Source: Escherichia coli 042 (GTDB lineage Bacteria; Pseudomonadota; Gammaproteobacteria; Enterobacterales; Enterobacteriaceae). Taken from it: a DNA stretch of 64,000 bases. The DNA is taken from assembly GCF_000027125.1 (NCBI RefSeq), contig NC_017626.1. The stretch is one strand, 5' to 3'. How positions within the stretch are numbered: position 1 is the stretch's first letter; each line of letters opens with the position of its first letter. Shown here piece after piece: positions 1 to 64,000 of the stretch. The notes beneath the pieces are model-generated. The model saw only the letters and a list, made by a program, of their open reading frames with translations. It ran no database searches and was not told the origin of the DNA. The position numbers were made by a program, and so were the translations under genes.

Positions 1-1390
1 GCGCGGTGGCAAAATCATTCCCTATAAAAAATTGCTCGACGATGCGATAAGTCAGGCGCAGCACCAGCCACGCCATGTTTTGCTGGTGGATCGCGGGCTG
101 GCGAAAATGGCACGCGTCAGCGGGCGGGATGTCGATTTCGCGTCGTTGCGCCATCAACACATCGGCGCGCGGGTACCGGTGGCGTGGCTGGAATCCAACG
201 AAACCTCCTGCATTCTCTACACCTCCGGCACGACCGGCAAACCTAAAGGCGTGCAGCGTGACGTTGGCGGATATGCGGTGGCGCTGGCGACCTCGATGGA
301 CACCATTTTTGGCGGCAAAGCGGGCGGTGTGTTCTTTTGTGCTTCGGATATCGGCTGGGTGGTGGGGCATTCGTATATCGTCTACGCGCCGCTGCTGGCG
401 GGGATGGCGACTATCGTTTACGAAGGATTACCGACCTGGCCGGACTGCGGCGTGTGGTGGAAAATCGTCGAGAAATATCAGGTTAGCCGGATGTTCTCAG
501 CGCCGACCGCCATTCGCGTGCTGAAAAAATTCCCTACCGCTGAAATTCGCAAACACGATCTCTCGTCGCTGGAAGTGCTCTATCTGGCTGGAGAACCGCT
601 GGACGAGCCGACCGCCAGTTGGGTGAGCAATACGCTGGATGTGCCAGTGATCGACAATTACTGGCAGACCGAATCCGGCTGGCCGATTATGGCGATTGCT
701 CGCGGTCTGGACGACAGGCCGACGCGTCTGGGTAGCCCCGGCGTGCCGATGTATGGCTATAACGTGCAGTTGCTTAATGAAGTCACCGGCGAACCGTGTG
801 GCGTCAACGAGAAAGGGATGCTGGTGGTGGAAGGGCCATTGCCGCCGGGGTGTATTCAGACCATTTGGGGCGACGACGACCGCTTTGTGAAGACGTACTG
901 GTCGCTGTTTTCCCGTCCGGTGTACGCCACTTTTGACTGGGGTATCCGCGATGCTGACGGTTATCACTTTATTCTCGGGCGCACTGACGATGTGATTAAC
1001 GTTGCCGGGCATCGGCTGGGGACGCGCGAGATTGAAGAGAGTATCTCCAGTCATCCGGGCGTTGCCGAAGTGGCGGTGGTTGGGGTGAAAGATGCGCTGA
1101 AAGGGCAGGTGGCGGTGGCGTTTGTCATTCCGAAAGAGAGCGACAGTCTGGAAGACCGTGAGGTGGCGCACTCGCAAGAGAAGGCGATTATGGCGCTGGT
1201 GGACAGCCAGATTGGCAACTTTGGCCGCCCGGCGCACGTCTGGTTTGTCTCGCAATTGCCGAAAACGCGATCCGGAAAAATGCTGCGCCGCACGATCCAG
1301 GCGATTTGCGAAGGACGCGATCCTGGGGATCTGACGACCATTGATGATCCTGCGTCGTTGGATCAGATCCGCCAGGCGATGGAAGAGTAA
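1..1390 (+). CDS. prpE: Propionyl-CoA synthetase, C-terminal part (5' end lies outside the window)
   Basis: ORF 32..1390 translates to an acyl-CoA synthetase (YTSGTTGKPKG AMP-binding motif), open to the window edge; position upstream of codBA. Confidence 0.9.
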   Translation, partial: RGGKIIPYKKLLDDAISQAQHQPRHVLLVDRGLAKMARVSGRDVDFASLRHQHIGARVPVAWLESNETSCILYTSGTTGKPKGVQRDVGGYAVALATSMDTIFGGKAGGVFFCASDIGWVVGHSYIVYAPLLAGMATIVYEGLPTWPDCGVWWKIVEKYQVSRMFSAPTAIRVLKKFPTAEIRKHDLSSLEVLYLAGEPLDEPTASWVSNTLDVPVIDNYWQTESGWPIMAIARGLDDRPTRLGSPGVPMYGYNVQLLNEVTGEPCGVNEKGMLVVEGPLPPGCIQTIWGDDDRFVKTYWSLFSRPVYATFDWGIRDADGYHFILGRTDDVINVAGHRLGTREIEESISSHPGVAEVAVVGVKDALKGQVAVAFVIPKESDSLEDREVAHSQEKAIMALVDSQIGNFGRPAHVWFVSQLPKTRSGKMLRRTIQAICEGRDPGDLTTIDDPASLDQIRQAMEE

Positions 1391-1395
1391 GGTAT

Positions 1396-1864
1396 TGTCG
1401 GATGCGTCGTGTGGCGCATCCGACACCGTGCGCCGATGCCTGATGCGACGCTGACGCGTCTTATCATGCCTACAGGCCTGAACCGTAGGTCGGATAAGGC
1501 GCTCGCGCCGCATCCGACACCGTGCGCCGATGCCTGATGCGACGCTGACGCGTCTTATCATGCCTACAGGCCTGAACCGTAGGTCGGATAAGGCGCTCGC
1601 GCCGCATCCGACACCGTGCGCCGATGCCTGATGCGACGCTGGCGCGTCTTATCATGCCTACAGGTCTGAACCGTAGGTCGGATAAGGCGCTCGCGCCGCA
1701 TCCGACACCGTGCGCAGATGCCTGATACGACGCTGGCGCGTCTTATCATGCCTACAGGCCTGAACCGTAGGTCGGATAAGGCGCTCGCGCCGCATCCGAC
1801 ACCGTGCGCAGATGCCTGATGCGACGCTGACGCGTCTTATCATGCCCACAGGCCTGAACCGTGG
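1396..1864. repeat. Tandem array of about 5 copies of a 94-bp REP/BIME palindromic unit
   Basis: gcatccgac recurs at 1416, 1510, 1604, 1698 and 1792 (period 94); gcctgatgcgacgc...gcgtcttatcatgcctacag recurs with the same period; a few SNPs between units. Confidence 0.9.
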
Positions 1865-1917
1865 ATAATTTTTCCCCCACCTTTTTGCACTCATTCATAT
1901 AAAAAATATATTTCCCC

Positions 1918-1933
1918 ACGAAAACGATTGCTT
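1918..1933 (+). promoter_or_regulatory. Candidate PurR operator in the codBA promoter
   Basis: acgaaaacgattgctt resembles the PurR box consensus, about 70 bp upstream of the codB GTG start. Confidence 0.45.
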
Positions 1934-1999
1934 TTTATCTTCAGATGAATAGAATGCGGCGGATTTTTTGGGTTTCAAACAGCAAAAAGGGGGAATTTC

Positions 2000-3259
2000 G
2001 TGTCGCAAGATAACAACTTTAGCCAGGGGCCAGTCCCGCAGTCGGCGCGGAAAGGGGTATTGGCATTGACGTTCGTCATGCTGGGATTAACCTTCTTTTC
2101 CGCCAGTATGTGGACCGGCGGCACTCTCGGAACCGGTCTTAGCTATCATGATTTCTTCCTCGCAGTCCTCATCGGTAATCTTCTCCTCGGTATTTACACT
2201 TCATTTCTTGGTTACATTGGCGCAAAAACCGGCCTGACCACCCATCTTCTTGCTCGCTTCTCGTTTGGTGTTAAAGGCTCATGGCTGCCTTCACTGCTGC
2301 TGGGGGGTACCCAGGTTGGCTGGTTTGGCGTTGGCGTGGCGATGTTTGCCATTCCGGTGGGTAAGGCAACCGGGCTGGATATTAATTTGCTGATTGCCGT
2401 TTCCGGTTTACTGATGACCGTCACCGTCTTCTTTGGCATTTCGGCGCTGACGGTTCTTTCGGTGATTGCGGTTCCGGCTATCGCCTGTCTTGGCGGTTAT
2501 TCCGTGTGGCTGGCCGTTAACGGCATGGGCGGCCTGGACGCATTAAAAGCGGTCGTTCCTGCACAACCGCTAGATTTCAATGTCGCGCTGGCGCTGGTTG
2601 TGGGGTCATTTATCAGCGCGGGTACGCTCACCGCTGACTTTGTCCGGTTTGGTCGCAATGCCAAACTGGCGGTGCTGGTGGCGATGGTGGCCTTTTTCCT
2701 TGGCAACTCGTTGATGTTTATTTTCGGTGCAGCGGGAGCGGCGGCACTGGGCATGGCAGATATCTCTGATGTGATGATTGCTCAGGGCCTGCTGCTACCC
2801 GCGATTGTGGTGCTGGGGCTGAATATCTGGACCACCAACGATAACGCGCTCTATGCGTCGGGCTTAGGTTTCGCCAACATTACCGGTATGTCGAGCAAAA
2901 CCCTTTCGGTGATTAACGGTATTATCGGTACGGTCTGCGCACTATGGCTGTATAACAATTTTGTCGGCTGGCTGACCTTCCTTTCGGCAGCTATTCCTCC
3001 GGTAGGGGGCGTGATCATCGCCGACTATCTGATGAACCGTCGCCGCTATGAGCACTTTGCGACCACGCGTATGATGAGTGTCAATTGGGTGGCGATTCTG
3101 GCGGTCGCCTTGGGGATTGCCGCAGGCCACTGGTTACCGGGAATTGTTCCGGTCAACGCGGTATTAGGTGGCGCGCTGAGCTATCTGATCCTTAACCCGA
3201 TTTTGAATCGTAAAACGACAGCAGCAATGACGCATGTGGAGGCTAACAGTGTCGAATAA
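2000..3259 (+). CDS. codB: Cytosine permease
   Basis: 419-aa multi-pass membrane protein, GTG start, immediately upstream of and overlapping codA. Confidence 0.93.
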
Positions 3260-4532
3260 CGCTTTACAAACAATTATTAACGCCCGGTTACCCGGCAAAG
3301 AGGGGCTGTGGCAGATTCATCTGCAGGACGGAAAAATCAGCGCCATTGATGCGCAATCTGGTGTGATGCCCGTAACTGAAAACAGCCTGGATGCCGAACA
3401 AGGTTTAGTTTTACCGCCGTTTGTGGAGCCGCATATTCACCTGGACACCACGCAAACCGCCGGGCAACCGAACTGGAATCAGTCCGGCACGCTGTTTGAA
3501 GGCATTGAACGCTGGGCCGAGCGCAAAGCGTTATTAACCCATGACGATGTGAAACAACGCGCATGGCAAACGCTGAAATGGCAGATTGCCAACGGCATTC
3601 AGCATGTGCGTACCCATGTCGATGTTTCCGACGCAACGCTGACTGCGTTGAAAGCGATGCTGGAAGTGAAACAGGAAGTTGCGCCGTGGATTGATCTGCA
3701 AATCGTCGCCTTCCCGCAGGAAGGGATTTTGTCGTATCCCAACGGTGAAGCGTTGCTGGAAGAGGCGCTACGCTTAGGAGCAGACGTTGTTGGGGCGATT
3801 CCGCATTTTGAATTTACCCGTGAATATGGCGTGGAGTCGCTGCATAAAACCTTCGCCCTGGCGCAAAAATACGACCGTCTCATCGACGTTCACTGTGATG
3901 AGATCGATGATGAGCAGTCGCGCTTTGTCGAAACCGTTGCCGCCCTGGCGCACCGTGAAGGAATGGGCGCACGAGTCACCGCCAGCCATACTACGGCAAT
4001 GCACTCCTATAACGGGGCGTATACCTCACGCCTGTTCCGCCTGCTGAAAATGTCCGGTATTAACTTTGTCGCCAACCCGTTGGTCAATATTCATCTACAA
4101 GGGCGTTTCGATACGTATCCAAAACGTCGCGGCATCACGCGCGTTAAAGAGATGCTGGAGTCAGGCATTAACGTCTGCTTTGGTCACGATGATGTCTTCG
4201 ATCCGTGGTATCCGCTGGGAACGGCGAATATGCTGCAAGTGCTGCATATGGGGCTGCATGTTTGCCAGCTGATGGGCTACGGGCAGATTAACGACGGCCT
4301 GAATTTAATCACCCACCACAGCGCCAGGACGTTGAATTTGCAGGATTACGGCATTGCCGCCGGAAACAGCGCCAACCTGATTATCCTGCCGGCTGAAAAT
4401 GGATTTGATGCGCTGCGCCGTCAGGTTCCGGTACGTTATTCGGTACGTGGCGGCAAGGTGATTGCCAGCACACAACCGGCACAAACCACCGTATATCTGG
4501 AGCAGCCAGAAGCCATCGATTACAAACGGTGA
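3249..4532 (+). CDS. codA: Cytosine deaminase
   Basis: Translation [16 protein letters not shown]...[11 protein letters not shown] matches CodA; GTG start at 3249 chosen inside the longer ORF 3234..4532. Confidence 0.93.
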
Positions 4533-4570
4533 TCGGCTGGGCTGTGTGTTGACAAAGCGAGCGTAGTTTA

Positions 4571-4651
4571 TGCCGGATGCGGCGTGAACGCCTTATCCGG
4601 CCTACGTAGAGCACTGAACTCGTAGGCCTGATAAGCGTAGCGCATCAGGCA
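4571..4651. repeat. REP palindromic elements (pair)
   Basis: gccggatgcggcgtgaacgccttatccggcctacg and cgtaggcctgataagcgtagcgcatcaggc between codA and cynR. Confidence 0.85.
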
Positions 4652-4664
4652 ATTGTGTCAGTGG

Positions 4665-5564
4665 TTACCGCGATTCATTCCCGCCAACAACCGCGCATTT
4701 ATCCAACGCCATTTGCAAAAATGCCTTCGCGGCGGCTGTCTGCCAGCTATTTTTCCGCCGCAACAAAACCGCCGTTCTCTTCAGTAGTGGTGGGGCAAGA
4801 GAAATAGCTTTAAGCCCTTCATGTTGTGTGGCAATCGCTGCTGGCAACAATGTGGAAAGGGAAGTGCGGCGAATCAGCTCCAGAACCGCGCTAATTGAGT
4901 TCGCCTCAATGACCACCTGTGGATGTAGCCCCGCTTTCTCGCAGTAGTGGTCAATTTGCTCTCTGGTGGCAAATTCCGCGCTGAGCAGGACCAGTTTTTC
5001 ATCATGCAAGCGACTCAACGCCACCTGTTCACAGGCAGCCAGCGGATGATGTTGCGCCACGACTAACGCTAAACTTTCTGTCAGTAAAGGAATTGCCTCC
5101 AGCTCCGGCGAATGCACAGGCGCGAAGGCAATCCCAACGTCCAACTCGTCGCGACAAAGCAGATCTTCGATTTTCTCCTGCGACATTTCCTGTAGCTGGA
5201 GCGTGATGCCGGGGTAGCGCGCATAGAAACCCGCCATTAAAGGGCCGATAAAGTAGCTTGTAAAGGTGGGAGTGACGGCGATACGCAGCGATCCTCGCGT
5301 CAGATCGGCAACATCATGAATCGCCCGTTTACCCGCCCCGAGTTCCTGTAACGCCCGGCTGGCGTACTGTCGCCAGACTTCTCCTGCATCAGTGAGACGA
5401 ATCGTTCGCCCGCTACGGTCAAACAGCGGCACGCCTAAACTCTCCTCTAACTGGCGAATCTGCTGGGAAAGCGCAGGCTGGGAGACGTGCAACACACTGG
5501 CGGCACGGGTGAAGCTGCCATGTTCAGCCACGGCAAGAAAATAATTGATATGTCGAGAGAGCAT
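4665..5564 (-). CDS. cynR: LysR-family regulator of the cyn operon
   Basis: Translation [22 protein letters not shown] (HTH) with LysR substrate domain; divergent from cynT; start taken at the internal Met of ORF 4665..5588. Confidence 0.9.
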
Positions 5565-5673
5565 TCGCCAACCTATAAGTAAATCCAATAGAACTCATCA
5601 TAAATGAGTCTTTTACCTTATGACAATCGGCGAGTAGTCTGCCTCTCATTCCAGAGACAGACAGAGGTTAACG

Positions 5674-6333
5674 GTGAAAGAGATTATTGATGGATTCCTT
5701 AAATTCCAGCGCGAGGCATTTCCGAAGCGGGAAGCCTTGTTTAAACAGCTGGCGACACAGCAAAGCCCGCGCACCCTTTTTATCTCCTGCTCCGACAGCC
5801 GTCTGGTCCCTGAGCTGGTGACGCAACGTGAACCTGGCGATCTGTTCGTTATTCGCAACGCGGGCAATATCGTCCCTTCCTACGGGCCAGAACCCGGTGG
5901 CGTTTCTGCTTCGGTGGAGTACGCCGTCGCTGCGCTTCGGGTATCTGACATTGTGATTTGCGGTCATTCCAACTGTGGCGCAATGACCGCTATTGCCAGC
6001 TGCCAGTGCATGGACCATATGCCTGCCGTCTCTCACTGGCTGCGTTATGCCGATTCTGCCCGCGTCGTTAATGAGGCGCGCCCGCATCGTGATTTACCGT
6101 CAAAAGCTGCGGCGATGGTGCGTGAAAACGTGATTGCTCAGTTGGCTAATCTGCAAACGCATCCATCGGTGCGCCTGGCGCTCGAAGAGGGGCGGATCGC
6201 CCTGCACGGCTGGGTCTACGACATTGAAAGCGGCAGCATCGCAGCTTTTGACGGCGCAACCCGCCAGTTTGTGCCACTGGCCGCTAATCCTCGCGTTTGT
6301 GCCATACCGCTACGCCAACCGACCGCAGCGTAA
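5674..6333 (+). CDS. cynT: Carbonic anhydrase
   Basis: 219-aa beta-class carbonic anhydrase (CSDSR, HSNCG motifs). Confidence 0.92.
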
Positions 6334-6345
6334 CCTTATTTTTAA

Positions 6346-6834
<489 letters not shown>

Positions 6835-6866
6835 CAACCATGCGCGACCATCAAAAGACGTTCACG

Positions 6867-8021
6867 ATGCTGCTGGTTCTGGTGCTGATTGGTCTTAATA
6901 TGCGACCACTGCTCACCTCCGTCGGACCACTGCTACCGCAATTGCGTCAGGCGAGTGGAATGAGCTTTAGCGTGGCAGCCCTGTTGACCGCTCTGCCGGT
7001 GGTTACCATGGGCGGGCTGGCGCTGGCCGGAAGCTGGCTTCATCAGCATGTCAGCGAACGTCGCAGCGTCGCCATCAGTTTGTTACTGATTGCCGTCGGT
7101 GCATTGATGCGTGAGCTTTACCCCCAAAGTGCGCTGCTGCTTAGCAGCGCACTGCTTGGTGGAGTGGGGATCGGCATCATTCAGGCAGTGATGCCTTCGG
7201 TAATTAAGCGGCGGTTTCAGCACCGTACGCCACTGGTGATGGGGCTGTGGTCCGCGGCTCTGATGGGCGGCGGTGGACTTGGTGCCGCCATTACGCCCTG
7301 GTTAGTTCAACATAGCGAAACCTGGTATCAAACACTCGCCTGGTGGGCGCTGCCTGCCGTTGTTGCGCTCTTTGCCTGGTGGTGGCAAAGCGCCCGCGAG
7401 GTCGCCTCTTCTCACAAGACAACAACCACTCCGGTTCGCGTGGTATTTACTCCCCGCGCCTGGACGCTGGGTGTTTACTTCGGTCTGATTAACGGCGGTT
7501 ACGCCAGCCTGATTGCCTGGTTACCCGCTTTCTATATTGAGATTGGTGCCAGCGCGCAGTACAGCGGTTCCTTGCTGGCATTGATGACGCTTGGGCAAGC
7601 AGCAGGGGCATTGCTGATGCCTGCTATGGCTCGCCATCAGGATCGGCGCAAACTTTTGATGCTGGCGCTGGCGTTACAACTGGTGGGGTTCTGCGGCTTT
7701 ATCTGGCTGCCGCTGCAATTGCCGGTATTGTGGGCAATGGTGTGCGGATTAGGTCTGGGCGGCGCATTTCCGCTCTGTTTGCTGCTGGCGCTCGATCACT
7801 CTGCGCAACCGGCTATTGCTGGCAAACTGGTGGCGTTTATGCAGGGGATCGGTTTTATCATCGCCGGGCTTGCTCCCTGGTTTTCTGGCGTGCTGCGTAG
7901 TATCAGTGGCAATTACTTGATGGACTGGGCGTTTCATGCGCTGTGCGTCGTTGGGCTGATGATCATAACCCTGCGTTTTGCACCAGCACGTTTTCCGCAG
8001 CTGTGGGTCAAAGAGGCATGA
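6867..8021 (+). CDS. cynX: Cyanate MFS transporter
   Basis: 384-aa multi-pass membrane protein from the internal ATG at 6867 of ORF 6840..8021. Confidence 0.9.
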   Translation: MLLVLVLIGLNMRPLLTSVGPLLPQLRQASGMSFSVAALLTALPVVTMGGLALAGSWLHQHVSERRSVAISLLLIAVGALMRELYPQSALLLSSALLGGVGIGIIQAVMPSVIKRRFQHRTPLVMGLWSAALMGGGGLGAAITPWLVQHSETWYQTLAWWALPAVVALFAWWWQSAREVASSHKTTTTPVRVVFTPRAWTLGVYFGLINGGYASLIAWLPAFYIEIGASAQYSGSLLALMTLGQAAGALLMPAMARHQDRRKLLMLALALQLVGFCGFIWLPLQLPVLWAMVCGLGLGGAFPLCLLLALDHSAQPAIAGKLVAFMQGIGFIIAGLAPWFSGVLRSISGNYLMDWAFHALCVVGLMIITLRFAPARFPQLWVKEA

Positions 8022-8059
8022 TGCGACGCTTGTTTCGCCAGATAATGGAAGAGTGAATT

Positions 8060-8092
8060 ATTGTCGGATGTGCCCAATGGCGCATCCGACAT
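8060..8092. repeat. REP-like hairpin downstream of cynX
   Basis: gtcggatg ... catccgac inverted repeat; sequence closely resembles the first unit after prpE. Confidence 0.7.
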
Positions 8093-8108
8093 TTATTTCA
8101 GTGCTTAT

Positions 8109-8720
8109 TTAAACTGAAGGCTCAACTTTATAATCTTTGTAATAATAGTGCTTATCCCGGTCGTTTATTTCGCGAATAACCCGACAAGGAACGCCAGCAG
8201 CCACGACGTTTGGTGGAATGTCTTTTATGACGACACTACCCGCGCCAATAACAGAATTATCCCCGATGGTGACGCCTGGATTAATGACCACATGACTTCC
8301 GATCCAGACGTTATTGCCAATCGTTATCGGAAAAGAGTACATCTCACCGTTTTTTCTTAATTCATGGTGTACCGGGTGTCCCGTAACGGAAAGAGTAACG
8401 TTGGGTGCAATCAGTACGTTATCACCGATTGTTACCGTGTAGTCATCGACAATGGTTAAATTAAAATTTGCATAAAAATTGCGGCCTATATGGATGTTGG
8501 AACCGTAAGAGAAATAGACGGGAGGTTCTACCCAGGCGTTTTCCCCTACCGTGGCAAACATTTCTTTAATCAGGCTTTCTCTTTTTTCAACTTCTGATGG
8601 ATGCGAGTGATTAAACTCATACATTAACGTTTTCCCACGAAGTCTTTTTTCCGGTAAGCCTTCGCACATATCGGTAAATAGCTTGCCTGCTTTTATTCTT
8701 TCGGTCATTGGCATGTTCAT
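8109..8720 (-). CDS. lacA: Galactoside O-acetyltransferase
   Basis: Translation MNMPMTERIKAGKLFTDMCEGLPEKRLRGK, hexapeptide-repeat fold; the longer ORF to 8771 is an artefact of reading through a REP element. Confidence 0.93.
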   Translation of the reverse strand: MNMPMTERIKAGKLFTDMCEGLPEKRLRGKTLMYEFNHSHPSEVEKRESLIKEMFATVGENAWVEPPVYFSYGSNIHIGRNFYANFNLTIVDDYTVTIGDNVLIAPNVTLSVTGHPVHHELRKNGEMYSFPITIGNNVWIGSHVVINPGVTIGDNSVIGAGSVVIKDIPPNVVAAGVPCRVIREINDRDKHYYYKDYKVEPSV

Positions 8721-8745
8721 TGCGATCATTCCGTTATGATATGTT

Positions 8746-8777
8746 GGTCGGATAAGGCGCTCGCGCCGCATCCGACA
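8746..8777. repeat. REP element between lacY and lacA
   Basis: ggtcggataaggcgctcgcgccgcatccgaca. Confidence 0.85.
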
Positions 8778-8785
8778 TTGATTGC

Positions 8786-10084
<1,299 letters not shown>

Positions 10085-10090
10085 TTATTA

Positions 10091-13203
<3,113 letters not shown>

Positions 13204-13240
13204 CCACACAACATACGAGCCGGACGCATAAAGTGTAAAG
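13204..13240 (-). promoter_or_regulatory. lac promoter (-10 TATGTT, -35 TTTACA)
   Basis: Reverse complement reads ctttacactttatgcgtccggctcgtatgttgtgtgg. Confidence 0.9.
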
Positions 13241-13251
13241 CCTGGGGTGCC

Positions 13252-13275
13252 TAATGAGTGAGCTGACTCACATTA
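13252..13275 (-). promoter_or_regulatory. CRP (CAP) binding site of the lac promoter
   Basis: Reverse complement reads tgtgagtcagctcactcatt, a TGTGA-N6-TCACT type site. Confidence 0.85.
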
Positions 13276-13295
13276 ATTGCGTTGCGCTCACTGCC
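13275..13295 (-). promoter_or_regulatory. lac auxiliary operator O3
   Basis: Reverse complement reads ggcagtgagcgcaacgcaatt, at the 3' end of lacI. Confidence 0.8.
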
Positions 13296-14370
13296 CGCTT
13301 TCGAGTCGGGAAATTTGTCGCGCCAGCTGCATTAAAGAATCTGCCAACGCCTGGGGAGAAGCGGTTTGCGTATTGGGCGGAAGGGTGGTTTTTCTTTTCA
13401 CCAGTGAGACGGGCAACAGCTGATTGCCCTTCACCGCCTGGCCCTGAGAGAGTTGCAGCAAGCGGTCCACGCTGGTTTGCCCCAGCAGGCGAAAATCCTG
13501 TTTGATGGTGGTTAACGGCGGGATATAACACGAGCTGTCTTCGGTATCGTCGTATCCCACTACCGAGATATCCGCACCAACGCACAGCCCGGACTCGGTA
13601 ATGGCGCGCATTGCGCCCAGCGCCATCTGATCGTTGGCAACCAGCATCGCAGTGGGGACGATGCCCTCATTCAGCATTTGCATGGTTTGTTGAAAACCGG
13701 ACATGGCACTCCAGTCGCCTTCCCGTTCTGCTATCGGCTGAATTTGATTGCGAGTGAGATATTTATGCCAGCCCGCCAGACGCAGACGCGCCGAGACAGA
13801 ACTTAATGGGCCCGCTAACAGCGCGATTTGCTGGTGACCCAATGCGACCAGATGCTCCACGCCCAGTCGCGTACCGTCTTCATGGGAGAAAATAATACTG
13901 TTGATGGGAGTCTGGTCAGAGACATCAAGAAATAACGCCGGAACATTAGCGCAGGCAGCTTCCACAGCAATGGCATCCTGGTCATCCAGCGGATAGTTAA
14001 TGATCAGCCCACTGACGCGTTGCGCGAGAAGATTGTGCACCGCCGCTTTACAGGCTTCGACGCCGCTTCGTTCTACCATCGACACCACCACGCTGGCACC
14101 CAGTTGATCAGCGCGAGATTTAATCGCCGCGACAATTTGCGACGGCGCGTGCAGGGCCAGACTGGAAGTGGCAACGCCAATCAGCAACGACTGTTTGCCC
14201 GCCAGTTGTTGTGCCACGCGGTTGGGAATGTAATTCAGCTCCGCCATCGCCGCTTCCACTTTTTCCCGCGTTTTCGCAGAAACGTGGCTGGCCTGGTTCA
14301 CCACGCGGGAAACGGTCTGATAAGAGACACCGGCATACTCTGCGACATCGTATAGCGTTACTGGTTTCAC
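13288..14370 (-). CDS. lacI: Lactose repressor
   Basis: Translation VKPVTLYDVAEYAGVSYQTVSRVVNQASHVSAKTREKVEAAM...RLESGQ; GTG start at 14370. Confidence 0.96.
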   Translation of the reverse strand: MKPVTLYDVAEYAGVSYQTVSRVVNQASHVSAKTREKVEAAMAELNYIPNRVAQQLAGKQSLLIGVATSSLALHAPSQIVAAIKSRADQLGASVVVSMVERSGVEACKAAVHNLLAQRVSGLIINYPLDDQDAIAVEAACANVPALFLDVSDQTPINSIIFSHEDGTRLGVEHLVALGHQQIALLAGPLSSVSARLRLAGWHKYLTRNQIQPIAEREGDWSAMSGFQQTMQMLNEGIVPTAMLVANDQMALGAMRAITESGLCVGADISVVGYDDTEDSSCYIPPLTTIKQDFRLLGQTSVDRLLQLSQGQAVKGNQLLPVSLVKRKTTLPPNTQTASPQALADSLMQLARQISRLESGQ

Positions 14371-14446
14371 ATTCACCACCCTGAATTGACTTTCTTCCGG
14401 GCGCTATCATGCCATACCACGAAAGGTTTTGCGCCATTCGATGGTG

Positions 14447-15280
14447 TCAACGTAAATGCACGCCGCTTCGCCGTCCGGCCACCAGAATAGCCTGCGATTC
14501 AACCCCTTCTTCGATCTGTTTTGCCACCCGTTGTAGCGCCGGAAGATGCTTTTCCGCTGCCTGTTCAATGGTCATTGCGCTCGCCATATACACCAGATTC
14601 AGACAGCCAATCACCCGTTGTTCACTGCGCAGCGGTACGGCAATGGAGGCGATCTTTTCTTCTTGATCCCAGCCGCGGTAGTTCTGTCCGTACCCCTCTT
14701 TGCGCGCCCGCGCCAGAATGGCTTCCAGTTTTAACGGTTCCCGTGCCAGTTGATAGTCATCACCGGGACGGGTGGCTAACATTTCGATTAATTCCTTGCG
14801 TTCTTGTTCGGGGCAAAAGGCCAGCCAGGTCAGGCCCGAGGCGGTTTTCAGAAGCGGTAACCGTCGCCCGACCATTGCCCGGTGAAAGGATAAGCGGCTG
14901 AAACGGTGGGTGGTTTCGCGTACCACCATTGCATCAACATCCAGCGTGGACACATCTGTCGGCCATACCACTTCGCGCAACAGATCGCCCAGCAGTGGGG
15001 CCGCCAGTGCAGAAATCCACTGTTCGTCACGAAATCCTTCGCTTAATTGCCGCACTTTGATGGTCAAACGGAAACTATCATCGGAGGGACTACGCCGGAC
15101 ATATCCCTCTTCCTGCAGCGTCTCCAGCAGTCGCCGCACAGTGGTGCGATGCAGGCCGCTGAGTTCCGCCAGCAGCCCGACGCTGGCACCGCCATCAAGT
15201 TTATTTAACATATTTAATAACATTAGACCGCGGGTTAAGCCGCGCACGGTTTTGTATTCCGTCTGCTCATTGTTCTGCAT
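14447..15280 (-). CDS. mhpR: IclR-family activator of the mhp operon
   Basis: Translation MQNNEQTEYKTVRGLTRGLMLLNML...; divergent from mhpA. Confidence 0.9.
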   Translation of the reverse strand: MQNNEQTEYKTVRGLTRGLMLLNMLNKLDGGASVGLLAELSGLHRTTVRRLLETLQEEGYVRRSPSDDSFRLTIKVRQLSEGFRDEQWISALAAPLLGDLLREVVWPTDVSTLDVDAMVVRETTHRFSRLSFHRAMVGRRLPLLKTASGLTWLAFCPEQERKELIEMLATRPGDDYQLAREPLKLEAILARARKEGYGQNYRGWDQEEKIASIAVPLRSEQRVIGCLNLVYMASAMTIEQAAEKHLPALQRVAKQIEEGVESQAILVAGRRSGVHLR

Positions 15281-15312
15281 ATTAATTGACATTTATATAG
15301 TTAAAACAACGT

Positions 15313-15328
15313 GGTGCACCTGGTGCAC
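15313..15328. promoter_or_regulatory. Candidate MhpR operator in the mhpR-mhpA divergent region
   Basis: ggtgcacctggtgcac, duplicated palindromic GTGCAC half-sites. Confidence 0.45.
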
Positions 15329-15470
15329 ATTCGGGCATGTTTTGATTGTAGCCGAAAACACCCTTCCTATACTGAGCGCACAATAAAAAATCATTTACAT
15401 GTTTTTAACAAAATAAGTTGCGCTGTACTGTGCGCGCAACGGCATTTTGTCCGAGTCGTGAGGTACTGAA

Positions 15471-17135
15471 ATGGCAATACAACACCCTGACATCCAGCCT
15501 GCTGTTAACCATAGCGTTCAGGTGGCGATCGCTGGTGCCGGTCCGGTCGGGCTGATGATGGCGAACTATCTCGGCCAGATGGGCATTGACGTGCTGGTGG
15601 TGGAGAAACTCGATAAGTTGATCGACTACCCGCGTGCGATTGGTATTGATGACGAGGCGCTGCGCACCATGCAGTCGGTTGGCCTGGTCGATAATGTTCT
15701 GCCGCACACTACGCCGTGGCACGCGATGCGTTTTCTCACCCCAAAAGGTCGCTGTTTTGCTGATATTCAGCCAATGACCGATGAATTTGGCTGGCCGCGC
15801 CGTAACGCCTTTATTCAGCCTCAGGTCGATGCGGTGATGCTGGAAGGATTGTCGCGTTTTCCGAATGTGCGCTGCCTGTTTTCCCGCGAGCTGGAGGCCT
15901 TCAGCCAGCAAGATGACGAAGTGACCTTGCACCTGAAAACGGCAGAAGGGCAGCGGGAAACGGTCAAAGCCCAGTGGCTGGTGGCCTGTGATGGTGGGGC
16001 AAGTTTTGTCCGTCGCACCCTGAATGTGCCGTTTGAAGGTAAAACTGCGCCAAATCAGTGGATTGTGGTAGATATCGCCAACGATCCGTTAAGTACGCCG
16101 CATATCTATTTGTGTTGTGATCCGGTGCGCCCGTATGTTTCTGCCGCGCTGCCTCATGCGGTACGTCGCTTTGAATTTATGGTGATGCCGGGAGAAACCG
16201 AAGAACAGCTGCGTGAGCCGCAAAATATGCGCAAGCTGTTAAGCAAAGTGCTGCCTAATCCGGACAATGTTGAATTGATTCGCCAGCGTGTCTACACCCA
16301 CAACGCGCGACTGGCGCAACGTTTTCGTATTGATCGCGTACTGCTGGCGGGCGATGCCGCGCACATCATGCCGGTATGGCAGGGGCAGGGCTATAACAGT
16401 GGCATGCGCGACGCCTTTAACCTCGCATGGAAACTGGCGTTGGTTATCCAGGGGAAAGCCCGCGATGCGCTGCTCGATACCTATCAACAAGAACGTCGCG
16501 ATCACGCCAAAGCGATGATTGACCTGTCTGTGACGGCGGGCAACGTGCTGGCTCCGCCGAAACGCTGGCAGGGTACGTTACGTGACGGCGTTTCCTGGCT
16601 GCTGAATTATCTGCCGCCAGTAAAACGCTACTTCCTCGAAATGCGCTTCAAGCCGATGCCGCAATATTACGGCGGTGCACTGGTGCGTGAGGGCGAGGCG
16701 AAGCACTCTCCGGTCGGCAAGATGTTTATTCAACCGAAAGTCACGCTGGAAAACGGCGACGTGACGCTACTCGATAACGCGATCGGCGCGAACTTCGCGG
16801 TAATTGGCTGGGGATGCAATCCACTGTGGGGGATGAGCGACGAGCAAATCCAGCAGTGGCGCGCGTTGGGCACACGCTTTATTCAGGTGGTGCCGGAAGT
16901 GCAAATTCATACCGCACAGGATAACCACGACGGCGTACTACGCGTGGGGGATACGCAAGGTCGCCTGCGTAGCTGGTTCGCGCAACACAATGCTTCGCTG
17001 GTGGTGATGCGCCCGGATCGCTTTGTTGCCGCCACCGCCATTCCGCAAACCCTGGGCAAGACCCTGAATAAACTGGCGTCGGTGATGACGCTGACCCGCC
17101 CTGATGCCGACGTTTCTGTCGAAAAGGTAGCCTGA
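15471..17135 (+). CDS. mhpA: 3-(3-hydroxyphenyl)propionate hydroxylase (FAD monooxygenase)
   Basis: 554-aa ORF with GAGPVGL FAD-binding motif. Confidence 0.93.
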
Positions 17136-17136
17136 T

Positions 17137-18081
17137 ATGCACGCTTATCTTCACTGTCTTTCCCACTCGCCGCTGGTGGGATATGTCGACCCGGCGCAAG
17201 AGGTACTCGATGAGGTCAATGGCGTGATTGCCAGCGCCCGCGAGCGTATTGCGGCTTTCTCCCCTGAACTGGTGGTGCTGTTTGCGCCAGATCACTACAA
17301 CGGCTTTTTCTATGACGTGATGCCACCGTTCTGTTTAGGCGTTGGAGCGACGGCAATTGGTGATTTCGGCAGTGCGGCAGGAGAGCTGCCCGTGCCTGTT
17401 GAGCTGGCGGAGGCCTGTGCGCATGCCGTCATGAAGAGCGGAATCGATCTTGCCGTTTCTTACTGTATGCAGGTGGACCACGGGTTCGCCCAGCCGCTGG
17501 AGTTCCTGCTCGGTGGGCTGGATAAGGTGCCGGTTCTGCCTGTGTTCATCAACGGTGTCGCCACGCCATTGCCCGGTTTCCAGCGTACCCGCATGTTGGG
17601 GGAAGCCATTGGACGTTTCACCAGCACTCTCAATAAACGCGTGCTGTTCCTTGGGTCCGGTGGGCTTTCCCATCAGCCACCGGTACCAGAACTGGCGAAA
17701 GCCGATGCCCATATGCGCGACCGTCTGTTGGGGAGCGGGAAAGATTTACCCGCCAGTGAGCGCGAATTGCGTCAGCAGCGGGTGATTAGCGCCGCTGAGA
17801 AGTTTGTTGAGGATCAGAGAACGCTGCATCCCCTCAACCCGATTTGGGATAACCAGTTCATGACTTTGCTGGAGCAGGGACGCATACAGGAACTGGATGC
17901 CGTCAGTAACGAAGAGCTTTCCGCCATTGCCGGAAAGTCGACACATGAAATCAAAACCTGGGTCGCCGCTTTTGCCGCTATTTCTGCGTTTGGCAACTGG
18001 CGTAGCGAAGGGCGTTATTACCGCCCAATCCCGGAGTGGATTGCCGGATTTGGCTCGTTAAGCGCCAGAACAGAGAACTGA
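17137..18081 (+). CDS. mhpB: 2,3-dihydroxyphenylpropionate 1,2-dioxygenase (extradiol)
   Basis: 314-aa ORF, second gene of the mhp operon. Confidence 0.92.
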
Positions 18082-18098
18082 ATATGCAGGAGAAGATG

Positions 18099-18965
18099 AT
18101 GAGTTATCAGCCACAAACCGAAGCCGCCACCAGCCGTTTTCTGAATGTAGAAGAAGCGGGTAAAACGCTGCGCATCCATTTTAATGACTGCGGACAAGGC
18201 GACGAAACTGTTGTCCTGCTGCATGGTTCCGGCCCGGGTGCTACTGGCTGGGCGAACTTCAGCCGCAATATCGATCCGCTGGTAGAGGCGGGCTATCGGG
18301 TGATCCTGCTGGATTGTCCGGGTTGGGGTAAGAGCGATTCGATCGTTAATAGTGGTTCGCGATCGGATCTTAATGCGCGAATCCTGAAAAGCGTGGTGGA
18401 TCAACTGGATATCGCCAAAATCCACCTGCTGGGCAACTCGATGGGCGGCCACAGTTCTGTGGCGTTCACTCTTAACTGGCCGGAGCGCGTCGGCAAACTG
18501 GTGCTGATGGGCGGCGGTACGGGCGGCATGAGTTTGTTTACGCCGATGCCAACCGAAGGTATTAAGCGACTGAATCAGCTTTATCGTCAGCCGACTATCG
18601 AAAACCTGAAGCTGATGATGGATATCTTCGTTTTTGATACCAGCGATTTGACCGACGCCCTGTTTGAAGCGCGCCTGAATAATATGCTGTCGCGCCGCGA
18701 TCACCTGGAAAACTTCGTTAAGAGCCTGGAAGCCAATCCGAAACAGTTCCCGGATTTTGGCCCACGTCTGGCGGAAATCAAAGCGCAAACCCTGATTGTC
18801 TGGGGGCGCAACGACCGCTTTGTGCCGATGGATGCGGGTCTGCGTCTGCTGTCCGGCATTGCCGGTTCTGAACTGCATATCTTCCGCGACTGTGGTCACT
18901 GGGCGCAGTGGGAACATGCCGACGCTTTCAATCAACTGGTGCTGAATTTCCTCGCACGCCCTTAA
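18099..18965 (+). CDS. mhpC: 2-hydroxy-6-ketonona-2,4-dienedioate hydrolase (alpha/beta hydrolase)
   Basis: Translation [28 protein letters not shown]... with GNSMGG nucleophile motif; internal start chosen within ORF 18036..18965. Confidence 0.9.
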
Positions 18966-20727
<1,762 letters not shown>

Positions 20728-20731
<4 letters not shown>

Positions 20732-21741
20732 ACGGTAAAAAACTATATATCTCGGACGTCACGTTGCGTGACGGTATGCACGCCATTCGTCATCAGTATT
20801 CGCTGGAAAACGTTCGCCAGATTGCCAAAGCACTGGACGATGCCCGCGTGGATTCGATTGAAGTGGCCCACGGCGACGGTTTGCAGGGGTCCAGCTTTAA
20901 CTATGGTTTCGGCGCACATAGCGACCTTGAATGGATTGAAGCAGCGGCGGATGTGGTGAAGCACGCCAAAATCGCGACGTTGTTGCTGCCAGGAATCGGC
21001 ACTATTCACGATTTGAAAAATGCCTGGCAGGCTGGCGCGCGGGTGGTTCGTGTGGCAACGCACTGTACCGAAGCTGATGTTTCCGCCCAGCATATTCAGT
21101 ATGCCCGCGAGCTCGGAATGGACACCGTTGGTTTTCTGATGATGAGCCATATGACCACGCCAGAGAATCTCGCAAAGCAGGCAAAGCTGATGGAAGGCTA
21201 CGGTGCGACCTGTATTTATGTGGTGGATTCTGGCGGTGCGATGAACATGAGCGATATCCGTGACCGTTTCCGCGCCCTGAAAGCAGTGCTGAAACCAGAA
21301 ACGCAAACCGGCATGCACGCTCACCATAACCTGAGTCTTGGCGTGGCGAACTCTATCGCGGCGGTGGAAGAGGGCTGTGACCGAATCGACGCCAGTCTCG
21401 CAGGAATGGGCGCGGGCGCAGGTAACGCGCCGCTGGAAGTGTTTATTGCCGCCGCGGATAAACTGGGCTGGCAGCATGGGACCGATCTCTATGCGTTAAT
21501 GGATGCCGCTGACGACCTGGTGCGTCCGTTGCAGGATCGTCCGGTACGAGTCGATCGCGAAACGCTGGCGCTGGGATACGCTGGTGTTTACTCCAGCTTC
21601 CTGCGTCACTGTGAAACGGCGGCGGCGCGTTATGGCTTAAGCGCGGTGGATATTCTCGTTGAGCTGGGCAAACGCCGGATGGTTGGCGGCCAGGAGGATA
21701 TGATCGTTGACGTGGCGCTGGATCTGCGCAACAACAAATAA
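20728..21741 (+). CDS. mhpE: 4-hydroxy-2-oxovalerate aldolase
   Basis: 337-aa [26 protein letters not shown]. Confidence 0.93.
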
Positions 21742-21774
21742 TATTGACTGCCGAGAACGTGCATTTTGTATGCC

Positions 21775-21940
21775 CATCCCAGCACGACTGCCGGATGCGG
21801 CGTGAACGCCTTATCCGGCCTACGGATGGCGCGAGAATTTGTAGGCCAGATAAGACGCGTTAGCGTCGCATCAGGCATCTGAGCACGACTGCCGGATGCG
21901 GCGTAAACGTCTTGTTCGGCCTACATTTCGCCTGTAGGCA
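21775..21940. repeat. BIME (several REP copies) between mhpE and mhpT
   Basis: Repeated gccggatgcggcgtgaacgccttatccggcctac type palindromes. Confidence 0.85.
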
Positions 21941-22017
21941 GTCATTAAATGGTTCTGATTACGCGGCTGACAATGTATCAGCCGCGATTCACCTGCACTC
22001 GCAACGAGGTTCATCTT

Positions 22018-23229
22018 ATGTCGACTCGTACCCCTTCATCATCTTCATCCCGCCTGATGCTGACCATCGGGCTTTGTTTTTTGGTCGCTCTGATGGAAGG
22101 GCTGGATCTTCAGGCGGCTGGCATTGCGGCGGGTGGCATCGCCCAGGCTTTCGCACTCGATAAAATGCAAATGGGCTGGATATTCAGCGCCGGAATACTC
22201 GGTTTGCTACCCGGCGCGCTGGTTGGCGGAATGCTGGCGGACCGTTATGGTCGTAAGCGTATTTTAATTAGCTCAGTTGCGCTGTTTGGTTTGTTCTCAC
22301 TGGCAACGGCGATTGCCTGGGATTTCCCCTCACTGGTCTTTGCGCGGCTGATGACCGGTGTCGGGCTGGGGGCGGCGTTGCCGAATCTTATCGCCCTGAC
22401 GTCTGAAGCCGCGGGTCCACGTTTTCGTGGGACGGCAGTGAGCCTGATGTATTGCGGTGTTCCCATTGGCGCGGCGCTGGCGGCGACACTGGGTTTCGCG
22501 GGGGCAAACTTAGCATGGCAAACGGTGTTTTGGGTCGGTGGTGTGGTGCCGTTGATTCTGGTGCCGCTATTAATGCGTTGGCTGCCGGAGTCGGCGGTGT
22601 TCGCTGGCGAAAAACAGGCTGCGCCACCACTGCGTGCCTTATTTGCGCCAGAAACGGCCACCGCGACGCTGCTGCTGTGGTTGTGTTATTTCTTCACTCT
22701 GCTGGTGGTCTACATGTTGATCAACTGGCTACCGCTGCTTTTGGTGGAGCAAGGATTCCAGCCATCGCAGGCGGCAGGGGTGATGTTTGCACTGCAAATG
22801 GGGGCGGCAAGCGGGACGTTAATGTTGGGCGCATTGATGGATAAGCTGCGTCCAGTAACCATGTCGCTACTGATTTATAGCGGCATGTTAGCTTCGCTGC
22901 TGGCGCTGGGAACGGTGTCGTCATTTAACGGTATGTTGCTGGCGGGATTCGTCGCGGGGTTGTTTGCGACAGGTGGGCAAAGCGTTTTGTATGCCCTGGC
23001 ACCGTTGTTTTACAGTTCGCAGATCCGCGCAACAGGTGTGGGAACAGCCGTGGCGGTAGGGCGTCTGGGGGCTATGAGCGGTCCGTTACTGGCCGGGAAA
23101 ATGCTGGCATTAGGTACTGGCACGGTTGGCGTAATGGCCGCTTCAGCGCCGGGTATTCTTGTTGCTGGCCTGGCAGTGTTTATTTTGATGAGCCGGAGAT
23201 CACGAATGCAGCCGTGTGCCGATGCCTGA
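22018..23229 (+). CDS. mhpT: 3-hydroxyphenylpropionate MFS transporter
   Basis: 403-aa membrane protein from the internal ATG MSTRTPSSSSSRLMLTIG. Confidence 0.9.
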   Translation: MSTRTPSSSSSRLMLTIGLCFLVALMEGLDLQAAGIAAGGIAQAFALDKMQMGWIFSAGILGLLPGALVGGMLADRYGRKRILISSVALFGLFSLATAIAWDFPSLVFARLMTGVGLGAALPNLIALTSEAAGPRFRGTAVSLMYCGVPIGAALAATLGFAGANLAWQTVFWVGGVVPLILVPLLMRWLPESAVFAGEKQAAPPLRALFAPETATATLLLWLCYFFTLLVVYMLINWLPLLLVEQGFQPSQAAGVMFALQMGAASGTLMLGALMDKLRPVTMSLLIYSGMLASLLALGTVSSFNGMLLAGFVAGLFATGGQSVLYALAPLFYSSQIRATGVGTAVAVGRLGAMSGPLLAGKMLALGTGTVGVMAASAPGILVAGLAVFILMSRRSRMQPCADA

Positions 23230-23330
23230 CGCGCCTTATTAAGTAGGGGCGAAAGGGACTTGCCCCCAATACACCTACGGCGTTTACAGGTATACTCGCT
23301 AAAAATTATTCAGCGGGTTTGGAAACAAAG

Positions 23331-23870
23331 ATGGCAAAACTTACCTTACAAGAGCAGTTGCTCAAAGCAGGATTAGTCACCAGCAAAAAAGCGGCGAAGG
23401 TCGAGAGAACGGCGAAAAAATCGCGCGTTCAGGCGCGTGAAGCTCGGGCGGCGGTAGAAGAAAATAAAAAGGCACAGCTTGAACGTGATAAACAGCTTAG
23501 CGAGCAGCAAAAACAAGCGGCGTTGGCGAAAGAATATAAAGCTCAGGTGAAGCAGCTCATTGAAATGAACCGAATCACCATTGCTAATGGCGATATTGGT
23601 TTTAACTTCACTGACGGTAATCTGATTAAGAAAATCTTTGTCGATAAGCTCACGCAAGCGCAGTTGATTAATGGTCGTCTGGCGATTGCCCGCTTGTTGG
23701 TCGATAACAATAGCGAAGGTGAATACGCAATTATTCCCGCCAGCGTTGCCGATAAAATTGCTCAGCGTGATGCCAGCAGTATTGTGTTGCACAGCGCGCT
23801 CAGTGCCGAAGAGCAGGATGAAGACGATCCGTATGCCGACTTCAAAGTGCCTGATGATTTGATGTGGTAA
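23331..23870 (+). CDS. yaiL: Uncharacterized protein YaiL (lysine and glutamine-rich)
   Basis: Translation MAKLTLQEQLLKAGLVTSKKAAKVERTAKKSR. Confidence 0.85.
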   Translation: MAKLTLQEQLLKAGLVTSKKAAKVERTAKKSRVQAREARAAVEENKKAQLERDKQLSEQQKQAALAKEYKAQVKQLIEMNRITIANGDIGFNFTDGNLIKKIFVDKLTQAQLINGRLAIARLLVDNNSEGEYAIIPASVADKIAQRDASSIVLHSALSAEEQDEDDPYADFKVPDDLMW

Positions 23871-23880
23871 ACATAGATAA

Positions 23881-23988
23881 GTCGTGCGCAGATGCCTGAT
23901 GCGACGCTATGCGCGTCTTATCATGCCTACGGCCTGCGGGCGAAATGTAGGCGGATAAGGCGTTCACGCCGCATCCGGCAGTCGTGCA
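23881..23988. repeat. REP/BIME elements
   Basis: gcctgatgcgacgc...gcgtcttatcatgcctac and ggcggataaggcgttcacgccgcatccggc. Confidence 0.85.
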
Positions 23989-23994
23989 CTATTA

Positions 23995-24828
23995 TTAACG
24001 CATATTCAGTTTATTGGCGTGGTAGGCAATATGCTCGCCAATAAAACTGGAGACAAAATAATAGCTGTGATCATAACCCTCGTGATAACGGATTAACGTC
24101 TTGATATTCATCTCCTGGCAGATCTTTTCAAGATTTGGAGTCCGCAGCTGTTCTGCGTAAAAATCATCACTCAACCCCTGATCAACCATTATTTCCGCAA
24201 CGCGTTGACCTTGTGAAATAAGGCTCACCGGATCGTAATCCAAGCACGCCTCTTTATTTTCACCAAGATATGCGGTAAAGGCTTGCTGTCCCCACGGTAC
24301 TTGCGATGGGGAGACAATGGGCGAAAACGCCGAGACGCTGACATATTCATCTGGGTTACGTAACGCCAGCACCAGTGCGCCCAGCCCGCCCATAGAATGA
24401 CCTGAGATAGACTTTCTGGCCGTTGCCGGAAAATGTTGCATCACTAAATCCGGCAGCTCGTTGTGGATATAATCATACATTTTGTAATGTTCATTCCACG
24501 GCGCTTGCGTTGCGTTCAGGTAAAACCCGGCACCTTGCCCGAGATCGTAACGGTCGGCATCTGCGACATGACTGCCTCGCGGACTGGTGTCTGGCGCAAC
24601 AACAATAATGTTGTGCTCAGCCGCGTAACGTTGCATCCCCGATTTAGTAATGAAATTCTGCTCGTTGCAAGTCAGCCCTGAAAGCCAGTACAACACCGGC
24701 AATTTTTCACTTGCGGCTTTTGGTGGGAGATAGACGCCGACATTCATTTCACATTTCAGTGATGGGGAATAATGCCGATACACATTTTGCCAGCCGCCAA
24801 AGCTGGCATGTTTTTCAATGAGTTCCAT
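23995..24828 (-). CDS. frmB: S-formylglutathione hydrolase
   Basis: 277-aa esterase with GHSMGG motif, downstream of frmA. Confidence 0.92.
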   Translation of the reverse strand: MELIEKHASFGGWQNVYRHYSPSLKCEMNVGVYLPPKAASEKLPVLYWLSGLTCNEQNFITKSGMQRYAAEHNIIVVAPDTSPRGSHVADADRYDLGQGAGFYLNATQAPWNEHYKMYDYIHNELPDLVMQHFPATARKSISGHSMGGLGALVLALRNPDEYVSVSAFSPIVSPSQVPWGQQAFTAYLGENKEACLDYDPVSLISQGQRVAEIMVDQGLSDDFYAEQLRTPNLEKICQEMNIKTLIRYHEGYDHSYYFVSSFIGEHIAYHANKLNMR

Positions 24829-24919
24829 CAGTCATTATCTCACGGTTAATCCCCCGGACGGCTGCCCGGGGAGAGTATTAAGAACCCCGTCTGAACTGGA
24901 CGGGTAAACCTGCGGGAAA

Positions 24920-26059
<1,140 letters not shown>

Positions 26060-26063
26060 TCAG

Positions 26064-26339
26064 CTATTTAAGATAGGCACGAACCAGTTCAATAGTGTCG
26101 TCAACGGATTGGCTGACTTCGCGGCTGTAGCAGTCATTTCGGTCAAACGTTTCCCGGATATGGCTTTCAAGCACTTCTGCCATCAGCCCGTTAGCCGCGC
26201 CCCGAACGGCAGCGATCTGTTGGAGTATGGCACGGCATTCGGCATCACCCTCCAGCGACCGTTCCAGAGCATCAATCTGCCCCCGAATACGACGAACTCG
26301 AGTAAGGACCTTTTTCTTCTCTTCCGGAGTACTGGGCAT
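26064..26339 (-). CDS. frmR: Formaldehyde-responsive repressor FrmR
   Basis: 91-aa protein [27 protein letters not shown] (CsoR/RcnR family). Confidence 0.92.
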
Positions 26340-26365
26340 TTCGCACCTCATCATCTGCACGCAAT

Positions 26366-26413
26366 ATACTATAGGGGGGTATGCTATATGTCAATGCATA
26401 CCCCCCTATAGTA
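26366..26413. promoter_or_regulatory. frmRAB promoter operator: perfect 19-bp inverted repeat
   Basis: atactataggggggtatgc - 10 nt spacer - gcatacccccctatagtat immediately upstream of frmR. Confidence 0.8.
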
Positions 26414-26455
26414 TATAACACTGGAGAATAAAATTTATCCGGTGAATGTGGTCGG

Positions 26456-26502
26456 AAAACAAAGAGGAAAGGGGGGGGCTAATCGGCAGGGAAGGCCCCC
26501 CC
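26456..26502 (-). terminator. Candidate rho-independent terminator of yaiO
   Basis: On the minus strand a G7/C7 stem (26471-26478 with 26496-26502) is followed by tttcctctttgtttt. Confidence 0.6.
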
Positions 26503-26524
26503 GGATAGCGGGCGGCAGAAGGAA

Positions 26525-27298
26525 TCAGAATTTCCAGGTCAGATGGGCTGCAAGTTGCAGACCGTTATAATCATCGGTTGGGGTGTCGTACCACACTTTA
26601 CCTGCCGTCAGCCCGAGATTAAGTTGCTCAGTCAGCGGTTGAATACGTTGCAGACTGACGCTCTTCATGCTGCCGTAGCGTGTTTCTGGCGTCCAGTCAT
26701 AGGTGTAAGCACCTGTTCCGCGGCTTAGCCATAGTTGCGTATAACCAGTGCCGCGCGGGTCATTCAGACGCACGGAAATCATATTGCTGTAACTACCACC
26801 TGCATCGCTGGAGTCATAATGGGTATAGCGATAGCTGGTGATCACCGGGCCAGTATAGAGGGATACGCCGCCTTGCCAGGCATCGACTTCGACATCATCG
26901 TAATATTTAGTGTAGCGATAACCGGTCGTGAAAAGCGTTTTTGGCAACAGTGCCAGGTTAATATCCTGACGAAAATCCTGGCGGGCAAAGACCGGCGTAT
27001 TATCCGCAAAGGCAATACCCGTTCGGGTTGTCAGCCAGTTATTCCATTTATACCAGACCGCACCCTGACCGCGAGTGGCATTGAAATGTTCAGTTTCATA
27101 ATCACGACGCCCCTGGGAAAGATTAAAAAGCAGCGTTGCGTTTTCAACTTTCGCCACCAGTTCAGCATACGCTAAATTACGGTTGCCATGATCGCCAGAA
27201 TAATCGGTAAAATCGTAGCCCGCGGTAATGGAAGTTAACCCGGCATAAGCGGGCAATGTGCTAAAAATTGCTGCCGCTAATAACGTCCGTTTTATCAT
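26525..27298 (-). CDS. yaiO: Outer membrane beta-barrel protein YaiO
   Basis: 257-aa ORF with signal peptide MIKRTLLAAAIFSTLPAYA, alternating aromatic/hydrophobic strands, C-terminal aromatic ...HLTWKF. Confidence 0.88.
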   Translation of the reverse strand: MIKRTLLAAAIFSTLPAYAGLTSITAGYDFTDYSGDHGNRNLAYAELVAKVENATLLFNLSQGRRDYETEHFNATRGQGAVWYKWNNWLTTRTGIAFADNTPVFARQDFRQDINLALLPKTLFTTGYRYTKYYDDVEVDAWQGGVSLYTGPVITSYRYTHYDSSDAGGSYSNMISVRLNDPRGTGYTQLWLSRGTGAYTYDWTPETRYGSMKSVSLQRIQPLTEQLNLGLTAGKVWYDTPTDDYNGLQLAAHLTWKF

Positions 27299-27299
27299 T

Positions 27300-28010
27300 T
27301 TAATCTCCTGTACGGATAAGTTCTTGTCGGAGTGAATAAGTTCCGGTAGGTAAATTACGTTCTACAATCACGCGCGGGCCAAGTTGCGTGTTCGGGGAAA
27401 TAATTCGCCCAGGCAAAATAATAACTTGTACACCAAGGCGTGAACGCTGCCCGATATAACAACCTAATTTATCGCATTCGGTAGCGATAATTCCCTCTGG
27501 AGTTCGAACAGATACGGGCTGTTGATCCAGACGATGATTACTGGTACGTACTTGTGCGCCCAAATATGTCTGGTTTGCAACTACCGAGTCGGCGATAAAG
27601 CATTGCGGACCAATCGTTGCTTCCGCTTCAATAACCGCATTTTTAATTTCGGTGGCAAAACCAATTTTTACGCCATTGCTGATTATTGTGCCAGGACGAA
27701 TAAACGCATAATTACCTATCAGGCAGTTTGCGCCAATCACTACCGGACCCTGAATAACGGCACCGTGACAAATACGGGTATTCGCGCCGATAACAACTTC
27801 ACCTGCAGTTTCATCAATAATTACCTGGTCTGCAATCTGAATATTTTTCTCTTTAACATTAAGCTTCAGAAAGTTTTTCAGTTCCTGTGACAGAAGGTTG
27901 GGAATAAGCGGTTGACGCTTCCACCAGTGCGGAATAGCGGGTGGGTTTGTCGCGCTGAGGTTCGCGTCCAGTAAAAAAGGCAATAAGTCCATAAATAATC
28001 CAGATGGCAT
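27300..28010 (-). CDS. yaiX: Hexapeptide-repeat (left-handed beta-helix) acyltransferase; start uncertain
   Basis: Repeated [LIV]-G-x-x-x-x hexads (VIGANTRI, VIGANCLIGN, IGPQCFIA); the ORF overlaps the yaiP 3' end by about 150 bp. Confidence 0.75.
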   Translation of the reverse strand: MPSGLFMDLLPFLLDANLSATNPPAIPHWWKRQPLIPNLLSQELKNFLKLNVKEKNIQIADQVIIDETAGEVVIGANTRICHGAVIQGPVVIGANCLIGNYAFIRPGTIISNGVKIGFATEIKNAVIEAEATIGPQCFIADSVVANQTYLGAQVRTSNHRLDQQPVSVRTPEGIIATECDKLGCYIGQRSRLGVQVIILPGRIISPNTQLGPRVIVERNLPTGTYSLRQELIRTGD

Positions 28011-29055
28011 AAGCTAATAATACATACACAACGGAAAGCGGTGCTAAAGGCACCAACAACCAGCAACGATGAAACCAGGCGCTAAAAGCACCAATAACAC
28101 AAACTACGCCGACCCAGATAAGCGGAAACATTGCCAACACCACACCATGCGGCCCGGTGGTAATGAATTCATTAAACCAGGTAGTGAGATAAATCCCAAC
28201 GCCATAAAGCACAACCAACAGCATAGGAAATATACTGAAGATACCGAAGCGGCTAAATAAAAGTCTTTTATGCAGGCGCATACAGACCGCGTAGCCCACA
28301 ATCCAACGCCGCCAGCGACGCCACTCCTCACGCGGGCTGTTGCATTCCTGTGGGTATACGATGCAGCGATTCGCCTGCCGAATACGGTAGCCGTTTGCCA
28401 CCAATGTCCAGGTGAGATCAAGGTCTTCGACTTTAGTACGATCCGAGAAACCGAACTTACGCAATACATCAGTACGGAACATCCCGCAGGCACCGCTGAT
28501 AATAAACGGTGCGCCGCCCACGAGCTGCTGTAGCGTGCGCTTCATAACAATCATCGGCAACTTTACGGTCGCGCGGATGTGTGGTAACAGACCCGCGCCT
28601 TTCAACGCAGTAGAGGGAATGCCGCCTACGGCATCGGCACCGCGCTCAATTTCTGCCAGCATATAGCCCATTCCGTCTTGATCGGGCGGAACATAGGTGT
28701 CGGCATCACTTAAAAAAACCTGGTCGCAGGTGGCGTAATTGAGGCCATTCATCAGCGCACCACCTTTACCGGTATTTTTTTGCGTGACGGCAACAAAGCG
28801 GTCGCCCCATTTGCGTTTGACTTCCTCCATGACCGATTCGGTATTGTCCGTGGAGCCGTCGTTTACGCAAATTACCCGGCAAAAATAAGGGTTACGCAGC
28901 AGATTATCCAGTGACTGTGCCAGACACGGGCCTTCGTTATAAGCAGGTATAATGGCGTCAATACAGCCTTTCTTTTGACTGGGTTTACGTTTTAGCGTAC
29001 TTAAAAACCATAGCAACATTGCTATGGACATACAGATAAATATCCAGGTTTTCAT
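27859..29055 (-). CDS. yaiP: Family-2 glycosyltransferase with integral membrane domain
   Basis: 398 aa; N-terminal TM helix, GT-A core (CVNDGSTD, SDAD, RWRRW), then several C-terminal TM helices. Confidence 0.85.
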   Translation of the reverse strand: MKTWIFICMSIAMLLWFLSTLKRKPSQKKGCIDAIIPAYNEGPCLAQSLDNLLRNPYFCRVICVNDGSTDNTESVMEEVKRKWGDRFVAVTQKNTGKGGALMNGLNYATCDQVFLSDADTYVPPDQDGMGYMLAEIERGADAVGGIPSTALKGAGLLPHIRATVKLPMIVMKRTLQQLVGGAPFIISGACGMFRTDVLRKFGFSDRTKVEDLDLTWTLVANGYRIRQANRCIVYPQECNSPREEWRRWRRWIVGYAVCMRLHKRLLFSRFGIFSIFPMLLVVLYGVGIYLTTWFNEFITTGPHGVVLAMFPLIWVGVVCVIGAFSAWFHRCWLLVPLAPLSVVYVLLAYAIWIIYGLIAFFTGREPQRDKPTRYSALVEASTAYSQPSVTGTEKLSEA

Positions 29056-29064
29056 GCAATTTGC

Positions 29065-29736
29065 TCAAAGAATCATTTTATGAATTACAAAGCCTTCACC
29101 CAGATCGCTATTGACCTGTTGCCCGCGAAATTGTGCAACTGCACGCAGGCGATCCGGGCGCATATAATCACGATGGCCCTGGCTCTTATGCTGTTTTAAT
29201 GCAGCCAGTTTAATGGTGAAATATTCTTCTTCCACGGATTCAAAAACCTGTGGCATAAATGAAAGCCAGGTACTTGGCGTTTCATAGCCGAGAATTTGCG
29301 GAATAGCGCGACAGGCAACCATTGAGGCTTGATAGACTGCAAGATGATCCTGATGGCGGTCAGCATCATGCATGGTGTATACACGAATGATTTCTACATC
29401 AGACGGAATTTGTTTTTTAAGGACATCTTCCAGAGCGGAAATCATATCATTAAGTTGTAAATGAGTACGGGTGTCAGCAAAATTAAAATGAATAGTTTGT
29501 TGACACCCCAAAATGTTTAATGCTTCGAGTGATTCTTGATGTCGATTAATTATTTCACTCACGCCGGAATTACCCGATGTCATCACTACCGCTGCAATAT
29601 AGAACCCTTTTTTTGCAAGACGAGCGAGCGACGCGCCACAGCCCAATTCTATATCGTCAGGATGTGCGCCAATAGCAAGGATACCCTTTCTTTTATTTGC
29701 CGAAGAAAGGATGGCTGAATCTAAAACCTTATCCAC
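29065..29736 (-). CDS. yaiS: LmbE/PIG-L-like N-acetylglucosaminyl deacetylase
   Basis: ORF with AHPDDIELGCG motif near the N-terminus and a later HxDH motif; AT-rich coding sequence. Confidence 0.8.
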   Translation of the reverse strand: MDKVLDSAILSSANKRKGILAIGAHPDDIELGCGASLARLAKKGFYIAAVVMTSGNSGVSEIINRHQESLEALNILGCQQTIHFNFADTRTHLQLNDMISALEDVLKKQIPSDVEIIRVYTMHDADRHQDHLAVYQASMVACRAIPQILGYETPSTWLSFMPQVFESVEEEYFTIKLAALKQHKSQGHRDYMRPDRLRAVAQFRGQQVNSDLGEGFVIHKMIL

Positions 29737-30343
29737 TTAATGACACTCCATTTTATTTATTATACTACAAGCACAACGATGCCCACAGAGACGTAATCTC
29801 TGGCGCAGACAGATGCTAATATTTAAGTGTTAAAAATTGCTGATAGCTGAAAAATAAGGGGCTTTCAGGTACGTGGATACGACTGCGTAATCTTTTATGT
29901 AGTTCATATGTTAAGTGTTTGTGTGTTTGGTTTGTATAGTTATTTTGTTTTATATATTGTATTTAGATGTGATTTAGTTTGTCAATTAATTACATATTAA
30001 AAATATGTTCTATGCACGAATATGGATTATATACATTATGTGAATATATTATGTGGTTGATTGAGAATGATACAGTTATATATGCAATGTGAATATAATG
30101 GTTTCATTATATGTATTGCTGTTAATAAAATAAAAGACATTATAATCTGCTTGTTTATGCATTAATAAAATGAAGTGCAGTAACTTACTGAATTGTCAGA
30201 GTGGGTGTAATTGCATATTTAATCTTTCCTTTGCCGCTTTTTTGCTAAGAATAAAATCATCTGTGCGATAACGACTAATTCTTTTAATGAATGTTTTTAT
30301 TCCTGAATACTGCTCCTATAACAAGACAGGGGAGCAGACAATC

Positions 30344-31306
30344 ATGGCAATTTCATCGCGTAACACACTTCTTGCCGCACTGGCATTCATCGCTTTTCAG
30401 GCACAGGCGGTGAACGTCACCGTGGCCTATCAAACCTCCGCTGAACCGGCGAAAGTGGCTCAGGCTGATAACACCTTTGCTAAAGAGAGCGGGGCGACGG
30501 TGGACTGGCGTAAGTTTGACAGCGGAGCCAGCATCGTGCGGGCGCTGGCTTCAGGCGATGTCCAAATCGGTAACCTCGGTTCCAGCCCATTAGCGGTGGC
30601 AGCCAGCCAACAGGTGCCGATTGAAGTCTTCTTACTGGCGTCAAAACTGGGTAACTCCGAAGCGCTGGTGGTAAAGAAAACTATCAGCAAACCGGAAGAT
30701 CTGATTGGCAAACGCATCGCCGTACCGTTTATCTCCACCACCCATTACAGCCTGCTGGCGGCGCTGAAACACTGGGGTATAAAACCCGGACAAGTGGAGA
30801 TAGTGAACCTGCAGCCACCCGCGATTATCGCCGCATGGCAACGGGGAGACATTGATGGTGCTTATGTCTGGGCACCGGCGGTTAACGCCCTGGAAAAAGA
30901 CGGCAAGGTGCTGACCGATTCTGAACAGGTCGGGCAGTGGGGCGCGCCGACGCTGGATGTTTGGGTAGTGCGCAAAGATTTTGCCGAGAAACATCCTGAG
31001 GTAGTGAAAGCGTTCGCTAAAAGCGCCATCGATGCTCAGCAACCGTACATTGCTAACCCAGACGCGTGGCTGAAACAGCCGGAAAACATCAGCAAGCTGG
31101 CGCGTTTAAGCGGCGTGCCGGAAGGTGACGTGCCGGGGCTGGTGAAGGGGAATACCTATCTGACGCCGCAGCAACAAACGGCAGAACTGACCGGACCGGT
31201 GAACAAAGCAATTATCGACACCGCGCAGTTTTTGAAAGAGCAGGGCAAAGTCCCCGCCGTGGCGAATGATTACAGCCAGTACGTTACCTCGCGCTTCGTA
31301 CAATAA
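30344..31306 (+). CDS. tauA: Taurine ABC transporter periplasmic binding protein
   Basis: Translation MAISSRNTLLAALAFIAFQAQA (signal peptide); first gene of tauABCD. Confidence 0.92.
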   Translation: MAISSRNTLLAALAFIAFQAQAVNVTVAYQTSAEPAKVAQADNTFAKESGATVDWRKFDSGASIVRALASGDVQIGNLGSSPLAVAASQQVPIEVFLLASKLGNSEALVVKKTISKPEDLIGKRIAVPFISTTHYSLLAALKHWGIKPGQVEIVNLQPPAIIAAWQRGDIDGAYVWAPAVNALEKDGKVLTDSEQVGQWGAPTLDVWVVRKDFAEKHPEVVKAFAKSAIDAQQPYIANPDAWLKQPENISKLARLSGVPEGDVPGLVKGNTYLTPQQQTAELTGPVNKAIIDTAQFLKEQGKVPAVANDYSQYVTSRFVQ

Positions 31307-31318
31307 AAGGAGGCGCGG

Positions 31319-32086
31319 ATGCTGCAAATCTCTCATCTCTATGCCGATTATGGCGGCAAACTGGCGTTGGAAGATATCAACCTGACGCTGGAAAGCGGCG
31401 AGCTGCTGGTGGTGCTGGGGCCGTCTGGCTGCGGCAAAACCACCTTGCTGAATCTGATTGCCGGTTTTGTGCCTTATCAGCATGGCAGCATTCAACTGGC
31501 GGGTAAGTGCATTGAGGGACCGGGAGCAGAGCGGGGCGTGGTTTTTCAGAATGAAGGGCTGTTGCCGTGGCGTAATGTGGTAGACAACGTGGCGTTCGGC
31601 CTGCAACTGGCAGGTGTAGAGAAAGCACTGCGCCTGGAAATCGCGCACCAGATGCTGAAAAAAGTGGGGCTGGAAGGCGCAGAAAAACGCTATATCTGGC
31701 AGCTTTCCGGCGGTCAACGTCAGCGGGTAGGGATTGCCCGCGCGCTGGCGGCGAATCCCCAGCTGTTATTACTCGACGAACCGTTTGGCGCGCTGGACGC
31801 CTTCACCCGCGATCAGATGCAAACTCTGCTGCTGAAACTCTGGCAGGAGACAGGTAAGCAGGTGCTGTTGATTACCCACGATATAGAAGAAGCGGTGTTT
31901 ATGGCAACCGAACTGGTTCTGCTTTCACCCGGCCCAGGCCGTGTGCTGGAGCGGCTGCCGCTCAACTTTGCTCGCCGCTTTGTTGCGGGAGAGTCGAGCC
32001 GCAGCATCAAGTCCGATCCACAATTCATCGCCATGCGCGAATATGTTTTAAGCCGCGTATTTGAGCAACGGGAGGCGTTCTCATGA
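31319..32086 (+). CDS. tauB: Taurine ABC transporter ATPase
   Basis: Walker [13 protein letters not shown] signature LSGGQRQR. Confidence 0.94.
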
Positions 32087-32910
32087 GTGTGCTCATTAAT
32101 GAAAAACTGCATTCGCGGCGGCTGAAATGGCGCTGGCCGCTCTCGCGTCAGGTGACCTTAAGCATTGGCACGTTAGCGGTTTTACTCACTGTATGGTGGA
32201 CGGTGGCGGCGCTGCAACTGATTAGCCCGCTGTTTTTGCCGCCGCCGCAACAAGTACTGGCAAAACTGCTCACCATTGCCGGACCGCAGGGATTTATGGA
32301 CGCCACCCTGTGGCAGCATCTGGCAGCCAGCCTGACGCGCATTGTGCTGGCGCTACTTGCGGCGGTGTTGATCGGCATTCCGGTTGGGATCGCCATGGGG
32401 CTAAGCCCGACGGTGCGCGGCATTCTGGATCCGATAATTGAATTGTATCGCCCGGTGCCGCCGCTGGCGTATTTGCCGCTGATGGTGATCTGGTTTGGTA
32501 TTGGTGAAACCTCGAAGATCTTACTGATCTATTTAGCGATTTTTGCACCTGTGGCGATGTCGGCGCTGGCGGGGGTGAAAAGCGCGCAGCAGGTTCGCAT
32601 TCGTGCCGCCCAGTCGCTGGGTGCCAGCCGTGCGCAGGTGCTGTGGTTTGTTATTTTGCCCGGTGCGCTGCCGGAAATTCTCACCGGATTACGCATTGGT
32701 CTGGGTGTGGGCTGGTCTACCCTGGTGGCGGCGGAGCTGATTGCCGCGACGCGCGGTTTGGGTTTTATGGTCCAGTCAGCGGGTGAATTTCTCGCGACTG
32801 ACGTGGTGCTGGCGGGGATCGCGGTGATTGCGATTATCGCCTTTCTTTTAGAACTGGGTCTGCGCGCGTTACAGCGCCGCCTCACGCCCTGGCATGGAGA
32901 AGTACAATGA
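32083..32910 (+). CDS. tauC: Taurine ABC transporter permease
   Basis: 275-aa multi-pass membrane protein, 4-bp overlap with tauB and tauD. Confidence 0.93.
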
Positions 32911-33758
32911 GTGAACGTCTGAGCATTACCCCGCTGGGGCCGTATATTGGCGCACAAATTACGGGTGCCGACCTGACGCGCCCGTTAAGTGATAACCAGT
33001 TTGAACAGCTTTACCATGCGGTACTGCGTCATCAGGTGGTGTTTCTGCGTGAACAGGCCATTACGCCGCAGCAGCAACGCGCGCTGGCCCAGCGTTTTGG
33101 CGAGCTGCATATTCATCCTGTTTACCCTCATGCCGAAGGGGTTGACGAGATTATCGTACTGGATACTCATAACGATAATCCGCCAGATAACGACAACTGG
33201 CATACCGATGTGACATTTATTGAAACGCCTCCTGCTGGGGCGATTCTGGCGGCGAAAGAGTTACCCTCGACTGGCGGCGATACGCTATGGACCAGCGGTA
33301 TTGCGGCGTATGAGGCACTCTCTGTTCCCTTCCGCCAGCTGTTGAGCGGGCTGCGTGCGGAGCATGATTTCCGTAAATCGTTCCCAGAATACAAATACCG
33401 CAAAACGGAGGAGGAGCATCAACGCTGGCGCGAGGCGGTCGCGAAAAATCCGCCGTTACTACATCCGGTGGTGCGAACGCATCCGGTGAGCGGTAAACAG
33501 GCGCTGTTTGTGAATGAAGGCTTTACTACGCGAATTGTTGATGTCAGCGAGAAAGAGAGCGAAGCCTTGTTAAGTTTTTTGTTTGCCCATATCACCAAAC
33601 CGGAGTTTCAGGTGCGCTGGCGCTGGCAACCAAATGATATTGCGATTTGGGATAACCGCGTGACTCAGCACTATGCCAATGCGGATTACCTGCCACAGCG
33701 GCGGATAATGCATCGGGCGACAATCCTTGGGGATAAACCGTTTTATCGGGCGGGGTAA
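32907..33758 (+). CDS. tauD: Taurine dioxygenase (alpha-ketoglutarate dependent)
   Basis: 283-aa [32 protein letters not shown]; HxD...H iron-binding residues. Confidence 0.94.
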
Positions 33759-33797
33759 GGGGGAAATGCCGGGTTGGATAACCCGGCATAATGATCA

Positions 33798-34772
33798 TTA
33801 ACGCAGAATCTTCTTCTCAGCCAAATCCAGCGCAAAGTAGCTGAAAATCAGATCCGCACCCGCACGCTTAATCGAACCTAAGCTTTCGAGCACGACTTTC
33901 TCTTCATCTATAGCACCCGCCAGCGCGGCGAACTTAATCATCGCATACTCACCGCTCACCTGATACGCGCCAATCGGCAATTCAGTACGTCCACGCAGCT
34001 CACGCACGATGTCGAGGTACGCTCCAGCTGGTTTCACCATCAGGCAGTCTGCGCCCTGGGCTTCATCCAGCAATGATTCACGAATCGCCTCACGACGGTT
34101 CATTGGGTTCATCTGATAGCTTTTGCGGTCGCCTTTTAATGCGCTTCCTGCCGCTTCGCGGAACGGGCCATAAAAGGAAGAGGCAAACTTGGTCGAATAC
34201 GACATAATCGCCGTATCTTTAAAGCCCGCAGCGTCCAGCGCCTGGCGAATCGCCTGTACCTGACCATCCATCGCGGCGGAAGGGGCGATGAAGTCCGCAC
34301 CTGCAGCAGCTGCAACCACGGCTTGCTTGCCTAAATTTTCCAGAGTCGCGTCGTTGTCGACGCCATGCTCGCACAGCACACCGCAGTGACCGTGAGAAGT
34401 GTATTCACAAAAGCAGGTGTCTGACATCACGATCATTTCAGGCACGGTCTGCTTGCAGATGCGCGACATCCGCGCCACCAGTCCATCTTCCCGCCAGGCA
34501 TCGCTGCCGGTTTCATCGGTATGGTGAGAGATGCCGAAAGTCATCACGGAACGAATACCGGCGTTGGCGATGCGTTCAATTTCGCGTGCCAGATGTTTCT
34601 CAGGAATGCGCATCACGCCTGGCATGGCTTCAACGGCTTTGTAGTCGTCAATTTCTTCTTCAACAAAGATCGGCAACACCAGGTCGTTAAGGCTAAGTGT
34701 TGTCTCTTCAAACATAGCGCGCAGCGCAGGAGATTTGCGCAGGCGACGAGGGCGTTGGATTAAGTCTGTCAT
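33798..34772 (-). CDS. hemB: Porphobilinogen synthase (delta-aminolevulinate dehydratase)
   Basis: Translation [26 protein letters not shown]...; internal start chosen within ORF 33798..34883. Confidence 0.93.
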
Positions 34773-35297
34773 GGTCTGCCTGATGTTTGTGGAATCGAGG
34801 GGCATAGTATACCTGAAGCAGGGTGGGGATGTTTTACGAAAGTTGTCGCGATGTTGACAAGAAGAGAATGAAAGAGAGTCCATGACATCTTTGTAATAGA
34901 AACAGCAATAATTTCATATTCACTGAAAATATTTTTAATTTTTATTTATATCCCTGGATTATTGTTTTTACGGATTTGATTGCGTTATCAAAAACAGAAT
35001 GATTTAAAGTTCATTGGTTATTGATAGATTATTTGTCTGGTTTGTGTGTTTGATATTTTAAATGCATATGCTTTAAAAATGGAACTCCTGTTAACTTGTT
35101 GAAACATCAAGCCTTTATCAATTTTTTCTTTGTGTGTTCCTCCGTGCTTTATATATGTCCGTAACCGGACTTCGGGGAAAGAATAATTGAACCATTCCTC
35201 TATAACGCCGCATAATCGTCAACGCGAAACATAAGATGTTTTCTATGCATTGATAATTGATGGATCAACTTATTACGTCCCTGAGGAGGGATGACAA

Positions 35298-38216
<2,919 letters not shown>

Positions 38217-38230
38217 TGAAGAAATAGGTT

Positions 38231-38913
<683 letters not shown>

Positions 38914-40071
38914 TCAGGATGCGGGGATGACCAACGGTTTATTCCCGCTCAGTTCGGTCACCAGGTCATTGATGCCATCGCTCATATTTTTAAAGCGCGT
39001 CAATGGCGAACGAGTGACCACCACAAATGCGCCAATGTTCTTCTGCGGGATCATCGCCATATAGGTAATGAAACCGCCACCACCACCTGTCTTCTGAATA
39101 ATCCCTGGACGACCCTCTTTCGGGGCCATATATACCCAGCCTAAACCAAGCGCGTCCGCTTTGCCGGGGACATCCATGCCAATCACTTTCGTAAACTGCG
39201 CGCGCTGATAAATCAACGTCTGCATGCGATCTGCCTGGTTACTGCGCTGATAAAAATCAGATGACAAATACTGCTGCATCCAGCGCATCATATCGCCAGG
39301 CGTGGAATAGACTCCGCCGCTGCCAATTGCCGCCAGCGTGTTATTGCACGGACTGGCACCACGCTCAGCAACCATTAAACGGCGGCACTGGTCCGGCGAG
39401 GGGGTGTAGGTGGTGTCTTTCATCCCCAATGGGCGGGTAATCTGCTCTTCAAACAACTGGGTATAAGGCTTGCCGGACGCATTCGCCAGTGCATCTGCCA
39501 GCAGGTCGAACGCAAGGTTGGAGTACGCGGCCTGGCTGCCCGGCGCGGCTTTTAGTTTGGCAGTGGAAAGGTATTTCCAGCGTTGCTCGCGCGTTGGCCA
39601 GACAAATACCGGACGATGTGCCGCGCCACCGGGCTGTTCACGGGGCAGGGCGCTGGTATGGGTTGCCAGATTCACTAGCGTAATGGGCGTCCCATTGTAG
39701 GTCGGTACGCGTGCGCCTGGCGGAGCATATTTACTTAGCGGATCGTTTAACTTCACGGTCCCCTGATCGAGCAATTTCACCAGCATCTCACTGGTCATTA
39801 ACTTGGTGAGGGAAGCAATACGTATGACCGAATCCAGCTGCGGGCGAACGTTATTACCAGGTCGCGTTTCGCCATAACTACGAAAGACGCGCTGGTTACC
39901 GTCGATAACTACCAGCGCCATCCCCGTGGCACCGCTGCCGTAAAAAATATAATCGGCATAACGATCGACAATATCAGAGGCAAACTCCGGTTCAGTGATC
40001 GGCTGCGCCGCATGGACGGAGGTCAATGACGCCGCACACAGCACGGCAGAAAAAAGCAGACTACGTTTCAA
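38914..40071 (-). CDS. ampH: Penicillin-binding protein AmpH (class C beta-lactamase-like)
   Basis: 385 aa with signal peptide and SLTK (SxxK) active-site motif. Confidence 0.92.
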   Translation of the reverse strand: MKRSLLFSAVLCAASLTSVHAAQPITEPEFASDIVDRYADYIFYGSGATGMALVVIDGNQRVFRSYGETRPGNNVRPQLDSVIRIASLTKLMTSEMLVKLLDQGTVKLNDPLSKYAPPGARVPTYNGTPITLVNLATHTSALPREQPGGAAHRPVFVWPTREQRWKYLSTAKLKAAPGSQAAYSNLAFDLLADALANASGKPYTQLFEEQITRPLGMKDTTYTPSPDQCRRLMVAERGASPCNNTLAAIGSGGVYSTPGDMMRWMQQYLSSDFYQRSNQADRMQTLIYQRAQFTKVIGMDVPGKADALGLGWVYMAPKEGRPGIIQKTGGGGGFITYMAMIPQKNIGAFVVVTRSPLTRFKNMSDGINDLVTELSGNKPLVIPAS

Positions 40072-40422
40072 CGGTGGTGTCCATAGATTGAATGAAGGTA
40101 ACTGAGCGTATTTATACTACTCATTGATGGATTGCAAAGGGCGAATTAGTGCAATAATAGTGTTAAAAACGTAACGGCGCGTAAACACGATCTTTTTCCT
40201 GCTCACCAATGCCTGCATTTGTGATCCTGCGCGTGTTAATCCGCTTATGTAAACAATCTTTGGTTTGTGAAATCCGTCGAAACAATTCTTATGCTCAGGC
40301 TGGCGAACTAAGCGCCTTGCTATGGGTCACAATGGGCGGTTTCATTTGGCTGACTCTTTGTAGCGGTCATGCGGTTAATACACAGCAGTTGTTAAAACGA
40401 TAAGAAGTTAGCAGGAGTGCAT

Positions 40423-41643
40423 ATGTTTAAGTCTTTTTTCCCAAAGCCGGGAACGTTTTTTCTCTCGGCCTTTGTTTGGGCATTGATTGCCGTTATCTTC
40501 TGGCAAGCAGGTGGGGGTGACTGGGTGGCGCGTATCACCGGAGCTTCCGGGCAAATCCCGATTAGCGCCGCGCGTTTCTGGTCGTTGGATTTTCTGATTT
40601 TTTACGCTTACTACATTGTTTGTGTAGGACTTTTTGCATTGTTCTGGTTTATCTACAGCCCGCATCGTTGGCAATACTGGTCAATACTCGGTACTGCACT
40701 GATCATCTTCGTCACCTGGTTTTTGGTGGAAGTCGGGGTCGCCGTCAACGCCTGGTATGCGCCGTTCTATGATCTGATTCAAACCGCGCTAAGTTCGCCG
40801 CATAAAGTCACCATCGAACAATTTTACCGCGAAGTGGGCGTCTTTCTGGGGATTGCGCTGATCGCGGTGGTGATCAGTGTGCTGAACAACTTCTTTGTCA
40901 GTCACTACGTGTTCCGCTGGCGTACAGCGATGAACGAATATTACATGGCGAACTGGCAACAACTGCGTCATATCGAAGGTGCCGCACAGCGTGTGCAGGA
41001 AGACACCATGCGTTTTGCTTCAACGCTGGAGAATATGGGCGTCAGCTTTATCAACGCTATCATGACGTTGATCGCCTTCCTGCCGGTGCTGGTAACGCTC
41101 TCCGCGCATGTGCCGGAGCTGCCGATTGTCGGGCACATTCCGTATGGCCTGGTGATTGCCGCTATCGTCTGGTCGCTGATGGGGACCGGATTGCTGGCAG
41201 TGGTAGGGATCAAACTGCCGGGGCTGGAGTTTAAAAACCAGCGTGTAGAGGCTGCCTACCGTAAAGAGCTGGTTTATGGTGAAGACGATGCCACGCGCGC
41301 GACGCCGCCTACGGTACGCGAGCTGTTTAGCGCCGTACGGAAAAACTATTTCCGCCTCTATTTTCACTATATGTATTTCAACATCGCCCGCATTCTCTAT
41401 TTGCAGGTCGATAACGTTTTCGGTTTGTTCTTGCTGTTTCCGTCAATTGTTGCCGGTACGATTACGCTCGGCCTGATGACGCAGATTACCAACGTTTTTG
41501 GTCAGGTTCGCGGAGCTTTCCAGTACCTGATTAACTCATGGACCACACTGGTTGAGTTGATGTCTATCTACAAACGTCTGCGCAGCTTTGAACATGAGCT
41601 GGATGGTGACAAAATTCAGGAAGTAACCCATACCTTGAGCTAA
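40423..41643 (+). CDS. sbmA: Peptide antibiotic/antimicrobial peptide transporter SbmA
   Basis: Translation [28 protein letters not shown], multi-pass membrane protein. Confidence 0.93.
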
Positions 41644-41655
41644 AAAGGAGAAGTA

Positions 41656-42750
41656 ATGTCGCGCGTCAATCATCTATCTTCGCTGTCATTGTTGGCGGTT
41701 CTGGTTTTAGCGGGGTGTAGTAGTCAGGCTCCGCAACCGTTGAAAAAGGGCGAAAAAGCGATAGATGTGGCGAGCGTCGTGCGGCAGAAGATGCCTGCGA
41801 GCGTGAAAGACCGCGATGCCTGGGCGAAAGATCTCGCCACCACGTTTGAAAGTCAGGGGCTGGCACCGACGCTGGAAAACGTCTGCTCGGTGCTGGCGGT
41901 GGCGCAGCAGGAGTCAAATTATCAGGCAGATCCGGCCGTTCCGGGCTTAAGCAAGATCGCCTGGCAAGAGATTGACCGTCGTGCTGAACGGATGCACATT
42001 CCTGCTTTTCTGGTGCATACCGCGCTAAAAATCAAATCGCCAAACGGCAAAAGCTATAGCGAGCGGTTAGATTCGGTGCGTACAGAAAAGCAATTGAGCG
42101 CGATTTTTGACGATCTGATCAGCATGGTGCCAATGGGGCAGACGTTGTTTGGTTCGCTTAATCCGGTGCGCACCGGTGGGCCGATGCAGGTCAGCATTGC
42201 TTTTGCCGAACAGCATACCAAAGGGTATCCGTGGAAAATGGACGGTACAGTCCGTCAGGAAGTCTTCAGTCGTCGCGGCGGGTTGTGGTTTGGTACTTAC
42301 CATTTACTGAATTATCCCGCCAGCTATAGCGCGCCGATATACCGTTTTGCTGATTTTAACGCTGGCTGGTACGCCAGCCGTAATGCCGCGTTTCAGAACG
42401 CGGTCAGTAAGGCCAGCGGCGTGAAGCTGGCACTGGACGGTGATTTAATTCGTTACGACAGTAAAGAGCCCGGGAAAACCGAACTGGCAACGCGCAAACT
42501 GGCGGGAAAACTGGGGATGAGCGACAGTGAAATTCGCCGCCAATTAGAGAAAGGCGACAGCTTCTCTTTTGAGGAGACGGCGCTGTACAAGAAAGTTTAT
42601 CAACTTGCCGAAGCGAAAACGGGGAAATCACTACCCCGCGAAATGTTGCCTGGCATTCAACTGGAAAGCCCGAAAATCACCCGCAACCTGACTACGGCCT
42701 GGTTTGCGAAGCGCGTAGACGAACGGCGGGCGCGTTGTATGAAACAGTGA
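41656..42750 (+). CDS. yaiW: Outer membrane lipoprotein YaiW
   Basis: 364 aa with lipobox LAGC; translationally adjacent to sbmA. Confidence 0.9.
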   Translation: MSRVNHLSSLSLLAVLVLAGCSSQAPQPLKKGEKAIDVASVVRQKMPASVKDRDAWAKDLATTFESQGLAPTLENVCSVLAVAQQESNYQADPAVPGLSKIAWQEIDRRAERMHIPAFLVHTALKIKSPNGKSYSERLDSVRTEKQLSAIFDDLISMVPMGQTLFGSLNPVRTGGPMQVSIAFAEQHTKGYPWKMDGTVRQEVFSRRGGLWFGTYHLLNYPASYSAPIYRFADFNAGWYASRNAAFQNAVSKASGVKLALDGDLIRYDSKEPGKTELATRKLAGKLGMSDSEIRRQLEKGDSFSFEETALYKKVYQLAEAKTGKSLPREMLPGIQLESPKITRNLTTAWFAKRVDERRARCMKQ

Positions 42751-42807
42751 TCAAACAGGAATGTCATGCCAGATAAGGCGTTTTAGGCCCTATCTGGCAA
42801 GTAAATC

Positions 42808-43116
42808 TTACTGGCGACGATGTCGCCAGTGCAGCCATAGCGCCACTACTGCAAAAATGAGGCAGCCTACTAAAAACGGGATCAGCCCGAAAATGGTGCC
42901 GACACCTAAACCAATTTCCACCCGTGGGCGACCTGTTTCCTGGACCTGCATTAAACGCTCATAGACGCCGGGCGCATGCACTAACAGGTTCAGCAATTGC
43001 GCCCCAGCCCAAAAGCAAAACAGCACAAACAACGCATAGGCAATATTGCCAGGCGTTGAAGAGGCATTGCGATATTTTCCGCTAAACAGCGATTTTGACA
43101 GGGTGAAATCAGCCAT
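42808..43116 (-). CDS. yaiY: Inner membrane protein YaiY
   Basis: 102-aa ORF with two hydrophobic helices. Confidence 0.85.
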
Positions 43117-43375
43117 AAAAACCTCCGGAAGTCATCTGCTTCTCTTCTGGTGTGATACCAGCGGCTTATGGCAAGTCTGACAGGACATTTAGATTGTCAA
43201 TATCAGAATCATGGTAAATTGATGTTGGGAATATTCCCGAAGCGTGAATCTTCGTCGTGAGTCACAAAATGATAACCTTAAGTTAAATTTATTAACAATT
43301 ACGGAAGTGTTGTCTACGCCACAGACGGTTGTTGCAGAATATGCAAGGATGTTGTTTTTCGTTAACGGAGCTGCC

Positions 43376-43588
43376 ATGAACTTGCCTGTAAAAATCCGCC
43401 GTGACTGGCACTACTATGCGTTCGCCATTGGCCTTATATTCATTCTTAATGGCGTGGTGGGTTTACTGGGATTTGAAGCAAAAGGTTGGCAGACCTATGC
43501 CGTCGGTCTGGTGACGTGGGTGATTAGTTTCTGGCTGGCGGGGCTGATTATTCGTCGTCGCGATGAAGAAACTGAAAACGCCCAATAA
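43376..43588 (+). CDS. yaiZ: Small membrane protein YaiZ
   Basis: 70-aa ORF MNLPVKIRRDWHYYAFAIGLIFILNG from the internal ATG of ORF 43244..43588. Confidence 0.8.
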   Translation: MNLPVKIRRDWHYYAFAIGLIFILNGVVGLLGFEAKGWQTYAVGLVTWVISFWLAGLIIRRRDEETENAQ

Positions 43589-43633
43589 CAGAGGATTGGG
43601 CGTTCTGGGGGCTGACAAAGTGCTCGTTGTTTT

Positions 43634-43737
43634 TGCCGGATGCGGCGCGAACGCCTTACCCTGCCTACAAAATCATGCAAAATCAGTATATTGCAATTAT
43701 CTGGTAGGCCTGATAAGCAAAGCGCATCAGGCAATCT
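43634..43737. repeat. REP elements (pair)
   Basis: gccggatgcggcgcgaacgccttaccctgcctac ... gtaggcctgataagcaaagcgcatcaggc. Confidence 0.85.
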
Positions 43738-43790
43738 TACTTTTTCCATCAGTCTTAAATGCCCAATAAAAGTTATCAGGCATTTAAAAA

Positions 43791-44885
43791 TTACATTGTG
43801 GTTTTCAATGCGTTATCCGCAGCGTGACGCTCCAGCGCCAGTTCAATCAAACGGGTGATCAGGTCGGTGTAACCCAGACCGCTGGCTTGCCACAGCTTCG
43901 GATACATACTGATGTTGGTGAAGCCAGGCAGTGTGTTGATCTCGTTGATCACCACTTCGTTCTCTGGGGTTAAAAACACGTCTACACGCGCCATGCCTGC
44001 GCATCCCAACGTCTGATAAGCCTGAACGGCAATCGCCCGGATCTTATCGTTGATTTCTGGCGCAATGGCTGCCGGAACTACCACTTTCGCGCCATCTTCA
44101 TCAATGTACTTGGTGTCGTAGGCATAGAAATCGCTGGTGAGTACGATCTCGCCACAGGTGCTGGCTTGCGGATTGTCGTTGCCCAGAACTGCGCATTCGA
44201 TCTCACGACCTTTGATCCCTTGCTCAACGATCACTTTATGGTCGAACTCGAACGCCAGATCGACGGCAATTGCGTACTGTTCTTCACTGGTTACTTTGCT
44301 GACACCAACAGAAGAGCCCTGATTAGCCGGTTTTACAAACAGCGGTAACCCCAGTTTAGACTCCACTTCGGCAAAACTGATGTTGTGACGATTAGCGCGC
44401 GTCAGGGTAATAAATGGCGCAATGTTCAGCCCGGCATCGCGCAGCAGACGTTTGGTGACATCTTTATCCATACAGGCCGCTGAAGCCAGAACATCAGAAC
44501 CTACAAACGGTAAATTGGCGACCCGCAGCATTCCCTGCAAAGAACCATCTTCGCCCAGCGTACCGTGGACAATCGGGAAAATGACATCCACCGTCGGCAA
44601 CGGCTGACCGTTTTGCGCGTCGATAAGCTGATGTTCATGTTTACCAGGCACCTGCGCAAGACTGGTCGCCGAAGGGCGCAATGCAATATGGGCAGGATCG
44701 TCTGCATTTAGCAGATAATTGCTGGCATCGCTGACGTGCCATTGCCCTTGTTTATCAATGCCCAGCAGCACAACGTCGAAGCGACTTTTATCAATGGCAT
44801 CGACAATGTTTTTTGCCGATTGCAGAGACACTTCATGTTCCGCTGATTTACCACCAAAAACGATTCCTACCCGCAGTTTTTCCAT
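43791..44885 (-). CDS. ddlA: D-alanine--D-alanine ligase A
   Basis: 364-aa ATP-grasp enzyme [27 protein letters not shown]. Confidence 0.94.
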
Positions 44886-45346
44886 CTTAAAAACCTATCC
44901 CGTCTAACACAAAGTGCATACATTACCACGACAAAACGGGGGATTCGCGGCCTTCTGACAGAATGTTGCAATCTTCTGCTGACAAAGCGTGCAACGTACT
45001 GGTGAAGAAAGTGCGTTATCTCAATGATGTGCGCAAGATCACAAAAATGATGAACGGGAAGCTAATTTATTCCTGGCTTGTATGGCCATGCAGTGAGTTT
45101 TTTCTCTTAATTATAAGTTAACGAAGAGAATATATTTCATAACTTTTATTTATAATAAAGGTTGATAATTAAAAGCCTATATTTTGTGTGGGTAATTATT
45201 AAAATAAGAGAAACGTTTCGCTGGTAATCAAACAAAAAATATTTGCGCAAAGTATTTCCTTTGTCATAAAAATAATACTTCCAGACACTATGAAGTTGTG
45301 AAACATAATGTTAACTTCTCCATACTTTGGATAAGGAAATACAGAC

Positions 45347-45607
45347 ATGAAAAATCTCATTGCTGAGTTGTTATTTAAGCTTGCCCAAAAAGAAGAAGAG
45401 TCGAAAGAACTGTGCGCGCAGGTAGAAGCTTTGGAGATTATCGTCACTGCAATGCTTCGCAATATGGCGCAAAATGACCAACAAAGGTTGATTGATCAGG
45501 TAGAGGGGGCGCTGTACGAGGTAAAGCCCGATGCCAGCATTCCTGACGACGATACGGAGCTGCTGCGCAATTATGTAAAGAAGTTATTGAAGCATCCTCG
45601 TCAGTAA
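45347..45607 (+). CDS. iraP: Anti-adaptor protein IraP
   Basis: 86-aa [36 protein letters not shown]. Confidence 0.92.
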
Positions 45608-45627
45608 AAAGTTAATCTTTTCAACAG

Positions 45628-45645
45628 CTGTCATAAAGCTGTCAC
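45628..45645 (+). promoter_or_regulatory. Pho box of the phoA promoter
   Basis: ctgtcataaagctgtcac about 60 bp upstream of the phoA GTG start. Confidence 0.9.
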
Positions 45646-45706
45646 GGCCGAGACTTATAGTCGCTTTGTTTTTATTTTTAATGTATTTGTACATGGAGAA
45701 AATAAA

Positions 45707-47122
45707 GTGAAACAAAGCACTATTGCACTGGCACTCTTACCGTTACTGTTTTCCCCTGTGACAAAAGCCCGGACACCAGAAATGCCTGTTCTGGAAAACC
45801 GGGCTGCTCAGGGCGATATTACTGCACCCGGCGGTGCTCGCCGCTTAACGGGTGATCAGACCGCTGCTCTGCGTGATTCTCTTAGCGATAAACCTGCAAA
45901 AAATATTATTTTGCTGATTGGCGATGGGATGGGGGACTCGGAAATTACTGCTGCACGCAATTATGCCGAAGGTGCGGGCGGCTTTTTTAAAGGTATCGAT
46001 GCCTTACCGCTTACCGGACAATACACACACTATGCGCTGAATAAAAAAACCGGCAAACCGGACTACGTTACCGACTCGGCTGCATCAGCAACCGCCTGGT
46101 CAACCGGTGTCAAAACCTATAACGGTGCGCTGGGCGTCGATATTCACGAAAAAGATCACCCAACGATTCTGGAAATGGCAAAAGCCGCAGGTCTGGCGAC
46201 CGGTAACGTTTCTACCGCAGAGTTGCAGGATGCCACGCCCGCCGCGCTGGTGGCGCATGTGACCTCGCGCAAATGCTACGGTCCGAGCGCGACCAGTGAA
46301 AAATGTCCGGGTAACGCTCTGGAAAAAGGCGGGAAAGGATCGATTACCGAACAGCTGCTTAACGCTCGTGCCGATGTTACGCTTGGCGGCGGCGCAAAAA
46401 CCTTTGCTGAAACGGCAACCGTCGGCGAATGGCAGGGAAAAACGCTGCGTGAACAGGCACAGGCGCGTGGTTATCAGTTGGTGAGTGATGCTGCCTCGCT
46501 AAATGCGGTGACGGAAGCGAACCAGCAAAAACCCCTGCTAGGACTGTTTGCTGACGGCAATATGCCAGTGCGCTGGCTAGGACCGAAAGCAACGTACCAC
46601 GGCAATATCGACAAGCCCGCAGTTACCTGTACGCCTAATCCGCAACGTAATGACAGCGTACCGACCCTGGCGCAGATGACCGACAAAGCCATTGAATTGT
46701 TGAGTAAAAATGAGAAAGGTTTTTTCCTGCAAGTTGAAGGTGCATCAATCGATAAACAGGATCACGCTGCGAATCCTTGTGGGCAAATTGGCGAGACGGT
46801 CGATCTCGATGAAGCCGTACAACGTGCGCTGGAATTCGCTAAAAAGGATGGCAACACGCTGGTCATAGTCACCGCTGATCACGCCCACGCCAGCCAGATT
46901 GTTGCGCCGGACACCAAAGCGCCGGGCCTCACCCAGGCGCTAAATACCAAAGATGGCGCAGTGATGGTGATGAGTTACGGGAACTCTGAAGAGGATTCAC
47001 AAGAACATACCGGTAGTCAGCTGCGTATTGCTGCGTATGGCCCACATGCCGCCAATGTCGTTGGACTGACCGACCAGACCGATCTCTTCTACACCATGAA
47101 AGCCGCCCTGGGGCTGAAATAA
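45707..47122 (+). CDS. phoA: Alkaline phosphatase
   Basis: 471-aa [24 protein letters not shown] (GTG start, signal peptide), DSAASATAW active-site serine region. Confidence 0.96.
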
Positions 47123-47129
47123 AACCGCG

Positions 47130-47166
47130 CCCGGCAGTGAATTTTCGCTGTCGGGTGGTTTTTTTG
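47130..47166 (+). terminator. Candidate rho-independent terminator after phoA
   Basis: cccggcag ... ctgtcggg stem followed by tggttttttttg. Confidence 0.6.
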
Positions 47167-47240
47167 CTGTTAGCAACCAGACTTAATGGCAGATCACGGG
47201 CGCATATGCTCATGGTTAAAACATGAAGAGGGATGGTGCT

Positions 47241-47561
47241 ATGAAAATAACATTACTGGTTACCTTGCTTTTCGGTCTGGTTTTTTTAACCACCGTCGGC
47301 GCTGCCGAGAGAACCTTAACCCCGCAACAACAGCGTATGACCTCCTGTAATCAGCAGGCGACGGCGCAGGCGTTGAAAGGGGATGCTCGTAAGACCTACA
47401 TGAGTGATTGCCTGAAGAACAGCAAGTCTGCGCCTGGTGAAAAAAGTTTGACGCCACAGCAGCAAAAGATGCGCGAATGTAATAATCAAGCAACGCAACA
47501 ATCTCTGAAAGGTGATGATCGTAATAAGTTTATGAGCGCCTGCCTCAAGAAAGCCGCCTGA
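47241..47561 (+). CDS. psiF: Phosphate starvation-inducible protein PsiF
   Basis: 106-aa secreted protein with two internal repeats (TLTPQQQRMTSCNQQATAQALKGD and SLTPQQQKMRECNNQATQQSLKGD). Confidence 0.9.
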   Translation: MKITLLVTLLFGLVFLTTVGAAERTLTPQQQRMTSCNQQATAQALKGDARKTYMSDCLKNSKSAPGEKSLTPQQQKMRECNNQATQQSLKGDDRNKFMSACLKKAA

Positions 47562-47578
47562 TACCTGATAGTGCTAAC

Positions 47579-47604
47579 GGGTGAGCTACGAAAATGGCTC
47601 ACCC
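47579..47604 (+). terminator. Hairpin after psiF (candidate terminator)
   Basis: gggtgagc tacgaaaatg gctcaccc; weak T-tract. Confidence 0.5.
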
Positions 47605-47662
47605 GAAATTTCATACTTCTGCCTTTAGCCCCGTCTCTATAATTTGGGAAAATTGTTTCTGA

Positions 47663-48778
47663 ATGTTCCCAAAAATAATGAATGATGAAAACTTTTTCAA
47701 AAAAGCGGCGGCGCATGGGGAGGAACCTCCTTTAACTCCTCAAAACGAACATCAGCGGTCCGGGCTGCGCTTCGCCCGTCGCGTCAGACTACCCCGCGCG
47801 GTTGGCCTGGCTGGTATGTTCTTACCGATTGCTTCAACGCTGGTTTCGCACCCGCCGCCGGGCTGGTGGTGGCTGGTGTTGGTCGGCTGGGCGTTCGTCT
47901 GGCCGCATTTAGCCTGGCAGATAGCGAGCAGGGCCGTCGATCCGCTTAGCCGGGAAATTTACAACTTAAAAACCGATGCAGTATTAGCGGGAATGTGGGT
48001 AGGCGTAATGGGCGTAAACGTGCTGCCTTCCACCGCGATGTTGATGATTATGTGTCTGAATTTGATGGGGGCAGGCGGCCCCCGTCTGTTTGTCGCGGGT
48101 CTGGTGTTGATGGTGGTTTCCTGTCTTGTCACCCTTGAACTGACGGGCATCACCGTGTCGTTCAATAGTGCGCCGCTGGAATGGTGGCTCTCCCTTCCCA
48201 TTATCGTCATTTATCCTCTGCTGTTTGGCTGGGTCAGCTACCAGACGGCGACTAAACTGGCGGAACATAAACGCAGGTTGCAGGTCATGAGTACCCGCGA
48301 CGGTATGACGGGCGTGTATAACCGACGTCATTGGGAAACTATGTTACGCAATGAATTTGATAACTGTCGGCGGCATAACCGCGATGCGACATTACTGATT
48401 ATCGATATCGACCATTTCAAGAGCATCAACGATACCTGGGGCCATGATGTGGGCGATGAAGCGATTGTGGCGCTTACCCGACAATTACAAATAACCCTGC
48501 GCGGTAGCGATGTGATTGGTCGGTTTGGCGGCGATGAGTTTGCGGTAATCATGTCCGGTACGCCAGCTGAGAGCGCCATTACCGCCATGTTACGAGTGCA
48601 TGAAGGGCTAAATACATTACGTCTGCCGAATACGCCACAGGTAACTTTACGGATTAGTGTGGGGGTTGCGCCGCTGAACCCACAAATGAGTCACTATCGT
48701 GAGTGGTTGAAATCGGCAGATTTGGCGCTTTACAAAGCAAAGAAAGCCGGACGTAACCGCACCGAAGTGGCGGCCTGA
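47663..48778 (+). CDS. dgcC: Diguanylate cyclase (membrane MASE2 plus GGDEF)
   Basis: 371 aa; N-terminal TM helices, C-terminal GGDEF domain (RFGGDEFAV). Confidence 0.92.
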   Translation: MFPKIMNDENFFKKAAAHGEEPPLTPQNEHQRSGLRFARRVRLPRAVGLAGMFLPIASTLVSHPPPGWWWLVLVGWAFVWPHLAWQIASRAVDPLSREIYNLKTDAVLAGMWVGVMGVNVLPSTAMLMIMCLNLMGAGGPRLFVAGLVLMVVSCLVTLELTGITVSFNSAPLEWWLSLPIIVIYPLLFGWVSYQTATKLAEHKRRLQVMSTRDGMTGVYNRRHWETMLRNEFDNCRRHNRDATLLIIDIDHFKSINDTWGHDVGDEAIVALTRQLQITLRGSDVIGRFGGDEFAVIMSGTPAESAITAMLRVHEGLNTLRLPNTPQVTLRISVGVAPLNPQMSHYREWLKSADLALYKAKKAGRNRTEVAA

Positions 48779-48794
48779 CGTCCGGCAAAAGTCA

Positions 48795-49604
48795 TCAGGA
48801 TTTACTGAGTTTTTCTGATTTTTCCATACACTTCGTCATCGCTTCGATCACTGCGGCACGGAAGCCTTTCTCTTCCAGTACGCGTACCGCCTCAATGGTG
48901 GTGCCTCCCGGTGAGCAGACCATATCTTTCAGTGCCCCCGGATGTTCTCCCGTTTCCAGCACCATTTTTGCGGAACCCATTACCGCCTGAGCGGCAAATT
49001 TATACGCCTGGGCGCGTGGCATCCCGCCCAGCACGGCAGCGTCGGCCATCGCTTCGATAAACATAAAGACGTAGGCTGGCGAAGAACCGCTCACACCGAC
49101 CACCGGGTGGATCATCGGCTCGGCAATTACTTCCGCTTCGCCAAAGCAGCGGAAAATATTCAGCACATCAGCGGTATCTTCTGGGGTTACCAGCGCGTTT
49201 GGCGTTACGGAGGTCATCCCGGCATTAACCAGCGCGGGAGTGTTCGGCATGGCGCGGATAATTTTCCGGTCATGGCCCAGCGCGCGGGCAAGCTGGTCGA
49301 GTGTGATACCTGCAGCAATAGAAACGACCAGAGAGTCTTTATTCAGGCTGGAGGTGATTTCGCTAAGCACTTTAATCATGATGCCAGGTTTAACGGCGGC
49401 AAAAATGATGTCGGCGATTTGCGCCACTTCTTGCGCCGATTCTGCGGCGTTGATGCCGAACTGGTCATGCAGGGCGGCGACTTTATCCGGGGAGGGGGTA
49501 TATACCCAGATTTGCCCTGGAAGCACCTGACCGCTGGCAATCAGACCGCCGAGAATGGCTTTTCCCATATTGCCGCAGCCAATAAAACCGATTTTCTTTT
49601 CCAT
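48795..49604 (-). CDS. proC: Pyrroline-5-carboxylate reductase
   Basis: Translation [21 protein letters not shown] (Rossmann fold); internal start chosen within ORF 48795..49712. Confidence 0.93.
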
Positions 49605-49723
49605 TGCCTCACTCCTGCCGTGAAATTCATTGTTTTGATAATCGCTGGCAGAAGCATAAACAGAACTATGCCGGAAGGCAAAAGCGCGACACAATAGAGG
49701 ATGTCCCAACAAAGGATGACTTT

Positions 49724-50182
49724 ATGACAATTTGGGTGGATGCCGACGCGTGTCCCAATGTAATTAAAGAGATTTTGTATCGCGCGGCTGAACGTATGCA
49801 GTTGCCGCTGGTACTGGTAGCAAACCAGAGTTTACGCGTGCCGCCATCGCGATTTATTCGTACGCTGCGCGTCGCGGCAGGTTTCGACGTTGCCGATAAC
49901 GAAATTGTCCGGCAGTGTGAAGCGGGCGATTTGGTGATCACCGCAGATATTCCTTTGGCTGCTGAAGCCATCGAGAAAGGCGCGGCGGCGCTTAATCCAC
50001 GCGGCGAACGTTACACTCCAGCGACCATTCGTGAGCGTCTGACGATGCGCGATTTTATGGATACCTTACGCGCCAGTGGGATCCAGACCGGGGGACCAGA
50101 TAGTCTTTCACAACGTGACCGCCAGGCCTTTGCCGCGGAGCTGGAGAAGTGGTGGCTGGAAGTGCAACGTAGTCGTGGCTGA
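49724..50182 (+). CDS. yaiI: UPF0178 family protein YaiI
   Basis: Translation [26 protein letters not shown] from the internal ATG of ORF 49604..50182. Confidence 0.88.
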
Positions 50183-50183
50183 A

Positions 50184-50201
50184 TGTAATTTATTATTTAC
50201 A
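50184..50201 (+). promoter_or_regulatory. TyrR box in the aroL promoter
   Basis: tgtaatttattatttaca matches TGTAAA-N6-TTTACA. Confidence 0.8.
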
Positions 50202-50259
50202 CTTCATTCTTGAATATTTATTGGTATAGTAAGGGATGTATTAAAATTTTCACTTTAAG

Positions 50260-50277
50260 TGGAATTTTTTCTTTACA
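50260..50277 (+). promoter_or_regulatory. Second TyrR box in the aroL promoter
   Basis: tggaattttttctttaca (TyrR box-like). Confidence 0.65.
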
Positions 50278-50286
50278 ATCGAAATT

Positions 50287-50304
50287 GTACTAGTTTGATG
50301 GTAT
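50287..50304 (+). promoter_or_regulatory. Candidate TrpR operator in the aroL promoter
   Basis: gtactagtttgatggtat contains the CTAG core typical of trp operators. Confidence 0.4.
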
Positions 50305-50364
50305 GATCGCTATTCTCATGACACCGGCTTTCGCCGCATTGCGACCTATTGGGGAAAACCCACG

Positions 50365-50889
50365 ATGACACAACCTCTTTTTCTGATCGGGCCTCGGGGC
50401 TGTGGTAAAACAACGGTCGGAATGGCCCTTGCCGATTCGCTTAACCGTCGATTTGTCGATACCGACCAGTGGTTGCAATCACAGCTCAATATGACGGTCG
50501 CGGAGATCGTCGAAAGGGAAGAGTGGGCGGGATTCCGCGCCAGAGAAACGGCGGCGCTGGAAGCGGTAACTGCGCCATCCACCGTTATCGCTACGGGCGG
50601 CGGCATTATTCTGACGGAATTTAATCGTCACTTTATGCAAAATAACGGGATCGTGGTTTATTTGTGTGCGCCAGTATCAGTCCTGGTTAACCGACTGCAA
50701 GCTGCACCGGAAGAAGATTTACGGCCAACCTTAACGGGGAAACCGCTGAGCGAAGAAGTTCAGGAAGTGCTGGAAGAACGCGATGCGCTATATCGCGAAG
50801 TTGCGCATATTATCATCGACGCAACAAACGAACCCAGCCAGGTGATTTCTGAAATTCGCAGTGCCCTGGCACAGACGATCAATTGTTGA
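50365..50889 (+). CDS. aroL: Shikimate kinase II
   Basis: 174-aa [22 protein letters not shown] (P-loop). Confidence 0.95.
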
Positions 50890-50929
50890 TTTTCGAGCGC
50901 CTATACTTAACGTTCATCCCGTGAAATAA

Positions 50930-51130
<201 letters not shown>

Positions 51131-51387
51131 CCGCATCAGACTGCTCGGAAGGGATTCTGAGTGCCACCACAAGGGATCTGCGTCACATTTTTCACAATTC
51201 ATGTTTTTCAAATAATTAGAATATTAAACAATAACAATCCATTACTGGAATCATTTGGAATCTTTACATTATGCCGTGCAGGTCTGCTGCTACGCTTTTT
51301 GTCATTTGTAGCACAGGTAAGTGTCAGCAGTGGTGCTTAGCGCTTGCCCGGTAATTAACGACGAAATAAAAGTAAGGTGGAAGAACA

Positions 51388-52065
51388 ATGAGTGCGTCGT
51401 TGGCGATCCTGACCATCGGCATTGTACCTATGCAGGAAGTTTTGCCGCTCCTGACAGAATACATTGACGAAGATAATATTCCCCATCATAGCCTGCTGGG
51501 GAAGTTAAGTCGTGAAGAAGTGATGGCGGAGTACGCGCCAGAAGCAGGCGAAGACACCATTCTCACATTATTAAATGACAACCAGCTGGCCCATGTTTCG
51601 CGTCGTAAAGTGGAACGAGACCTGCAAGGTGTGGTTGAAGTGCTCGATAATCAGGGTTATGACGTCATTTTATTAATGAGTACAGCAAACATTAGTAGTA
51701 TGACTGCGCGTAATACGATCTTTCTTGAGCCGTCGCGGATATTGCCACCGCTGGTTTCCTCTATTGTTGAAGATCATCAGGTGGGGGTTATCGTACCGGT
51801 TGAGGAGTTGCTGACCGTTCAGGCGCAAAAATGGCAAATTTTGCAGAAACCGCCAGTATTTTCATTGGGTAACCCCATTCATGATTCAGAACAAAAAATC
51901 ATTGATGCCGGGAAAGAATTACTGGCAAAAGGGGCAGATGTCATCATGCTGGATTGTTTGGGATTTAACCAGCGTCATCGCGATTTACTGCAAAAACAGC
52001 TCGATGTTCCTGTCTTGCTCTCTAACGTATTGATTGCACGGCTGGCTGCGGAATTACTGGTGTAA
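51388..52065 (+). CDS. aroM: Protein AroM
   Basis: 225-aa [29 protein letters not shown]. Confidence 0.9.
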
Positions 52066-52136
52066 TTTTGCGTGACAGCCAGCGCCTCTGGCCCCTATAG
52101 TGAAGTAGATGTTCAACTACCAGACAGGGCCAGTTT

Positions 52137-52421
52137 ATGCTTCAAAGTAATGAGTACTTTTCCGGCAAAGTGAAATCGATCGGCTTTTCCAGCAGCAGCA
52201 CTGGTCGCGCCAGCGTGGGTGTTATGGTTGAAGGCGAATACACCTTCAGCACCGCTGAGCCGGAAGAGATGACGGTAATCAGTGGCGCGCTGAATGTGTT
52301 ACTGCCTGACGCGACCGACTGGCAAGTGTATGAAGCCGGTTCGGTGTTTAATGTTCCCGGTCACAGTGAGTTTCATCTGCAAGTTGCCGAACCCACCTCT
52401 TATCTGTGCCGCTATCTGTAA
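52137..52421 (+). CDS. ppnP: Pyrimidine/purine nucleoside phosphorylase PpnP (YaiE)
   Basis: 94-aa cupin-like [33 protein letters not shown]. Confidence 0.9.
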
Positions 52422-52628
52422 TTCCTCGCCTTCCCCTTGAACGGGAGGGCATTTTTCTGAAATGTTCTCTCATAAACCCATAATAATATTTCCTTTGCTG
52501 CGATTTTTTCGATTTCCGATATATTCATAATTCATCAAGGTTGATATAAATATCAGCGAAGATCTCCAGATATTGTTGCGGAACTGGCGACGATAAAAGA
52601 TAAATCAGATGATGAATGGTGGCGTGCA

Positions 52629-52910
52629 TTGCTGCAAAGTCGCAATGATCATTTGCGCCAAACGGCATTGCGCAACGCACATACCCCGGCGTCGTTGTTA
52701 ACGGCATTGACTGAGCCTCAGGATCGGGCGTTGGTTATTAATAATCCACAGTTGGCTGCCGATGTGAAAACGATGTGGTTAAAAGATGATCCATCATTAC
52801 TCTTATTTGTCGATCAACCCGCTCTTTCGCAGTTACGGGATTTAGTGAAAACCGGGGCAACGCGGAAAATTCGCAGTGAAGCGCGTCACCGGCTTGAGGA
52901 AAAACAATGA
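52629..52910 (+). CDS. ykiA: Hypothetical small protein (position of ykiA); start and coding status uncertain
   Basis: 93-aa ORF with TTG start; frame is open back to a TGA at 52542 with no in-frame ATG upstream. Confidence 0.4.
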   Translation: MLQSRNDHLRQTALRNAHTPASLLTALTEPQDRALVINNPQLAADVKTMWLKDDPSLLLFVDQPALSQLRDLVKTGATRKIRSEARHRLEEKQ

Positions 52911-53015
52911 CACAACGCCCATGGAGCAAGTTACAGCGTAAAACGCATAATATTGCTGCGCTAAAAATTATTGCCCGCCGTAGCGAATAATTATATGCCT
53001 GGTGTGGCTTCGTAC

Positions 53016-53048
53016 GCCGGATAAGACGCGGCAGGCGTCGCATCCGGC
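53016..53048. repeat. REP element
   Basis: gccggataagacgcggcaggcgtcgcatccggc. Confidence 0.8.
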
Positions 53049-53067
53049 ATTAAAGGTAAATCAGCAA

Positions 53068-53979
53068 TTAACGTTGTGCTTCGCCACCTAATCCTTCAAT
53101 CAGGTTTTGAATTAACGCTGCCAGTTCACCAGTCATCAGGATGAAATCGGCATCAAAACGCTGGGCGAAATCTTCACGGTCGATATCTTCGTTTTGATCG
53201 CGCAGCTCGTCGCAGAACTTCAGACGCTTGAGCGAACCATCGTCGCACATCACAAACTGAATGCGCTGCTGCCAGTCGAGCGCCAGTTTAGTCACCACTT
53301 TTCCGGCTTCAATGTGATTGGTGATCTCTTCGCTGGTCAGATCTTGTTTCTTCGCGCGGATCACTCCACCATCTTCCAGCAGCGATTTCAGCTCGGCTTC
53401 ATCAAGCAGCTGGAAGCCCTGTGCCGCGCTGCCGGAGCGTACCCATTCGGTCAGCGTCAGTTCAATCGGGTTTTCCATGCTCAATGGTACAACCGGTAAC
53501 GACCCCAGGCTTTTACGCAGTAATGCCAGCGTATCTTCCGCTTTTTTGGCACTGGCGCAGTCCACCATAATCAAACCGTTAACCGTGTCGATCCACATCA
53601 TTGTCTGGCTAAAACGGCTGAAAGCACGTGGCAGCAGAGAGTGCAGCACTTCGTCTTTCAGCGAATCTTTTTCGGTTTTCTTCAGCTTACGCGCCTGTTC
53701 CGCTTCCAGTTTGGCGATTTTCGCTTCCAGCGCCTGTTTAATCACCGGAGACGGGAGGATTTTTTCTTCTTTGCGCGCGCAGATAACAATTTGACCATTG
53801 GCAACGTGCGTTAACGCATCGCTGTGCGATCCCATCGGAGGAACCCAGCCCATCTTCGCCATGTCCTGGCTGCCGCATGGGGTAAATGCCATCGAGGCTA
53901 GCTGTTTTTCCATCTCTTCTGCACGCAGCGAAATCTCGCGGCTAAGACGGTAAACCATTAAATTTTTGAACCACAGCAT
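53068..53979 (-). CDS. rdgC: Recombination-associated protein RdgC
   Basis: Translation [32 protein letters not shown]; internal start chosen within ORF 53068..54051. Confidence 0.93.
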
Positions 53980-54103
53980 GATAATTTCCACGGCCTTGTC
54001 GTTAAATTTAGCGGGCATGATAACGAATTGTCGGCGGCCTTGCATTGCCAATCCGGTTGTCCGTCTCTACGCTATTGATATTGAAAAAAATAAGGAGAGT
54101 ACC

Positions 54104-55012
54104 GTGCGTATAGGTATCGATTTAGGCGGCACCAAAACTGAAGTGATTGCACTGGGCGATGCAGGGGAGCAGTTGTACCGCCATCGTCTGCCCACGCCGC
54201 GTGATGATTACCGCCAGACCATTGAAACGATCGCCACGCTGGTTGATATGGCGGAGCAGGCGACAGGGCAGCGCGGAACAGTGGGGATGGGCATTCCTGG
54301 CTCAATTTCGCCTTACACCGGCGTGGTGAAGAATGCCAATTCAACCTGGCTCAACGGTCAGCCATTCGATAAAGACTTAAGCGCGCGGTTGCAGCGGGAA
54401 GTGCGGCTGGCAAATGACGCCAACTGTCTGGCGGTTTCAGAAGCAGTAGATGGCGCGGCAGCGGGAGCGCAGACGGTATTTGCCGTGATTATCGGCACGG
54501 GATGCGGCGCGGGCGTGGCATTCAATGGGCGGGCGCATATCGGCGGCAATGGCACGGCAGGTGAGTGGGGACACAATCCGCTACCGTGGATGGACGAAGA
54601 CGAACTGCGTTATCGCGAGGAAGTCCCTTGTTATTGCGGTAAACAAGGTTGTATTGAAACCTTTATTTCGGGCACGGGATTCGCGACGGATTATCGTCGT
54701 TTGAGCGGACATGCGCTGAAAGGCAGTGAAATTATCCGCCTGGTTGAAGAAAGCGATCCGGTAGCGGAACTGGCATTGCGTCGCTACGAGCTGCGGCTGG
54801 CAAAATCGCTGGCACATGTCGTGAATATTCTCGATCCGGATGTGATTGTCCTGGGGGGCGGGATGAGCAATGTAGACCGTTTATATCAAACGGTTCCGCA
54901 GTTGATTAAACAATTTGTCTTCGGCGGCGAATGTGAAACGCCGGTGCGTAAGGCGAAGCACGGTGATTCCAGCGGCGTACGCGGCGCTGCATGGTTATGG
55001 CCACAAGAGTAA
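54104..55012 (+). CDS. mak: Manno(fructo)kinase (ROK family)
   Basis: Translation [24 protein letters not shown] start at 54104 preceded by SD aaggag. Confidence 0.92.
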
Positions 55013-55037
55013 AAAACGTAGGCAATTGGCTCATCAT

Positions 55038-55128
55038 GCCTGATGCGACGCTTGCCGCGTCTTATCAGGCCTGCAAAATGTGCCAGAACCGCGTAGGGCG
55101 GATAAGGCGTTCACGCCGCATCCGGCAA
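55038..55128. repeat. REP elements (pair)
   Basis: gcctgatgcgacgcttgccgcgtcttatcaggcctgc ... gtagggcggataaggcgttcacgccgcatccggca. Confidence 0.85.
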
Positions 55129-55154
55129 TAAGCAACGTGCTCCGTGACTGCAAT

Positions 55155-56339
55155 CTACCCCACTGGTTTCGCCAGCACCGGACTATCCGCCGCTTGCTGG
55201 CGCTTATAGCGACCATACAGCAGCAACGACGACATCGCAGCAAACGAAAGCAGGGCGGCAGGTAGCGCCACGTAATTATATGCCAGCCCCAGCGTCAGCA
55301 TCATACCACCGCAATATGCGCCGACGGCGCTACCGAGGTTAAACGCTATTTGCCCACCTGCGGCACCTAATAACTCTCCGCCTTTGGCATTTTGCAGTAA
55401 CAATATTTGCAGTGGTGCTGAAAGGGCAAATAATCCCGCGCAACAAAAAAATGCAAAAATAAGCGACGTTGTTTTCATGCCGCCGAAGAAAAAGAGCATC
55501 AGCAGTGCCAGCACAATAATAAAGTCAGTTACTGCCGCAATGCGCAGTGGTGAATAACGTCCTGAAATCCGGCCACTTAGCACATTCCCCAGCACCATCC
55601 CTAGCCCAACTAACATCATAATAAAAGTCATCGCCGTTTCCGAAAAACCGGAAATAAACATCATGTATGGCTTTACGTAGCTGAACCAGGCAAATACACC
55701 TGCGTTGCCAAACATGGTGGCGGCGAAAATTAACCACGGGGCCGGGCTGCGCAAAAAGTGAAATTGTTCGCGTAGCTTCCCTTTCGCCTCGTCGCGAATA
55801 TCCGGCACCCAAAAATAGACCGATGCCATCACCGCAATATTAAAAACAGCGATCAATAAAAAGGTGTAACGCCAGCTAAATTCCTGACTTAAATACGTTC
55901 CCAGCGGAATGCCCAGCAAATTGGCGACTGTCATCCCGGAAACCATCCCCGCCACGGCGGCGGTGACTTTGCCGGGTTTGATAATTTTCGATAACACGAT
56001 CGCGCCGACGCCAAAAAATGCACCATGCGGAAAGCCGGAAACCAGCCGACCAATGGCGAGCATCAGGTAAGACGAAGAGAGCGTGAACATGGCGTTGCCA
56101 ATGACGCACAACGCCACCAGAAACAATAAGATATGTTTGAGTGAGTAGCGGCTGGAAAAGAGTGCGATGATTGGCGCACCGACCACCACCCCCAGCGCAT
56201 AATACGAGATCATATGCCCGGCAGCAGGAATTGAAATTCCTACGTTATGCGCCAGCTCCGTGAGCACGCCCATAATGCCAAATTCGGCCATCCCCAAACC
56301 AAACGTGCCCAGAGCCAAAGATAAAATAACTTTTTTCAT
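55155..56339 (-). CDS. araJ: MFS transporter AraJ
   Basis: Translation MKKVILSLALGTFGLGMAEFGIMGVLTELA; internal start chosen within ORF 55155..56423. Confidence 0.9.
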   Translation of the reverse strand: MKKVILSLALGTFGLGMAEFGIMGVLTELAHNVGISIPAAGHMISYYALGVVVGAPIIALFSSRYSLKHILLFLVALCVIGNAMFTLSSSYLMLAIGRLVSGFPHGAFFGVGAIVLSKIIKPGKVTAAVAGMVSGMTVANLLGIPLGTYLSQEFSWRYTFLLIAVFNIAVMASVYFWVPDIRDEAKGKLREQFHFLRSPAPWLIFAATMFGNAGVFAWFSYVKPYMMFISGFSETAMTFIMMLVGLGMVLGNVLSGRISGRYSPLRIAAVTDFIIVLALLMLFFFGGMKTTSLIFAFFCCAGLFALSAPLQILLLQNAKGGELLGAAGGQIAFNLGSAVGAYCGGMMLTLGLAYNYVALPAALLSFAAMSSLLLYGRYKRQQAADSPVLAKPVG

Positions 56340-56464
56340 ACCACCATCACAACCACCAGAACGGCTACTAATCACCGTAGCCAATAAAGTGATAGCTTGC
56401 AGGATAACGACCAGCGAGGCCAAGAGATAATTCGCCCCTCTGTATTCATTATCCTGCTGAATAG

Positions 56465-59400
56465 TTATTTCACTGCAAACACACTTTCCAGTTTGCTGTA
56501 GCCCAGTCCATTGATCTTCTTCACTTTGATCTGCACCGGAATACGCTCTTTCATCGCTTCAACGTGGCTAATCACACCGATGGTTTTGCCGCTGGCATTC
56601 AGGGCATCCAGCGCATCAAGGGCGGTATCCAGCGTTTCACTATCCAGTGTGCCAAAACCTTCATCAAGGAACAGCGAGTCAATACGCGTTTTATGGCTGA
56701 CCAGATCCGAAAGCGCCAGCGCCAGCGCCAGACTGACGAGGAAACTTTCGCCGCCAGAAAGGGTACGGGTGTCGCGTACCGCATCTGCCTGCCAGGTATC
56801 AACAACCTCGACTTCCAGCGCCTCGCTGGCTTTGCGCTGTAACAGATAGCGCCCGTGCAGCCGGGTAAGTTGCTGATTAGCGAGATGGACTAAATTATCC
56901 AGCGTCAGCCCCTGGGCAAACTTGCGGAATTTATCGCCCTCTTTGGAACCTATTAGCGAATTCAGATATCCCCAGTCCTCAACCTGCTGCGTCATTTGAG
57001 CAATTTGCTGCAGTAAGGTTTGTTGTTGCTGACGGTTATCTGCATCCTGCTTCAGCTGCTGGCGAATCTCGCCCTGACTGGTGGTGTTTTCACGCAACTT
57101 TTGCTGAGTTTGCGCTAACTCTTGCTGAATCTGCTCCACCGTTACAGTGAGAGCCAACCCGCCAGGTCGGTGTTGCTGATGCTGTGTCAGCGTTTCTGCT
57201 GTCTGAATGGCCAACGCTTGCGCCTGACGACGCTGGTTTTCCAGATTCTGTTTCAGCTGTTCCAGCTGCGTTAGCGTCTGCTCATCCATTAACGCCGCAA
57301 GAAATGCCTGCTGATCGTCAAAAATGCTGTCCTGTAGCGCGGTGTCAAACTGCGCCTGGGCTTTTTGCAGACTTTGCGCTGCCAGAGCCTCCTGTTGCTG
57401 CAACGTTTGCTGCTGGCTTTGCAACGCGAGGCATTGTTCGTGAACTTGCCGCCAGTTTTCCAGCGCTACAGTTTCTTCGCTGTGCGGGAGTTCATCACTT
57501 TGCGGCAACGTTTCCAGAATCGGCGTCAGTTGCTGAATACGGTTTTGCAGCGCGGTTAATTCGTTCTGGCGATGCTGCCAGCTCTGCGCTTCTTGCTGAC
57601 GCGTCGCCAACCAGCTCTCTTCTTCATCTTCCTGTGGCAATGTCAGCGCATAACCCGCCAATGCCGTTAAGAGCTGCTGCTGGCGTTGTTCAATTTGCTG
57701 TTGATACTGGATAATTTGCTGATTATGCGCGGCAATCTGCCCTTGTAATTCATGCCGTTGGCTGAGTAACCGCAGCTGGCGTTCGTGCTCATCTTGTGCA
57801 TCCAGCCACGGTTGAATATCGTCCTGTGGCTGCAAGGTGATATTGAGGCTGGCCGTGACGGCTTGCCATTGTTGAGTAAGTGCTTGCTCATCTTGTCGGA
57901 GGCTTTGCGCTTCGTTTTCATCACGCTGAAGTTGCTTTGTTAAGGCGTCCAGTTGCCCACGTAGCGTCGCACCTTCTTCACCGAGCTTTTTAACTTCGTT
58001 TTCCAGCGCCAGTAATCGAGACTGATTAACGCCAGGCTCCAGCGCCTGATACGCCTCGACCGCCGGGTGGCTGGTGGAACCACAAAGTGGACAAGGCTGA
58101 CCCGCCTGTAACTGTGCACGTTGAGCTTCCAGCGTTTTGATGCGCGCTTCCTGCTCGCAAATGGTTTTCACATCGGCAAGTTGCTGCGTCTTTTCTTTAT
58201 AACGCTGGCGCATTTCGTTAAGTGCGGCGTTACGTTGCGTCTGTTCTTGCGTGACATTCTGGATAGTGACCTGTAATTGCGCCAGGCGTTTTTGTTGGGG
58301 AACAATCTGTCCATGCAGCGCGACCAGGCGCTGACGCAGTGGGCGTTGCTCAGCATGTTGCGCCAGGGCGCTAGCAACTTCATCGGCGGTTAACGTCAAC
58401 GTGATCGCCGCAAGCGCATTAAGTTTTTGCTCTGCATGGGTTAACTGTTGCTGCCATTGCCGCAGATGCTCGCGATCGCTGGTTTGTTGGGAGAACTGCG
58501 CACGCCAACCCGCCAGTTCGTTGTTCCACTGACGGAAGCGGTCGTGTTCCTGTAACCAGGTATTCAGGCTTTGTTGCTGCTGCTGTAATTCTGCTGACTG
58601 CTTCGCCGCGTGGTGGCGAATGCTCGCGCGAAGCGCCATTGTGCTCTGTAAGCGAGTATTTACTTCTTCAATCTGCTGGCGAGTATGCGCCAGCGCCGCG
58701 CTGTGTTCTGCGATGCGTTCCCAGTGCGGACGAAGATTTCGTGCCGGTTGTGCCAGACTGAGCGCCGCCAGTTGAGGTTGCGCTTTTTCTTCTTCGGCTA
58801 ACGCCTGTTGCAAGGCCTGTTGACGGCGGCTGGCTTCTTGCTGCAATTCGTCCAGACGCGTTAACCAGTTTAGTGATTGTTGTTCTTGCTGCTGCGCGGT
58901 AAGTAACTGTTTTTCTTCGTCAGTAAGTACCTGCAAACTCGCTGTCAGCGATTGCACTTGTTCTGGCGTGAGCAACGCGACGCCGCTGGCCTGCGCTTGC
59001 AGCTTCTCCAGCTCTGTGCGGGCCGATTTGTGCTGCTCAAAAACCATCGCCGAGATTTGCCCGTAGATTTCAGTGCCGGTTAACTCCTCGAGCAATTCCG
59101 CGCGTTCTTTGGGTTTGGCATTCAGGAAGGCAGCAAATTGCCCCTGCGAAAGCAGCATCGAACGGGTGAAGCGCCCGTAATCCAGTCCGGTTAACGTCGC
59201 CGTCAGTTCCAGCTTATCTTTCACTTTGTCGGCGAGAATTTTGCCATCGGCACAGCGCGCCAGCTCAACGCGTGGCACCTGCAAATTACCGTCCGGCTGG
59301 TTACGCGCCCGATTCTGGCTCCAGAATGCACGGTACGCTTCACCTTTGACTTCAAACTCCACTTCCGCCAGACATTCGGCGGTATCGCGGGTCATGAGAT

Positions 59401-59608
59401 CATTTTGCGATTGTGAAACGTTAGAAAGGCGCGGAGTTTCGTGATACAGCGCCAGACAAATGGCGTCCAGCAGGGTGGTTTTCCCCGCACCGGTTGGGCC
59501 GGTAATGGCAAACAGCCCGTTGCTGGCGAACGGCTCGCGGGTGAAATCAATCTTCCATTCGCCTTTTAATGAGTTCAGGTTTTTCAGGCGCAGGCTGAGA
59601 ATTTTCAT
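56465..59608 (-). CDS. sbcC: SbcCD nuclease ATPase subunit SbcC (SMC-like)
   Basis: 1047 aa; Walker [10 protein letters not shown] at the N-terminus, long Q/L-rich coiled coil, CPLCGS zinc hook, C-terminal signature LSGGESF and Walker B. Confidence 0.95.
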
Positions 59609-60807
59609 GCTTCGTGTTCTCCGGCGAGGGTATGCAACGTCGTGGTGAAAAGATGCTGCAGACGTTGCTGCTGCGATTCATCCAGTTCTTCCAGTGCCAG
59701 ACGGCGATTGAACACCTCTTCGACGCTGAGTTCGCTGAGGGTTTCACGCTGTTGGCTGGCTAACACTCGCTCGCGCTGTTCACGACTCCGGCGTACCAGC
59801 AATACTTCGACAGGCAATGATTCGGTTAATGCTTGGATTTTGCGCTGAATATCATGCAGATACTCATCAGTAGTGATTTCGATATCCAGCCAGACAGGTG
59901 GCTCCTGTGATACATCGCGCCACTGTTCCAGCTGTTCGGTAATCGACGCCAGATCGCCTTTCAGCACCGCCATGGGTTGCGTTACCGGTACGTTCAGGTT
60001 TTCCACGCTCTCTAATTTGCCGTTTGAAAATGTCACCAGATGGACATATTTACTCTTACCGCATTCATCAAAACTCAGTGGTATGGGGGAACCGCAATAG
60101 CGAACATGTTCCATGCCGCCAATAATCTGCGCGCGGTGAATATGCCCGAGCGCGATGTAGTCGGCTGGTGGAAAGTTTTGTGCCGGAAACGCGTCCAGCG
60201 TGCCAATATAAATGTCACGCACGGCGTCACTTTTACTGGCACCCACGGTCGTTAAATGTCCCGTGGCGATGATGGGCAGAGGCTGATCGCCGCGCAGTTT
60301 GCAGGCATCGGCATAATGTTGTTGATAATAATCAGTAATAGCCGCCAGCAAATGCTGCTGTTTTTCAATACCGTTAAGCCCCGCCTGGCTGGTAATAATG
60401 TCACGCGGACGTAAAAACGGAATAGGGCACAGCACTGCGCCTGGCGTCCCGTCGCGACGAGGCAAGATTTGCGGCGCATGTCCGGCGCTGGCGACCACGG
60501 TCGTATTGAGGAACGCCATGATATCGCGCGATTCATTCAGCGTGGCGACCGAGTCATGGTTTCCTGCCAGTACCACCAGATGACAGCCAGTTTGCTGTAA
60601 ATTGACAACAAAACGGTTGTATAACGTGCGGGCGTAACTGGGGGGCGAGCCGGTATCGAAAACATCACCGGCAACAATAATCGCATCCACCTGATGGGTT
60701 TGTGCTGTCTCCAGCAGCCAGTCAAGAAAAGCCTGATGTTCAGCTTCGCGGCTTTTACTGTAGAAGTTCTGGCCGAGATGCCAGTCTGAGGTGTGAAGGA
60801 TGCGCAT
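59605..60807 (-). CDS. sbcD: SbcCD nuclease subunit SbcD (Mre11-like phosphoesterase)
   Basis: Translation [24 protein letters not shown]...GNHD; 4-bp overlap with sbcC. Confidence 0.94.
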
Positions 60808-60915
60808 AACGGTTCCCTGGCGAAAAAGCATGGGCGCGATTATACCCAAACAGATGTGCCATTTGCTTTTTTCTGCGCCACGGAAATCAATAACCTGAAG
60901 ATATGTGCGACGAGC

Positions 60916-60943
60916 TTTTCATAAATCTGTCATAAATCTGACG
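60916..60943 (+). promoter_or_regulatory. Pho box of the phoBR promoter
   Basis: ttttcataaatctgtcataaatctgacg, tandem CTGTCATA-type repeats upstream of phoB. Confidence 0.9.
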
Positions 60944-60996
60944 CATAATGACGTCGCATTAATGATCGCAACCTATTTATTACAACAGGGCAAATC

Positions 60997-61686
60997 ATGG
61001 CGAGACGTATTCTGGTCGTAGAAGATGAAGCACCAATTCGCGAAATGGTCTGCTTCGTGCTCGAACAAAATGGCTTTCAGCCGGTCGAAGCGGAAGATTA
61101 TGACAGTGCTGTGAATCAACTGAATGAACCCTGGCCGGATTTAATTCTCCTTGACTGGATGTTACCTGGCGGCTCCGGTATCCAGTTCATCAAACACCTC
61201 AAGCGCGAGTCGATGACCCGGGATATTCCAGTGGTGATGTTGACCGCCAGAGGGGAAGAAGAAGATCGCGTGCGCGGCCTTGAAACCGGTGCGGATGACT
61301 ATATCACCAAGCCGTTTTCGCCGAAGGAGCTGGTGGCGCGAATCAAAGCGGTAATGCGCCGTATTTCGCCAATGGCGGTGGAAGAGGTGATCGAGATGCA
61401 GGGGCTAAGTCTCGACCCGACATCCCACCGGGTGATGGCGGGCGAAGAGCCGCTGGAGATGGGGCCGACAGAATTTAAACTGCTGCACTTTTTTATGACG
61501 CATCCTGAGCGCGTGTACAGCCGCGAGCAGCTGTTAAACCACGTCTGGGGAACCAACGTGTATGTGGAAGACCGCACGGTCGATGTCCACATTCGTCGCC
61601 TGCGTAAAGCACTGGAGCCCGGTGGGCATGACCGCATGGTGCAGACCGTGCGCGGTACAGGATATCGTTTTTCAACCCGCTTTTAA
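60997..61686 (+). CDS. phoB: Phosphate regulon response regulator
   Basis: 229-aa OmpR-family regulator [27 protein letters not shown]. Confidence 0.96.
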
Positions 61687-61743
61687 CGCCTTGCTCATCG
61701 GACGCAGAGCAGGGCTTATGATTTCTTAACTGGAGTATCTTAC

Positions 61744-63039
61744 GTGCTGGAACGGCTGTCGTGGAAAAGGCTGGTGCTGGAGCTGCTACTTTGCTGCCTC
61801 CCGGCTTTCATCCTGGGTGTATTTTTTGGTTACCTGCCCTGGTTTTTGCTGGCATCGGTAACAGGACTGCTTATCTGGCATTTCTGGAATTTATTGCGCC
61901 TTTCATGGTGGCTGTGGGTGGATCGCAGTATGACCCCGCCACCGGGGCGTGGTAGCTGGGAACCGCTGCTATACGGATTACACCAGATGCAGCTGCGAAA
62001 TAAAAAACGCCGCCGCGAACTGGGCAATCTGATTAAACGCTTTCGTAGCGGCGCGGAGTCGCTGCCCGACGCGGTGGTGCTGACCACGGAAGAGGGCGGT
62101 ATTTTCTGGTGTAACGGTCTGGCGCAACAAATTCTTGGTTTGCGCTGGCCGGAAGATAACGGGCAGAACATCCTTAACCTGCTGCGTTATCCGGAGTTTA
62201 CGCAATATCTGAAAACGCGTGATTTTTCTCGCCCGCTCAATCTGGTGCTCAACACCGGGCGGCATCTGGAAATTCGCGTCATGCCTTATACCCACAAACA
62301 GTTGCTGATGGTGGCGCGTGATGTGACGCAAATGCATCAACTGGAAGGGGCGCGGCGTAACTTTTTTGCCAACGTGAGCCATGAGTTACGTACGCCATTG
62401 ACCGTGTTACAGGGTTACCTGGAGATGATGGATGAGCAACCGCTGGAAGGCGCGGTACGTGAAAAAGCGTTGCACACCATGCGCGAGCAGACCCAGCGGA
62501 TGGAAGGGCTGGTGAAGCAATTGCTGACGCTGTCGAAAATAGAAGCCGCACCGACGCATTTGCTCAATGAAAAGGTTGATGTGCCAATGATGCTGCGCGT
62601 TGTTGAGCGCGAGGCTCAGACTCTGAGTCAGAAAAAACAGACATTTACCTTTGAGATAGATAACGGCCTCAAGGTGTCTGGCAACGAAGATCAGCTACGC
62701 AGTGCGATTTCGAACCTGGTCTATAACGCCGTGAATCATACGCCGGAAGGCACGCATATCACCGTACGCTGGCAGCGAGTGCCGCACGGTGCCGAATTTA
62801 GCGTTGAAGATAACGGACCGGGCATTGCACCAGAGCATATTCCGCGCCTGACCGAGCGTTTTTATCGCGTTGATAAAGCGCGTTCCCGGCAAACCGGCGG
62901 TAGCGGATTAGGGTTAGCGATCGTGAAACATGCGGTGAATCATCACGAAAGTCGCCTGAATATTGAGAGTACAGTAGGAAAAGGAACACGTTTCAGTTTT
63001 GTTATCCCGGAACGTTTAATTGCCAAAAACAGCGATTAA
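61744..63039 (+). CDS. phoR: Phosphate regulon sensor histidine kinase
   Basis: 431 aa; N-terminal TM helices, H-box SHELRTPLT, HATPase G-boxes. Confidence 0.95.
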
Positions 63040-63066
63040 TCCGCCTTTGTCATCTTTTATTGCCAT

Positions 63067-63094
63067 AAGCCAGCCGATGCTGGCTTATTTTCTT
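63067..63094 (+). terminator. Candidate rho-independent terminator after phoR
   Basis: aagccagc cgat gctggctt followed by attttcttt. Confidence 0.7.
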
Positions 63095-63445
63095 TGCAGT
63101 CAAAATACGGGCGTTAGATTTTACAACGGTTGGCGATTTTTTGTTCGCATGATTAGCCATGTCTTTTTCACGGAAATAGTGTTTTATACTAGTTGGCGAT
63201 TTCTTATCGCTATATACCTCTGGTTTTTAGATCCCTCCTTGCTTTAAAACGTTATAAGCGTTTAAATTGCGCTTCAGGTGCTGTCATACTGACTGCATTA
63301 ACGCGGTAAATCGAAAAACTATTCTTCGCCGCGCCTGGTTGGGAGTATTTCCCGCTAAAATTGTTTAAATATACCGCTGTATCATCCCCAGGGATTGGCA
63401 CAAAAATTTAACGTTACAACACCACATCCACAGGCAGTATGATTT

Positions 63446-64000
63446 ATGACCCATCAATTAAGATCGCGCGATATCATCGCTCTGGGCTTTATGACATTTG
63501 CGTTGTTCGTCGGCGCAGGTAACATTATTTTCCCTCCAATGGTCGGCTTACAGGCAGGCGAACACGTCTGGACTGCGGCATTCGGCTTCCTCATTACTGC
63601 CGTTGGCCTGCCGGTATTAACGGTAGTGGCGCTGGCAAAAGTTGGCGGCGGTGTTGACAGCCTCAGCACGCCAATCGGTAAAGTCGCTGGCGTGCTGCTG
63701 GCAACGGTTTGTTACCTGGCGGTGGGGCCGCTTTTCGCTACGCCGCGTACAGCTACCGTTTCTTTTGAAGTGGGCATTGCGCCGCTGACGGGTGATTCCG
63801 CACTGCCGCTGTTTATCTACAGCCTGGTCTATTTCGCTATCGTTATTCTGGTTTCGCTCTATCCGGGCAAGCTGCTGGATACCGTGGGCAACTTCCTTGC
63901 GCCGCTGAAAATTATCGCGCTGGTCATCCTGTCTGTTGCCGCGATTGTCTGGCCGGCGGGTTCTATCAGCACGGCGACTGAGGCTTATCAAAACGCTGCG
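63446..64000 (+). CDS. brnQ: Branched-chain amino acid transporter BrnQ, N-terminal part (3' end lies outside the window)
   Basis: Own translation from the ATG at 63446: [34 protein letters not shown]..., open to the window end. Confidence 0.88.

Follow-up and report, generated by a model that had tools for sequence, protein, structure and literature searches.

A prpE gene end and its REP-derived hairpin copied between cynX and lacA in Escherichia coli 042

The REP elements of Escherichia coli occur as y, z1 and z2 types, which are combined in the composite repeats BIME-1 and BIME-2 (Bachellier et al.; PMC3333891). Recognition by TnpA-REP needs a 5' GTAG and a two-nucleotide mismatch within the stem, and removal of the mismatch abolishes both binding and cleavage (Ton-Hoang et al., 2012; PMC3333891). 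REPs also act on the transcripts that carry them: as summarised in PMC12306157, REPs lying no more than 15 nt from a stop codon hold up terminating ribosomes and reduce expression (Liang et al., 2015). Here we describe two hairpins with y-REP arms in the interval between prpE and the lac genes of E. coli 042, each preceded by the same stretch of coding-derived DNA. The window analysed is a 64-kb stretch (64,000 nucleotides) of contig NC_017626.1, and its relevant features are collected in Table 1. Box 1 is formed by the end of prpE together with the hairpin behind it, and box 2 lies in the 87-nt spacer between cynX and lacA. The prpE gene is the source of the shared sequence and box 2 is the copy.

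Table 1. Features of the prpE-lacZ interval, in window positions.
Feature	Position	Strand	Evidence
prpE, 3' part	32-1390	+	ORF
Box 1 flank, last six prpE codons and stop (R Q A M E E stop)	1370-1390	+	ORF 32-1390, translation
Box 1 hairpin, derived from a y-type REP; 13-bp stem, 4-nt loop	1396-1425		palindrome search, RNA fold
BIME-2 array between prpE and codB, 4.8 copies of a 94-bp unit (y REP + z2 REP)	1415-1862	+	TRF; repeat families D1-D3
codB	2000-3259
codA	3234-4532
BIME-1 between codA and cynR (y REP, linker, z1 REP)	~4570-4651		sequence
cynR	4665-5588	-
cynT/S/X, convergent with lacA	5674-8021
Half z2-type REP head over the cynX stop codon, 17/19 against the array z2 head	8012-8030	+	repeat family D3
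Box 2 flank, prpE tail in copy (R Q I M E E stop if translated)	8036-8056	+	repeat finder, pattern search, translation
Box 2 hairpin; 13-bp stem, 4-nt loop, then TTTATTT on the + strand	8062-8091		terminator-like site, RNA folds
Right arm of box 2 hairpin and spacer to just before the lacA stop, direct repeat with 8767-8788	8081-8107	+	local alignment
lacA	8109-8720	-
y-type REP in the lacA-lacY spacer, 97% identity to y REPs of the BIME-2 array	8743-8777	+	repeat family D2
lacY	8786-10039	-
lacZ	10091-13165	-

The two boxes and their hairpins

Box 1 (1370-1425) and box 2 (8036-8091) are each 56 nt long and identical at 45 positions (80%), and the repeat finder reports them as a two-copy family with a spacing of 6666 bp. 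Both parts of the box contribute to this: the flank agrees at 20 of 26 positions (binomial P ~4e-8) and the hairpin at 25 of 30. When the flank alone was used as a pattern (CGCCAGNNNATGGAAGAGTRA, up to three mismatches), it matched twice in the window, both times at a box, against 0.06 matches expected from shuffles. Because identity falls to the chance level of 6/30 in the 30 nt upstream and again in the 30 nt downstream, the edges of the box are sharp. The repeat is thus genuine, and the agreement in its non-REP part far exceeds chance. The conserved box that the first-pass annotation had pointed out is confirmed in both places and in no other part of the window, with small shifts in its limits: the start given for box 1, 1371, was off by one base, and the limits given for box 2, 8032-8092, were off by up to four. 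Chance or convergence could appeal to the shortness of the match and has no other support; the flank identity and the shuffle counts rule it out, the stop codon is constant in position among the box 2 variants, and we give this explanation practically no weight. Searches of the literature found this box nowhere described.

In box 1 the flank is in the prpE frame and supplies the end of the protein (IRQAMEE, then stop). Five bases separate the stop codon from a 30-nt hairpin (TGTCGGATGCGTC-GTGT-GGCGCATCCGACA, 13 pairs) that folds at -27.1 kcal/mol (z -3.2), has no T run and is followed by ccgtgcgcc. The right arm of the hairpin keeps the register of the first BIME-2 unit, and the array varies in copy number between strains. 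In strain EC958 a canonical y REP occupies the place of this hairpin and its GTAG overlaps the TAG stop of prpE, and in a divergent genome labelled E. coli (L008) a z2 REP comes first at the corresponding position.

Box 2 lies past the cynX stop codon and out of frame with it, and is therefore non-coding; read in the prpE register it gives RQIMEE and a stop. Three variants were found among its carriers, RQIMEE-tga, RQMMEE-taa (Ec-U3) and RQMMEL-taa (FORC_041), with the position of the stop codon constant. To its left, the z2 half-head over the cynX stop is a constant neighbour, whether the allele is box 2 or the BIME-1 copy described below, and comparison with Yokenella shows that the part of this segment through ...gaggcNtgat is native cynX. 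In box 2 carriers the alignment to a chimeric query begins exactly at CGCCAG, so that the first-pass suggestion of a piece of the prpE 3' end copied along with the element is borne out by a non-coding copy starting at that point. The right edge of box 2 coincides with a REP tail (GCGCATC...). The 11 nt beyond it (tttatttcagt) match neither the right flank of box 1 nor the BIME-1 allele, and their first five, tttat, also follow the hairpin in E. albertii. The box 2 loop region, GTGCCCARTGG, is unlike that of every prpE-context hairpin seen, E. albertii included. Homologues of CynX were also followed as a lead to the donor of the prpE tail; they gave no clue, the CynX C-terminus being native in the comparison with Yokenella.

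The arms of the hairpins, TGTCGGATGCG and CGCATCCGACA, are y-REP ends and match the ends of the y REPs in the array (GTAGGTCGGATAAGGCG...CGCATCCGACA), and both hairpins are extragenic. Two hallmarks of a TnpA-REP substrate are absent in the window. First, GTAG does not adjoin either stem, the bases in its place being GTAAGGTAT before box 1 and GTGAATTAT before box 2; the K-12 and E. albertii alleles do contain GTAG, but 6 nt from the stem. Second, the 13 pairs of each hairpin, one of them G-U, follow one another without interruption, so that the two-base stem mismatch is missing. The boxes also do not resemble a target-site duplication, being 56 bp long and only 80% identical, and the intervening 6.6 kb (codBA, cynR-cynTSX) contains no transposase ORF.

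The hairpins may be functional. Box 2 folds at -28.5 kcal/mol (z -6.0) on the + strand and at -22.2 kcal/mol (z -4.5) on the - strand; on the + strand its 13 pairs, eight of them GC, close a loop of 4 and run directly into a T-rich tail (TTTATTTCAG), as in an intrinsic terminator. Together with its TTTATTT it is the sole terminator-like site in the cynX-lacA spacer. Its most likely predicted roles are as an intrinsic terminator for cynTSX and as a 3' stem-loop, or stabiliser, of the convergent lac transcript; in K-12 the z1 REP of BIME-1 would presumably end cyn and cap lac instead. The box 1 hairpin begins 5 nt past the prpE stop, within the 15 nt reported for stop-proximal REPs, which makes prpE a candidate for the same kind of control. 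By analogy with these REPs, the most likely role of the hairpin would be to stabilise the 3' end of the prpE mRNA and to damp prpE translation. Retention of the 13-pair stem in both boxes, despite differing apical bases, is compatible with selection on structure.

Native prpE codons and a two-locus distribution

The first-pass annotation had offered as one reading that a REP-type element brought in, or overlaps, the C-terminal codons of prpE. Comparison of prpE 3' ends argues against this. Before the stop codon, the protein ends in RQAMGE in E. albertii, in RQALEN in Herbaspirillum, and in RQAIEE (5/6) or RLAIEE (1/6) in six Citrobacter genomes, and in each case the DNA downstream is unrelated. 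Several Citrobacter genomes keep cgccaggcgatNgaggagtaR and then continue into quite different DNA. The native codons of the prpE end can be written CGC CAG GCG ATN GAR GAG TAR, and the flank is thus ancestral prpE coding sequence. Because the codons persist in E. albertii, Citrobacter and Herbaspirillum next to unrelated downstream DNA, no REP brought them in; what overlap there is between REP and gene amounts at most to the stop codon coinciding with a REP GTAG in some strains, as in EC958. Close relatives among the matches listed were E. coli, E. albertii and Citrobacter only, with E. fergusonii, E. marmotae, E. ruysiae and E. whittamii absent from them.

With a box 2 query of 71 nt, the 5,426 complete E. 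coli genomes showed a median of one matching place each and at most three. Among the matches listed, and leaving out the genomes with three places, all E. coli places fell in the cynX-lac spacer or at the prpE end. Metagenome contigs scanned with the flank and hairpin head gave 65 matches on 63 contigs, 64 of them behind prpE or cynX, and no third context was found on these contigs apart from the remaining match. That match lies on a short, thinly covered contig (L092; 1.4 kb, 1.3x coverage) with unrelated flanks and is probably chimeric. With the window and the genome loci added, and truncated or indel-bearing copies dropped, the tally is 51 copies behind prpE and 15 behind cynX. The two groups form distinct lineages separated by seven fixed differences, with a mean of 12.7/56 differences between groups and means of 3.8 and 5.3 within them. 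A box 1 and a box 2 sequence are 8-17 differences apart over the 56 positions, against 2-8 between box 1 alleles, E. albertii included, so that the copy must be old, fast-evolving or derived from an unsampled source.

These counts bear on the idea, also raised in the first-pass annotation, that the box belongs to a REP subfamily with a conserved flank. Such a subfamily, or a mobile REP-like unit with a conserved 5' flank, would have inserted at both sites, and the prpE codons would be derived from the element. The y-REP-like arms and the REP-rich spacers in which both copies sit speak for it, but the box occupies just two loci across the genomes and the metagenome contigs, its flank is conserved prpE coding sequence in genera that lack the hairpin, and the hairpins in the window lack the GTAG and the two-nucleotide mismatch needed by TnpA-REP (PMC3333891). 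The two-locus distribution refutes the subfamily, and we regard it as very unlikely.

Junction alleles and the origin of box 2

Gene order in relatives indicates what the region looked like before codBA and cyn were present. The six Citrobacter genomes have prpD-prpE pointing straight at lacZ, with one exception in which it points at lacY-lacZ. Behind lacZ comes lacI in four of them, and the only locus long enough to show it has mhpR further on. In E. albertii prpE and lacZ are likewise directly convergent, with stop codons 36 nt apart and a spacer that is essentially the box 1 hairpin, and an E. albertii-like metagenome contig has the same prpE-hairpin-lacZ arrangement. The nearest relative of CynX outside E. 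coli (83% identity) is in Yokenella, where cynR-cynTSX occupies an unrelated locus. Because Citrobacter and E. albertii keep prpE and lac adjacent and Yokenella has cyn elsewhere, codBA and the cyn genes are later insertions into a junction at which prpE and lac originally converged. What E. coli has in addition is exactly enclosed by the two boxes.

Natural E. coli strains differ in the cynX-lacA spacer of the classic lac region, for which at least four structural forms exist, and the K-12 version does not hold for all strains. Of the 5,426 genomes, 611 have the arrangement of the window, cynX-box 2-lacA, and 532 have cynX-box 2-lacY with lacA missing (FORC_041, O111:H8 and others), so that box 2 is carried by ~1,143, about a fifth. 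In ~3,100 genomes, including K-12 and O157, a partly deleted copy of the codA-cynR BIME-1 stands between cynX and lacA; these strains thus carry in the place of box 2 a second copy of a repeat that the window has once. Finally, ~1,170 genomes, B2 strains such as EC958 among them, have no cyn genes and belong to the junction type codA-BIME-1-lacA; in EC958 one BIME-1 joins codA to lacA.

REPs are reportedly crossover sites for duplications and deletions, a result ascribed to Shyamala et al. in 1990. The lacA-less junction of the FORC_041 type is such a case, namely a recombinant of 8081-8107 with 8767-8788, the tail of the lacY-lacA y REP and its flank; the two segments align locally as CGCATCCGACATTTATTTCAGTGCTTA and CGCATCCGACATTGAT-----TGCTTA. 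About 10% of complete E. coli genomes are without lacA through deletion at a REP tail.

The divergent genome L008 is ~92% identical across the region and has codBA without cyn and without box 2. A z1-REP/'atttt'/lacA junction is common to this genome, to K-12-type E. coli and to B2 strains, and BIME-1 beside lacA is therefore probably the older state, a reading of ancestry drawn from one outgroup genome and B2. These comparisons suggest that box 2 is younger than the codBA insertion.

We therefore somewhat favour a later ectopic copy as the origin of box 2. The cyn module would have inserted with a duplication of BIME-1 before box 2 existed, and box 2 would most likely have arisen once, within E. 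coli, after the module was in place. By template switching, gene conversion or illegitimate recombination, the 56-bp end of prpE would have been copied ectopically, with the right end guided by homology between REP tails (GCGCATC-CGACA and GCGCATC-AGGCA) and the left end joined just after cynX without real homology. We infer that the copy replaced the distal BIME-1 beside lacA, the allele now seen in K-12, O157 and the divergent Escherichia outgroup. Two observations count against a later ectopic copy: the boxes differ from each other more than box 1 alleles do, and the right flank tttatttcagt matches neither candidate parent. No intermediate allele or donor for box 2 was found.

An unlikely but substantial alternative derives box 2 from the ancestral junction itself, as a relic of the time when prpE and lac converged with only the hairpin between them. 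Homology-facilitated illegitimate recombination or a resolved tandem duplication could, for instance, have doubled the 56-bp end of prpE when the 6.6-kb block (BIME-2 array, codBA, cynR-cynTSX) was inserted, leaving one copy on prpE and stranding the other by lac. The convergent prpE and lacZ of E. albertii, of the E. albertii-like contig and of the six Citrobacter genomes, the exact bracketing of the extra DNA by the boxes and the unrelated cyn locus of Yokenella are all in keeping with a relic, and the deep divergence between the boxes fits an old event. The tttat that E. albertii and box 2 share behind the hairpin fits as well, but the match spans just 5 nt, and any terminator should have a T-rich tail. 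The junction alleles count against a relic, for L008 and B2 strains have codBA but lack both cyn and box 2, and at BIME-1/lacA they share an orthologous junction with K-12; the relic would then need a later replacement of box 2 by BIME-1 as well as repeated cyn deletions. Recombination between the two boxes should moreover yield a direct prpE-box-lacA junction, and the chimeric query found this in none of the 5,426 E. coli genomes.

Two further routes deserve mention. Box 2 could have arrived on a short patch of foreign DNA from an E. albertii-like donor that had the prpE hairpin next to lac, with an illegitimate join behind cynX. The depth of the box divergence and the E. albertii-like tttat would suit an import. 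The distinctive box 2 loop, however, has no counterpart behind prpE in any genome seen, E. albertii included, and the scan of metagenome contigs for a donor lineage returned no authentic prpE followed by a hairpin of the box 2 type. The surroundings are likewise native: the genes from prpE to lacZ in the window are uniformly 96.4-98.7% identical to K-12, an ordinary level for the genes on either side of box 2 (96-99%), and the 3' end of lacA beside box 2 has the haplotype of E. coli B2 strains. Import together with lacA was rejected on the same grounds, there being no sign of a foreign patch. Given the K-12-like flanks, the B2 haplotype of lacA and the lack of a donor-type prpE in metagenomes, we consider a foreign patch quite improbable. 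Slightly less doubtful, though still improbable, is that box 2 is the footprint of REP-hairpin copying that started in one REP tail, ran through the hairpin, overshot by 26 nt into unique upstream DNA and then switched back. If so, box 2 would record a rare and datable case of REP dissemination by template switching or imprecise RAYT-type strand transfer instead of clean excision and insertion.

Comparison with known systems

Box 2 is a strain-variable scar of local rearrangement in a REP-bounded patchwork, a known kind of event and not a new repeat family. It has no bearing on a major open question. Its value is as a clean, well-bounded case in which REP/BIME repeats make the interval from prpE to lacY a patchwork, with the cynR-TSX and lacA blocks coming and going, and in which the copying of a hairpin can take a piece of a coding gene with it.

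Among described systems, the E. coli REPs and BIMEs are the closest, sharing with the boxes the y-REP arms, the extragenic position and the placement at gene 3' ends. The box 1 hairpin in addition fills the y-REP slot of the first BIME-2 unit, where EC958 has the canonical element. The boxes differ from REPs in their perfect stem, in the lack of an adjacent GTAG in the window and in the occurrence of this exact form at two loci only, and they add 26 nt of unique, coding-derived flank that REPs do not carry. The one Rfam family found here is naRNA4 (RF02564, gathering threshold 59.5 bits), and it is confined to the array beside box 1: the array units score 70-72 bits, above gathering, whereas the first unit with the box 1 hairpin (1396-1470) scores 49.9 and box 2 has no match.

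Intrinsic bidirectional terminators share with box 2 the GC-rich 13-bp stem, the 4-nt loop, the TTTATTT on the cyn strand and an AT-rich flank on the lac strand. The lac-strand tail, AAUAAUU, is poor in U by comparison.

As at the join-points of REP-mediated rearrangements, the codBA, cynR-TSX and lacA blocks are each bounded by REP or BIME copies, and the natural variants break within these repeats, the cyn-less B2 type in BIME-1 and the lacA-less FORC_041 type in a REP tail. The left edge of box 2 departs from this pattern, lying inside prpE coding sequence and not in a REP, so that one end of the event that formed it was illegitimate. Box 2 finally resembles the gene-end relics that insertions or homology-facilitated illegitimate recombination leave behind, in that a gene's 3' terminus is present a second time, as a short non-coding duplicate on the far side of DNA that is additional to that of related genera; it differs from them in that population and outgroup data suggest a copy younger than the codBA insertion.

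Presence and absence of the cyn module

The entire cynR-cynTSX module is polymorphic, being present or absent by strain. Among 5,426 complete E. coli genomes, about 1,170 are without it, B2 strain EC958 being one of them, and it is also missing from a divergent genome labelled E. coli (L008, about 92% identity across the region). A single BIME-1 (y REP, linker and z1 REP) links codA to lacA in genomes without the module; K-12-type strains carry two copies, one at each side of it. The codA-cynR spacer of K-12 MG1655 also contains a tandem duplication of a segment comprising BIME-1 and the cynR 3′ end (97% identity), which is lacking in the window strain.

Coordinates of the features described in this part
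Feature	Sequence	Position
BIME-2 array, four full units	window	1488-1846
cynR-cynTSX module	window	4665-8021
z2 REP head match (17/19)	window	8012-8030
12-codon ORF	window	8020-8056
tttatttcagt (11 nt)	window	8092-8102
Direct repeat flanking lacA (22-27 nt)	window	8081-8107 and 8767-8788
Tandem duplication (200 bp)	K-12 MG1655 (L001)	6477-6875
lacY/cynX-box 2 junction	lacA-less locus (L002)	470-560
Single BIME-1, codA to lacA	B2-type locus without cyn (L007)	8190-8380
Single BIME-1, codA to lacA	divergent genome (L008)	13520-13720
prpE-lacZ junction	E. albertii NBRC 107761 (L009)	8937-8978
Native cynX end	Yokenella (L151)	7180-7200

The cynX 3′ end and box 2

A match to the z2 REP head encloses the cynX stop codon. 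Because the native cynX end in Yokenella reads ...gaggccTGAt, the right end of the cyn module seems to have been fused to a z2 REP via the microhomology gcNtgat; this microhomology and TGCC|TGAT, the type I cleavage motif of TnpA-REP, overlap.

A small candidate ORF, MMRRLFRQIMEE, begins at an ATGATG that overlaps the cynX stop and terminates at the prpE stop copied in box 2, the non-coding copy of the prpE end in the cynX-lacA spacer; in K-12 the same start yields MMRRLFLRFVHAGCG before a stop. The 12-codon ORF is probably not expressed. Between the box 2 hairpin and gcttatttaaac, a sequence common to the window and B2 strains, lies tttatttcagt, which matches neither the box 1 right flank nor the BIME-1 allele; it could represent filler at the junction or a short duplicated stretch (ttattt...ttattt). 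The sole box copy with both flanks unrelated occurs on a metagenome contig of 1,387 nt (L092), which has very low coverage (1.3x) and is most likely an assembly chimera.

Variation at lacA, the BIME-2 array and the E. albertii locus

The direct repeat that flanks lacA is composed of REP tail and spacer. No lacA at all is found in 532 complete genomes (FORC_041, O111:H8 and others), and in lacA-less genomes the lacY 3′ end is joined to cynX-box 2 exactly at this repeat. The prpE-codB BIME-2 array varies widely in copy number between strains, and its four full units in the window match Rfam naRNA4 (RF02564), a nucleoid-associated RNA, at 70-72 bits, exceeding the gathering score.

In E. albertii NBRC 107761 only 36 nt separate the prpE and lacZ stop codons, with no lacY, lacA, codBA or cyn in the interval. 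Next to lacZ, homologues of lacI and mhpR were likewise not detected. The LacZ C-terminus encoded there (...YQVSWR-stop) resembles that of Citrobacter (...RVSWG-stop), unlike that of E. coli (...QLVWCQK-stop).

Follow-up and report, generated by a model that had tools for sequence, protein, structure and literature searches.

A strain-variable 94-bp tandem repeat between prpE and codB of Escherichia coli 042, probably a BIME-2 array

The intergenic region between prpE and codB of Escherichia coli 042 raises the question of what kind of element a run of regularly spaced 94-bp repeats represents, whether the number of repeats in the assembly is genuine and whether that number matters to the cell. 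The locus lies within the window, by which is meant the whole stretch of 64,000 nucleotides of contig NC_017626.1 that was analysed. An earlier note, made from the letters alone, had described about five REP/BIME units between the two genes with an exact period and a few single-nucleotide differences between copies, and this description holds. Tandem Repeats Finder reported a repeat of period 94 at positions 1415-1862 (4.8 copies; 97% matches; score 847) in which no indels occur, and only six variable positions were found among the five 94-bp units when these were aligned by hand. A repeat search of the window also returned four copies of 188 nt at an exact spacing of 94 nt and with 89-100% identity. 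The 94-bp repeat is too long and too exact to have arisen by chance, which is ruled out as its source by a very wide margin.

The flanking genes could be named from the annotation of RefSeq genomes that share the flanks of the window with 100% identity. The 3' part of prpE (propionate--CoA ligase) occupies positions 1-1390 of the + strand, its open reading frame ending at 1390 with the stop codon TAA at 1388-1390, and codB (cytosine permease) runs from a GTG start at 2000 to 3259 on the same strand, preceded by an AT-rich region at 1865-1999 (+). The array itself has a G+C content of 63.5% compared to 51.9% for the window. The first structure in the gap is a perfect palindrome of 30 nt at 1396-1425 (TGTCGGATGCG, an 8-nt loop, tcgtgtgg, and CGCATCCGACA) that begins 5 nt past the prpE stop codon and can be described as a Y-like, degenerate REP, although its match to the reference REPs is weak (21-22/35). 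The right arm of this leader palindrome forms the head of the first 94-bp unit. The palindrome is kept in every strain examined, with a variable loop.

The tandem array proper extends from 1415 to 1862, with units starting at 1415, 1509, 1603, 1697 and 1791. Within each unit an inverted Y-type REP is joined by a 12-nt linker to a Z2-type REP, which is followed by an 11-nt spacer. The five Z2-type REPs, all on the + strand (1438-1473, 1532-1567, 1626-1661, 1720-1755 and 1814-1849), match the published Z2 sequence at 33-35 of 37 positions and read GCCTGATGCGACGCTG(A/G)CGCGTCTTATCATGCCTAC, the fifth of them terminating in CCCAC rather than CCTAC. The four inverted Y-type REPs, on the - strand (1485-1519, 1579-1613, 1673-1707 and 1767-1801), are identical to one another (GTAGGTCGGATAAGGCGCTCGCGCCGCATCCGACA) and match the published Y sequence at 30 of 35 positions; among the differences, C3 to T and G30 to A fall in the stem and compensate each other. 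The head-to-head linker, CCGTGCGC(C/A)GAT, lies at 1426-1437 and again from 1520, 1614, 1708 and 1802, and the tail-to-tail spacer, AGG(C/T)CTGAACC, at 1474-1484 and again from 1568, 1662, 1756 and 1850. In the haplotype of the window the right junction (1850-1864) consists of the last spacer followed by GTGG, a truncated GTAGG, such that the array ends in the truncated foot of a sixth Y REP. Position 1864 is the final base of the array, and the sequence common to all other strains begins after it. The limits of 1396 and 1864 that had been given for the feature therefore coincide with the first base of the palindrome and the last base of the array before shared sequence.

The REPs were typed by alignment to the Y, Z1 and Z2 references given in PMC11208160. 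The direct REPs gave raw scores of 29-33 against Z2 and only 13-18 against Z1 or Y, and the inverted REP scored 25 against Y and 11-17 against the other references. A REP was taken to be an extragenic, imperfect palindrome of 30-40 nt with a GTAG/CTAC foot. Nine elements of 35-36 nt are of this form, all of them between the prpE stop and the codB start, with GTAG or CTAC present in eight of the nine and CCAC in the last Z2. BIME-2 elements have been defined as combinations of Y and Z2 that occur in multiple tandem copies with a short linker, the copies being well conserved at a given locus and differing in number among strains (Ton-Hoang et al., 2012; PMC3333891). The prpE-codB repeat shares with them the opposed Y and Z2 REPs, the short linker (here 12 nt), the conserved tandem copies, the extragenic position and a copy number that varies between strains, and shows no essential difference from them. 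Particular to this locus are the tail-to-tail spacer of 11 nt, AGGCCTGAACC, a variant of Y in which one stem pair is compensated (GTCGG...CCGAC) and a variant of Z2 whose foot (ATCATGCC) contains a C.T mismatch. It is thus highly probable that the repeat is a BIME-2, that is, a non-coding tandem array in which inverted Y-type and direct Z2-type REP hairpins alternate, filling the gap that separates the prp operon from the codBA promoter. The general REP/BIME identity proposed earlier was right, and the matches of Y and Z2 to published references refine it to this class.

Two other classes of repeat were considered and rejected. The elements known as BIME-1 (RIP/RIB) are also made of opposed REPs, but there Y is paired with Z1 across a long L linker that contains an IHF site, in a single copy, whereas the prpE-codB array has Z2 as the partner, a 12-nt linker and tandem copies. 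No match to the IHF consensus WATCAANNNNTTR was found within the array, and the suggestion that such repeats might act here as IHF sites is not borne out, IHF binding being a property of the long L linker of BIME-1. A CRISPR array was rejected on the grounds that all parts of the 94-bp unit recur from copy to copy and no unique spacers are present. The RefSeq feature table for K-12, as served, holds no repeat_region feature at prpE-codB.

Several other repeats were noted in the window. Opposed Y and Z1 REP pairs resembling BIME-1 are present at 4566-4656, between the convergent genes codA and cynR, and at 43632-43735. A single Y REP (8743-8777) lies between lacA and lacY, a Z2 and Y pair (23891-23984) between yaiL and fghA, a single Z2 REP at 53011-53049 and a further Z2 and Y pair at 55036-55131, and none of these last four loci shows tandem amplification in this strain. 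A weak two-copy repeat of 27 bp was also seen at 36376-36431 (79% matches, score 68).

The earlier note had also drawn attention to a run of overlapping minus-strand open reading frames with repeated translations and had regarded them as spurious. Such frames are indeed present at 1470-1655, 1564-1749 and 1658-1894 and have near-identical translations. It could be argued that these, or short plus-strand frames, encode a genuine repeat protein or a family of small proteins, as they begin with ATG, reach 55-78 amino acids and repeat their translations, but successive frames overlap in different registers (94 mod 3 = 1), no array frame has a match in Pfam at E <= 1, the REP hairpins account for the whole of the sequence and the number of units ranges from one to about 12 among strains. 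Because 94 is not a multiple of three and no Pfam match was found, the frames are best regarded as spurious, and the protein-coding reading of the array is effectively refuted.

The copy number of the array was then compared across E. coli genomes, as a strain-variable number had been predicted for arrays of this kind. The length of the insert was measured with a query that contained the flanks only, in 60 genomes spread evenly over the 5,230 matches. One unit (an insert of about 96 bp) was present in 17 of these and two units (184-198 bp) in 27, among them K-12 and the group of CFT073, UTI89 and Nissle. Three units (about 284 bp) were found in six genomes, eight (753-760 bp) in four, including O157:H7, and nine (845 bp) in one. 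In three further genomes a distance of more than 1.2 kb separated the flanks. E. coli typically has one or two units at this locus, and the variation is by whole units. A second query of 50 nt, placed across the locus-specific spacer, found at least one junction between units in 3,803 of 5,426 complete E. coli genomes, with a maximum of 11 junctions (about 12 units); the position of the junction was judged only in the K-12 derivatives, where it lies at prpE-codB. About 30% of genomes gave no unit junction at all. The comparison as a whole gave one to about 12 units, in agreement with the prediction.

K-12 MG1655 has the same locus, leader palindrome and type of unit as the window, although with two units (a 194-bp insert) in place of five, and in both K-12 and O157 the right junction reads ...CCTACCCACTGTTTTTACACCG, unlike that of the window. 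An array is also found outside E. coli, since the sister species Escherichia whittamii (Sa2BVA5) carries three units at prpE-codB (5900-6180 of the retrieved locus), with flanks about 95% identical and a right junction of the K-12 type. No other species-representative genome matched the junction pattern of the array exactly. The presence of a three-unit array at the same position in E. whittamii shows that the array predates E. coli. The published MLVA primers ms06, ms07, ms09, ms11, ms21, ms23 and ms32 (PMC8215070) match neither the window nor the REP325 region, and a text search of the literature for prpE as a VNTR locus was without result. In one genome, that of strain AST205 (NZ_AP043614.1), the flanks-only query was covered to 41% in a span of 559 bp, which suggests a deletion of parts of prpE and/or codB.

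Among genomes that share the flanks of the window the number of units is higher. The array was 5, 7, 8, 9, 10 or 11 units long in the 48 records whose flanks (1,405 bp) agree with those of the window at 99.8% or more, nine being the commonest length. As length varies here while the flanks gain no substitutions, the array is resized faster than its flanks accumulate point substitutions. In genomes with 100% identical prpE-codB flanks, identity to the window falls to 99.0-99.3% over the following 24 kb (codA to yaiO; 2600-27000), which suggests a recombination mosaic. In the region homologous to 2600-27000 strain KK19-02 (NZ_CM144238.1) has a transposase gene of the IS1397 family, and the match there is about 1.4 kb longer than the query.

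The history of these arrays can be followed by giving one letter to each distinct 94-bp variant. The window then reads a a b c d. Three genomes with five units, EcPNK004, ESC818 and F374, read a b c g d. The longer maps are a b c c e f d in SW070912, a v c e f c g d in WP8-S18-ESBL-07, a b c c e f c g d in Ecol_316, a b c c e w f c g d in ECA64, a a b c e w f c x d in GF60 and a b c e f c e f c g d in CNREC_004-43. All differences between these maps amount to the in-register insertion, deletion or duplication of whole units. The map of the window is that of the ten-unit array of GF60 less the block e w f c x, the duplicated 'a' being common to both. Resizing of this kind may proceed by replication slippage or by unequal recombination between the 94-bp units; alternatively, the REP-associated transposase TnpA(REP) may cleave the DNA and transfer its strands, as Ton-Hoang et al. 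propose.

The same maps bear on whether the five units of the assembly are genuine or have been produced by the collapse, during assembly, of a longer array of, for example, nine or ten units. The exact array of the window occurs in no complete genome (the best full-length match is 99.4%), nine units is the commonest state among genomes with identical flanks, and 94-bp repeats with few differences are difficult for short reads. The window also corresponds to GF60 minus five internal units, and a collapse and a true deletion would look alike in this respect. The array is, however, exactly in register and contains no chimeric units, alleles of five to 11 units do exist and the opening 'a a b c' was found independently in GF60. 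Furthermore, EcPNK004, ESC818 and F374, which are independent complete genomes, have five-unit alleles within the same flank haplotype. With three other genomes at five units, a natural allele of this size is plausible, and we consider a collapsed assembly unlikely.

Not all variation at the locus is in the number of units. The flanks lay more than 1.2 kb apart in 314 of 5,233 records, one of which, that of strain MS14386 (NZ_LR130552.1), was inspected and found to contain in the prpE-codB intergenic region an element of the IS621 family (IS110-like) with a frameshifted transposase gene. The point of insertion falls between ATCAGGCCT and AC in the Z2 REP of the second unit. This site is the natural target of IS621, a bridge RNA recombinase, as reported by Durrant et al. 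The first four Z2 REPs of the window (1463-1473, 1557-1567, 1651-1661 and 1745-1755) read ATCATGCCTAC and have a single mismatch, at position 5, to the IS621 target ATCAGGCCTAC. The exact target is present in the terminal Z2 of arrays of the K-12 type and absent from the array of the window.

A BIME-2 array that follows a gene in the same orientation invites comparison with REP325, the array between yjdM and yjdN of K-12 from which the RNA family naRNA4 was described (Qian et al., 2015; PMC4550694). In REP325, identical U motifs connect six Y-l-Z2 repeats. Its transcription apparently comes from the upstream gene, and the resulting RNAs bind HU and cause DNA to condense, for which an RNA with two hairpins such as Y and Z2 is reported to be required (PMC4550694). 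In our hands the K-12 REP325 array has a period of 100 and 5.8 copies and is built in the same way as the array at prpE-codB, the 11-nt spacer of the latter being the counterpart of the 17-nt U motif. Both are multi-unit Y-linker-Z2 arrays co-oriented with the upstream gene, and the prpE-codB units are identical to the K-12 REP325 unit at 65-67 of 77 positions. The two differ in position, in period (100 against 94) and in spacer, and the naRNA properties have been shown only for the products of REP325 (PMC4550694).

The naRNA4 model of Rfam (RF02564) matches the + strand of the array at full length (model positions 1-77 of 77) four times, at 1488-1564, 1582-1658, 1676-1752 and 1770-1846, each match covering Y, linker and Z2 and reaching 70.2-72.4 bits, where the gathering score is 59.5. 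Matches to the minus strand (48-54 bits) and to the leader with the first Z2 (49.9 bits) fall below the threshold. The model also recognises a second locus of the window, the Y-Z2-Y REP cluster between mhpE and mhpT (21784-21924), in which a single, unrelated Y-Z2 unit on the minus strand (21844-21921) scores 65.4 bits. As this unrelated BIME-2 passes the threshold, RF02564 matches generic BIME-2 units, and since the family was itself built from a BIME-2 array a match identifies a BIME-2 unit and not a small RNA gene.

These observations may be set against the proposal that the array is a functional second naRNA locus, at which read-through from prpE would give two-hairpin RNAs of 77 nt that bridge cruciforms by means of HU and condense the nucleoid, with the number of units setting the dose. 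The four full-length matches of 70-72 bits on the strand of prpE speak for such a role, as do the REP325-like order of Y, linker, Z2 and spacer with its 65-67/77 identity, the requirement for two hairpins and the apparent transcription of REP325 from its upstream gene (PMC4550694). Against it stands the origin of the Rfam family, for any Y-linker-Z2 unit would be expected to match, as the unit at 21844-21921 does. The prpBCDE genes form a tightly regulated, propionate-induced sigma-54 operon, which is also at odds with the proposal, as are the single unit in many genomes and the fact that the sole promoter-like site inside the array is a weak match to the consensus. A second naRNA locus thus seems very unlikely. 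The REP325 junction was found in 2,254 genomes, with one to 14 per genome and a median of five, and variability in copy number is generic to BIME-2 arrays. When junctions are counted, O157:H7 has seven at prpE-codB and one at REP325, and K-12 derivatives have one and 5-7, respectively, a reciprocal pattern that is anecdotal.

What a BIME-2 array might do at this position was considered from its predicted folding. As RNA, the leader hairpin has a predicted energy of -25.1 kcal/mol (z = -5.2). For whole units, separate Y and Z2 hairpins are the minimum-energy structure in only one tested segment, with z from -1.7 to -2.8 on the + strand, and in the predicted minimum-energy fold of the unit Y is often paired with Z2 in one long hairpin. 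For 1582-1658 this long hairpin is predicted to be more stable on the minus strand (-44.2 kcal/mol, z = -4.5) than on the plus strand (-34.5 kcal/mol, z = -1.7). As no intrinsic terminator is predicted on the + strand in the prpE-codB gap, the 3' end of the prp operon has no strong structure other than the hairpins. A promoter-like site upstream of codB (1884-1912) is a consensus match only, and promoter-like matches in the gap were not above the expectation from shuffled sequence.

Upon transcription of prpBCDE the hairpins would become the 3' end of the mRNA, where they could bar 3'-5' exonucleases and partly block read-through into codBA. According to PMC6061677 and references in it, REPs at the ends of transcripts terminated by Rho are documented to form a barrier against 3'-5' exonucleases, and transcription attenuation by BIMEs is noted there as well (citing Espeli, 2001). 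A REP no more than 15 nt from a stop codon has been reported, in the account given by PMC12306157, to reduce translation of the upstream gene (Liang, 2015), and the leader hairpin, 5 nt past the prpE stop, would be near enough to act under this rule. As DNA, the Y REPs are probable gyrase sites, as gyrase cleavage is enriched in BIME-2 and mainly at Y REPs (PMC6379681). The supplements of that Topo-seq study have no entry for prpE/codB, and a literature search for REPs at prpE-codB returned no relevant paper and no expression, 3'-end, gyrase or HU data.

A tendency of nucleotide differences to avoid the stems was looked for and was not significant. The comparison used 15 distinct in-register units, drawn from 15 arrays, in which variation affects 5 of the 48 paired positions and 8 of the 46 unpaired ones (Fisher p = 0.38). 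The locus therefore gives no signal of selection on structure beyond its overall conservation. It can be argued that extra units do little, given that some 30% of genomes do well with one unit at most, and the copy number itself is probably close to neutral. It has to be weighed against this that the number may be functional, from one to about 12 units providing a strain-tunable leak into codBA or a dose of propionate-inducible, naRNA4-like HU-binding RNAs, a suggestion to which we would attach very little credence. The size of the prpE-codB array might also partly compensate for that of REP325, O157:H7 having eight units here and about two at REP325 and K-12 showing the reverse.

The array is an element of a known kind with a known kind of polymorphism and adds nothing to the biology of REPs and BIMEs as already known. 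Its value is in how the locus is read. For annotation, the open reading frames of the array are spurious, and matches to naRNA4 in Rfam mark generic BIME-2 units, not small RNA genes. For the quality control of assemblies, the locus is a 94-bp VNTR with five to 11 units in otherwise identical haplotypes that short reads may easily misreport. For typing, maps of unit variants act like minisatellite maps and resolve very close strains. In some strains, finally, the prpE-codB array is a natural landing site for IS621, the bridge recombinase.

Follow-up and report, generated by a model that had tools for sequence, protein, structure and literature searches.

A perfect inverted repeat at the frmRAB promoter of Escherichia coli 042, the known FrmR operator, and a strain-variable G/C hairpin next to yaiO

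The perfect 53-bp inverted repeat upstream of frmR in E. coli 042 is the published operator-promoter of the frmRAB operon; it is already known and is not a discovery. The repeat was analysed within a stretch of 64,000 nucleotides of contig NC_017626.1, hereafter called the window, to which all positions refer. With a probability of roughly 0.93, we read it as the operator-promoter of an autoregulated operon that is repressed by FrmR and induced by formaldehyde, while a second G/C hairpin nearby belongs to the 3' end of yaiO.

The palindrome and the frm promoter

The intergenic region between yaiO and frmR measures 185 bp, and both genes are located on the minus strand. The relevant features of the locus are as follows.

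23995..24828, minus strand: frmB, S-formylglutathione hydrolase
24920..26029, minus strand: frmA, S-(hydroxymethyl)glutathione dehydrogenase
26064..26339, minus strand: frmR, 91 aa, first gene of frmRAB (NCBIfam equivalog, 189 bits versus a cut-off of 133)
Directly 5' of the frmR start, minus strand: GAGGTG, putative Shine-Dalgarno sequence of frmR, from its sequence
26364..26416, unstranded: perfect inverted repeat, Pfrm operator-promoter, with arms at 26364-26384 and 26396-26416; described for K-12 (Denby et al. 2016)
26366..26382, unstranded: frmR-proximal type I FrmR site ATAC-TATAGGGGG-GTAT, which occupies the -35/-10 spacer and shares bases with the -10
26398..26414, unstranded: frmR-distal type I FrmR site ATAC-CCCCCTATA-GTAT, which starts 3 bp upstream of the -35
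26389..26394, minus strand: -35 hexamer TTGACA (consensus), in the asymmetric spacer of the palindrome
26366..26371, minus strand: -10 hexamer TAGTAT, part of the proximal arm and separated from the -35 by 17 nt
26525..27298, minus strand: yaiO, gene of an outer-membrane beta-barrel protein, co-directional with and upstream of frmR

The palindrome is situated 25 bp upstream of frmR and consists of two perfect 21-nt arms (ATATACTATAGGGGGGTATGC at 26364-26384 and its complement at 26396-26416) separated by an 11-nt spacer, TATATGTCAAT. A first-pass annotation of this DNA had reported 19-nt arms around a spacer of 10 nt. The repeat is real and exact, and the 19-mer in question (atactataggggggtatgc at 26366-26384, with its exact reverse complement at 26396-26414) is a subset of the arms, which are 21 nt long with 11 nt between them. 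The G6 and C6 cores that had been assigned to the arms were located at 26374-26379 and 26401-26406, respectively. A repeat of this length is far from what chance would give: no other perfect inverted repeat in the 64 kb is as long, the runner-up having arms of 13 nt, and when the window was simulated 100 times with a Markov-1 model, the longest perfect arm measured 9-13 nt. Folded as a single strand, the palindrome reaches -37.5 to -38.8 kcal/mol, with a z of about -7, and none of 200 shuffled sequences was equally stable. G/C runs of at least six bases are depleted about 2.5-fold in the window (7 observed versus 17.4 ± 4.2 expected), and four of these seven cluster in an intergenic stretch of about 130 bp (within 26364-26502).

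Only one sigma-70-like site was found between 26000 and 26800, TTGACA-17-TAGTAT on the frmR strand (10/12), and it lies inside the palindrome. Judged from the sequence, transcription of frmR would start at approximately 26359-26361. Denby et al. placed the centre of the repeat at -29 from the predicted start, which, with the centre at 26390, gives a predicted start at 26361 (Denby et al. 2016; PMC5146963). The motif ATAC-N9-GTAT occurs in the 64 kb just twice, once in each arm, with 0.56 matches expected, and the two sites are 32 bp apart when measured start to start. Type I operators have been defined with a G/C tract (Denby et al. 2016; PMC5146963), and ATAC-N9-GTAT has been given as the FrmR motif there and in PMC11127321. 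In both arms a tract within the 3-8 bp typical of this type (G6 or C6) is central in the site and is bordered by ATAC...GTAT, an AT-rich inverted repeat. The site overlaps the promoter of the operon encoding a repressor of the CsoR/RcnR family, FrmR, and its architecture is kept upstream of homologous repressor genes. A G8 tract closer to yaiO was considered as a third FrmR site and rejected on account of its missing ATAC/GTAT flanks.

In K-12, the inverted repeat of Pfrm has been described as two type I FrmR sites in tandem (Denby et al. 2016, Sci Rep 6:38879, PMC5146963, Fig. 6a). Using BLItz, these authors showed the binding of FrmR to be specific, with a Kd of approximately 220 nM on Pfrm versus 3600 nM on a control promoter. 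Formaldehyde dissociated the FrmR–Pfrm complex, and transcription in vitro was blocked by FrmR and restored by formaldehyde. The earlier proposal of a FrmR operator over the frmRAB promoter is thus upheld by the equivalog match of frmR, the single promoter inside the palindrome and this published binding. The word 'footprint' occurs 0 times in the paper of Denby et al., and as the literature examined holds no footprint of E. coli FrmR, the assignment of contacts at the level of bases is indirect. We infer both the stoichiometry of FrmR at the E. coli promoter and its contacts at these exact bases, the latter from sequence analysis, modelling, half-site mutagenesis in Salmonella and site transplantation. 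The window allele would probably behave like that of K-12, from which it differs at two positions, both just outside the core sites. In 2024, it was reported that ATAC-N9-GTAT sites moved into promoter J23100 give FrmR-dependent repression, and that the frmR promoter loses repression by FrmR when it is cut just upstream of both sites (PMC11127321). Because of this loss, the two FrmR sites alone may not suffice. The truncation hints at a need for flanking DNA (26417-26460 in the window), perhaps for wrapping as in RcnR.

In the mechanism of the operon, each arm is one type I site of the CsoR/RcnR family, ATAC-N9-GTAT with G6 or C6. FrmR tetramers on both sites would cover the -10, the promoter spacer and the bases next to the -35, by which RNA polymerase would be excluded. 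Formaldehyde cross-links Pro2 to Cys35 between FrmR subunits through methylene bridges, and the ensuing remodelling of the DNA-binding surface of the tetramer makes FrmR leave the DNA, upon which frmR, frmA and frmB are transcribed. The Pfrm operator has since been reused as a biosensor part. A dissection of Pfrm by Sort-seq was reportedly carried out by Rohlhill et al. in 2017.

Of 5426 complete E. coli genomes, 5415 contain an 81-nt region with the palindrome, and in 2681 this region is identical to that of the window. The palindrome is intact in three upstream contexts, namely next to yaiO (about 79 % of the genomes), tauA or fbpC; the yaiO-adjacent context of the window is missing from about 21 % of the genomes. 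In ST131-type genomes (L006, L010), the yaiO-yaiX-yaiP-yaiS block (approximately 26443-29736) is absent and frmR adjoins tauA. The junction in these genomes is at about 26442, immediately past TTTATCCGG, with REP-like sequence beyond it. In O157:H7 (L008, NZ_CP035366.1), divergence into an fbpC island begins some 10-20 bp past the distal arm (about 26424-26436), leaving the palindrome untouched. Upstream of about 26424-26442, conservation between lineages ends, and the flank beyond the distal FrmR site differs completely among the yaiO, tauA and fbpC contexts. Substitutions in the 14 alleles fetched are mostly outside the core FrmR sites; in one strain the -35 reads TTGGCA, and the distal tract of the divergent strain PA11 reads CCTCCC.

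Within the block that ST131-type genomes lack, the ORF at the position of yaiX (27300-28010, minus strand) is intact in the window and specifies a hexapeptide-repeat acetyltransferase-like protein of 236 aa. As listed, it overlaps by about 150 nt with an upstream ORF for a glycosyltransferase-like protein of 398 aa (27859-29055, minus strand). The yaiX gene of K-12 is presumably broken by an IS element.

The hairpin next to yaiO

A second G/C hairpin had been noted near the palindrome as a G7/C7 structure. It exists, albeit with G8 and C7 tracts (26471-26478 and 26496-26502), and starts 55 bp beyond the palindrome.

26471..26502, minus strand: G8...C7 hairpin, candidate stem of a weak yaiO terminator, 23 nt downstream of the yaiO stop codon
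26454..26470, minus strand: T-rich tail TTTCCTCTTTGTTTTCC, directly after the hairpin

The stem can be drawn as 8 perfect base pairs (GGGGGGGC/GCCCCCCC) with a 15-nt loop or as 10 bp at 90 % with a loop of 12 nt. On the minus strand, the tail begins with UUUCCUCUUUGUUUUCC, which has 5 U in its first 8 nt and is interrupted by C; longer G tracts insert extra C between stem and tail. The hairpin would mark the 3' end of the yaiO unit rather than form part of the frm promoter and may weakly terminate yaiO.

None of the 5426 genomes contains an exact match to the hairpin region of the window, the best reaching 99.0 %. The best match over 281 nt differs from the window at one base, 26498, which is C in the window and G (giving CCGCCCC) in every other allele fetched. 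By this comparison, the C at 26498 is apparently a private SNP or a sequencing error. As this base is private to the window, so is the perfect G/C stem, and a perfection that comes down to a private one-base variant calls for caution in inferring function from one strain. The G tract itself varies widely. Among alleles that were each verified by sequence, G7 was found in L003, G8 in L004 and L014, G9 in L005 and G10 in K-12 and others, while UTI89 has GGGGATAGGGG and PA11 has GGGAGTGGGG. In 30 evenly spread matches, alignment spans of 99, 100, 101, 102 and 103 nt were all well represented.

The window allele (C7) has a minimum free energy of -19.4 kcal/mol, with a z of -1.6 in 55 nt and of -0.55 in 91 nt. 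For the common CCGCCCC allele, -12.2 to -12.6 kcal/mol was obtained (z -0.2 to -0.5). None of the five alleles folded was significantly more stable than its shuffled versions, and the centroid was nearly unfolded in two of the four sequences of the common allele. A consensus terminator scan over 26000-26800 returned 0 sites; the hairpin is missed by it because of its loop of 12-15 nt, the short loop of an intrinsic terminator being about 3-8 nt.

With regard to the role of the G8/C7 region, we would put at even odds that it has no dedicated function and is G-rich intergenic DNA that drifts by slippage and is hit by an IS110-family element by chance. The broad polymorphism of the G tract, the lack of significant structure and the private nature of C7 all agree with drift, as do the dispensability of the whole segment in about 21 % of the genomes and the presence of ISEc20 within the G tract in some of them. 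On the other hand, G/C runs of at least six are depleted window-wide, yet cluster around the hairpin and the operator, and no fetched allele with yaiO varies in the 5' arm of the hairpin (GGGGCGGCC) or in its loop.

ISEc20, a member of the IS110 family, lies inside the G tract of L009 (NZ_CP025903.1) and L012 (NZ_CP027461.1), at the equivalent of 26471-26478. Its left junction reads ...AAAGGGGGG|TGCCCC and its right junction ...AGTAAC|GGGGGCTAATCGG. The location of these junctions in the G tract suggests that the tract or the hairpin is the specific target of the element.

That the hairpin and its tail form a functional intrinsic terminator of yaiO, insulating the frm promoter from read-through, is a tentative reading with the odds somewhat against it. 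The first-pass annotation had taken the structure for this terminator, and its position just past the yaiO stop, the strand and the U-containing tail accord with that view. The hairpin is, moreover, lost along with the yaiO block in ST131-type genomes (junction at about 26442), and no other terminator-like site is present between yaiO and frmR. The scan, the folding and the private C at 26498 speak against it. The stem is G+C-rich, but its loop is longer than the short loop expected of a terminator, and the hairpin is neither more stable than its composition predicts nor maintained across strains: the perfect stem occurs in the window alone, and the CCGCCCC allele folds at about -12.3 kcal/mol with an internal mismatch. 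The variation also affects one arm only (G7-G10, GGGGATAGGGG, GGGAGTGGGG) and is uncompensated. A literature search on a yaiO terminator yielded nothing relevant; yaiO was met there as a PCR marker.

Other readings of the palindrome

It is highly improbable that the main role of the palindrome is that of a hairpin in RNA or DNA (terminating or attenuating yaiO read-through, or forming a cruciform) and not that of a protein site. In favour of a hairpin, the single strand folds very stably (-38.8 kcal/mol, z of -7), and any read-through from yaiO would transcribe it. However, the palindrome is upstream of the inferred frmR start and hence absent from frm mRNA, no U tract follows it and it is intact where yaiO is absent. 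Furthermore, plasmid-borne and distant homologues keep the site motif but not the hairpin potential (L016, L017 and L019 have a single site each), and direct binding of FrmR has been published (Denby et al. 2016; PMC5146963). A search of Rfam at a permissive E-value gave matches to miRNA precursors only (20-27 bits, compared with gathering thresholds of 73-139), which are artefacts of the perfect stem.

Homopolymeric tracts at this locus had also been predicted to be prone to slippage and to differ in length between strains. This holds for the G tract of the hairpin, in which G7-G10 are common. It hardly holds for the G6 and C6 of the operator, in which such changes amount to about 0.5 %, and does not apply to the 'C7' of the hairpin, which is CCGCCCC elsewhere. 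Length variants of the operator were sought by searching synthetic alleles with tracts of ±1 base against all genomes, and records of at least 99 % identity were counted. The proximal tract was G7 in 13 records and G5 in 8; the distal tract was C7 in 6, three of them full-length and exact, including strain 536, and C5 in 4. Together, these alleles come to about 30 of some 5400 genomes (about 0.5 %), and some may be homopolymer sequencing errors. No change in the length of an operator tract was seen in the 30 evenly spread matches or in the 14 alleles fetched. In E. coli 536 (L021, NC_008253.1, 151-232), C7 replaces C6 in the distal tract.

The comparison of tract lengths across strains, which had been proposed as a check, thus separates a variable hairpin G tract from operator tracts that are six bases long in about 99.5 % of the genomes. 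The former is outside any ORF or promoter spacer, whereas the nearly invariant proximal G6 is inside the -35/-10 spacer. The constancy of the operator tracts agrees with the proposal that a defined G/C tract is required; as longer tracts slip more readily, the contrast with the hairpin tract is not attributable to selection alone. We consider it extremely improbable that G6 and C6 serve as contingency (phase-variable) tracts, with changes in their length tuning the expression of frmRAB: a change of one base in the proximal G6 would shift the promoter spacing from 17 bp to 16 or 18, and rare alleles of this kind (G7, G5, C7, C5) do exist, but they stand against 2681 exact matches of the window type and were not encountered among the evenly spread or fetched sequences.

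One genome carries a flipped spacer. In FJ_Ec_21 (L007, NZ_CP143627.1, 325-357, equivalent to 26380-26400 of the window), the 11-nt spacer is inverted, compared with every other genome, together with the K-12-type mismatch in the inner arm. TTGACA is then on the opposite strand and, combined with the TAGTAT of the distal arm, makes a 10/12 promoter that points away from frmR, leaving only a 9/12 site facing frmR. Both arms hold a -10-like TAGTAT and the -35 is present in the spacer only, so that an inversion of the spacer would re-point the 10/12 promoter; because of the symmetry of the operator, the direction of the promoter is set by 11 nt. The allele was found in a single genome as a full-length exact match and is therefore not a common polymorphism. 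It may represent a real inversion by template switching or an artefact of assembly. We give next to no credence to the palindrome being a miniature invertible promoter, in which the perfect arms would recombine, or allow template switching, and thereby flip the spacer. If the flip were true and recurrent within populations, it would constitute an on/off switch for formaldehyde detoxification. As a lesser variant of such an idea, the G7-G10 polymorphism of the hairpin could tune read-through into the frm promoter.

Comparison with known systems

The closest counterpart of the FrmR operator in the window is Pfrm of K-12 (Denby et al. 2016; PMC5146963), which is the same element at the same locus, with identical G6 and C6 tracts, spacer and core sites. 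At the equivalent of 26383, directly outside the proximal core, K-12 carries T where the window has G, and there is another change near 26361. The former renders the repeat of K-12 imperfect, whereas that of the window is a perfect 21-bp repeat. Denby et al. give a distance of 31 bp between the centres of the FrmR sites; the distance here is the 32 bp measured start to start.

The frm promoters of E. coli and Salmonella have been aligned previously (PMC4528141; PMC5016687). That of the frmRA operon of Salmonella Typhimurium also has a C6 tract and a T/A-rich inverted repeat upstream of frmR (Osman et al. 2015, 2016; PMC4528141, PMC5016687), and it is likewise bound by FrmR tetramers, with formaldehyde weakening the binding. 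Two tetramers bind per Salmonella probe, and mutating one of the T/A-rich flanks abolishes binding (Osman et al. 2016; PMC5016687). It differs in that the 33-bp probe to which the two tetramers bind contains one C6 tract and not two inverted sites, and in that the Salmonella operon is without frmB.

The rcnR-rcnA promoter of E. coli (Iwig and Chivers, as cited in Denby et al. 2016) is the target of a repressor from a paralogous family and is described there as having tandem TACT-G6-N-AGTA sites. According to the same account, the centres of the RcnR sites are 19 bp apart, in contrast to about 32 bp for those of FrmR, their flanks are different and the effectors are Ni and Co instead of formaldehyde. 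A homologue adjacent to rcnA in Ralstonia has ATACTCCCCCCTAGTAT.

Plasmid-borne homologues of frmR were found by BLAST, among them frmRA operons of Enterobacteriaceae. In one example, the frmRA genes of plasmid pKOX101_3 of Klebsiella michiganensis (L015) specify a FrmR that is 90 % identical, and they are preceded by two inverted ATAC-N9-GTAT sites, ATACTATAGTGGGGTAT and ATACTCCCCTATAGTAT, at a nearly equal distance to the start codon. The G tract is interrupted in this case (GTGGGG, G4). The repeat has arms of 25 nt that are 88 % identical, around a 17-nt spacer with TTGATC where the window has TTGACA. Upstream of a more distant plasmid FrmR (L016, 53 % identical), a single TATAGTATA-G6-TATACTATA site is present that is comparable to the one of Salmonella. 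Single G/C-tract sites with AT-rich inverted flanks characterise the more distant homologues L016, L017, L019 and L020.

In conclusion, the palindrome of E. coli 042 matters little as a discovery, as the operator of this well-studied formaldehyde sensor has been published. What the population view adds to the known system is that this operator is preserved in each of three unrelated upstream contexts, with a longer G tract close to it drifting freely.

Follow-up and report, generated by a model that had tools for sequence, protein, structure and literature searches.

The yaiSPXO cassette of Escherichia coli 042, a candidate minimal synthase-type module for export of a surface glycan

Introduction

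Several described glycan pathways resemble the yaiS-yaiP-yaiX-yaiO locus of Escherichia coli. PgaABCD and IcaADBC share with it a four-gene operon comprising an inner-membrane GT2 synthase, a deacetylase and an outer-membrane barrel, as well as an aggregation phenotype, and a bona fide pgaABCD operon is found elsewhere in E. coli. The class I hyaluronan synthases (HAS; CvHAS, XlHAS1), in which polymerase and translocase are one protein, and BcsA have in common with YaiP a GT-A domain, an interface helix carrying an xRW motif and a transmembrane (TM) bundle. The NodC-NodB-NodA(/NodL) pathway likewise combines a GT2 with 1+3 TM helices, a cytoplasmic de-N-acetylase and then an acyltransferase, of which NodL is a left-handed beta-helix (LbH) protein. 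Finally, the PIG-A/PIG-L, MshA/MshB, BshA/BshB, HpnI/HpnK and BtrM/BtrD pairs also set a deacetylase gene beside the gene for a GlcNAc-type glycosyltransferase. In these pairs GlcNAc is attached from abundant UDP-GlcNAc and then deacetylated, a logic that would apply to the yai genes as well.

The yai pathway has barely been studied because the laboratory strain K-12 carries a broken copy. This copy has two lesions: an IS2 insertion (yaiX::IS2), correctly named in an earlier sequence-only reading of the locus in E. coli 042, and a nonsense codon in yaiS (Q186*). IS elements and nonsense mutations are frequent at this locus in E. coli. According to a passage in EcoGene 3.0 (PMC3531124), repair of yaiX' in K-12 leads to vegetative clumping that requires YaiP, which agrees with the surface phenotype expected in the sequence-only reading. 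The clumping described there was obtained in K-12, which carries a truncated YaiS, and removing IS2 also relieves polarity on yaiO, so the result as given in that passage does not isolate the role of YaiX. Here we report the gene anatomy of the locus, the family and fold assignments of its four proteins, their cytoplasmic or envelope location, and the co-inheritance of the genes.

Results

Layout and flanking signals of the locus

Within the 64,000-nucleotide stretch of E. coli 042 DNA that was analysed (the window), yaiS, yaiP, yaiX and yaiO lie on the minus strand at 26525-29736, all between frmRAB and tauABCD. All four ORFs were found where the sequence-only reading had placed them, and each has a strong family match in profile searches. 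yaiS (29065-29736, 223 aa), which has a GTG start preceded by GGAG, encodes a predicted cytoplasmic PIG-L/LmbE (CE14) protein; yaiP (27859-29055, 398 aa) a predicted inner-membrane GT2; yaiX (27300-28010, 236 aa in the longest ORF) a predicted cytoplasmic LbH (hexapeptide) protein; and yaiO (26525-27298, 257 aa) a 14-stranded outer-membrane beta-barrel with a signal peptide. Junctions of 1 to 9 bp had been proposed, which holds for yaiS/yaiP (9 nt) and yaiX/yaiO (1 nt) but not for yaiP and yaiX, which overlap by 23 to 152 nt depending on the yaiX start. The overlap is 23 nt with the CTG at 27881 chosen by PGAP, and 134-152 nt with an ATG at 27992 or 28010. One of these ATG codons is probably the true start, since the WW motif of the predicted protein is common to orthologues that start 'MWW'.

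All four ORFs are open and keep all of their family-invariant residues, so the cluster had rightly been called intact. In the identical RefSeq record yaiS is labelled a pseudogene, a label that we reject as an annotation artefact. The AT-richness noted by eye proved real once windowed GC was computed, but it is modest and uneven among the genes. The cluster has 47.4% GC versus 51.9% for the window, with 11% of 3.2-kb windows lower still, and values for single genes are 43.2% (yaiS), 45.0% (yaiX) and about 49.5% (yaiP and yaiO).

The divergent yaiS/tauA spacer (29737..30343) is a composition trough with 30% GC. It contains a candidate operon promoter on the minus strand at 29956..29985 (TTGACA-18-TACAAT). 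This promoter lies some 220 nt ahead of the GTG of yaiS, scored 11/12 in a consensus scan and was also read directly from the sequence. In K-12, the same hexamers of this spacer are listed as an RpoD-holoenzyme 'constitutive' yaiS promoter, and genomic SELEX flagged the spacer for H-NS (PMC3946193). The spacer is probably a site of H-NS silencing. The yaiS leader matched no Rfam family. At the other end of the locus, a G/C hairpin resembling a terminator, with a U-rich tract after it, lies 23 nt past the yaiO stop (26456..26502, minus strand). This hairpin, inverted repeat I2/I3, contains 8 G-C pairs, after which comes UUUCCUCUUUGUUUU. As RNA it folds at -19.4 kcal/mol, but the z-score is only -1.2, and it is suggestive, no more, of an operon terminator.

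Co-inheritance of the four genes

In species-representative genomes of Gamma- and Alphaproteobacteria, all 18 orthologous loci keep the order yaiS-yaiP-yaiX-yaiO, together with the common strand and the tight packing. The same arrangement occurs amid unrelated flanks in Salmonella, Citrobacter, Acinetobacter, Stenotrophomonas and metagenomic contigs, and persists even where YaiO identity drops to 21%. It is also carried by an IncF conjugative cnf2 plasmid and by genomic islands. No fifth conserved gene recurs around the orthologous loci. Because the order is identical in 18/18 loci and in the metagenomic, island and plasmid copies, with unrelated flanks and no constant fifth partner, these comparisons support the proposal, already made in the sequence-only reading, that the four genes form one functional module.

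Among individual neighbours, a PilZ gene directly follows yaiO in one metagenomic lineage only, LuxR/GerE response regulators adjoin 7 of 27 loci, and the Salmonella copy adjoins a PapB regulator and a YadA-type adhesin. Neighbours of these kinds are of biofilm type, and we counted them in favour of a surface glycan.

The membrane glycosyltransferase YaiP

In its AF2 model (pLDDT 81), YaiP is predicted to be an inner-membrane GT2 of the PgaC/HAS/cellulose-synthase fold class. In the model a single hydrophobic helix lies at the N-terminus and three more lie at the C-terminus, as had been read from the sequence: TM1 spans residues 2-21 and the GT-A domain residues 32-234, and an interface helix (241-261) precedes the three C-terminal TM helices. 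The RWRRW motif reported near the catalytic core occupies residues 247-251 of this interface helix. A helix count of 1+3 is the NodC or minimal layout, and in itself counts against reading the model as a polymer channel.

The nearest curated family is NCBIfam PgaC_IcaA (TIGR03937), at 101.9 bits against a cut-off of 422.3. Compared with E. coli PgaC by BLASTP, YaiP shows 29% identity over 241 aa (E 5e-20), and its NDGSTD, DxD, (T/V)ED and xRW motifs align with those of PgaC. These synthase motifs are invariant among 37 orthologues, as are several aromatic and polar residues in the TM helices, and with 62-69% identity across bacterial orders YaiP is the most conserved component of the cassette. 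It thus combines D,D,D,Q(R)xxRW-type motifs with a TM bundle, the last motif being an R-for-Q variant of QxxRW (R247). Foldseek searches of solved structures matched hyaluronan synthases at TMq 0.62-0.63, BcsA at 0.57 and GtrB/ArnC/DPMS at 0.33-0.38. The nearest curated family and the nearest solved folds therefore support a synthase-type membrane enzyme. We rejected a polyprenyl-phosphate sugar synthase of the GtrB/ArnC/DPMS kind on its TMq of 0.33-0.38 versus 0.62 for HAS and on its ArnC score (34 bits versus a cut-off of 529).

Other matches are more mixed. YaiP scores 29 bits with NodC (cut-off 550) and has weak NCBIfam matches to ArnC, PpgS and GtrB-like families, and its orthologues have weak Glyco_transf_21 Pfam matches. 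Its AFDB neighbours include IcaA and GT2-deacetylase fusions, and those labelled monoglucosyl-diacylglycerol synthase score equal to PNAG synthases. Human glucosylceramide synthase, a non-processive lipid glycosyltransferase, has the RxxRW variant too, so RWRRW is no proof of a polymer synthase. YaiP further differs from HAS and BcsA in its low identity to them (14-18%), in the R that replaces the motif Q and in a conserved C-terminal tail of its own, TGREPxRDKPTRY, whereas a larger number of TM helices and a defined gating loop (WGTR / FxVTxK) mark HAS and BcsA.

The outer-membrane barrel YaiO

YaiO carries a signal peptide (MIKRTLLAAAIFSTLPAYA, followed by G) and matches its family model (TIGR04390/PF19413) at 184.3 bits against a cut-off of 32, across model positions 1-230 of 230. 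Its predicted structure is a confident 14-strand barrel of the CymA/OmpG sugar-channel class, and an outer-membrane location has been found experimentally in the literature. The claim of an operon-encoded outer-membrane beta-barrel with a signal peptide is therefore well founded. Neither a TPR nor any other extra domain is present in its 257 aa; nearly all full-length family members have 255-270 aa, many truncated YaiO clusters exist, and no TPR fusions were found in the family. The best fold matches are sugar-uptake channels. CymA and OmpG, however, are uptake channels in catabolic operons and share only 7-11% identity with YaiO, a barrel whose loops are very short, which lacks an N-terminal plug and which belongs to a biosynthetic cassette. 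We propose that YaiO serves as the outer-membrane exit for the product.

Two cytoplasmic modifying enzymes

Its sequence marks YaiS as a complete, cytoplasmic PIG-L/LmbE (CE14) zinc N-deacetylase, with a full-length PIG-L domain containing AHPDD and HxxH motifs and neither a signal peptide nor a TM segment. The AHPDDIELGCG motif noted earlier was located at residues 24-34. YaiS matches NCBIfam BshB1 over residues 19-221 (E 1.7e-20) and falls below every curated equivalog cut-off (e.g. BshB1, 74 bits versus 182). Its best PDB match is the archaeal diacetylchitobiose deacetylase 8bgn, which aligns over the full length (residues 4-218, E 1e-10). GAHPDDxELGCG, DxHQDH and HxSQ are invariant among 25 cassette orthologues, in which the zinc and catalytic residues H25, D27, D28, H128 and H131 are unchanged; the allele in this strain shares only ~88% identity with the one common in E. 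coli. To our knowledge, all characterised PIG-L/LmbE enzymes (MshB, BshB, PIG-L, HpnK, BtrD, Dac) act on small or lipid-linked GlcNAc glycosides and never on polymers or UDP-sugars. Taken separately, this preference for small or lipid-linked substrates counts against a polymer.

YaiX is a cytoplasmic LbH protein and, judging from its homologues, probably an amino-sugar N-acyltransferase. It matches the NCBIfam Arch_glmU C-terminal domain (E 5.6e-37) and aligns ungapped over 158 residues with residues 241-398 of ST0452 (2ggo/5z09; E 2e-21). Its closest relative is thus the GlcN-1-P N-acetyltransferase domain found in archaeal GlmU-like enzymes. The homology to the GlmU/ST0452 C-terminal domain includes the acceptor loop, and YaiX N158 aligns with ST0452 N331. 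Among orthologues the WW N-terminus is conserved and the RTSNHRLD loop invariant. YaiX has no signal peptide or TM segment, and its orthologues begin directly at 'MWW'. The canonical GlmU-type catalytic His is absent: ST0452 His308, which we take to be the equivalent of the catalytic His363 of E. coli GlmU, aligns with Gln136, which is invariant across the YaiX family, as is His159 within the adjacent RTSNHRLD loop. This substitution counts against the acyltransferase role in our best explanation. Some LbH N-acetyltransferases (QdtC, WlbB) are active without a catalytic base, so YaiX could still be active despite Gln136. Both YaiS and YaiX come from GlcNAc/GlcN-specific enzyme families, which we counted in favour of an amino-sugar glycan.

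Comparison with described systems

The parallel with PgaABCD that had been drawn holds for the synthase, whose nearest family is PgaC/IcaA, but fails for the fold and location of the deacetylase, for the barrel, and for PgaD and PilZ. Even YaiP scores 102 bits against the PgaC cut-off of 422 and has 1+3 TM helices, compared with 2+3 in PgaC. PgaB is a CE4 periplasmic lipoprotein acting on exported polymer, whereas YaiS is a cytoplasmic PIG-L/CE14 protein; YaiO is a stand-alone 14-strand barrel without a TPR domain or any similarity to PgaA; and the yai cassette has an additional LbH acyltransferase. No PgaD-like gene and no PgaA or PgaB homologue is present in the yai cluster. The earlier statement that none of these proteins is an obvious Pga orthologue is thus borne out by the sub-cut-off PgaC score and by YaiO. 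We rejected yaiSPXO as a Pga orthologue for the same score, for the cytoplasmic location of its modifying enzymes and for the lack of a TPR scaffold, PgaD or PilZ.

More generally, the TPR scaffold of synthase-dependent exopolysaccharide systems (PgaA N-terminus, BcsC, AlgK, PelB) is absent from the cassette, no c-di-GMP receptor or co-polymerase domain (PilZ, PgaD, Alg44, PelD) was found in the four proteins, and neither modifying enzyme has a signal peptide or TM segment that would make it a periplasmic polymer-modifying enzyme. As a sign of a secreted polysaccharide, the clumping described in EcoGene 3.0 is indirect. The Nod pathway differs in that NodB is a CE4 enzyme and the NodC family scores only 29 bits with YaiP (cut-off 550); yai has no NodA fold or NodIJ exporter, and has an outer-membrane barrel. 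In the pairs with PIG-L-type deacetylases, the glycosyltransferases are GT4 enzymes without a synthase-type TM bundle, except for HpnI (GT2), and, unlike yai, none is linked to an outer-membrane barrel.

Discussion

We lean towards the view that yaiSPXO is one operon and a mobile, self-contained cassette making an amino-sugar surface glycan, most likely GlcNAc-derived, that causes aggregation. A minimal synthase-type glycan export module is the best reading of the locus, with a glycolipid or oligosaccharide product as a serious rival. Transcription would start from the sigma-70 promoter at 29985-29956, within a 30%-GC spacer kept largely silent by H-NS, and the transcript would span four translationally coupled ORFs up to the hairpin past yaiO. 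YaiP, an inner-membrane protein with a cytoplasmic GT-A domain, would build a beta-linked chain from a UDP-HexNAc donor and thread it through its own helix bundle, like PgaC, hyaluronan synthase and BcsA. The zinc deacetylase YaiS and the LbH acyltransferase YaiX would edit the sugar N-acyl group in the cytoplasm while the product still awaits export, either on the donor, on the primer or on the nascent end, leaving a free amine or a non-acetyl acyl group and avoiding a futile cycle. The product would then cross the outer membrane through the open 14-strand barrel of YaiO. In this scheme we infer the donor sugar, that YaiP is processive, what YaiS and YaiX act on, and that YaiO serves as a channel. 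Because the E. coli cassette has no TPR scaffold, periplasmic modifier or c-di-GMP receptor, a polymer would have to find YaiO unaided.

The serious rival, which we consider unlikely, is that the pathway is non-processive and yields a glycolipid or a short oligosaccharide, on the pattern of the GPI, mycothiol, hopanoid, Nod-factor or Arn pathways. YaiP would add one or a few GlcNAc, at the cytoplasmic face, to a primer or a lipid of the membrane, YaiS would deacetylate the product, YaiX would re-acylate the amine or a neighbouring position, and YaiO would be a FadL-like insertion or exit device. The cytoplasmic location of both YaiS and YaiX suits such a pathway, as does the general rule that in characterised family members a PIG-L deacetylase follows a glycosyltransferase; deacetylation followed by an LbH N-acyltransferase also mirrors LpxC/LpxD and NodB/NodA. 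YaiP contributes its NodC-like 1+3 layout, the RxxRW shared with glucosylceramide synthase, the Glyco_transf_21 matches of its orthologues and the monoglucosyl-diacylglycerol synthase neighbours that score as high as PNAG synthases. However, the cassette lacks a flippase, an ABC exporter and a periplasmic carrier, yet is self-contained in many genera; YaiO (257 aa) has no FadL hatch domain; and YaiP favours PgaC/IcaA (102 bits) over NodC (29) and ArnC (34), with a much poorer fold match to GtrB, ArnC and DPMS than to HAS or BcsA.

Improbable in our view is a Gtr/Arn-like module that decorates an existing envelope glycan (LPS core/O-antigen, ECA or peptidoglycan). A GT2 with a deacylase and an acyltransferase does recall ArnA(FT)/ArnC/ArnD, and the weak ArnC, PpgS and GtrB-like matches fit, but such systems have no role for an outer-membrane barrel, the cassette has neither a GT-C periplasmic transferase (an ArnT/GtrC analogue) nor a small flippase, it is a unit in genera with very different LPS, and YaiP carries TED and xRW synthase motifs and a synthase fold. 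The resemblance of YaiO to sugar-uptake channels and of YaiS to diacetylchitobiose deacetylase would suit uptake and catabolism of chito-oligosaccharides, with YaiO as a CymA/chitoporin-like importer and YaiS as a chitobiose deacetylase. This is very improbable: the best-conserved protein of the set is a membrane GT2 with a role in biosynthesis, the cassette lacks an inner-membrane sugar transporter, a kinase, a hydrolase and a deaminase, an acyltransferase would be senseless in catabolism, and the phenotype given in the EcoGene passage is clumping. Least credible is that the four genes are functionally unrelated neighbours or in decay. The frequent IS and nonsense hits in E. coli, the many truncated YaiO clusters and H-NS silencing might suggest as much, but co-inheritance effectively refutes it, with the order kept in 18/18 loci across classes, catalytic residues invariant in four families, and the cassette carried as a unit on plasmids and islands.

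A further and rather doubtful possibility is that yaiSPXO represents a minimal class of envelope glycan system that has so far gone unrecognised. This class would consist of a PgaC/HAS-like synthase, a cytoplasmic N-deacetylase and N-acyltransferase, and a dedicated 14-strand barrel, and might need no TPR scaffold or c-di-GMP co-polymerase. If true, the product on the cell surface would be a poly-glucosamine with a non-acetyl N-acyl group or a Nod/GPI-like lipo-glycan, and the cassette would be a mobile aggregation factor that most E. coli carry and that is scattered across Proteobacteria and virulence plasmids.

The yai genes form a conserved and mobile four-gene cassette

The yaiS, yaiP, yaiX and yaiO genes lie on the minus strand, flanked on one side by frmRAB (23995-26339, minus strand) and on the other by tauABCD (from 30344, plus strand). 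They are a conserved, mobile and self-contained cassette of about 3.2 kb, and this is the strongest new evidence that they constitute a module. A pattern scan with the YaiP alignment as query, covering 100,044 species at one genome each, returned 18 orthologous loci. These are found in Escherichia whittamii, four Citrobacter (two in one C. braakii genome), Superficieibacter, Ignatzschineria, four Stenotrophomonas, Lysobacter, Acinetobacter, Pseudomonas viridiflava, and alphaproteobacterial and Sphingomonas metagenome-assembled genomes. HMM searches of the locus ORFs recovered all four genes, in unchanged order, at 18 of the 18 loci. Among relatives of YaiO and YaiP, the order PIG-L deacetylase, GT2 glycosyltransferase, left-handed beta-helix (LbH) protein and YaiO barrel is found on one strand and between unrelated flanks in Citrobacter, Salmonella, Acinetobacter, Stenotrophomonas and metagenomic Proteobacteria, and it is kept even at 21% YaiO identity. 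Clustering of the flanking ORFs of 27 loci yielded no fifth conserved structural gene, the sole recurrent neighbor being a LuxR/GerE-type response regulator (7 loci). Across bacterial orders YaiP retains 62–69% identity whereas YaiO falls to about 33–35%, a contrast that fits a constrained enzyme and a fast-evolving surface protein.

The genomic context of the cassette is variable. Of 5426 complete E. coli genomes, 4970 contain a match, and in 4250 a single location holds at least 80% of the stretch; some of them show insertions of IS1, IS2 or IS3. A complete copy resides on an IncF conjugative plasmid of a bovine E. coli (NZ_AP024124.1, positions 6333-9531 of the locus record), and a YaiP relative is encoded in 50 PLSDB plasmid records, with only 60–80% identity in 17. 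Upstream of the Salmonella copy (locus record L009, 48-8777) is a PapB-family regulator, and the surrounding island also holds an integrase, CcdAB, a YadA-anchor adhesin and ibrAB-like genes.

Several further neighbors were observed. On the IncF plasmid, the cassette is a few kilobases from cnf2, encoding cytotoxic necrotizing factor 2, and a gene for a large DUF3491 protein. The island context also differs in some E. coli, such as strain EC03 (L004, 2499-5705), and in Salmonella, with ibrA/ibrB-like genes (PAPS-reductase/DUF3440 and IbrB) and an IS66 remnant. In one metagenomic lineage a gene for a stand-alone PilZ protein lies directly 3' of yaiO (L022, 2163-2786; L023, 1562-2185), and elsewhere LuxR/GerE response regulators, one accompanied by a MASE1 histidine kinase, adjoin the cassette (L011, 9013-11183; L019, 1112-1711). 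These neighbors hint at control by c-di-GMP or a two-component system outside E. coli.

Gene borders and transcription signals

In the window, yaiS (29065-29736, 223 aa) begins with a GTG codon after GGAG and is followed after 9 nt by yaiP (27859-29055, 398 aa), while yaiX (27300-28010 as the longest ORF, 236 aa) is separated by 1 nt from yaiO (26525-27298, 257 aa). The sequence-only reading, which described four genes joined by junctions of 1–9 bp, was borne out at these two borders and failed at the single remaining one, where yaiP and yaiX share a larger overlap. The PGAP start of yaiX, a CTG at 27881, gives an overlap of 23 nt. Upstream of this codon, however, the frame encodes a 'WW' motif that aligns with the 'MWW' N-termini of orthologues on Pseudomonas-like, Stenotrophomonas and Acinetobacter contigs, and the upstream residues also align with longer N-termini in two further lineages. 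Because of this match, an ATG at 27992 or 28010 is the more likely start, which would extend the overlap to 134–152 nt.

A promoter-like element, TTGACA-18-TACAAT (29985-29956, minus strand), sits in a spacer of 30% GC. Identical hexamers were assigned by genomic SELEX in K-12 as the yaiS promoter of RpoD holoenzyme, with an H-NS site flagged (PMC3946193), and an antisense RNA within yaiP is on record (PMC4666370). At the other end, a G/C hairpin and, behind it, a U-rich tract (26502-26456, minus strand) lie 23 nt past the yaiO stop codon. The hairpin was found by repeat search and folding, its loop being too long for a standard terminator scan, and it is terminator-like, with a weak z-score. 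An Rfam scan of the operon and its leader for riboswitches, such as those for c-di-GMP, returned no relevant family.

The frmR promoter comes next after this hairpin. Its TTGACA is bracketed by a perfect 21-nt inverted repeat at 26364-26416 (ATATACTATAGGGGGGTATGC / GCATACCCCCCTATAGTATAT), presumably the FrmR operator, and this palindrome gave rise to spurious sub-threshold Rfam miRNA hits.

The AT-richness noted by eye was confirmed by computation: the cluster has 47.4% GC compared to 51.9% for the window. The shift is moderate and concentrated in yaiS (43%, GC3 35%) and yaiX (45%, GC3 38%).

The cassette is intact in the window and carries a divergent yaiS allele

Neither of the two lesions of K-12 is present in the window, in agreement with the earlier description of an intact cluster, and the IS2 element that it placed in K-12 yaiX does exist. 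The second lesion is in yaiS, which in an MG1655 derivative (L002, 5504-6175) has a nonsense codon at position 186 (KHKS*) that removes 38 residues, family-invariant positions among them. Owing to this premature stop, the annotated 185-aa K-12 YaiS is a C-terminally truncated protein without invariant residues.

RefSeq labels yaiS a 'pseudogene, missing C-terminus' both in the record identical to the window and in strain N61. We reject this PGAP label since translation shows the 223-codon frame to be open in both, and an ORF of the same length is annotated as a normal protein in another strain. The label appears to stem from the model for the small protein YkiC: a ykiC-like ORF of 39 aa runs antisense to the 3' end of yaiS (29080-29199, plus strand; also L001, 5681-5800, and L003, 2984-3103), and the PGAP records that call it also label the intact 223-aa yaiS a pseudogene. 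It is probable that this is an annotation artefact spreading through RefSeq E. coli records.

Over 3.9 kb, the window is 100% identical to strain BEC1-S17-ESBL-09, and only 55 complete genomes match the whole stretch at 99% identity or more. Its yaiS is a rare, divergent allele, with roughly 88% nucleotide and amino acid identity to the common K-12/N61 allele and 61–75% to the EC03 copy, in contrast to yaiP, yaiX and yaiO, which are 98–99% identical to K-12/N61. The breakpoints fall at the yaiP/yaiS junction (29000-29100) and near the yaiS start (~29730), so that, judged from these alignments, the 5' end of the operon looks like a localized recombination mosaic. The divergent allele retains every family-invariant residue.

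YaiP is related to PNAG and hyaluronan synthases

YaiP has only one strong curated match, to the PNAG synthase family; its score of 101.9 bits (runner-up, 43 bits) falls short of the family cut-off of 422. YaiP is 29% identical to E. coli PgaC over 241 residues (E 5e-20), with alignment of the motifs NDGSTD, DAD/DGD, VEDLDLTW/TEDIDISW and WRRWRRW/WKQRLRW; at the Q of QxxRW, YaiP has R247. Its AlphaFold model (pLDDT 81) consists of one N-terminal TM helix, a GT-A domain, an interface helix with RWRRW and three C-terminal TM helices. Among solved structures, Foldseek matched it to hyaluronan synthases (TMq 0.62–0.63), the minimal cellulose-synthase-like PcManGT, and BcsA (0.57), in contrast to only 0.33–0.38 for GtrB, ArnC and DPMS; on fold and score, we reject a GtrB/ArnC-type enzyme. 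Its AlphaFold database neighbors include IcaA, GT2-deacetylase fusions and proteins labeled monoglucosyl-diacylglycerol synthase.

The C-terminal tail TGREPxRDKPTRY (residues 362–374) is conserved at the level of the catalytic core (0.89), compared to 0.58–0.67 for the TM helices and 0.32 for the 294–303 loop. Simple helix counting on the model would place this tail in the periplasm. A role on the cytoplasmic side, as a gating loop or in ligand binding, would likewise be compatible with its basic nature and the RxxxR spacing. A gating loop, a ligand site and a contact with YaiO are candidate roles.

YaiS and YaiX belong to families acting on amino sugars

YaiS is a full-length member of the PIG-L/LmbE deacetylases, matching the BshB1 profile over residues 19–221 (E 1.7e-20) and the diacetylchitobiose deacetylase 8bgn over residues 4–218 (E 1e-10). 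Its motifs GAHPDDxELGCG, DxHQDH and HxSQ do not vary among 25 cassette orthologues, and it is devoid of a signal peptide. YaiX is a left-handed beta-helix nearest to the C-terminal amino-sugar-1-phosphate N-acetyltransferase domain of archaeal GlmU-like enzymes (Arch_glmU, E 5.6e-37; ST0452, 2ggo/5z09, E 2e-21 over 158 gap-free residues), with far lower similarity to LpxD and O-acetyltransferases. Gln136, invariant in the family, is at the position of ST0452 His308, which we take to be the catalytic base, and an invariant loop, RTSNHRLD, places His159 beside a conserved Asn.

Deacetylases are paired with N-acyltransferases in several pathways, including LpxC/LpxD, NodB/NodA, MshB/MshD and ArnA-formyltransferase/ArnC/ArnD. 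By analogy, YaiS next to YaiX need not be a futile cycle.

YaiO is a stand-alone outer-membrane barrel

YaiO has a classical signal peptide and scores 184 bits against TIGR04390 (cut-off 32). Its model is a 14-stranded barrel with short loops (pLDDT 92.5), whose lumen, by strand alternation, would be slightly basic and aromatic-rich, the inside/outside phase being ambiguous in several strands. No sequence similarity to PgaA was detected. The TIGR04390 domain may also be found fused to TPR repeats; phmmer against 1.84 billion representative proteins and a profile search recovered no TPR-fused or extended relative of YaiO. The phmmer family is small, at 118 representative clusters, and fragments aside nearly all its members are stand-alone proteins of ~260 aa. 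The outer-membrane location was established by experiment (Marani 2006, as cited in PMC4453288), and a 2020 review was unable to model the protein.

Six E. coli clusters of truncated YaiO (147–210 aa; P0011, P0026, P0027, P0029, P0036 and P0043) hold hundreds of member sequences each. This pattern suggests that yaiO often decays in populations of E. coli; the fragments could alternatively be contig-end artefacts.

Discussion

Taken together, the YaiP fold and motifs, the specificity of the YaiS and YaiX families for GlcNAc/GlcN and the dedicated outer-membrane barrel indicate a pathway by which an amino-sugar glycan would be assembled at the inner membrane and delivered to the surface. The glycan synthesis, modification and export module previously proposed is well supported as to the module and as to the synthase. 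Its likening to PgaABCD holds for YaiP and does not extend to the rest. The cassette departs from all canonical synthase-dependent systems in that it lacks both a TPR scaffold and a c-di-GMP co-polymerase and has its two modifying enzymes in the cytoplasm.

We slightly favor a polymer that would be threaded through the membrane by YaiP and released through YaiO. As they are cytoplasmic, YaiS and YaiX must do their work ahead of export, their target being the donor, a primer or the nascent end. To our knowledge, all characterized PIG-L/LmbE enzymes use GlcNAc glycosides that are small or lipid-linked, at the step that follows a glycosyltransferase, and this favors the main rival, in which YaiP is non-processive and makes a glycolipid or short lipo-oligosaccharide. 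The helix layout of YaiP, only 1+3 and NodC-like, and the FadL-type barrels among YaiO matches point the same way, and RxxRW is common to the non-processive human glucosylceramide synthase (PMC6219604, PMC6536669). We nevertheless regard such a product as the less likely, though serious, alternative: the cassette is portable as a unit yet encodes no flippase or exporter, and YaiP is clearly nearer PgaC, HAS and BcsA than lipid-phosphate transferases. Catabolic or uptake functions, and a grouping of unrelated neighbors, are rejected on the conservation and content of the cassette.

According to EcoGene 3.0, which cites a 2011 meeting abstract, repair of yaiX' in K-12 leads to clumping in vegetative growth, for which YaiP is required (PMC3531124). 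As summarized there, this phenotype, the sole one in the searchable literature, fits a surface-glycan pathway; the repair also lifts IS2 polarity on yaiO, in a background of truncated YaiS.

The yai genes and a clumping phenotype are already known. In the searchable literature, functional work on the four genes or the YaiO family comprises only the EcoGene note, localization and PCR-marker papers and incidental mentions. The cassette has stayed at abstract level since 2011 because it is doubly broken in K-12 and probably silenced by H-NS. Relative to this literature, what appears to be new is the conserved mobile cassette, the folds assigned to its products and the location of the editing enzymes in the cytoplasm. 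One practical consequence is that the PCR target yaiO, treated as an 'E. coli-specific orphan' (PMC4453288), belongs to a cassette common to other genera.

Biofilm formation and aggregation in E. coli are usually ascribed to curli, cellulose, PNAG, colanic acid, Ag43 and fimbriae. If the yai product is indeed a new surface glycan, it would be an extra matrix and adhesion component and a possible antigen, encoded by a mobile cassette that occurs beside adhesin genes in islands and with cnf2 on a virulence plasmid. The role of a cytoplasmic deacetylase and acyltransferase pair serving a synthase would then be an enzymological puzzle, and the cassette would offer a four-protein model of glycan passage across both membranes in the absence of a periplasmic scaffold.

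Follow-up and report, generated by a model that had tools for sequence, protein, structure and literature searches.

In Escherichia coli 042, the 3′ end of yaiP and the 5′ end of yaiX probably do overlap, by 134 nt (27859-27992), the two genes sharing a strand and yaiX being read in the +1 frame, and comparison of the locus across lineages points to ATG 27992 as the codon at which ribosomes would initiate yaiX. The genes are found in a window of 64,000 nt (contig NC_017626.1), to which all positions refer, and belong to a cluster with the following features.

29956..29985, minus strand: sigma-70-like promoter match TTGACA-18-TACAAT (11/12) upstream of yaiS, from consensus match alone
29065..29736, minus strand: yaiS, first gene of the cluster, with a full-length 223-aa de-N-acetylase of the PIG-L family
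27859..29055, minus strand: yaiP, family-2 glycosyltransferase of 398 aa with C-terminal membrane helices (ORF, Pfam, RefSeq)
28008..28010, minus strand: first ATG of the open yaiX frame, Met1 of a 236-aa ORF
27300..27992, minus strand: yaiX as proposed from ATG 27992, a GlmU-C/ST0452-like left-handed beta-helix acetyltransferase of 230 aa
27859..27992, minus strand: inferred extent of the real overlap, 134 nt, with yaiP in frame 0 and yaiX in frame +1
26525..27298, minus strand: yaiO, YaiO outer-membrane beta-barrel

Syntenic yaiS-yaiP-yaiX-yaiO loci were found in many genera. The promoter match is the sole sigma-70-like site between 27200 and 30300 and is a candidate for the promoter of a yaiS-yaiP-yaiX-yaiO operon. 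The yaiP gene matches Glycos_transf_2 (PF00535, 7e-28) and ends with TAA at 27861-27859, while the ATG of yaiO, which has a strong SD-like sequence (-7.4 kcal/mol), comes 1 nt past the yaiX stop codon. The yaiX-frame ORF (27300-28010, minus strand) comprises 236 aa from its first ATG (28010), the next ATG being that at 27992 (Met7), and it shares 152 nt with yaiP (27859-28010) in the +1 frame, confirming at ORF level the out-of-frame overlap of about 150 bp described in an earlier note on this DNA. That note also gave 28010 and 27992 as the only ATG starts, with no other until well into the beta-helix; the first part is correct and the second is understated, as Met occurs only at residues 1 and 7 of the 236-aa translation and there is therefore no in-frame ATG anywhere after 27992. 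The remaining canonical starts in the yaiX frame are TTG 27983, within the overlap, and GTG 27740, within the beta-helix.

A non-enteric type of the locus is seen in Pseudomonas, Acinetobacter, Sphingomonas and several MAGs. In all seven such loci an ATG or GTG is present at -3 from a pair of Trp codons (WW) together with an AGG/AGA SD, and the yaiP stop is at +8; yaiX opens ATG/GTG-TGG-TGG and its overlap with yaiP is merely 14 nt. The SD is an AGG arginine codon within the ...KPTRY motif of yaiP, and duplex energy at these ancestral starts is -7.2 kcal/mol versus +0.4 at the equivalent E. coli site. Distant YaiX homologues (~206 aa) begin MWW, which aligns to W29-W30 of the window ORF. Four features of the window relate to this arrangement.

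27927..27939, minus strand: vestige of the ancestral initiation region (DNA comparison, SD energies)
27921..27926, minus strand: TGG TGG, the Trp-Trp of YaiX, equivalent to the N-terminus (M/V-W-W) in non-enterics (homologue alignments)
27916..27918, minus strand: ancestral yaiP stop position, TGA in 7/7 non-enteric loci and GCG in the window
27862-27915, minus strand: enteric-specific C-terminal extension of YaiP, its last 18 codons past the ancestral stop position (C-terminal alignment of 19 loci)

Within the vestige, CGC (27937-27939) replaces the non-enteric AGG/AGA Arg codon that serves as SD, CAC (27927-27929) occupies the place of the non-enteric ATG or GTG, and ATT (27933-27935) aligns with an ATG of an Enterobacter locus. 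With GCG in place of TGA at 27916..27918, yaiP continues for 18 more codons. In the yaiP frame 27921..27926 reads Val-Val, close to the ancestral YaiP C-terminus, whereas in YaiX the two Trp (W23 and W24 of the 230-aa protein) are at least 90% conserved across 67 homologues. They are a genuine feature of YaiX, because two loci of CPR bacteria (L015 and L016) retain (M/V)WW without a yaiP ORF ending nearby. Homologues with a conserved non-overlapping start, which according to the earlier note would argue against the overlap, are approached only by these distant non-enterics with their 14-nt overlap, and in the enterics both that start and its SD are lost.

Among the 17 enteric-type sequences, which represent 13 lineages, every one has an ATG at -63, -66 or -69 from WW and a stop-free frame from that ATG to WW. 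The ancestral start and SD are absent from all 17, and the yaiP stop lies at +14 to +80. The same architecture occurs in Citrobacter, Salmonella, Enterobacter and Superficieibacter, and enteric YaiX homologues begin M(D/E)LLPFLL(D/E). Some enteric loci also have an SD-less ATG 6-12 nt ahead of WW (ATT in E. coli), where there may be a second, minor yaiX start. An alternative frame open for ~50 codons is unremarkable by itself; the comparative signal exceeds chance, both in sequence simulation and in the suppression of synonymous variation from the ATG onward (0 of 333 control windows as high). With synonymous recoding, the probability of an ATG plus open frame is 0.17-0.64 per lineage, giving a product of ~1e-4 over 9 lineages, a figure that assumes independence and is approximate only, the enteric lineages being related. 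The simulated probability of the open frame alone is ~0.002 over 9 lineages.

The lengths of both proteins agree within the enterics (YaiX 222-233 aa, YaiP 373-403 aa), and non-enteric orthologues are shorter (~206 aa and about 378-385 aa, respectively). The length rule of Palleja et al. (2008) would flag the pair as a “5′ and 3′ extension”. Both extensions are lineage-wide among the enteric sequences compared, and probably not errors. The two ORFs are also bona fide protein genes, with Pfam matches to GT2 and Hexapep/LbH and 525 YaiX homologues found by search.

Evidence of constraint in two frames is provided by a per-column codon table and by segment identities, which divide the yaiX extension into two parts.

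27966..27992, minus strand: dual-constrained block ATG GAC TTA TTG CCT TTT TTA CTG GAC
27927..27965, minus strand: linker of the yaiX N-terminal extension, 13 codons, ANLSATNPPAIPH (yaiP frame REPQRDKPTRYSA)

The block encodes YaiX residues 1-9 (MDLLPFLLD) and YGLIAFFTG of YaiP, with 88% identity in both frames among 7 lineages and with yaiP synonymous sites almost frozen. At sites with the same amino acid, yaiP codon identity is 0.81-0.82 in these nine codons compared to 0.37-0.42 over the 40 codons upstream (background about 0.39), and it is 0.45 in the linker, so that synonymous variation is reduced within the overlap in the manner of dual-coding DNA and its fall coincides exactly with ATG 27992. 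For the whole ATG-to-WW segment the value is 0.62 (maximum of 333 control windows, 0.495). Non-enteric sequences show no rise in this segment (0.35) and reach 0.98 at their own SD and start. In the linker the yaiP frame dominates, with a pairwise identity of 0.82 versus 0.36 for the yaiX frame; the latter, though weakly conserved, has no stop codon in any enteric-type sequence. It should be mentioned that conservation in the yaiX frame follows in part from the strong conservation of the yaiP motif TGREPxRDKPTRY.

RNA structure was considered as a cause of the frozen synonymous sites and rejected, as RNAalifold over 9 lineages found no conserved structure in the overlap (-1.0 kcal/mol, 4 pairs, no covariation). 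An internal promoter in the conserved block was also rejected; the scan of 27200-30300 found no promoter-like site in the overlap, its sole sigma-70-like match being that upstream of yaiS. The search for Rfam elements returned only a chance-level match to rne5 (12.7 bits versus a threshold of 180).

Within E. coli, the 191-nt overlap stretch is present in 4,830 of 5,426 complete genomes, and the arrangement is therefore not a strain-specific indel. The stretch is absent from about 11% of genomes, and the intact four-gene cluster occurs in about 89% of complete ones; 3,715 records carry the overlap stretch at 99% identity or more, and no variant was found within 27910-28030 among 9 other E. coli genomes sampled. 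The window differs from NZ_AP022298.1 by 1 nt in 4,851. On these grounds, and with the same architecture in other genera, the suggestion of the earlier note that one ORF is extended by a strain-specific indel, or that the stretch contains a sequencing frameshift, was rejected.

Database annotation of yaiX is variable. RefSeq/PGAP models in E. coli start at CTG 27881 (193 aa), at CTG 27893 (197 aa) or, in other strains, at a GTG at codon 63 (174 aa), and identical DNA (L003 and L030) carries two different starts. The first of these is annotated in a near-identical genome and is judged here to lie too far downstream.

27879..27881, minus strand: CTG, yaiX start of the 193-aa RefSeq/PGAP model, 23-nt overlap with yaiP

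In K-12, yaiX is interrupted by IS2, its first 94 codons being retained, and yaiS has a nonsense codon; the operon may be silent in rich medium. EcoGene 3.0 has only a note on a repaired pseudogene for yaiX. A 2026 paper linked an overexpressed 71-aa K-12 yaiX fragment to drug resistance and virulence (PMC13058169); yaiP, the start codon, the overlap and IS2 are all unmentioned there, and no start codon matching the 71-aa protein was found in the K-12 fragment. No start-site data for yaiX from ribosome profiling or N-terminal proteomics were found in the yaiX/yaiP literature, and the text of the Ribo-RET preprint mentions neither gene.

Among the candidate starts between 28010 and 27824, SD pairing is strongest (-3.1 kcal/mol) and local structure weakest (-3.9) at ATG 27992. 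Its context is A/U-rich with little structure and lies within translated yaiP, and as its SD-like sequence UGGA is weak and sits inside a translated gene, output of yaiX from this start is probably low. A 230-aa YaiX model of the exact allele is present in public data. The earlier note favoured no particular start and listed a true overlap among its options; the comparisons support the overlap, with ATG 27992 (134 nt) and not 28010 as its probable limit. The use of 28010 itself, giving 236 aa and a 152-nt overlap, is highly improbable. It is the first ATG past the in-frame stop, but among the sequences compared only E. coli, E. whittamii and one Citrobacter locus (Citrobacter cronae) have it, most enteric lineages showing TAC-NCN there, it has no SD pairing (+0.9 kcal/mol), and synonymous variation is unrestrained between 28010 and 27992. 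Furthermore, among ~15 billion predicted proteins the 236-aa sequence is absent and the 230-aa one present, and no public gene model uses ATG 28010. The least unlikely of the alternatives, though still improbable, is initiation at the vestigial ATT 27935 (Ile26), 9 nt before Trp-Trp, which would give a protein of ~211 aa and a 77-nt overlap and turn the upstream block into a non-coding mRNA element, for instance a standby or enhancer site rich in U. An ATT, ATA, ATG or TTG does lie 6-12 nt before WW in all enteric loci, PGAP uses proximal ATGs for the homologues from Enterobacter and Superficieibacter (MLPWW, MPPRWW), ATT 27935 is the first codon of the K-12 yaiX pseudogene feature, and AUU has been proven to start two E. 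coli genes, infC and pcnB (bioRxiv 10.1101/063800). However, the codon has no SD-like sequence (+0.4 kcal/mol) and the most structured context of all candidates (-17.5 kcal/mol), Ile or Met would be equally expected there as a hydrophobic residue inside the protein, and the mRNA element would have no conserved RNA structure. Such a start also leaves unexplained both the ATG at -66 with its open frame in 17/17 sequences (open frame ~0.002) and the onset of constraint exactly at ATG 27992.

A non-canonical yaiX start close to or beyond the yaiP stop codon, of the kind that RefSeq/PGAP annotates and that the earlier note also allowed, would leave an overlap of 23-35 nt or none and make the upstream open frame accidental; it is very unlikely. 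At least 1000 contigs carry the 193-aa model for precisely the window allele, CTG 27881 is directly preceded by AGGAA, and long co-directional overlaps are mostly mis-annotations (PMC2478687). Set against this are the three different non-canonical starts annotated within E. coli (two of them for identical DNA), the lack of conservation of CTG 27881, which is CAG in strain STEC17-183, and the GTA that the window has in place of the codon-63 GTG. The AGGA at CTG 27881 is only 1 nt away, with an SD duplex of -1.9 kcal/mol or worse, CUG initiation amounts to 1-2% of that of AUG, and only two non-canonical E. coli starts are confirmed, both of them AUU (bioRxiv 10.1101/063800). These models also remove the confidently modelled Trp-Trp region and do not account for the synonymous constraint that begins at ATG 27992. 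More improbable than a start at 28010 is that in E. coli the overlap means nothing for translation, yaiX being a relic in a decaying cluster whose ATG and frame are not yet destroyed. This would fit with the K-12 lesions, with a Glu residue in the window YaiX described below and with the genomes that lack the stretch, but the cluster is intact in about 89% of genomes, the overlap is nearly identical in the 3,715 records and the constraint signal is drawn from 13 diverged lineages rather than E. coli alone. In addition, repair of K-12 yaiX reportedly results in yaiP-dependent clumping (PMC3531124, citing a meeting abstract). A programmed +1 ribosomal frameshift that fuses YaiP to YaiX, for which no separate yaiX start would be necessary, is scarcely credible. 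The +1 frame and the two frames open across 152 nt would permit it, yet relatives have two distinct genes, each yaiX with its own SD and start, and a conserved ATG with constraint starting exactly there is not expected of a shift site. No convincing Rfam element or conserved RNA structure accompanies the overlap, and no fused homologue of ~600 aa was found among the best 120 of 525 matches.

The protein encoded from ATG 27992 has features of a hexapeptide-repeat left-handed beta-helix according to Pfam (Hexapep/LbH, PF00132 at 5.7e-18), an AF2 model (pLDDT 87.7) and fold matches. Regular short strands run through residues 58-220 (pLDDT above 90), residues 21-40 have pLDDT of 81-88, and residues 1-18 are below 50 and modelled as disordered. 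In the fold comparison ST0452 (E 3e-13, 32% identity over 186 columns) and acetyltransferase domains of GlmU scored best, with LpxD also found. Its fold and its neighbourhood (a GT2 enzyme, a PIG-L deacetylase and an outer-membrane barrel) suggest YaiX to be an acyltransferase. YaiX has the Hexapep and LbH matches and the fold of the GlmU C-terminal domain and of Sulfolobus ST0452, but unlike these it is a stand-alone protein of ~230 aa without a nucleotidyltransferase domain, and no counterpart of its N-terminal Trp-Trp helical cap and enteric 22-residue extension was identified in them. The yaiX allele of the window encodes Glu at a near-invariant Gly.

The overlap probably came about through three changes, each of which is visible as a difference between extant loci. 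In the ancestor, yaiX would have begun at ATG/GTG-TGG-TGG, with its SD in a yaiP AGG codon and the yaiP stop 14 nt into yaiX. In the enterics the proximal start and SD would have been lost (AGG to CGC, and ATG to CAC in E. coli), and initiation would have shifted to an ATG 66 nt upstream, made by the Tyr-Gly codons TAT GGA of yaiP, adding 22 residues to YaiX. The yaiP stop would also have been lost (TGA to GCG), giving YaiP a variable tail that is poorly conserved and has 18 codons in E. coli. The 134-nt length would accordingly be due to movement of the yaiX start upstream and of the yaiP stop downstream. The first nine new YaiX codons (MDLLPFLLD) appear to be under purifying selection in both frames, with the yaiP frame dominant over the next 13 codons and the yaiX frame past Trp-Trp. 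Opinion here is evenly balanced as to whether the 22-residue enteric extension, especially M-(D/E)-L-L-P-F-L-L-(D/E), is a de novo peptide overprinted on the codons for YaiP's final membrane helix and juxtamembrane motif and kept by selection in both frames, perhaps as a docking motif. More speculatively, this new N-terminal peptide might tether the soluble acetyltransferase to the membrane synthase YaiP.

The yaiP-yaiX pair resembles holD-rimI in being a same-strand, out-of-frame partial overlap of two unrelated protein genes, conserved among enteric genera with a length that varies by genus and with both protein ends conserved. It differs in its size, 83-149 bp (134 bp in E. coli) compared to 32-56 bp for holD-rimI, and in that an ancestral 14-nt state and both displacement events can be reconstructed. 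It also exceeds the 60-bp threshold beyond which a 2008 study accepted none of 715 co-directional overlaps as real. Fonseca, Harris and Posada (2013) describe overlaps as arising by disruption or replacement of start or stop codons (PMC3887535). In agreement with their model, the yaiP stop would have been lost (3′ elongation) and the yaiX start replaced inside yaiP (5′ elongation); going beyond it, both routes would have been taken at one junction, part of which has since come under selection in both frames, and the length lies in the tail of overlap sizes, against which selection acts in their model. Other out-of-frame internal genes are comS in srfAB (Bacillus subtilis), rpmH in rnpA (Thermus) and gndA in gnd (E. 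coli) (bioRxiv 10.1101/520783). Like these, yaiX would, from its sequence, begin at an out-of-frame ATG within a gene that is itself translated, and encode a distinct protein. Unlike these nested or very short genes, it has only the first 44 of its 230 codons inside yaiP, the remainder being an ordinary downstream cistron.

An overlap of 134 bases in two frames is rare for bacteria and, if the overprinting reading is true, yaiP-yaiX would be more than twice as long as the longest same-strand overlap accepted as real in the 2008 survey. The RefSeq models that dominate for E. coli yaiX, which start at CTG or GTG and have 193, 197 or 174 aa, are probably too short, and the 230-aa frame from 27992 is advised for cloning, repair or deletion of yaiX; a clean deletion of the yaiP 3′ end would also take away the yaiX start, and vice versa. 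The finding opens no new field and settles no long-standing question. Extant sequences still show the ancestral overlap of 14 nt with its SD inside an Arg codon, both displacements and the later hand-over of constraint between the two frames.

The window carries the E. coli neighbourhood frmRA-yaiO-yaiX-yaiP-yaiS/tauA, with every yai gene on the minus strand, and the region differs at one of 4,851 positions from E. coli BEC1-S17-ESBL-09 (NZ_AP022298.1). The genes concerned are as follows:

29065-29736, minus strand: yaiS, PIG-L deacetylase
27859-29055, minus strand: yaiP, family-2 glycosyltransferase of 398 aa
27300-28010, minus strand: yaiX-frame ORF, hexapeptide/LbH acetyltransferase
26525-27298, minus strand: yaiO, outer-membrane barrel

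Relative to yaiP, yaiX is read in the +1 frame, and 152 nt (27859-28010) are common to both ORFs, in agreement with the earlier note, which had placed an out-of-frame overlap here. Its remark that no ATG follows the yaiP stop was correct and even understated, as the 236-aa translation possesses Met at positions 1 (ATG 28010) and 7 (ATG 27992) only. Sequence comparison gives good support to yaiP-yaiX being a new example of genuine long same-strand overlap, a rare kind, and YaiX is likely translated from ATG 27992 as a protein of 230 aa, in which case 134 nt would be read in two frames.

The DNA of the junction was compared between seven non-enteric loci (Pseudomonas viridiflava, Acinetobacter, Sphingomonas and several MAGs; L011-L014, L017-L019) and 17 enteric-type sequences of 13 lineages (E. 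coli alleles, E. whittamii, Citrobacter, Superficieibacter, Salmonella, Enterobacter and metagenomic contigs). In all seven non-enteric loci YaiP ends in ...RDKP(T/E/K)RYxxVVx-stop and yaiX starts with ATG or GTG directly 5′ of TGG TGG, the two genes overlapping by 14 nt (ATGTGGTGGnnTGA). The SD of yaiX (ACGAGGTAC) is formed by the Arg codon of the yaiP KPTRY motif, AGG in six loci and AGA in the seventh, so that the need for a yaiX ribosome-binding site sets the codon used in yaiP; duplex energies for this SD are about -7 kcal/mol in four of the loci and -2.9 to -5.4 in the remaining three. In every enteric locus, by contrast, this codon is CGN (27937-27939 in the window), and the ancestral SD is thus lost. 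The codon 5′ of Trp-Trp (27921-27926 in the window) is a non-start in most enteric-type sequences (CAC in the window, with an ATT 9 nt upstream), while the ancestral yaiP stop is absent from all of them (GCG at 27916-27918 in the window) and yaiP reads on for 2 to 24 codons more, with a tail variable in length and sequence. All have an ATG 63-69 nt upstream of Trp-Trp, arising from yaiP Tyr/His-Gly codons (TAT or CAT, then GGA), and a yaiX frame free of stops between the two. Overlaps measured from this ATG are 83-149 nt (134 nt in E. coli), and the alignment with other alleles which the earlier note had proposed, here extended to homologues, finds the architecture kept in all 17 sequences. 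ATG 28010 is confined to Escherichia and one Citrobacter locus.

With loci L006, L007, L008, L010 and L024 aligned to the window, the yaiP stop (27859-27861) falls at one position in six enteric lineages, although as different codons (TAA, TGA and TAG), and the overlapping yaiX codons read (L/I)-(N/D/S/E). This may reflect either selection on YaiP tail length or yaiX constraint only.

With yaiX in the +1 frame, the third, synonymous base of each yaiP codon is the middle base of a yaiX codon, so that a change there alters the yaiX codon as well, and yaiP synonymous sites are expected to be frozen where the extension is translated and important. Codon identity was scored among the 13 enteric lineages at those yaiP columns in which a pair of lineages agrees in a degenerate amino acid. 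It is 0.37-0.42 in the four 10-codon bins upstream of the ATG, 0.82 in the nine codons from the ATG-bearing codon and 0.45 in the next ten (linker); over the entire segment from ATG to Trp-Trp it is 0.62, against a mean of 0.387 and a maximum of 0.495 for 333 control windows across yaiP (full gene, nine lineages). Column by column, constraint switches on at exactly the yaiP Tyr codon: the Leu, Ala and Tyr codons upstream vary freely, and from TAT GGA onward GGA, ATT, GCC, TTT, TTT, ACT and GGA are common to seven lineages. The seven non-enteric loci give 0.35 at the same columns, with no rise, and 0.98 at their own SD, start and Trp-Trp. When the yaiP segment was recoded with each lineage's own codon usage, an ATG with an open +1 frame arose with a probability of 0.17-0.64 per lineage; the product over nine lineages is about 1e-4 (about 0.002 for the open frame alone), with lineages treated as independent, an approximation that the near-saturation of synonymous sites elsewhere makes reasonable. 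Pairwise protein identity among seven lineages in the yaiX and yaiP frames, respectively, is 0.88 and 0.88 over the first nine codons (MDLLPFLLD/YGLIAFFTG), 0.36 and 0.82 over the 13 linker codons, and 0.51 and 0.30 from Trp-Trp to the yaiP stop. Both frames are thus constrained at the new start; farther on, constraint falls on yaiP (the conserved TGREPxRDKPTRY motif) and then on yaiX while the YaiP tail drifts.

A search with the 236-aa ORF returned 525 homologues, of which the distant ones (~50% identity, mostly 204-206 aa) start M-W-W or V-W-W, corresponding to W29-W30 of the window ORF; both Trp are conserved at 90% or more in an alignment of 67 YaiX sequences. As (M/V)WW is kept in two Candidate Phyla Radiation loci without a yaiP ORF ending nearby (in one, L016, the gene upstream is a PIG-L deacetylase), Trp-Trp belongs to YaiX itself and is no mere by-product of yaiP. 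The AlphaFold model of the 230-aa protein has a mean pLDDT of 87.7, with 81-88 for residues 21-40 (Trp-Trp and short helices) and below 50 for residues 1-18, and among solved structures it comes nearest to Sulfolobus ST0452 (32% identity) and GlmU, in their acetyltransferase domains. At codon 178 of the 236-aa ORF (172 of the 230-aa form; ~27477-27479, minus strand) the window encodes Glu (IIATECDKLGC), where Gly (IIATGCDKLGC) stands in at least 90% of the 67 homologues and in the other E. coli alleles compared; two further differences of the window are Gln instead of Glu at ...RLD(E/Q)QPV and Thr instead of Ala at ANQ(A/T)YLG. Judged from its near-invariant position, the Gly to Glu change might impair the YaiX of this strain.

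Three readings had been offered: a true overlap, a non-ATG internal start and a strain-specific indel. The last is rejected, as a 191-nt stretch around the overlap was found in 4,830 of 5,426 complete E. coli genomes; 3,715 records match it at 99% identity or more, and it is more uniform than the surrounding 1.85-kb region, where most records are 95-99% identical. A non-ATG start is unlikely. Any start downstream of 27926 (the CTGs, GTG) would remove the conserved, structured N-terminus, CUG and AUU reach 1-2% of AUG initiation, and E. coli has just two confirmed non-canonical starts, both AUU (bioRxiv 10.1101/063800). Among the window candidates SD pairing is strongest, if still weak, at ATG 27992 (UGGA, -3.1 kcal/mol), where local structure is also lowest (-3.9); pairing is absent or worse at ATG 28010, ATT 27935 and the CTGs, and ATT 27935 lies in the most structured context (-17.5). 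A true overlap is thus supported, although ATG conservation and the onset of constraint place its start at 27992 and not at 28010. A second, minor start at the vestigial proximal position is possible, some enteric loci having an SD-less ATG 6-12 nt before Trp-Trp. A programmed +1 frameshift fusing YaiP to YaiX is contradicted by the separate SD and start of yaiX in relatives and by the conserved ATG, and no fused homologue occurred among the best hits of the search. RNAalifold on nine lineages gave no conserved RNA structure (-1.0 kcal/mol, 0 covarying pairs), and an Rfam search gave no convincing family match. Within yaiP, at 28039-28055 (minus strand) and ~45 nt upstream of ATG 27992, a hairpin resembling a terminator and followed by a weak T tail (TGGTGCCTTTAGCACCG CTTTCCGTTG) is probably due to chance, such matches in the region equalling shuffle expectation.

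Neither ATG is used by RefSeq/PGAP, which annotates several differing yaiX starts: CTG 27881 in NZ_AP022298.1 (193 aa, overlap 23 nt) and, in other strains, CTG 27893 (197 aa) or GTG codon 63 (174 aa, no overlap). Loci L003 (NZ_CP147563.1) and L030 have the same DNA over the overlap stretch and different annotated starts, and STEC17-183 has CAG at the position of CTG 27881. ATG 27992 is the start for other gene callers and some NCBI records, so the 230-aa model is not new. The exact 230-aa window allele occurs in 102 contigs, the 193-aa model in at least 1000, and the 236-aa model was absent from ~15 billion predicted proteins. A literature search found no paper describing the overlap.

Palleja et al. 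accepted none of 715 co-directional overlaps above 60 bp as real, and the longest real overlap in their study is holD-rimI (32-56 bp). Their length-versus-orthologue rule would flag yaiP-yaiX as a combined 5′ and 3′ extension; in this pair both extensions occur throughout the lineage, and selection acts on one of them. The origin of the overlap fits the start/stop disruption-and-replacement routes of Fonseca et al. (PMC3887535), both of which have acted at this junction. Precedents for an internal start in another frame are comS (within srfAB), rpmH (within rnpA of Thermus) and gndA (within gnd) (bioRxiv 10.1101/520783), but these are nested or short genes, unlike yaiX.

Besides a promoter-like site, the cluster encodes a PIG-L deacetylase, a membrane-helix-bearing synthase of family GT2, an acetyltransferase resembling GlmU-C and a barrel protein of the outer membrane, and as a whole it looks like a synthase-dependent surface-polysaccharide system. 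The near-consensus sigma-70 match (29956-29985, minus strand; TTGACA, 18 nt, TACAAT; 11/12) lies ~220 nt upstream of yaiS and is the only one in the 3.1 kb of 27200-30300 (shuffled sequences, mean 8.4), with no such match inside the overlap. In K-12 (L004) yaiX is interrupted by IS2 after codon 94, with ATG and overlap still there, and yaiS is 185 aa owing to a nonsense codon (CAG to TAG), so that two genes of the cluster are damaged; K-12 with yaiX repaired shows yaiP-dependent clumping according to EcoGene 3.0, citing a meeting abstract (PMC3531124). The window yaiS is complete, its 223 aa matching homologues from Salmonella, Enterobacter and Citrobacter as far as their C-terminal ...EGFV(I/V)HKMIL. 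In the near-identical NZ_AP022298.1, RefSeq treats yaiS as a pseudogene ("missing C-terminus") and places a small antisense ORF (ykiC/hypothetical protein) over its 3′ end, which looks like an annotation artefact. Some E. coli genomes have several cluster copies (up to eight places per genome; 31 places on plasmids), and a divergent allele of ~95% identity adjoins IS66 remnants elsewhere on the chromosome (L027, NZ_CP147611.1; L003), suggesting that yaiSPXO is mobile.

With initiation inside a translated gene, a weak SD and an A/U-rich unstructured context, YaiX output would probably be low, and ribosomes translating yaiP would hold the yaiX start site unfolded. Speculatively, the conserved M(D/E)LLPFLL(D/E) peptide on its flexible linker could serve for docking, perhaps to the membrane synthase YaiP. 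The overlap has a practical bearing on annotation of the cluster and on genetic work with it.

Follow-up and report, generated by a model that had tools for sequence, protein, structure and literature searches.

In the stretch of Escherichia coli 042 DNA analysed here (64,000 nucleotides, hereafter the window), the genes yaiS and tauA diverge from a 607-bp spacer that is non-coding according to both the list of open reading frames (ORFs) and the RefSeq annotation; since yaiS starts with a GTG at 29736 and tauA with an ATG at 30344, the non-coding gap corresponds exactly to the interval reported in Table 1. On one side, yaiS is an intact ORF of 223 aa with a complete PIG-L domain, and the genes yaiS, yaiP, yaiX, and yaiO are co-oriented and tightly packed, successive genes being 9 nt apart, overlapping by 23 nt, and 1 nt apart, in that order. 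This is the divergent yaiSPXO operon layout that an earlier, sequence-only reading of this DNA had described, and the strongly AT-rich gap of about 600 bp that it had placed between yaiS and tauA proved exact in its coordinates, and nowhere else in the window is the DNA so rich in A and T. Indeed, the spacer has a GC content of 30.0% (window, 51.9%) and a 2.8-fold enrichment in TpA steps over the window average; among all 607-nt frames of the 64 kb, the one with the lowest GC content begins at 29718, and among the 200-nt frames the minimum (20.5% GC) belongs to the one beginning at 29935.

The spacer is orthologous to the yaiS (b0364)/tauA (b0365) region of E. coli K-12, with which it shares flanks and orientation and aligns end to end at 87% identity; the K-12 counterpart (384617-385231, 615 bp) is the longest inter-feature gap in 49 kb of K-12 annotation. 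A 2-kb query around the spacer was 100% identical in E. coli BEC1-S17-ESBL-09 and matched 5,421 of the 5,426 complete genomes. No Rfam 15 covariance model matched the spacer at E<=1; the sole Rfam match in the interval 27000-33000 was a chance snoRNA match inside tauB/tauC.

Table 1. Features of the yaiS/tauA spacer and of the islet to which it belongs (positions in the window).
Feature	Positions	Strand	Remarks
Variable islet: yaiO, yaiX, yaiP, ykiC, yaiS, spacer, upstream part of the type A promoter	26443..30305		Comparison with island-less genomes
yaiS (PIG-L deacetylase)	29736..29065	minus	GTG start (29736..29734)
yaiS/tauA spacer	29737-30343
M1, yaiS translation start region	29737-29776	minus	80% identity to deep alleles; 23% polymorphic columns (9/40)
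yaiS SD, GGAG	29749..29746	minus	In M1, 9 nt before the GTG
TATAAT	29764..29759	minus	In M1, perfect match
Linker 1, unconstrained yaiS leader part	29777-29890		40-42% identity to deep alleles; 78% polymorphic
25-codon ORF	29907..29830	minus	Starts at a conserved ATG (29907)
M2, conserved core with the predicted distal yaiS promoter, 120 bp	29891-30010	minus	79% identity to deep alleles; 28% polymorphic
30-codon ORF	29908-30000	plus	Inside M2; peptide MLSVCVFGLYSYFVLYIVF...
Predicted yaiS -10, TACAAT	29961..29956	minus	Predicted start near 29949
Predicted yaiS -35, TTGACA	29985..29980	minus	18-nt spacer to the -10
Linker 2, unconstrained AT-rich DNA	30011-30208		41-44% identity to deep alleles; 73% polymorphic
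Repeat ATGTGAATATA	30038 and 30087		49 bp apart
Repeat TTAATAAAAT	30122 and 30162
27-codon ORF	30082-30165	plus	ATG at 30082, stop to 30165; peptide MQCEYNGFIICIAVNKIKDIIICLFMH
M3, tauA promoter, 135 bp	30209-30343	plus	81-83% identity to deep alleles, 98% to K-12; 30% polymorphic
tauA -35-like, TTTAAT	30283-30288	plus	In M3
tauA -10, AATACT	30306-30311	plus	In M3
tauA SD, GGAG	30331-30334	plus	In M3
tauA	ATG at 30344	plus	Divergent from yaiS

Conserved modules, the tauA promoter, the predicted yaiS promoter, and the yaiS leader

A first alignment of this allele with those of E. coli CE10, UTI89, and K-12 and of E. whittamii was extended with 33 distinct metagenomic alleles and with two deep ones, from the metagenome contigs OBUV01000004.1 and Ga0209547_100063, giving 40 alleles in all; the yaiS-spacer-tauA context was the same in 80 of 80 metagenome contigs. 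Over the spacer, identity to the two deep alleles is only ~71%. Their retrieval relied on a pattern of 24 nt lying within M2, which inflates the conservation of those 24 nt but not that of the ~95 nt around them. On the basis of this alignment, the spacer can be described as three putatively selected modules (M1, M2, and M3) joined by two apparently fast-evolving, AT-rich linkers (Table 1). M2 is more conserved than the linkers (Fisher P~1e-12 when the deep alleles are compared); for K-12 and E. whittamii, neither of which was retrieved by means of the search pattern, P~0.001. Linker 1 holds the 25-codon minus-strand ORF and small hairpins, and linker 2 both pairs of short repeats, the 27-codon ORF, a 9-bp indel relative to K-12, and several insertion sequence (IS) sites.

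M2 embeds a predicted sigma-70 promoter for yaiS, correctly oriented 212 nt upstream of the GTG, which matches the consensus at 11 of 12 positions and is the sole promoter-like site that a consensus scan detected in 29500-30500. Two matches of this quality occur in the whole 64 kb, and one also occurs in 9.8% of composition-preserving shuffles. The two hexamers and the distance between them (TTGACA-18-TACAAT) are invariant in seven alleles, including those ~41% identical around the promoter. M2 also comprises an A/T-rich, UP-like tract upstream of the promoter and, at its end, a C/A-rich, G-poor 42-nt leader that reaches the conserved ATG. The hexamers are those proposed for K-12 by Shimada 2014; the published yaiS promoter was itself predicted from the sequence, within a SELEX peak of low resolution. 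The sequence-only reading had held that what drives the yaiS side is unclear; this has to be amended in that a published candidate already exists and is invariant in this allele. As for M1, it contains the SD of yaiS and a perfect TATAAT that may act as a proximal -10 element.

On the opposite side, M3 carries the -10 and the -35-like elements of the tauA promoter as well as the SD of tauA, and the tauA start, placed from the position of the -10, probably lies near 30318, that is, 7 nt after it. Like ssuEADCB, the tauABCD operon has a sulfate-starvation promoter activated by Cbl and CysB, of which it is a textbook target; each promoter targeted by Cbl, that of K-12 tauABCD included, has one binding site for it. 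On the K-12 promoter, the Cbl footprint reportedly extends from -112 to -68, which we take to be equivalent to ~30206-30250 in this DNA; M3 begins at 30209, where -112 falls if tauA starts at ~30318. M3 is identical to K-12 at 132 of 135 positions (98%), and it is on this K-12 promoter that the Cbl footprint and multiple CysB footprints are said to have been made. The motifs TTGCCG.TTTTTT.CTAA and TAATTC.TTTA are common to all 12 aligned promoters and collinear in nine other taxa.

It is worth considering the yaiS leader separately, since the conservation of M2 spans both the promoter and the 42-nt leader and ends 1-3 nt past the ATG at 29907, and the conservation of the first 42 transcribed nucleotides is not explained by the promoter alone. 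The C/G ratio of the leader is 3.2, which corresponds to the 99.8th percentile of 80-nt frames, and an ORF starts from that ATG in seven of seven alleles (25 codons in five of them, 17 in the deep ones), with unrelated peptides. These features would suit a leader endowed with an additional control, in which the translation of an upstream ORF, and not its peptide, modulates Rho-dependent termination as a second layer of silencing. However, the ATG lacks an SD, and the retention of the ORF is unsurprising, as random substitutions would interrupt the frame in about one case out of two (P~0.5 per allele). Moreover, neither the ribosome-profiling supplement of Stringer 2021 nor the 3'-end supplements of Adams 2021 contain an entry for the spacer, though the locus is silent in the conditions used there. 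The predicted fold of the leader is not unusual (z=-1.08), and the helix that alignment folding predicted between leader nucleotides 33-53 and the SD-start region of yaiS was rejected, being less stable than in shuffled sequences (-9.9 kcal/mol vs a shuffle mean of -11.1, P=0.72); only one of 46 pairs is compensatory. On balance, we regard such a leader switch as rather unlikely. The 25-codon ORF was also rejected as a conserved peptide, in that nearly all its codon changes are nonsynonymous (8-11, vs 0-1 synonymous, in UTI89 and E. whittamii, the most diverged indel-free alleles) and its retention has the probability given above.

Islet context and two forms of the tauA promoter

The spacer forms the right end of a variable 3.9-kb islet, yaiO-X-P-S, which 80% of 5,426 E. 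coli genomes carry. When the window is compared with island-less E. coli, with E. albertii, and with Escherichia sp. E1V33, similarity is lost at ~26442 and is regained only at 30306, which is the first base of the tauA -10. In island-less strains such as SA186 and ST131, frmR is followed by a REP element and then by a tauA promoter of a second form, called type B below; this frmR-REP-tauA arrangement was found in 594 genomes, and in the O157:H7 strain H2495 a different islet (a two-component system, a UhpC-like protein, and an ABC transporter) adjoins the same type B form. The spacer was detected in 4,363 of the 5,426 E. coli genomes, in single copy in these 4363, and its alleles fall into at least three deep classes, with 647 genomes at an identity to the window of at least 95%, 465 at 90-95% (for example, UTI89 and Nissle), and 3,251 at 80-90% (K-12-like). 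The identity to K-12 varies along the locus, being 98-99% from yaiO to yaiP, 78-89% in yaiS and the spacer, and 92-97% in tauABCD.

A plasmid-borne yaiOXPS copy, 89.6% identical, loses its homology inside yaiS at 29706 and has a 1-kb upstream region of its own (31% GC), which is unrelated to the spacer; homology between the two upstream regions was rejected, as there is none beyond 29706. The plasmid homology ending within yaiS implies that the spacer is specific to the chromosomal site and is not part of the mobile cassette. The search for plasmid homologues of the spacer yielded no real ones, the only "plasmid" matches being mis-filed chromosomes. That the spacer is the remnant of a MITE or of another mobile element was also rejected, given that its best 30-nt inverted repeat is expected by chance (P=0.37) and that it is single-copy.

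The region attracts insertion sequences. In other strains, an IS1 lies at 30133-30143, two ISKpn26 copies at 30103-30110, and another IS1 is accompanied by a deletion that reaches 29970; an IS3 was found at 29678, an IS1A at 30343-30351, and an IS2 at 30575. For the spacer query, matching places outnumber matching records by 171. During a laboratory evolution experiment, an IS5 also inserted into yaiS.

The question arises, then, whether only the ~135 bp next to tauA are functional, the rest of the spacer being neutral filler or the scar of the islet insertion, upstream of a yaiSPXO cassette that is decaying and whose promoter is no longer maintained. This idea is in agreement with the unconstrained linkers, with the many IS insertions and deletions just described, and with the finding that no other part of the locus is as diverged as yaiS and the spacer; furthermore, in K-12 yaiS is truncated and yaiX is split by an IS2, and yaiS is marked as a pseudogene in many RefSeq annotations. 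If it were correct, however, one would hardly expect M1 and M2 to show about twice the conservation of the linkers (P~1e-12), nor an 11/12 promoter to stay invariant in alleles that are otherwise ~41% identical around it, nor yaiS to be intact in the window. In our opinion, a decaying cassette next to a functional tauA promoter alone is quite improbable.

The tauA promoter shared by the window and K-12 (type A) differs from the type B form conserved in Enterobacteriaceae. Over the ~100 bp upstream of the -10, the two forms align without gaps and share 48 of 100 positions vs 28 expected (P<5e-5). Of the 5,426 E. coli genomes, 1,027 (19%) have type B, which is the form conserved in E. albertii, Escherichia sp. 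E1V33, Citrobacter, Klebsiella, Enterobacter, Leclercia, Kluyvera, and others, where it is 68-92% identical to E. coli type B. Type A was found only together with the yaiOXPS islet, in E. coli and in E. whittamii; the two deep metagenomic alleles have it too, and these are slightly closer to type B. Both E. whittamii and one of the deep alleles (metaL145) switch to a type-B-like sequence nearer the -35, which argues for the two forms being alleles of a single locus that recombine with each other. Since E. albertii and E1V33 are island-less, the islet together with type A appears to be the derived state.

Short repeats and small open reading frames

The spacer had also been said to contain internal short repeats and a 27-codon ORF. 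Both pairs of repeats are indeed present as quoted, and the ORF exists, but neither observation is accompanied by a sign of function. The longest exact repeat, of 11 nt, is at chance level (P=0.16 in 2000 dinucleotide-preserving shuffles), and so is the count of repeated 10-mers in the spacer (P=0.10); moreover, both pairs are degraded in the K-12 allele. As regards the ORFs, five ATG-initiated frames of at least 27 codons occur in the spacer vs a shuffle mean of 2.6 (P=0.085). Short repeats and small ORFs thus look like by-products of the AT-rich composition.

We considered in particular whether the spacer might encode a small protein, for which there are two candidates, the 27-codon ORF and the 30-codon plus-strand ORF; the latter has in its favor a hydrophobic peptide and a location inside the conserved M2. 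Nevertheless, K-12 has neither the start of the 27-codon ORF nor an open frame in its place (ATG to ATA, plus an in-frame TAG); this ORF is missing in E. whittamii also, and it was rejected as a gene on account of its loss in other alleles. In the deep alleles, a 1-nt deletion shifts the frame of the 30-codon ORF even though the DNA there is still conserved, on which grounds this ORF was rejected as well; most of the substitutions in it are nonsynonymous, and, depending on the allele, it is between 30 and 48 codons long. With an ORF count not above that of the shuffles, and with no entry for the spacer in the ribosome-profiling data already mentioned (Stringer 2021), a small protein encoded here is very improbable.

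That ATGTGAATATA and TTAATAAAAT are bound by a transcription factor that regulates tauA or yaiS can be dismissed as extremely improbable, since, even though the first pair extends to an imperfect 22-nt one (30027/30076, 18 of 22 matching, P=0.04), exact repeats of this kind are at chance frequency, both copies are mutated in K-12, and they lie in linker 2, which is ~41% identical in deep alleles; as functional sites, the short repeats were rejected for their chance-level frequency and lack of conservation.

Proposed silencing of the islet and possible meaning of the two promoter forms

The spacer, its occupancy by H-NS, the binding of RNA polymerase to it, and the control of tauA by Cbl and CysB are already known from the literature on K-12. 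Panyukov & Ozoline 2013 (PMC3661553) included yaiS(-)/tauA(+) among 78 "promoter islands", defined as regions of at least 300 bp with unusually dense transcription start points predicted by PlatProm; three methods predict the genes linked to the K-12 island to be foreign, and H-NS binds the island "according to all studies" compiled there (ChIP). According to Shimada 2014 (PMC3946193), the RpoD-holoenzyme binds the K-12 spacer in vitro (genomic SELEX), the spacer is flagged as containing an H-NS site, and the proposed promoters are TTGACA-18-TACAAT for yaiS and TTGAGA-16-TACAAT towards tauA. A peak of the RpoS-holoenzyme was reported in the same K-12 spacer by Shimada 2017, and after coordinate conversion it seems to map near M1. 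In wild-type K-12, no transcription start was detected at either predicted promoter, the only one being a 2-read antisense start inside tauA (Kim 2012), and this absence fits silencing. The divergent promoter region silenced by a bound nucleoid protein, which the sequence-only reading had proposed, matches these K-12 data (H-NS ChIP, RNA polymerase binding, no start detected), and the check that it had suggested against published H-NS ChIP data finds the K-12 spacer bound in all the studies compiled; in the light of the promoter-island, SELEX, and start-site papers, that interpretation is essentially the published view. For this allele, 87% identical to that of K-12, binding of H-NS would be expected from its composition.

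The K-12 promoter island (383994, length 309, in old coordinates) corresponds to ~29890-30190 here, that is, to M2 plus linker 2. The two resemble each other in the locus, in their AT-richness, and in the proximity of genes predicted as foreign, the K-12 one being reported as H-NS-bound and poorly transcribed; they differ in that this is another allele, 87% identical, in which the island looks like a composition effect around one strongly conserved promoter. Indeed, promoter-like hexamer pairs (a proxy, different from PlatProm) number 13 in the 607 bp, which is 3.7-fold the window mean and places the spacer among the top frames, but dinucleotide shuffles contain 21±5, so that there are fewer of them than the composition gives. 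The property of being an "island" can thus be viewed as a consequence of AT-richness. An enrichment in the Lang H-NS motif was rejected, the single match in the spacer being no more than its length predicts.

The arrangement is similar to that of bgl and of the csgD/csgB type-A spacers of Shimada 2014, in that a strong intrinsic promoter, here a predicted one, is embedded in low-GC DNA. As in acquired operons silenced by H-NS, such as bgl, the locus is silent in the wild type (K-12) and has received repeated independent IS insertions upstream. Unlike the case of H-NS-silenced systems such as bgl, we know of no anti-silencer or inducing condition for yaiSPXO.

Taken together, the evidence makes it likely, in our view, that this is a divergent spacer in which a tauA promoter activated by Cbl and CysB and a near-consensus yaiS promoter coexist with silencing by H-NS, in a layout of three modules and two linkers. 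On the tauA side, M3 would act as a sigma-70 promoter that needs activators, its -35 (TTTAAT) being weak and its -10 being AATACT; under limitation of sulfate or cysteine, Cbl and CysB would bind it from ~-112 to -35, switching it on; this activation is established for K-12, and the 98% sequence identity suggests that it also holds here. On the yaiS side, the promoter of M2 would be bound by RNA polymerase unaided, giving rise to a leader of ~212 nt that ends in the SD and GTG of M1. The DNA of 20-30% GC around and between the modules would recruit H-NS, whose filaments over M2 might keep the horizontally acquired yaiSPXO cassette silent in laboratory conditions. Such silencing relies, for K-12, on the H-NS occupancy and on the lack of a detected start; for this allele, it is what its base composition would predict.

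As first noted, the spacer is of little import, its main points having already been published for K-12. The module map adds to this by separating the parts of the so-called promoter island that appear to be under selection from the noise of composition. Going further, we can speculate, with considerable doubt, that the K-12 tauA promoter is a deeply diverged, non-ancestral, islet-borne allele that has replaced the DNA upstream of the tauA -10 in ~80% of E. coli, thereby putting tauABCD beside a silenced AT-rich domain; in such a case, the regulation of type A and type B might differ in strength or in its dependence on H-NS, CysB, or Cbl, and the yaiS leader, with its position-conserved ATG, may mark a translation- or Rho-coupled switch of the islet. 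More modestly, the model tauA promoter appears to be a derived allele linked to the islet, the other form being retained by a fifth of E. coli and by all neighbouring genera; the contrast between type A and type B thus offers a natural experiment on how the acquisition of an H-NS-silenced islet may reshape the promoter of a neighbouring core gene.

The junction between frmR and tauA and its promoter haplotypes

The E. coli frmR-tauA junction (window 26443-30305; comparison loci L006, L004, L015 and L008) exists in at least three states. In about 80% of E. coli it is occupied by the yaiOXPS islet, as in the window; in 594 genomes, for example those of ST131, the islet is absent and the order is frmR-REP-tauA; in O157:H7 H2495 a different islet is found, encoding a two-component system, a UhpC-like protein and an ABC transporter. 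O145 strains, whose tauA promoter variant matches that of H2495, may harbor this same alternative islet, H2495 being the strain whose gene context was inspected. Neither E. albertii nor Escherichia sp. E1V33 has an islet at this junction.

Upstream of the -10 element, two haplotypes of the tauA promoter can be distinguished (window 30206-30305 compared with L006:5901-6000). Type A, that of K-12 and the window, shares with type B only 48 of 100 positions; type B is the form kept across Enterobacteriaceae genera; type A represents a separate deep clade whose internal identity is 74-85%.

The spacer between yaiS and tauA has also been reached by insertion sequences in other strains. IS1, IS1A, IS2, IS3 and ISKpn26 were inserted independently within or beside it (L005, L089-L093; window 29678-30580), one IS1A copy lying at the start codon of tauA, and a deletion mediated by IS1 extends from within yaiO to position 29970. 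When the spacer was used as a query, the matching places exceeded the matching records by 171.

The yaiOXPS cassette

The features discussed here are listed below; the gene set of the cassette resembles that of a small pga-type module for exopolysaccharide synthesis, modification and export.

Coordinates of the cassette, its genes and other features of the window
Feature	Position	Strand	Remarks
yaiOXPS cassette	26525-29736	-	PIG-L deacetylase, GT2 glycosyltransferase, hexapeptide acyltransferase, YaiO outer-membrane beta-barrel
yaiS	29065-29736	-	intact ORF, 223 aa, complete PIG-L domain
ykiC	29080-29199	+	encodes a small protein of 39 aa; YkiC-like by Pfam (E=1.6e-22)
AT-rich spacer	34823-35160		equivalent of the K-12 hemB/yaiT gap
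AT-rich spacer	45005-45390		equivalent of the K-12 ddlA/iraP gap
Sigma-70 consensus match (11/12)	36082	-	TTGACA-17-AATAAT, within the yaiT-equivalent region

A cassette composed of yaiO, acetyltransferase, yaiP and PIG-L genes is also present on a 221-kb E. coli plasmid (L007, NZ_CP170375.1, 148335-151541), where it is 89.6% identical to window 26527-29706 and adjoins an IS66 remnant as well as PAPS-reductase/IbrB-like genes. The four genes therefore move together as one mobile cassette.

As for yaiS, the K-12 gene is annotated as encoding 185 aa, yet the alignment covers the full 223 codons, and so a premature stop is implied; in many genomes, including the window's twin (BEC1-S17-ESBL-09, 100% identical around the locus), PGAP calls the gene a partial pseudogene. 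YaiS is only 88% identical to the K-12 protein, far below the flanking genes. As in K-12, ykiC lies antisense to the 3' end of yaiS.

Other spacers of the window and published K-12 data

The two further AT-rich spacers have 200-nt GC minima of 24%, and the hemB/yaiT one likewise differs strongly from its K-12 equivalent, with 73-75% identity at 34917-35216. In alignment with K-12 the tauD-hemB spacer (33684-33916) scores poorly, at 54-68% per 200-nt frame; the gap measures about 39 bp in the window versus 106 bp in K-12, a difference which is probably a REP-type indel. The match at 36082 is the sole further one of its quality in the window.

Kim et al. (2012) reported a weak antisense start (2 reads) in the tauA 5' coding region, equivalent to about 30362-30412 (-) of the window, and credited it to yaiS as a start 634 nt upstream of that gene; it coincides with neither predicted promoter. 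The 78-entry promoter-island table (PMC3661553) contains ssuE/elfA and cysB/ymiA in addition to yaiS/tauA, so that three sulfur-regulon loci border promoter islands, which may be a coincidence.

Deep alleles of the locus

Two metagenome contigs, L128 (OBUV01000004.1) and L145 (Ga0209547_100063), represent a far deeper allele of this locus, with identities of about 71% in the spacer, 84.5% in yaiS, 92-94% in tauA and 91% in the upstream genes; their source is presumably an unsampled Escherichia lineage.

Follow-up and report, generated by a model that had tools for sequence, protein, structure and literature searches.

The direct repeat that lies between phoR and brnQ in Escherichia coli is best explained, in our reading (probability about 0.6), as a by-product of an evenly spaced Lrp-type array upstream of the brnQ promoter and not as a pair of operators. 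Control of this region by Lrp, which a preliminary description of the sequence had guessed, is supported, and we infer, indirectly, both the bases that Lrp contacts and the sign of its effect. A low-resolution link between Lrp and brnQ is already in print; what is added here, the architecture at the level of the sites, is new but ordinary.

To explain the arrangement, we propose that Lrp oligomers would bind cooperatively to three 15-bp Lrp-like sites, at -124, -92 and -61, and would bend the DNA ahead of the brnQ -35 element or wrap it, over some 90 bp, so that array-bound Lrp could modulate the sigma-70 promoter. The identical cores of the repeat would be spacers of ~16 bp, fixed in length, directly upstream of sites 1 and 3. 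In the linker formed by copy 2, length would be kept and sequence not, leaving the bases to drift between genera. The likeness of the cores in Escherichia would then be a lineage-specific coincidence, or the outcome of local homogenisation in weakly constrained DNA.

This result has little significance beyond annotation. It illustrates that a conspicuous repeat in a promoter region can be unconstrained filler between real but degenerate sites, and that motif-level conservation across species tells the filler from the sites.

The repeat and its surroundings

The window (64,000 nucleotides of E. coli 042, contig NC_017626.1) ends on its right in the sbcD-phoB-phoR-brnQ region. Gene content and order agree with the annotation of the K-12 record, and the 406-bp phoR-brnQ spacer aligns with K-12 base for base. 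The features that frame the repeat are:

61744..63039, plus strand: phoR coding sequence (431-codon open reading frame)
63065..63095, plus strand: phoR intrinsic terminator (10-bp stem, 4-nt loop, then a T-run)
63119..63148, plus strand: direct repeat copy 1 (core GTTGGCGATTT at 63129-63139; -157 to -128 from the brnQ transcription start site, TSS)
63182..63210, plus strand: direct repeat copy 2 (core at 63192-63202; -94 to -66 from the brnQ TSS)
63239..63276, plus strand: brnQ promoter (-35 TTGCTT at 63239-63244; 17-bp spacer; -10 TTAAAT at 63262-63267; hexamers read by eye)
63276..63445, plus strand: brnQ 5' UTR (about 170 nt; strongly conserved)
63446..64000, plus strand: brnQ coding sequence (ATG at 63446; 5' part, running off the window)

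The imperfect repeat reported in the preliminary description is present, with small corrections to its coordinates. The two copies quoted there, ggttggcgattttttgttcgc (63128-63148) and agttggcgatttcttatcgc (63191-63210), sit near the places given, and their start-to-start distance, described as roughly 64 bp, measures 63 bp. Both contain the exact 11-mer GTTGGCGATTT, at 63129 and 63192. Repeat finding extends the pair to the left (63119-63142 and 63182-63205, with 19 of 24 ungapped positions matching), and on the 3' side of the core copy 2 has one base fewer than copy 1 (TTTTTTGTTCGC vs TTTCTTATCGC).

Both copies lie upstream not only of brnQ, as had been noticed, but also of its promoter. According to Kim et al. 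2012 (PMC3415461, supplementary file 2), brnQ has one mapped TSS, supported by 54 reads and followed by a 5' UTR of 170 nt; its position in the older K-12 numbering is 418645, and the upstream sequence printed there is TTTAGATCCC...TTGCGCTTCA. This start is an A at window position 63276. A scan with the sigma-70 consensus gave no match at its thresholds, and the promoter is placed from the published TSS.

How unusual is such a pair? The score observed was reached by 7 of 500 dinucleotide shuffles of the 406-bp spacer alone. Over the whole window, exact 11-mer pairs no more than 100 bp apart are expected at a mean of 1.68 per block-shuffled 64-kb sequence, and the real window holds them at 7 loci, not counting the REP array. 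Thus, the pair is locally unusual for its spacer, yet unremarkable for a 64-kb scan. The array left out of that count, at 1415-1860, is built of tandem units of ~94 bp that carry GC-rich, REP-like palindromes, and it looks like a BIME/REP array.

Elsewhere in the window the core 11-mer recurs only with 1 mismatch, and the 92-nt segment that spans the repeat is found in exactly one place in each E. coli genome, which excludes a dispersed repeat of the REP/BIME or MITE kind. A structured RNA was also rejected: an Rfam covariance-model search of 62900-63600 at E <= 10 returned nothing meaningful.

Three Lrp-like sites in phase with the repeat

Lrp oligomers bind cooperatively and wrap DNA at sites about three helical turns (~30-33 bp) apart. 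We scored the Lrp SELEX consensus, YAGHAWATTWTDCTR, at every position of orthologous spacers from 37 non-redundant Enterobacteriaceae genomes, in which the background stands at 8.4 +/- 1.3 mismatches. The consensus fits best at three positions, which begin at 63145, 63177 and 63208 with gaps of 32 and 31 bp. The first of them falls within a conserved block, which we call block A:

63131..63171, no strand: conserved block A (TGnTGnTTTTTTGTTCGCATGATTAGCCATG..TTTTTC; 80-90% majority identity in 81 genomes; a DNA-level element)
63145..63159, match on the minus strand: Lrp-like site 1, TCGCATGATTAGCCA, within block A, centre -124 (4 mismatches; mean 4.5 over 37 genomes)
63177..63191: Lrp-like site 2, TAGTGTTTTATACTA, centre -92 (2 mismatches; mean 4.1 over 37 genomes)
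63208..63222: Lrp-like site 3, CGCTATATACCTCTG, centre -61 (5 mismatches, counted by hand; mean 3.05 over 37 genomes)

When the columns of the motif were permuted, 10 of 2000 permuted motifs equalled the fit, 7 equalled the phasing and none did both; the related genomes in this comparison, as in the conservation comparison below, are non-independent samples. Taken alone, the E. coli sites are mediocre matches (4, 2 and 5 mismatches), near the frequency expected by chance in a single sequence. Site 3, weak in E. coli, is the best-fitting position when the genera are taken together, with at most 3 mismatches in 26 of the 37 genomes. At sites 2 and 3 the interior turns over from genus to genus, but the YRG...CTR flanks are kept and so is the AT-rich centre. 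Judged from aligned sequences, this turnover between kept flanks is the pattern expected from selection on a degenerate protein-binding motif.

The repeat is threaded through this array. Site 2, the spacer's one 2-mismatch match to the consensus, lies between the copies and overlaps the left flank of copy 2, TTTTATACTA, which is the right half of the site. The core of copy 2 is the 16-bp linker that separates sites 2 and 3. The 3' end of copy 1 (a T-run and TCGC) continues into block A and site 1. Each core stops 5 nt before its site, site 1 for the first copy and site 3 for the second; thus, the 63-bp spacing of the repeat amounts to two site periods (32 + 31). The cores themselves are poor candidates for Lrp binding: no core-only window of either copy comes within 4 mismatches of the consensus, and the positions that conserve the motif across genera adjoin the cores and are not inside them.

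Published evidence of Lrp binding

Genomic SELEX is an in vitro method with a resolution of only roughly 100 bp. With W3110 DNA, it yielded 314 Lrp-binding sites (Shimada et al. 2015, PMC5320599), among them a peak at W3110 position 418534, in the phoR>brnQ spacer, which was assigned to brnQ-proY (PMC5320599). Since brnQ starts at 418815 in W3110, the peak corresponds to window position ~63165, about -111, between the copies and in the middle of the array.

The suggestion that the two copies are Lrp sites therefore survives in part. Lrp binds the spacer in SELEX and a phased motif is present; on the other hand, the cores are off-consensus, copy 2 is poorly conserved and the motif stands beside the cores. 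The preliminary description knew of no described operator in this region. We found no footprinted one either, nor mutational data upstream of brnQ, in the literature searched; binding of Lrp, however, had already been published at low resolution. The same literature yielded no report of Lrp- or leucine-dependent expression of brnQ in E. coli. The text of an Lrp ChIP-seq preprint does not mention brnQ, and the gene is missing from the supplements of another Lrp paper.

All three sites stop short of the -35 element on its upstream side, the nearest being centred at -61. For this reason Lrp at brnQ is more likely to act as an activator whose effect leucine would relieve, as reported for yhjE; it could also repress.

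Conservation across the Enterobacteriaceae

We fetched 80 brnQ loci, one genome per species across the Enterobacteriaceae, and aligned their spacers. In the resulting profile of 81 sequences, conservation is mostly strong between 63131 and the brnQ ATG, and the least conserved stretch is copy 2 itself (63191-63211, 30-60% majority identity). Its core is not conserved beyond Escherichia and some Citrobacter. Copy 1 fares better: its TG (63131-63132) and the T-run that begins at 63137 are kept at no less than 80-90%, the other core positions stand at 30-60%, and the core is partly preserved family-wide as CTGnTG.

The likeness of the two copies is restricted too. Self-similarity of the spacer at offsets 62 and 63 reaches a z of about 3 in E. 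coli, extending weakly past the cores. It is confined to Escherichia, where E. albertii shows it weakly; Citrobacter, Enterobacter, Klebsiella, Pluralibacter, Buttiauxella and Cedecea lack it. The check suggested at the outset, conservation of both copies in related genomes, has thus turned out against a conserved pair: no stretch of the spacer is less conserved than copy 2, and the similarity at offset 63 belongs to Escherichia.

Length tells a different story from sequence. The segment 63105-63275 is exactly 171 nt long, without indels, in 74 of the 80 genomes and in many genera. Across these genera the copy 2 linker is fixed in length and free in sequence. That a constant length is kept despite this freedom shows that spacing is under constraint.

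Variation within E. coli and alternative explanations

The repeat is species-wide in E. coli and not peculiar to strain 042. The common haplotype carries GGTTGGTGATTT in both copies, and its 92-nt segment is found exactly in 3330 of 5423 genomes. The haplotype of the window, which has C in both copies and is shared by 140 of about 5,420 E. coli genomes, differs from it by T>C at 63134, G>A at 63191 and T>C at 63197. Both T>C changes fall on the homologous position of the two copies, in one clade. The same changes also occur in a single copy, in 5 genomes (63134) and in 2 genomes (63197), so that the double change is explicable as two independent mutations at free sites. Essentially all sampled E. 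coli keep the 12-mer identity of the cores. Polymorphisms cluster in and around the cores and spare the inside of all three Lrp-like sites; the sole polymorphism at a site edge (63191, G/A) falls on an R in the Lrp consensus.

Part of this pattern counts against the array as we describe it. A model in which the cores are pure linkers predicts neither the near-universal 12-mer identity in E. coli nor the paired T>C. Other readings were weighed as well.

Pure coincidence is the strongest of these, although we consider it rather improbable: two weakly constrained, T-rich stretches would share an 11-12-mer that has nothing to do with any protein-binding array. Chance alone would supply about 1.7 such pairs in 64 kb, the spacer-level test was matched by 7 of 500 shuffles only, and the cores differ between species. 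The objection comes from position, because the cores keep an exact phase with sites 1 and 3, 5 nt before each (63 = 32 + 31), and the flanks of the repeat overlap Lrp-like sites. Coincidence differs from the array solely in denying this register any meaning.

It is unlikely that a single regulator, whether Lrp or some other, uses the two GTTGGCGATTT-containing copies as its paired operators on one helical face. A distance of 63 bp does make six helical turns, and the copies are upstream of the promoter. The 12-mer identity in the common haplotype, the clade of 140 genomes in which both copies carry T>C at matching positions and the partial conservation of the copy 1 core as CTGnTG could all be read as signs of a maintained pair. 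Yet the pair dissolves outside the genus: the copy 2 core is unconserved beyond Escherichia and some Citrobacter, and the similarity at offsets 62/63 is missing in the six other genera listed above. Within E. coli, polymorphisms gather in and around the supposed operators, and the single-copy T>C variants permit two independent mutations. The cores also fail to match the Lrp consensus.

Alternatively, the 12-nt cores may be functional in their own right in Escherichia, as sites for a second factor or as linkers whose shape tunes the wrapping of DNA by Lrp. We regard this as very doubtful; if it were so, the paired T>C in one clade would reflect selection that keeps the copies alike.

An Escherichia-lineage remnant of a ~63-bp tandem duplication, or gene conversion between the copies, would suit the self-similarity at 62 and 63 that reaches weakly beyond the cores and the clade with the same base change in both copies, but is highly improbable, because the 171-nt length shared by 74 of 80 genomes rules out a recent duplication (Escherichia has gained no 63 bp and shows no extra length over outgroups), orthologous blocks line up in every column, 12 bp of identity make an unlikely substrate for conversion, and variants changed in a single copy are known.

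Other conserved elements of the spacer

Two elements look more promising for follow-up than the repeat, block A and a palindrome in the promoter:

63243..63266, no strand: imperfect palindrome TTTAAAACGTTATAAGCGTTTAAA, across the -35/-10 spacer, invariant in Escherichia and Citrobacter

Judged by their sequences, both look like sites for factors other than Lrp. The palindrome lies in a promoter block (63212-63273) that is nearly invariant in the Enterobacteriaceae alignment, and could possibly be an operator for a dimeric repressor. Block A (TTTTTTGTTCGCATGATTAGCCATG...) is non-coding on both strands and is conserved far more strictly than a degenerate Lrp site needs, which suggests that another factor may own site 1. 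Small open reading frames in block A (MANHANKK... on the minus strand, MISHVFF... on the plus strand) were rejected as coding, since their length and start codon vary. Comparison by hand with the motifs for CRP, sigma-54, sigma-32, IHF, Fur, NtrC and the mar-box gave no convincing match.

Downstream of the TSS, a conserved hairpin at 63302-63333 in the 5' UTR shows 82% pairing and a clean CG<->UA compensatory pair (14 UA, 7 CG). The folding energy of the whole UTR is unremarkable (z = -0.66), RNAalifold found no consensus fold in a 27-sequence alignment of the 5' UTR, and a structure specified by hand received moderate support only. The 12 nt at the 5' end of the mRNA (63284-63295) are 92% complementary in E. 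coli to the Shine-Dalgarno/start region (63431-63442), a complementarity that, in a hand comparison, one Enterobacter sequence did not share.

Just before the brnQ start codon, a CA-rich stretch, CAACACCACATCCACAGGCAGTA, and the Shine-Dalgarno sequence (63417-63440) are invariant. brnQ is on the GcvB target list and has been verified as a target in Salmonella, and the CA-rich stretch fits a candidate GcvB target of the R1 type. GcvB control concerns the same gene as the repeat region; its target is the mRNA close to the ribosome-binding site, some 230 nt downstream of the repeat, with which it has no connection.

At 63397-63412, TGGCAC-N5-TTTAA combines a perfect sigma-54 -24 element with a poor -12 and is not conserved in Citrobacter. 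A genomic SELEX peak for RpoN+NtrC has been published nearby, at about window position 63463. The sigma-54-like element, far downstream of the repeat, was rejected as having no relation to it.

Comparison with known systems

The window itself offers a repeat of another kind. Just upstream of phoB (ATG 60997), TCATAAATCTG is repeated at 60919 and 60930 with an 11-bp period (60919-60940), and we take these repeats to be the Pho boxes of the phoB promoter. Pho boxes, which are direct-repeat operators of a response regulator, are conserved as recognition sequences. Like them, the brnQ repeat consists of two direct 11-mer copies upstream of a promoter; unlike these adjacent boxes with their 11-bp period, the brnQ cores are separated by 63 bp and show no conservation as a pair.

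Other branched-chain amino acid importers of E. coli (livJ, livKHMGF, yhjE) are under Lrp, with the same physiological logic as we propose for brnQ. The activity of the yhjE promoter is strictly Lrp-dependent and repressed by leucine (PMC12708883). livJ and livK are Lrp-controlled and leucine-responsive, and the spacers adjacent to them appear in the same Lrp SELEX list as that of brnQ (PMC5320599). Unlike for these importers, the evidence for brnQ in the literature found concerns binding only.

Phased Lrp arrays are known from ilvIH, where several sites precede the promoter, and from the pap and fim regions. The brnQ sites depart from these in that they fit the consensus poorly in E. coli and are known here from sequence plus a SELEX peak. 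Like them, the brnQ spacer carries degenerate 15-bp Lrp-like sites with YAG...CTR flanks and AT-rich centres, the candidate sites are 31-32 bp apart and upstream of the sigma-70 promoter of an amino-acid-related gene, and in vitro binding of Lrp has been reported for the region. What sets the brnQ array apart from usual Lrp sites is that one of its members sits inside a much more strictly conserved block.
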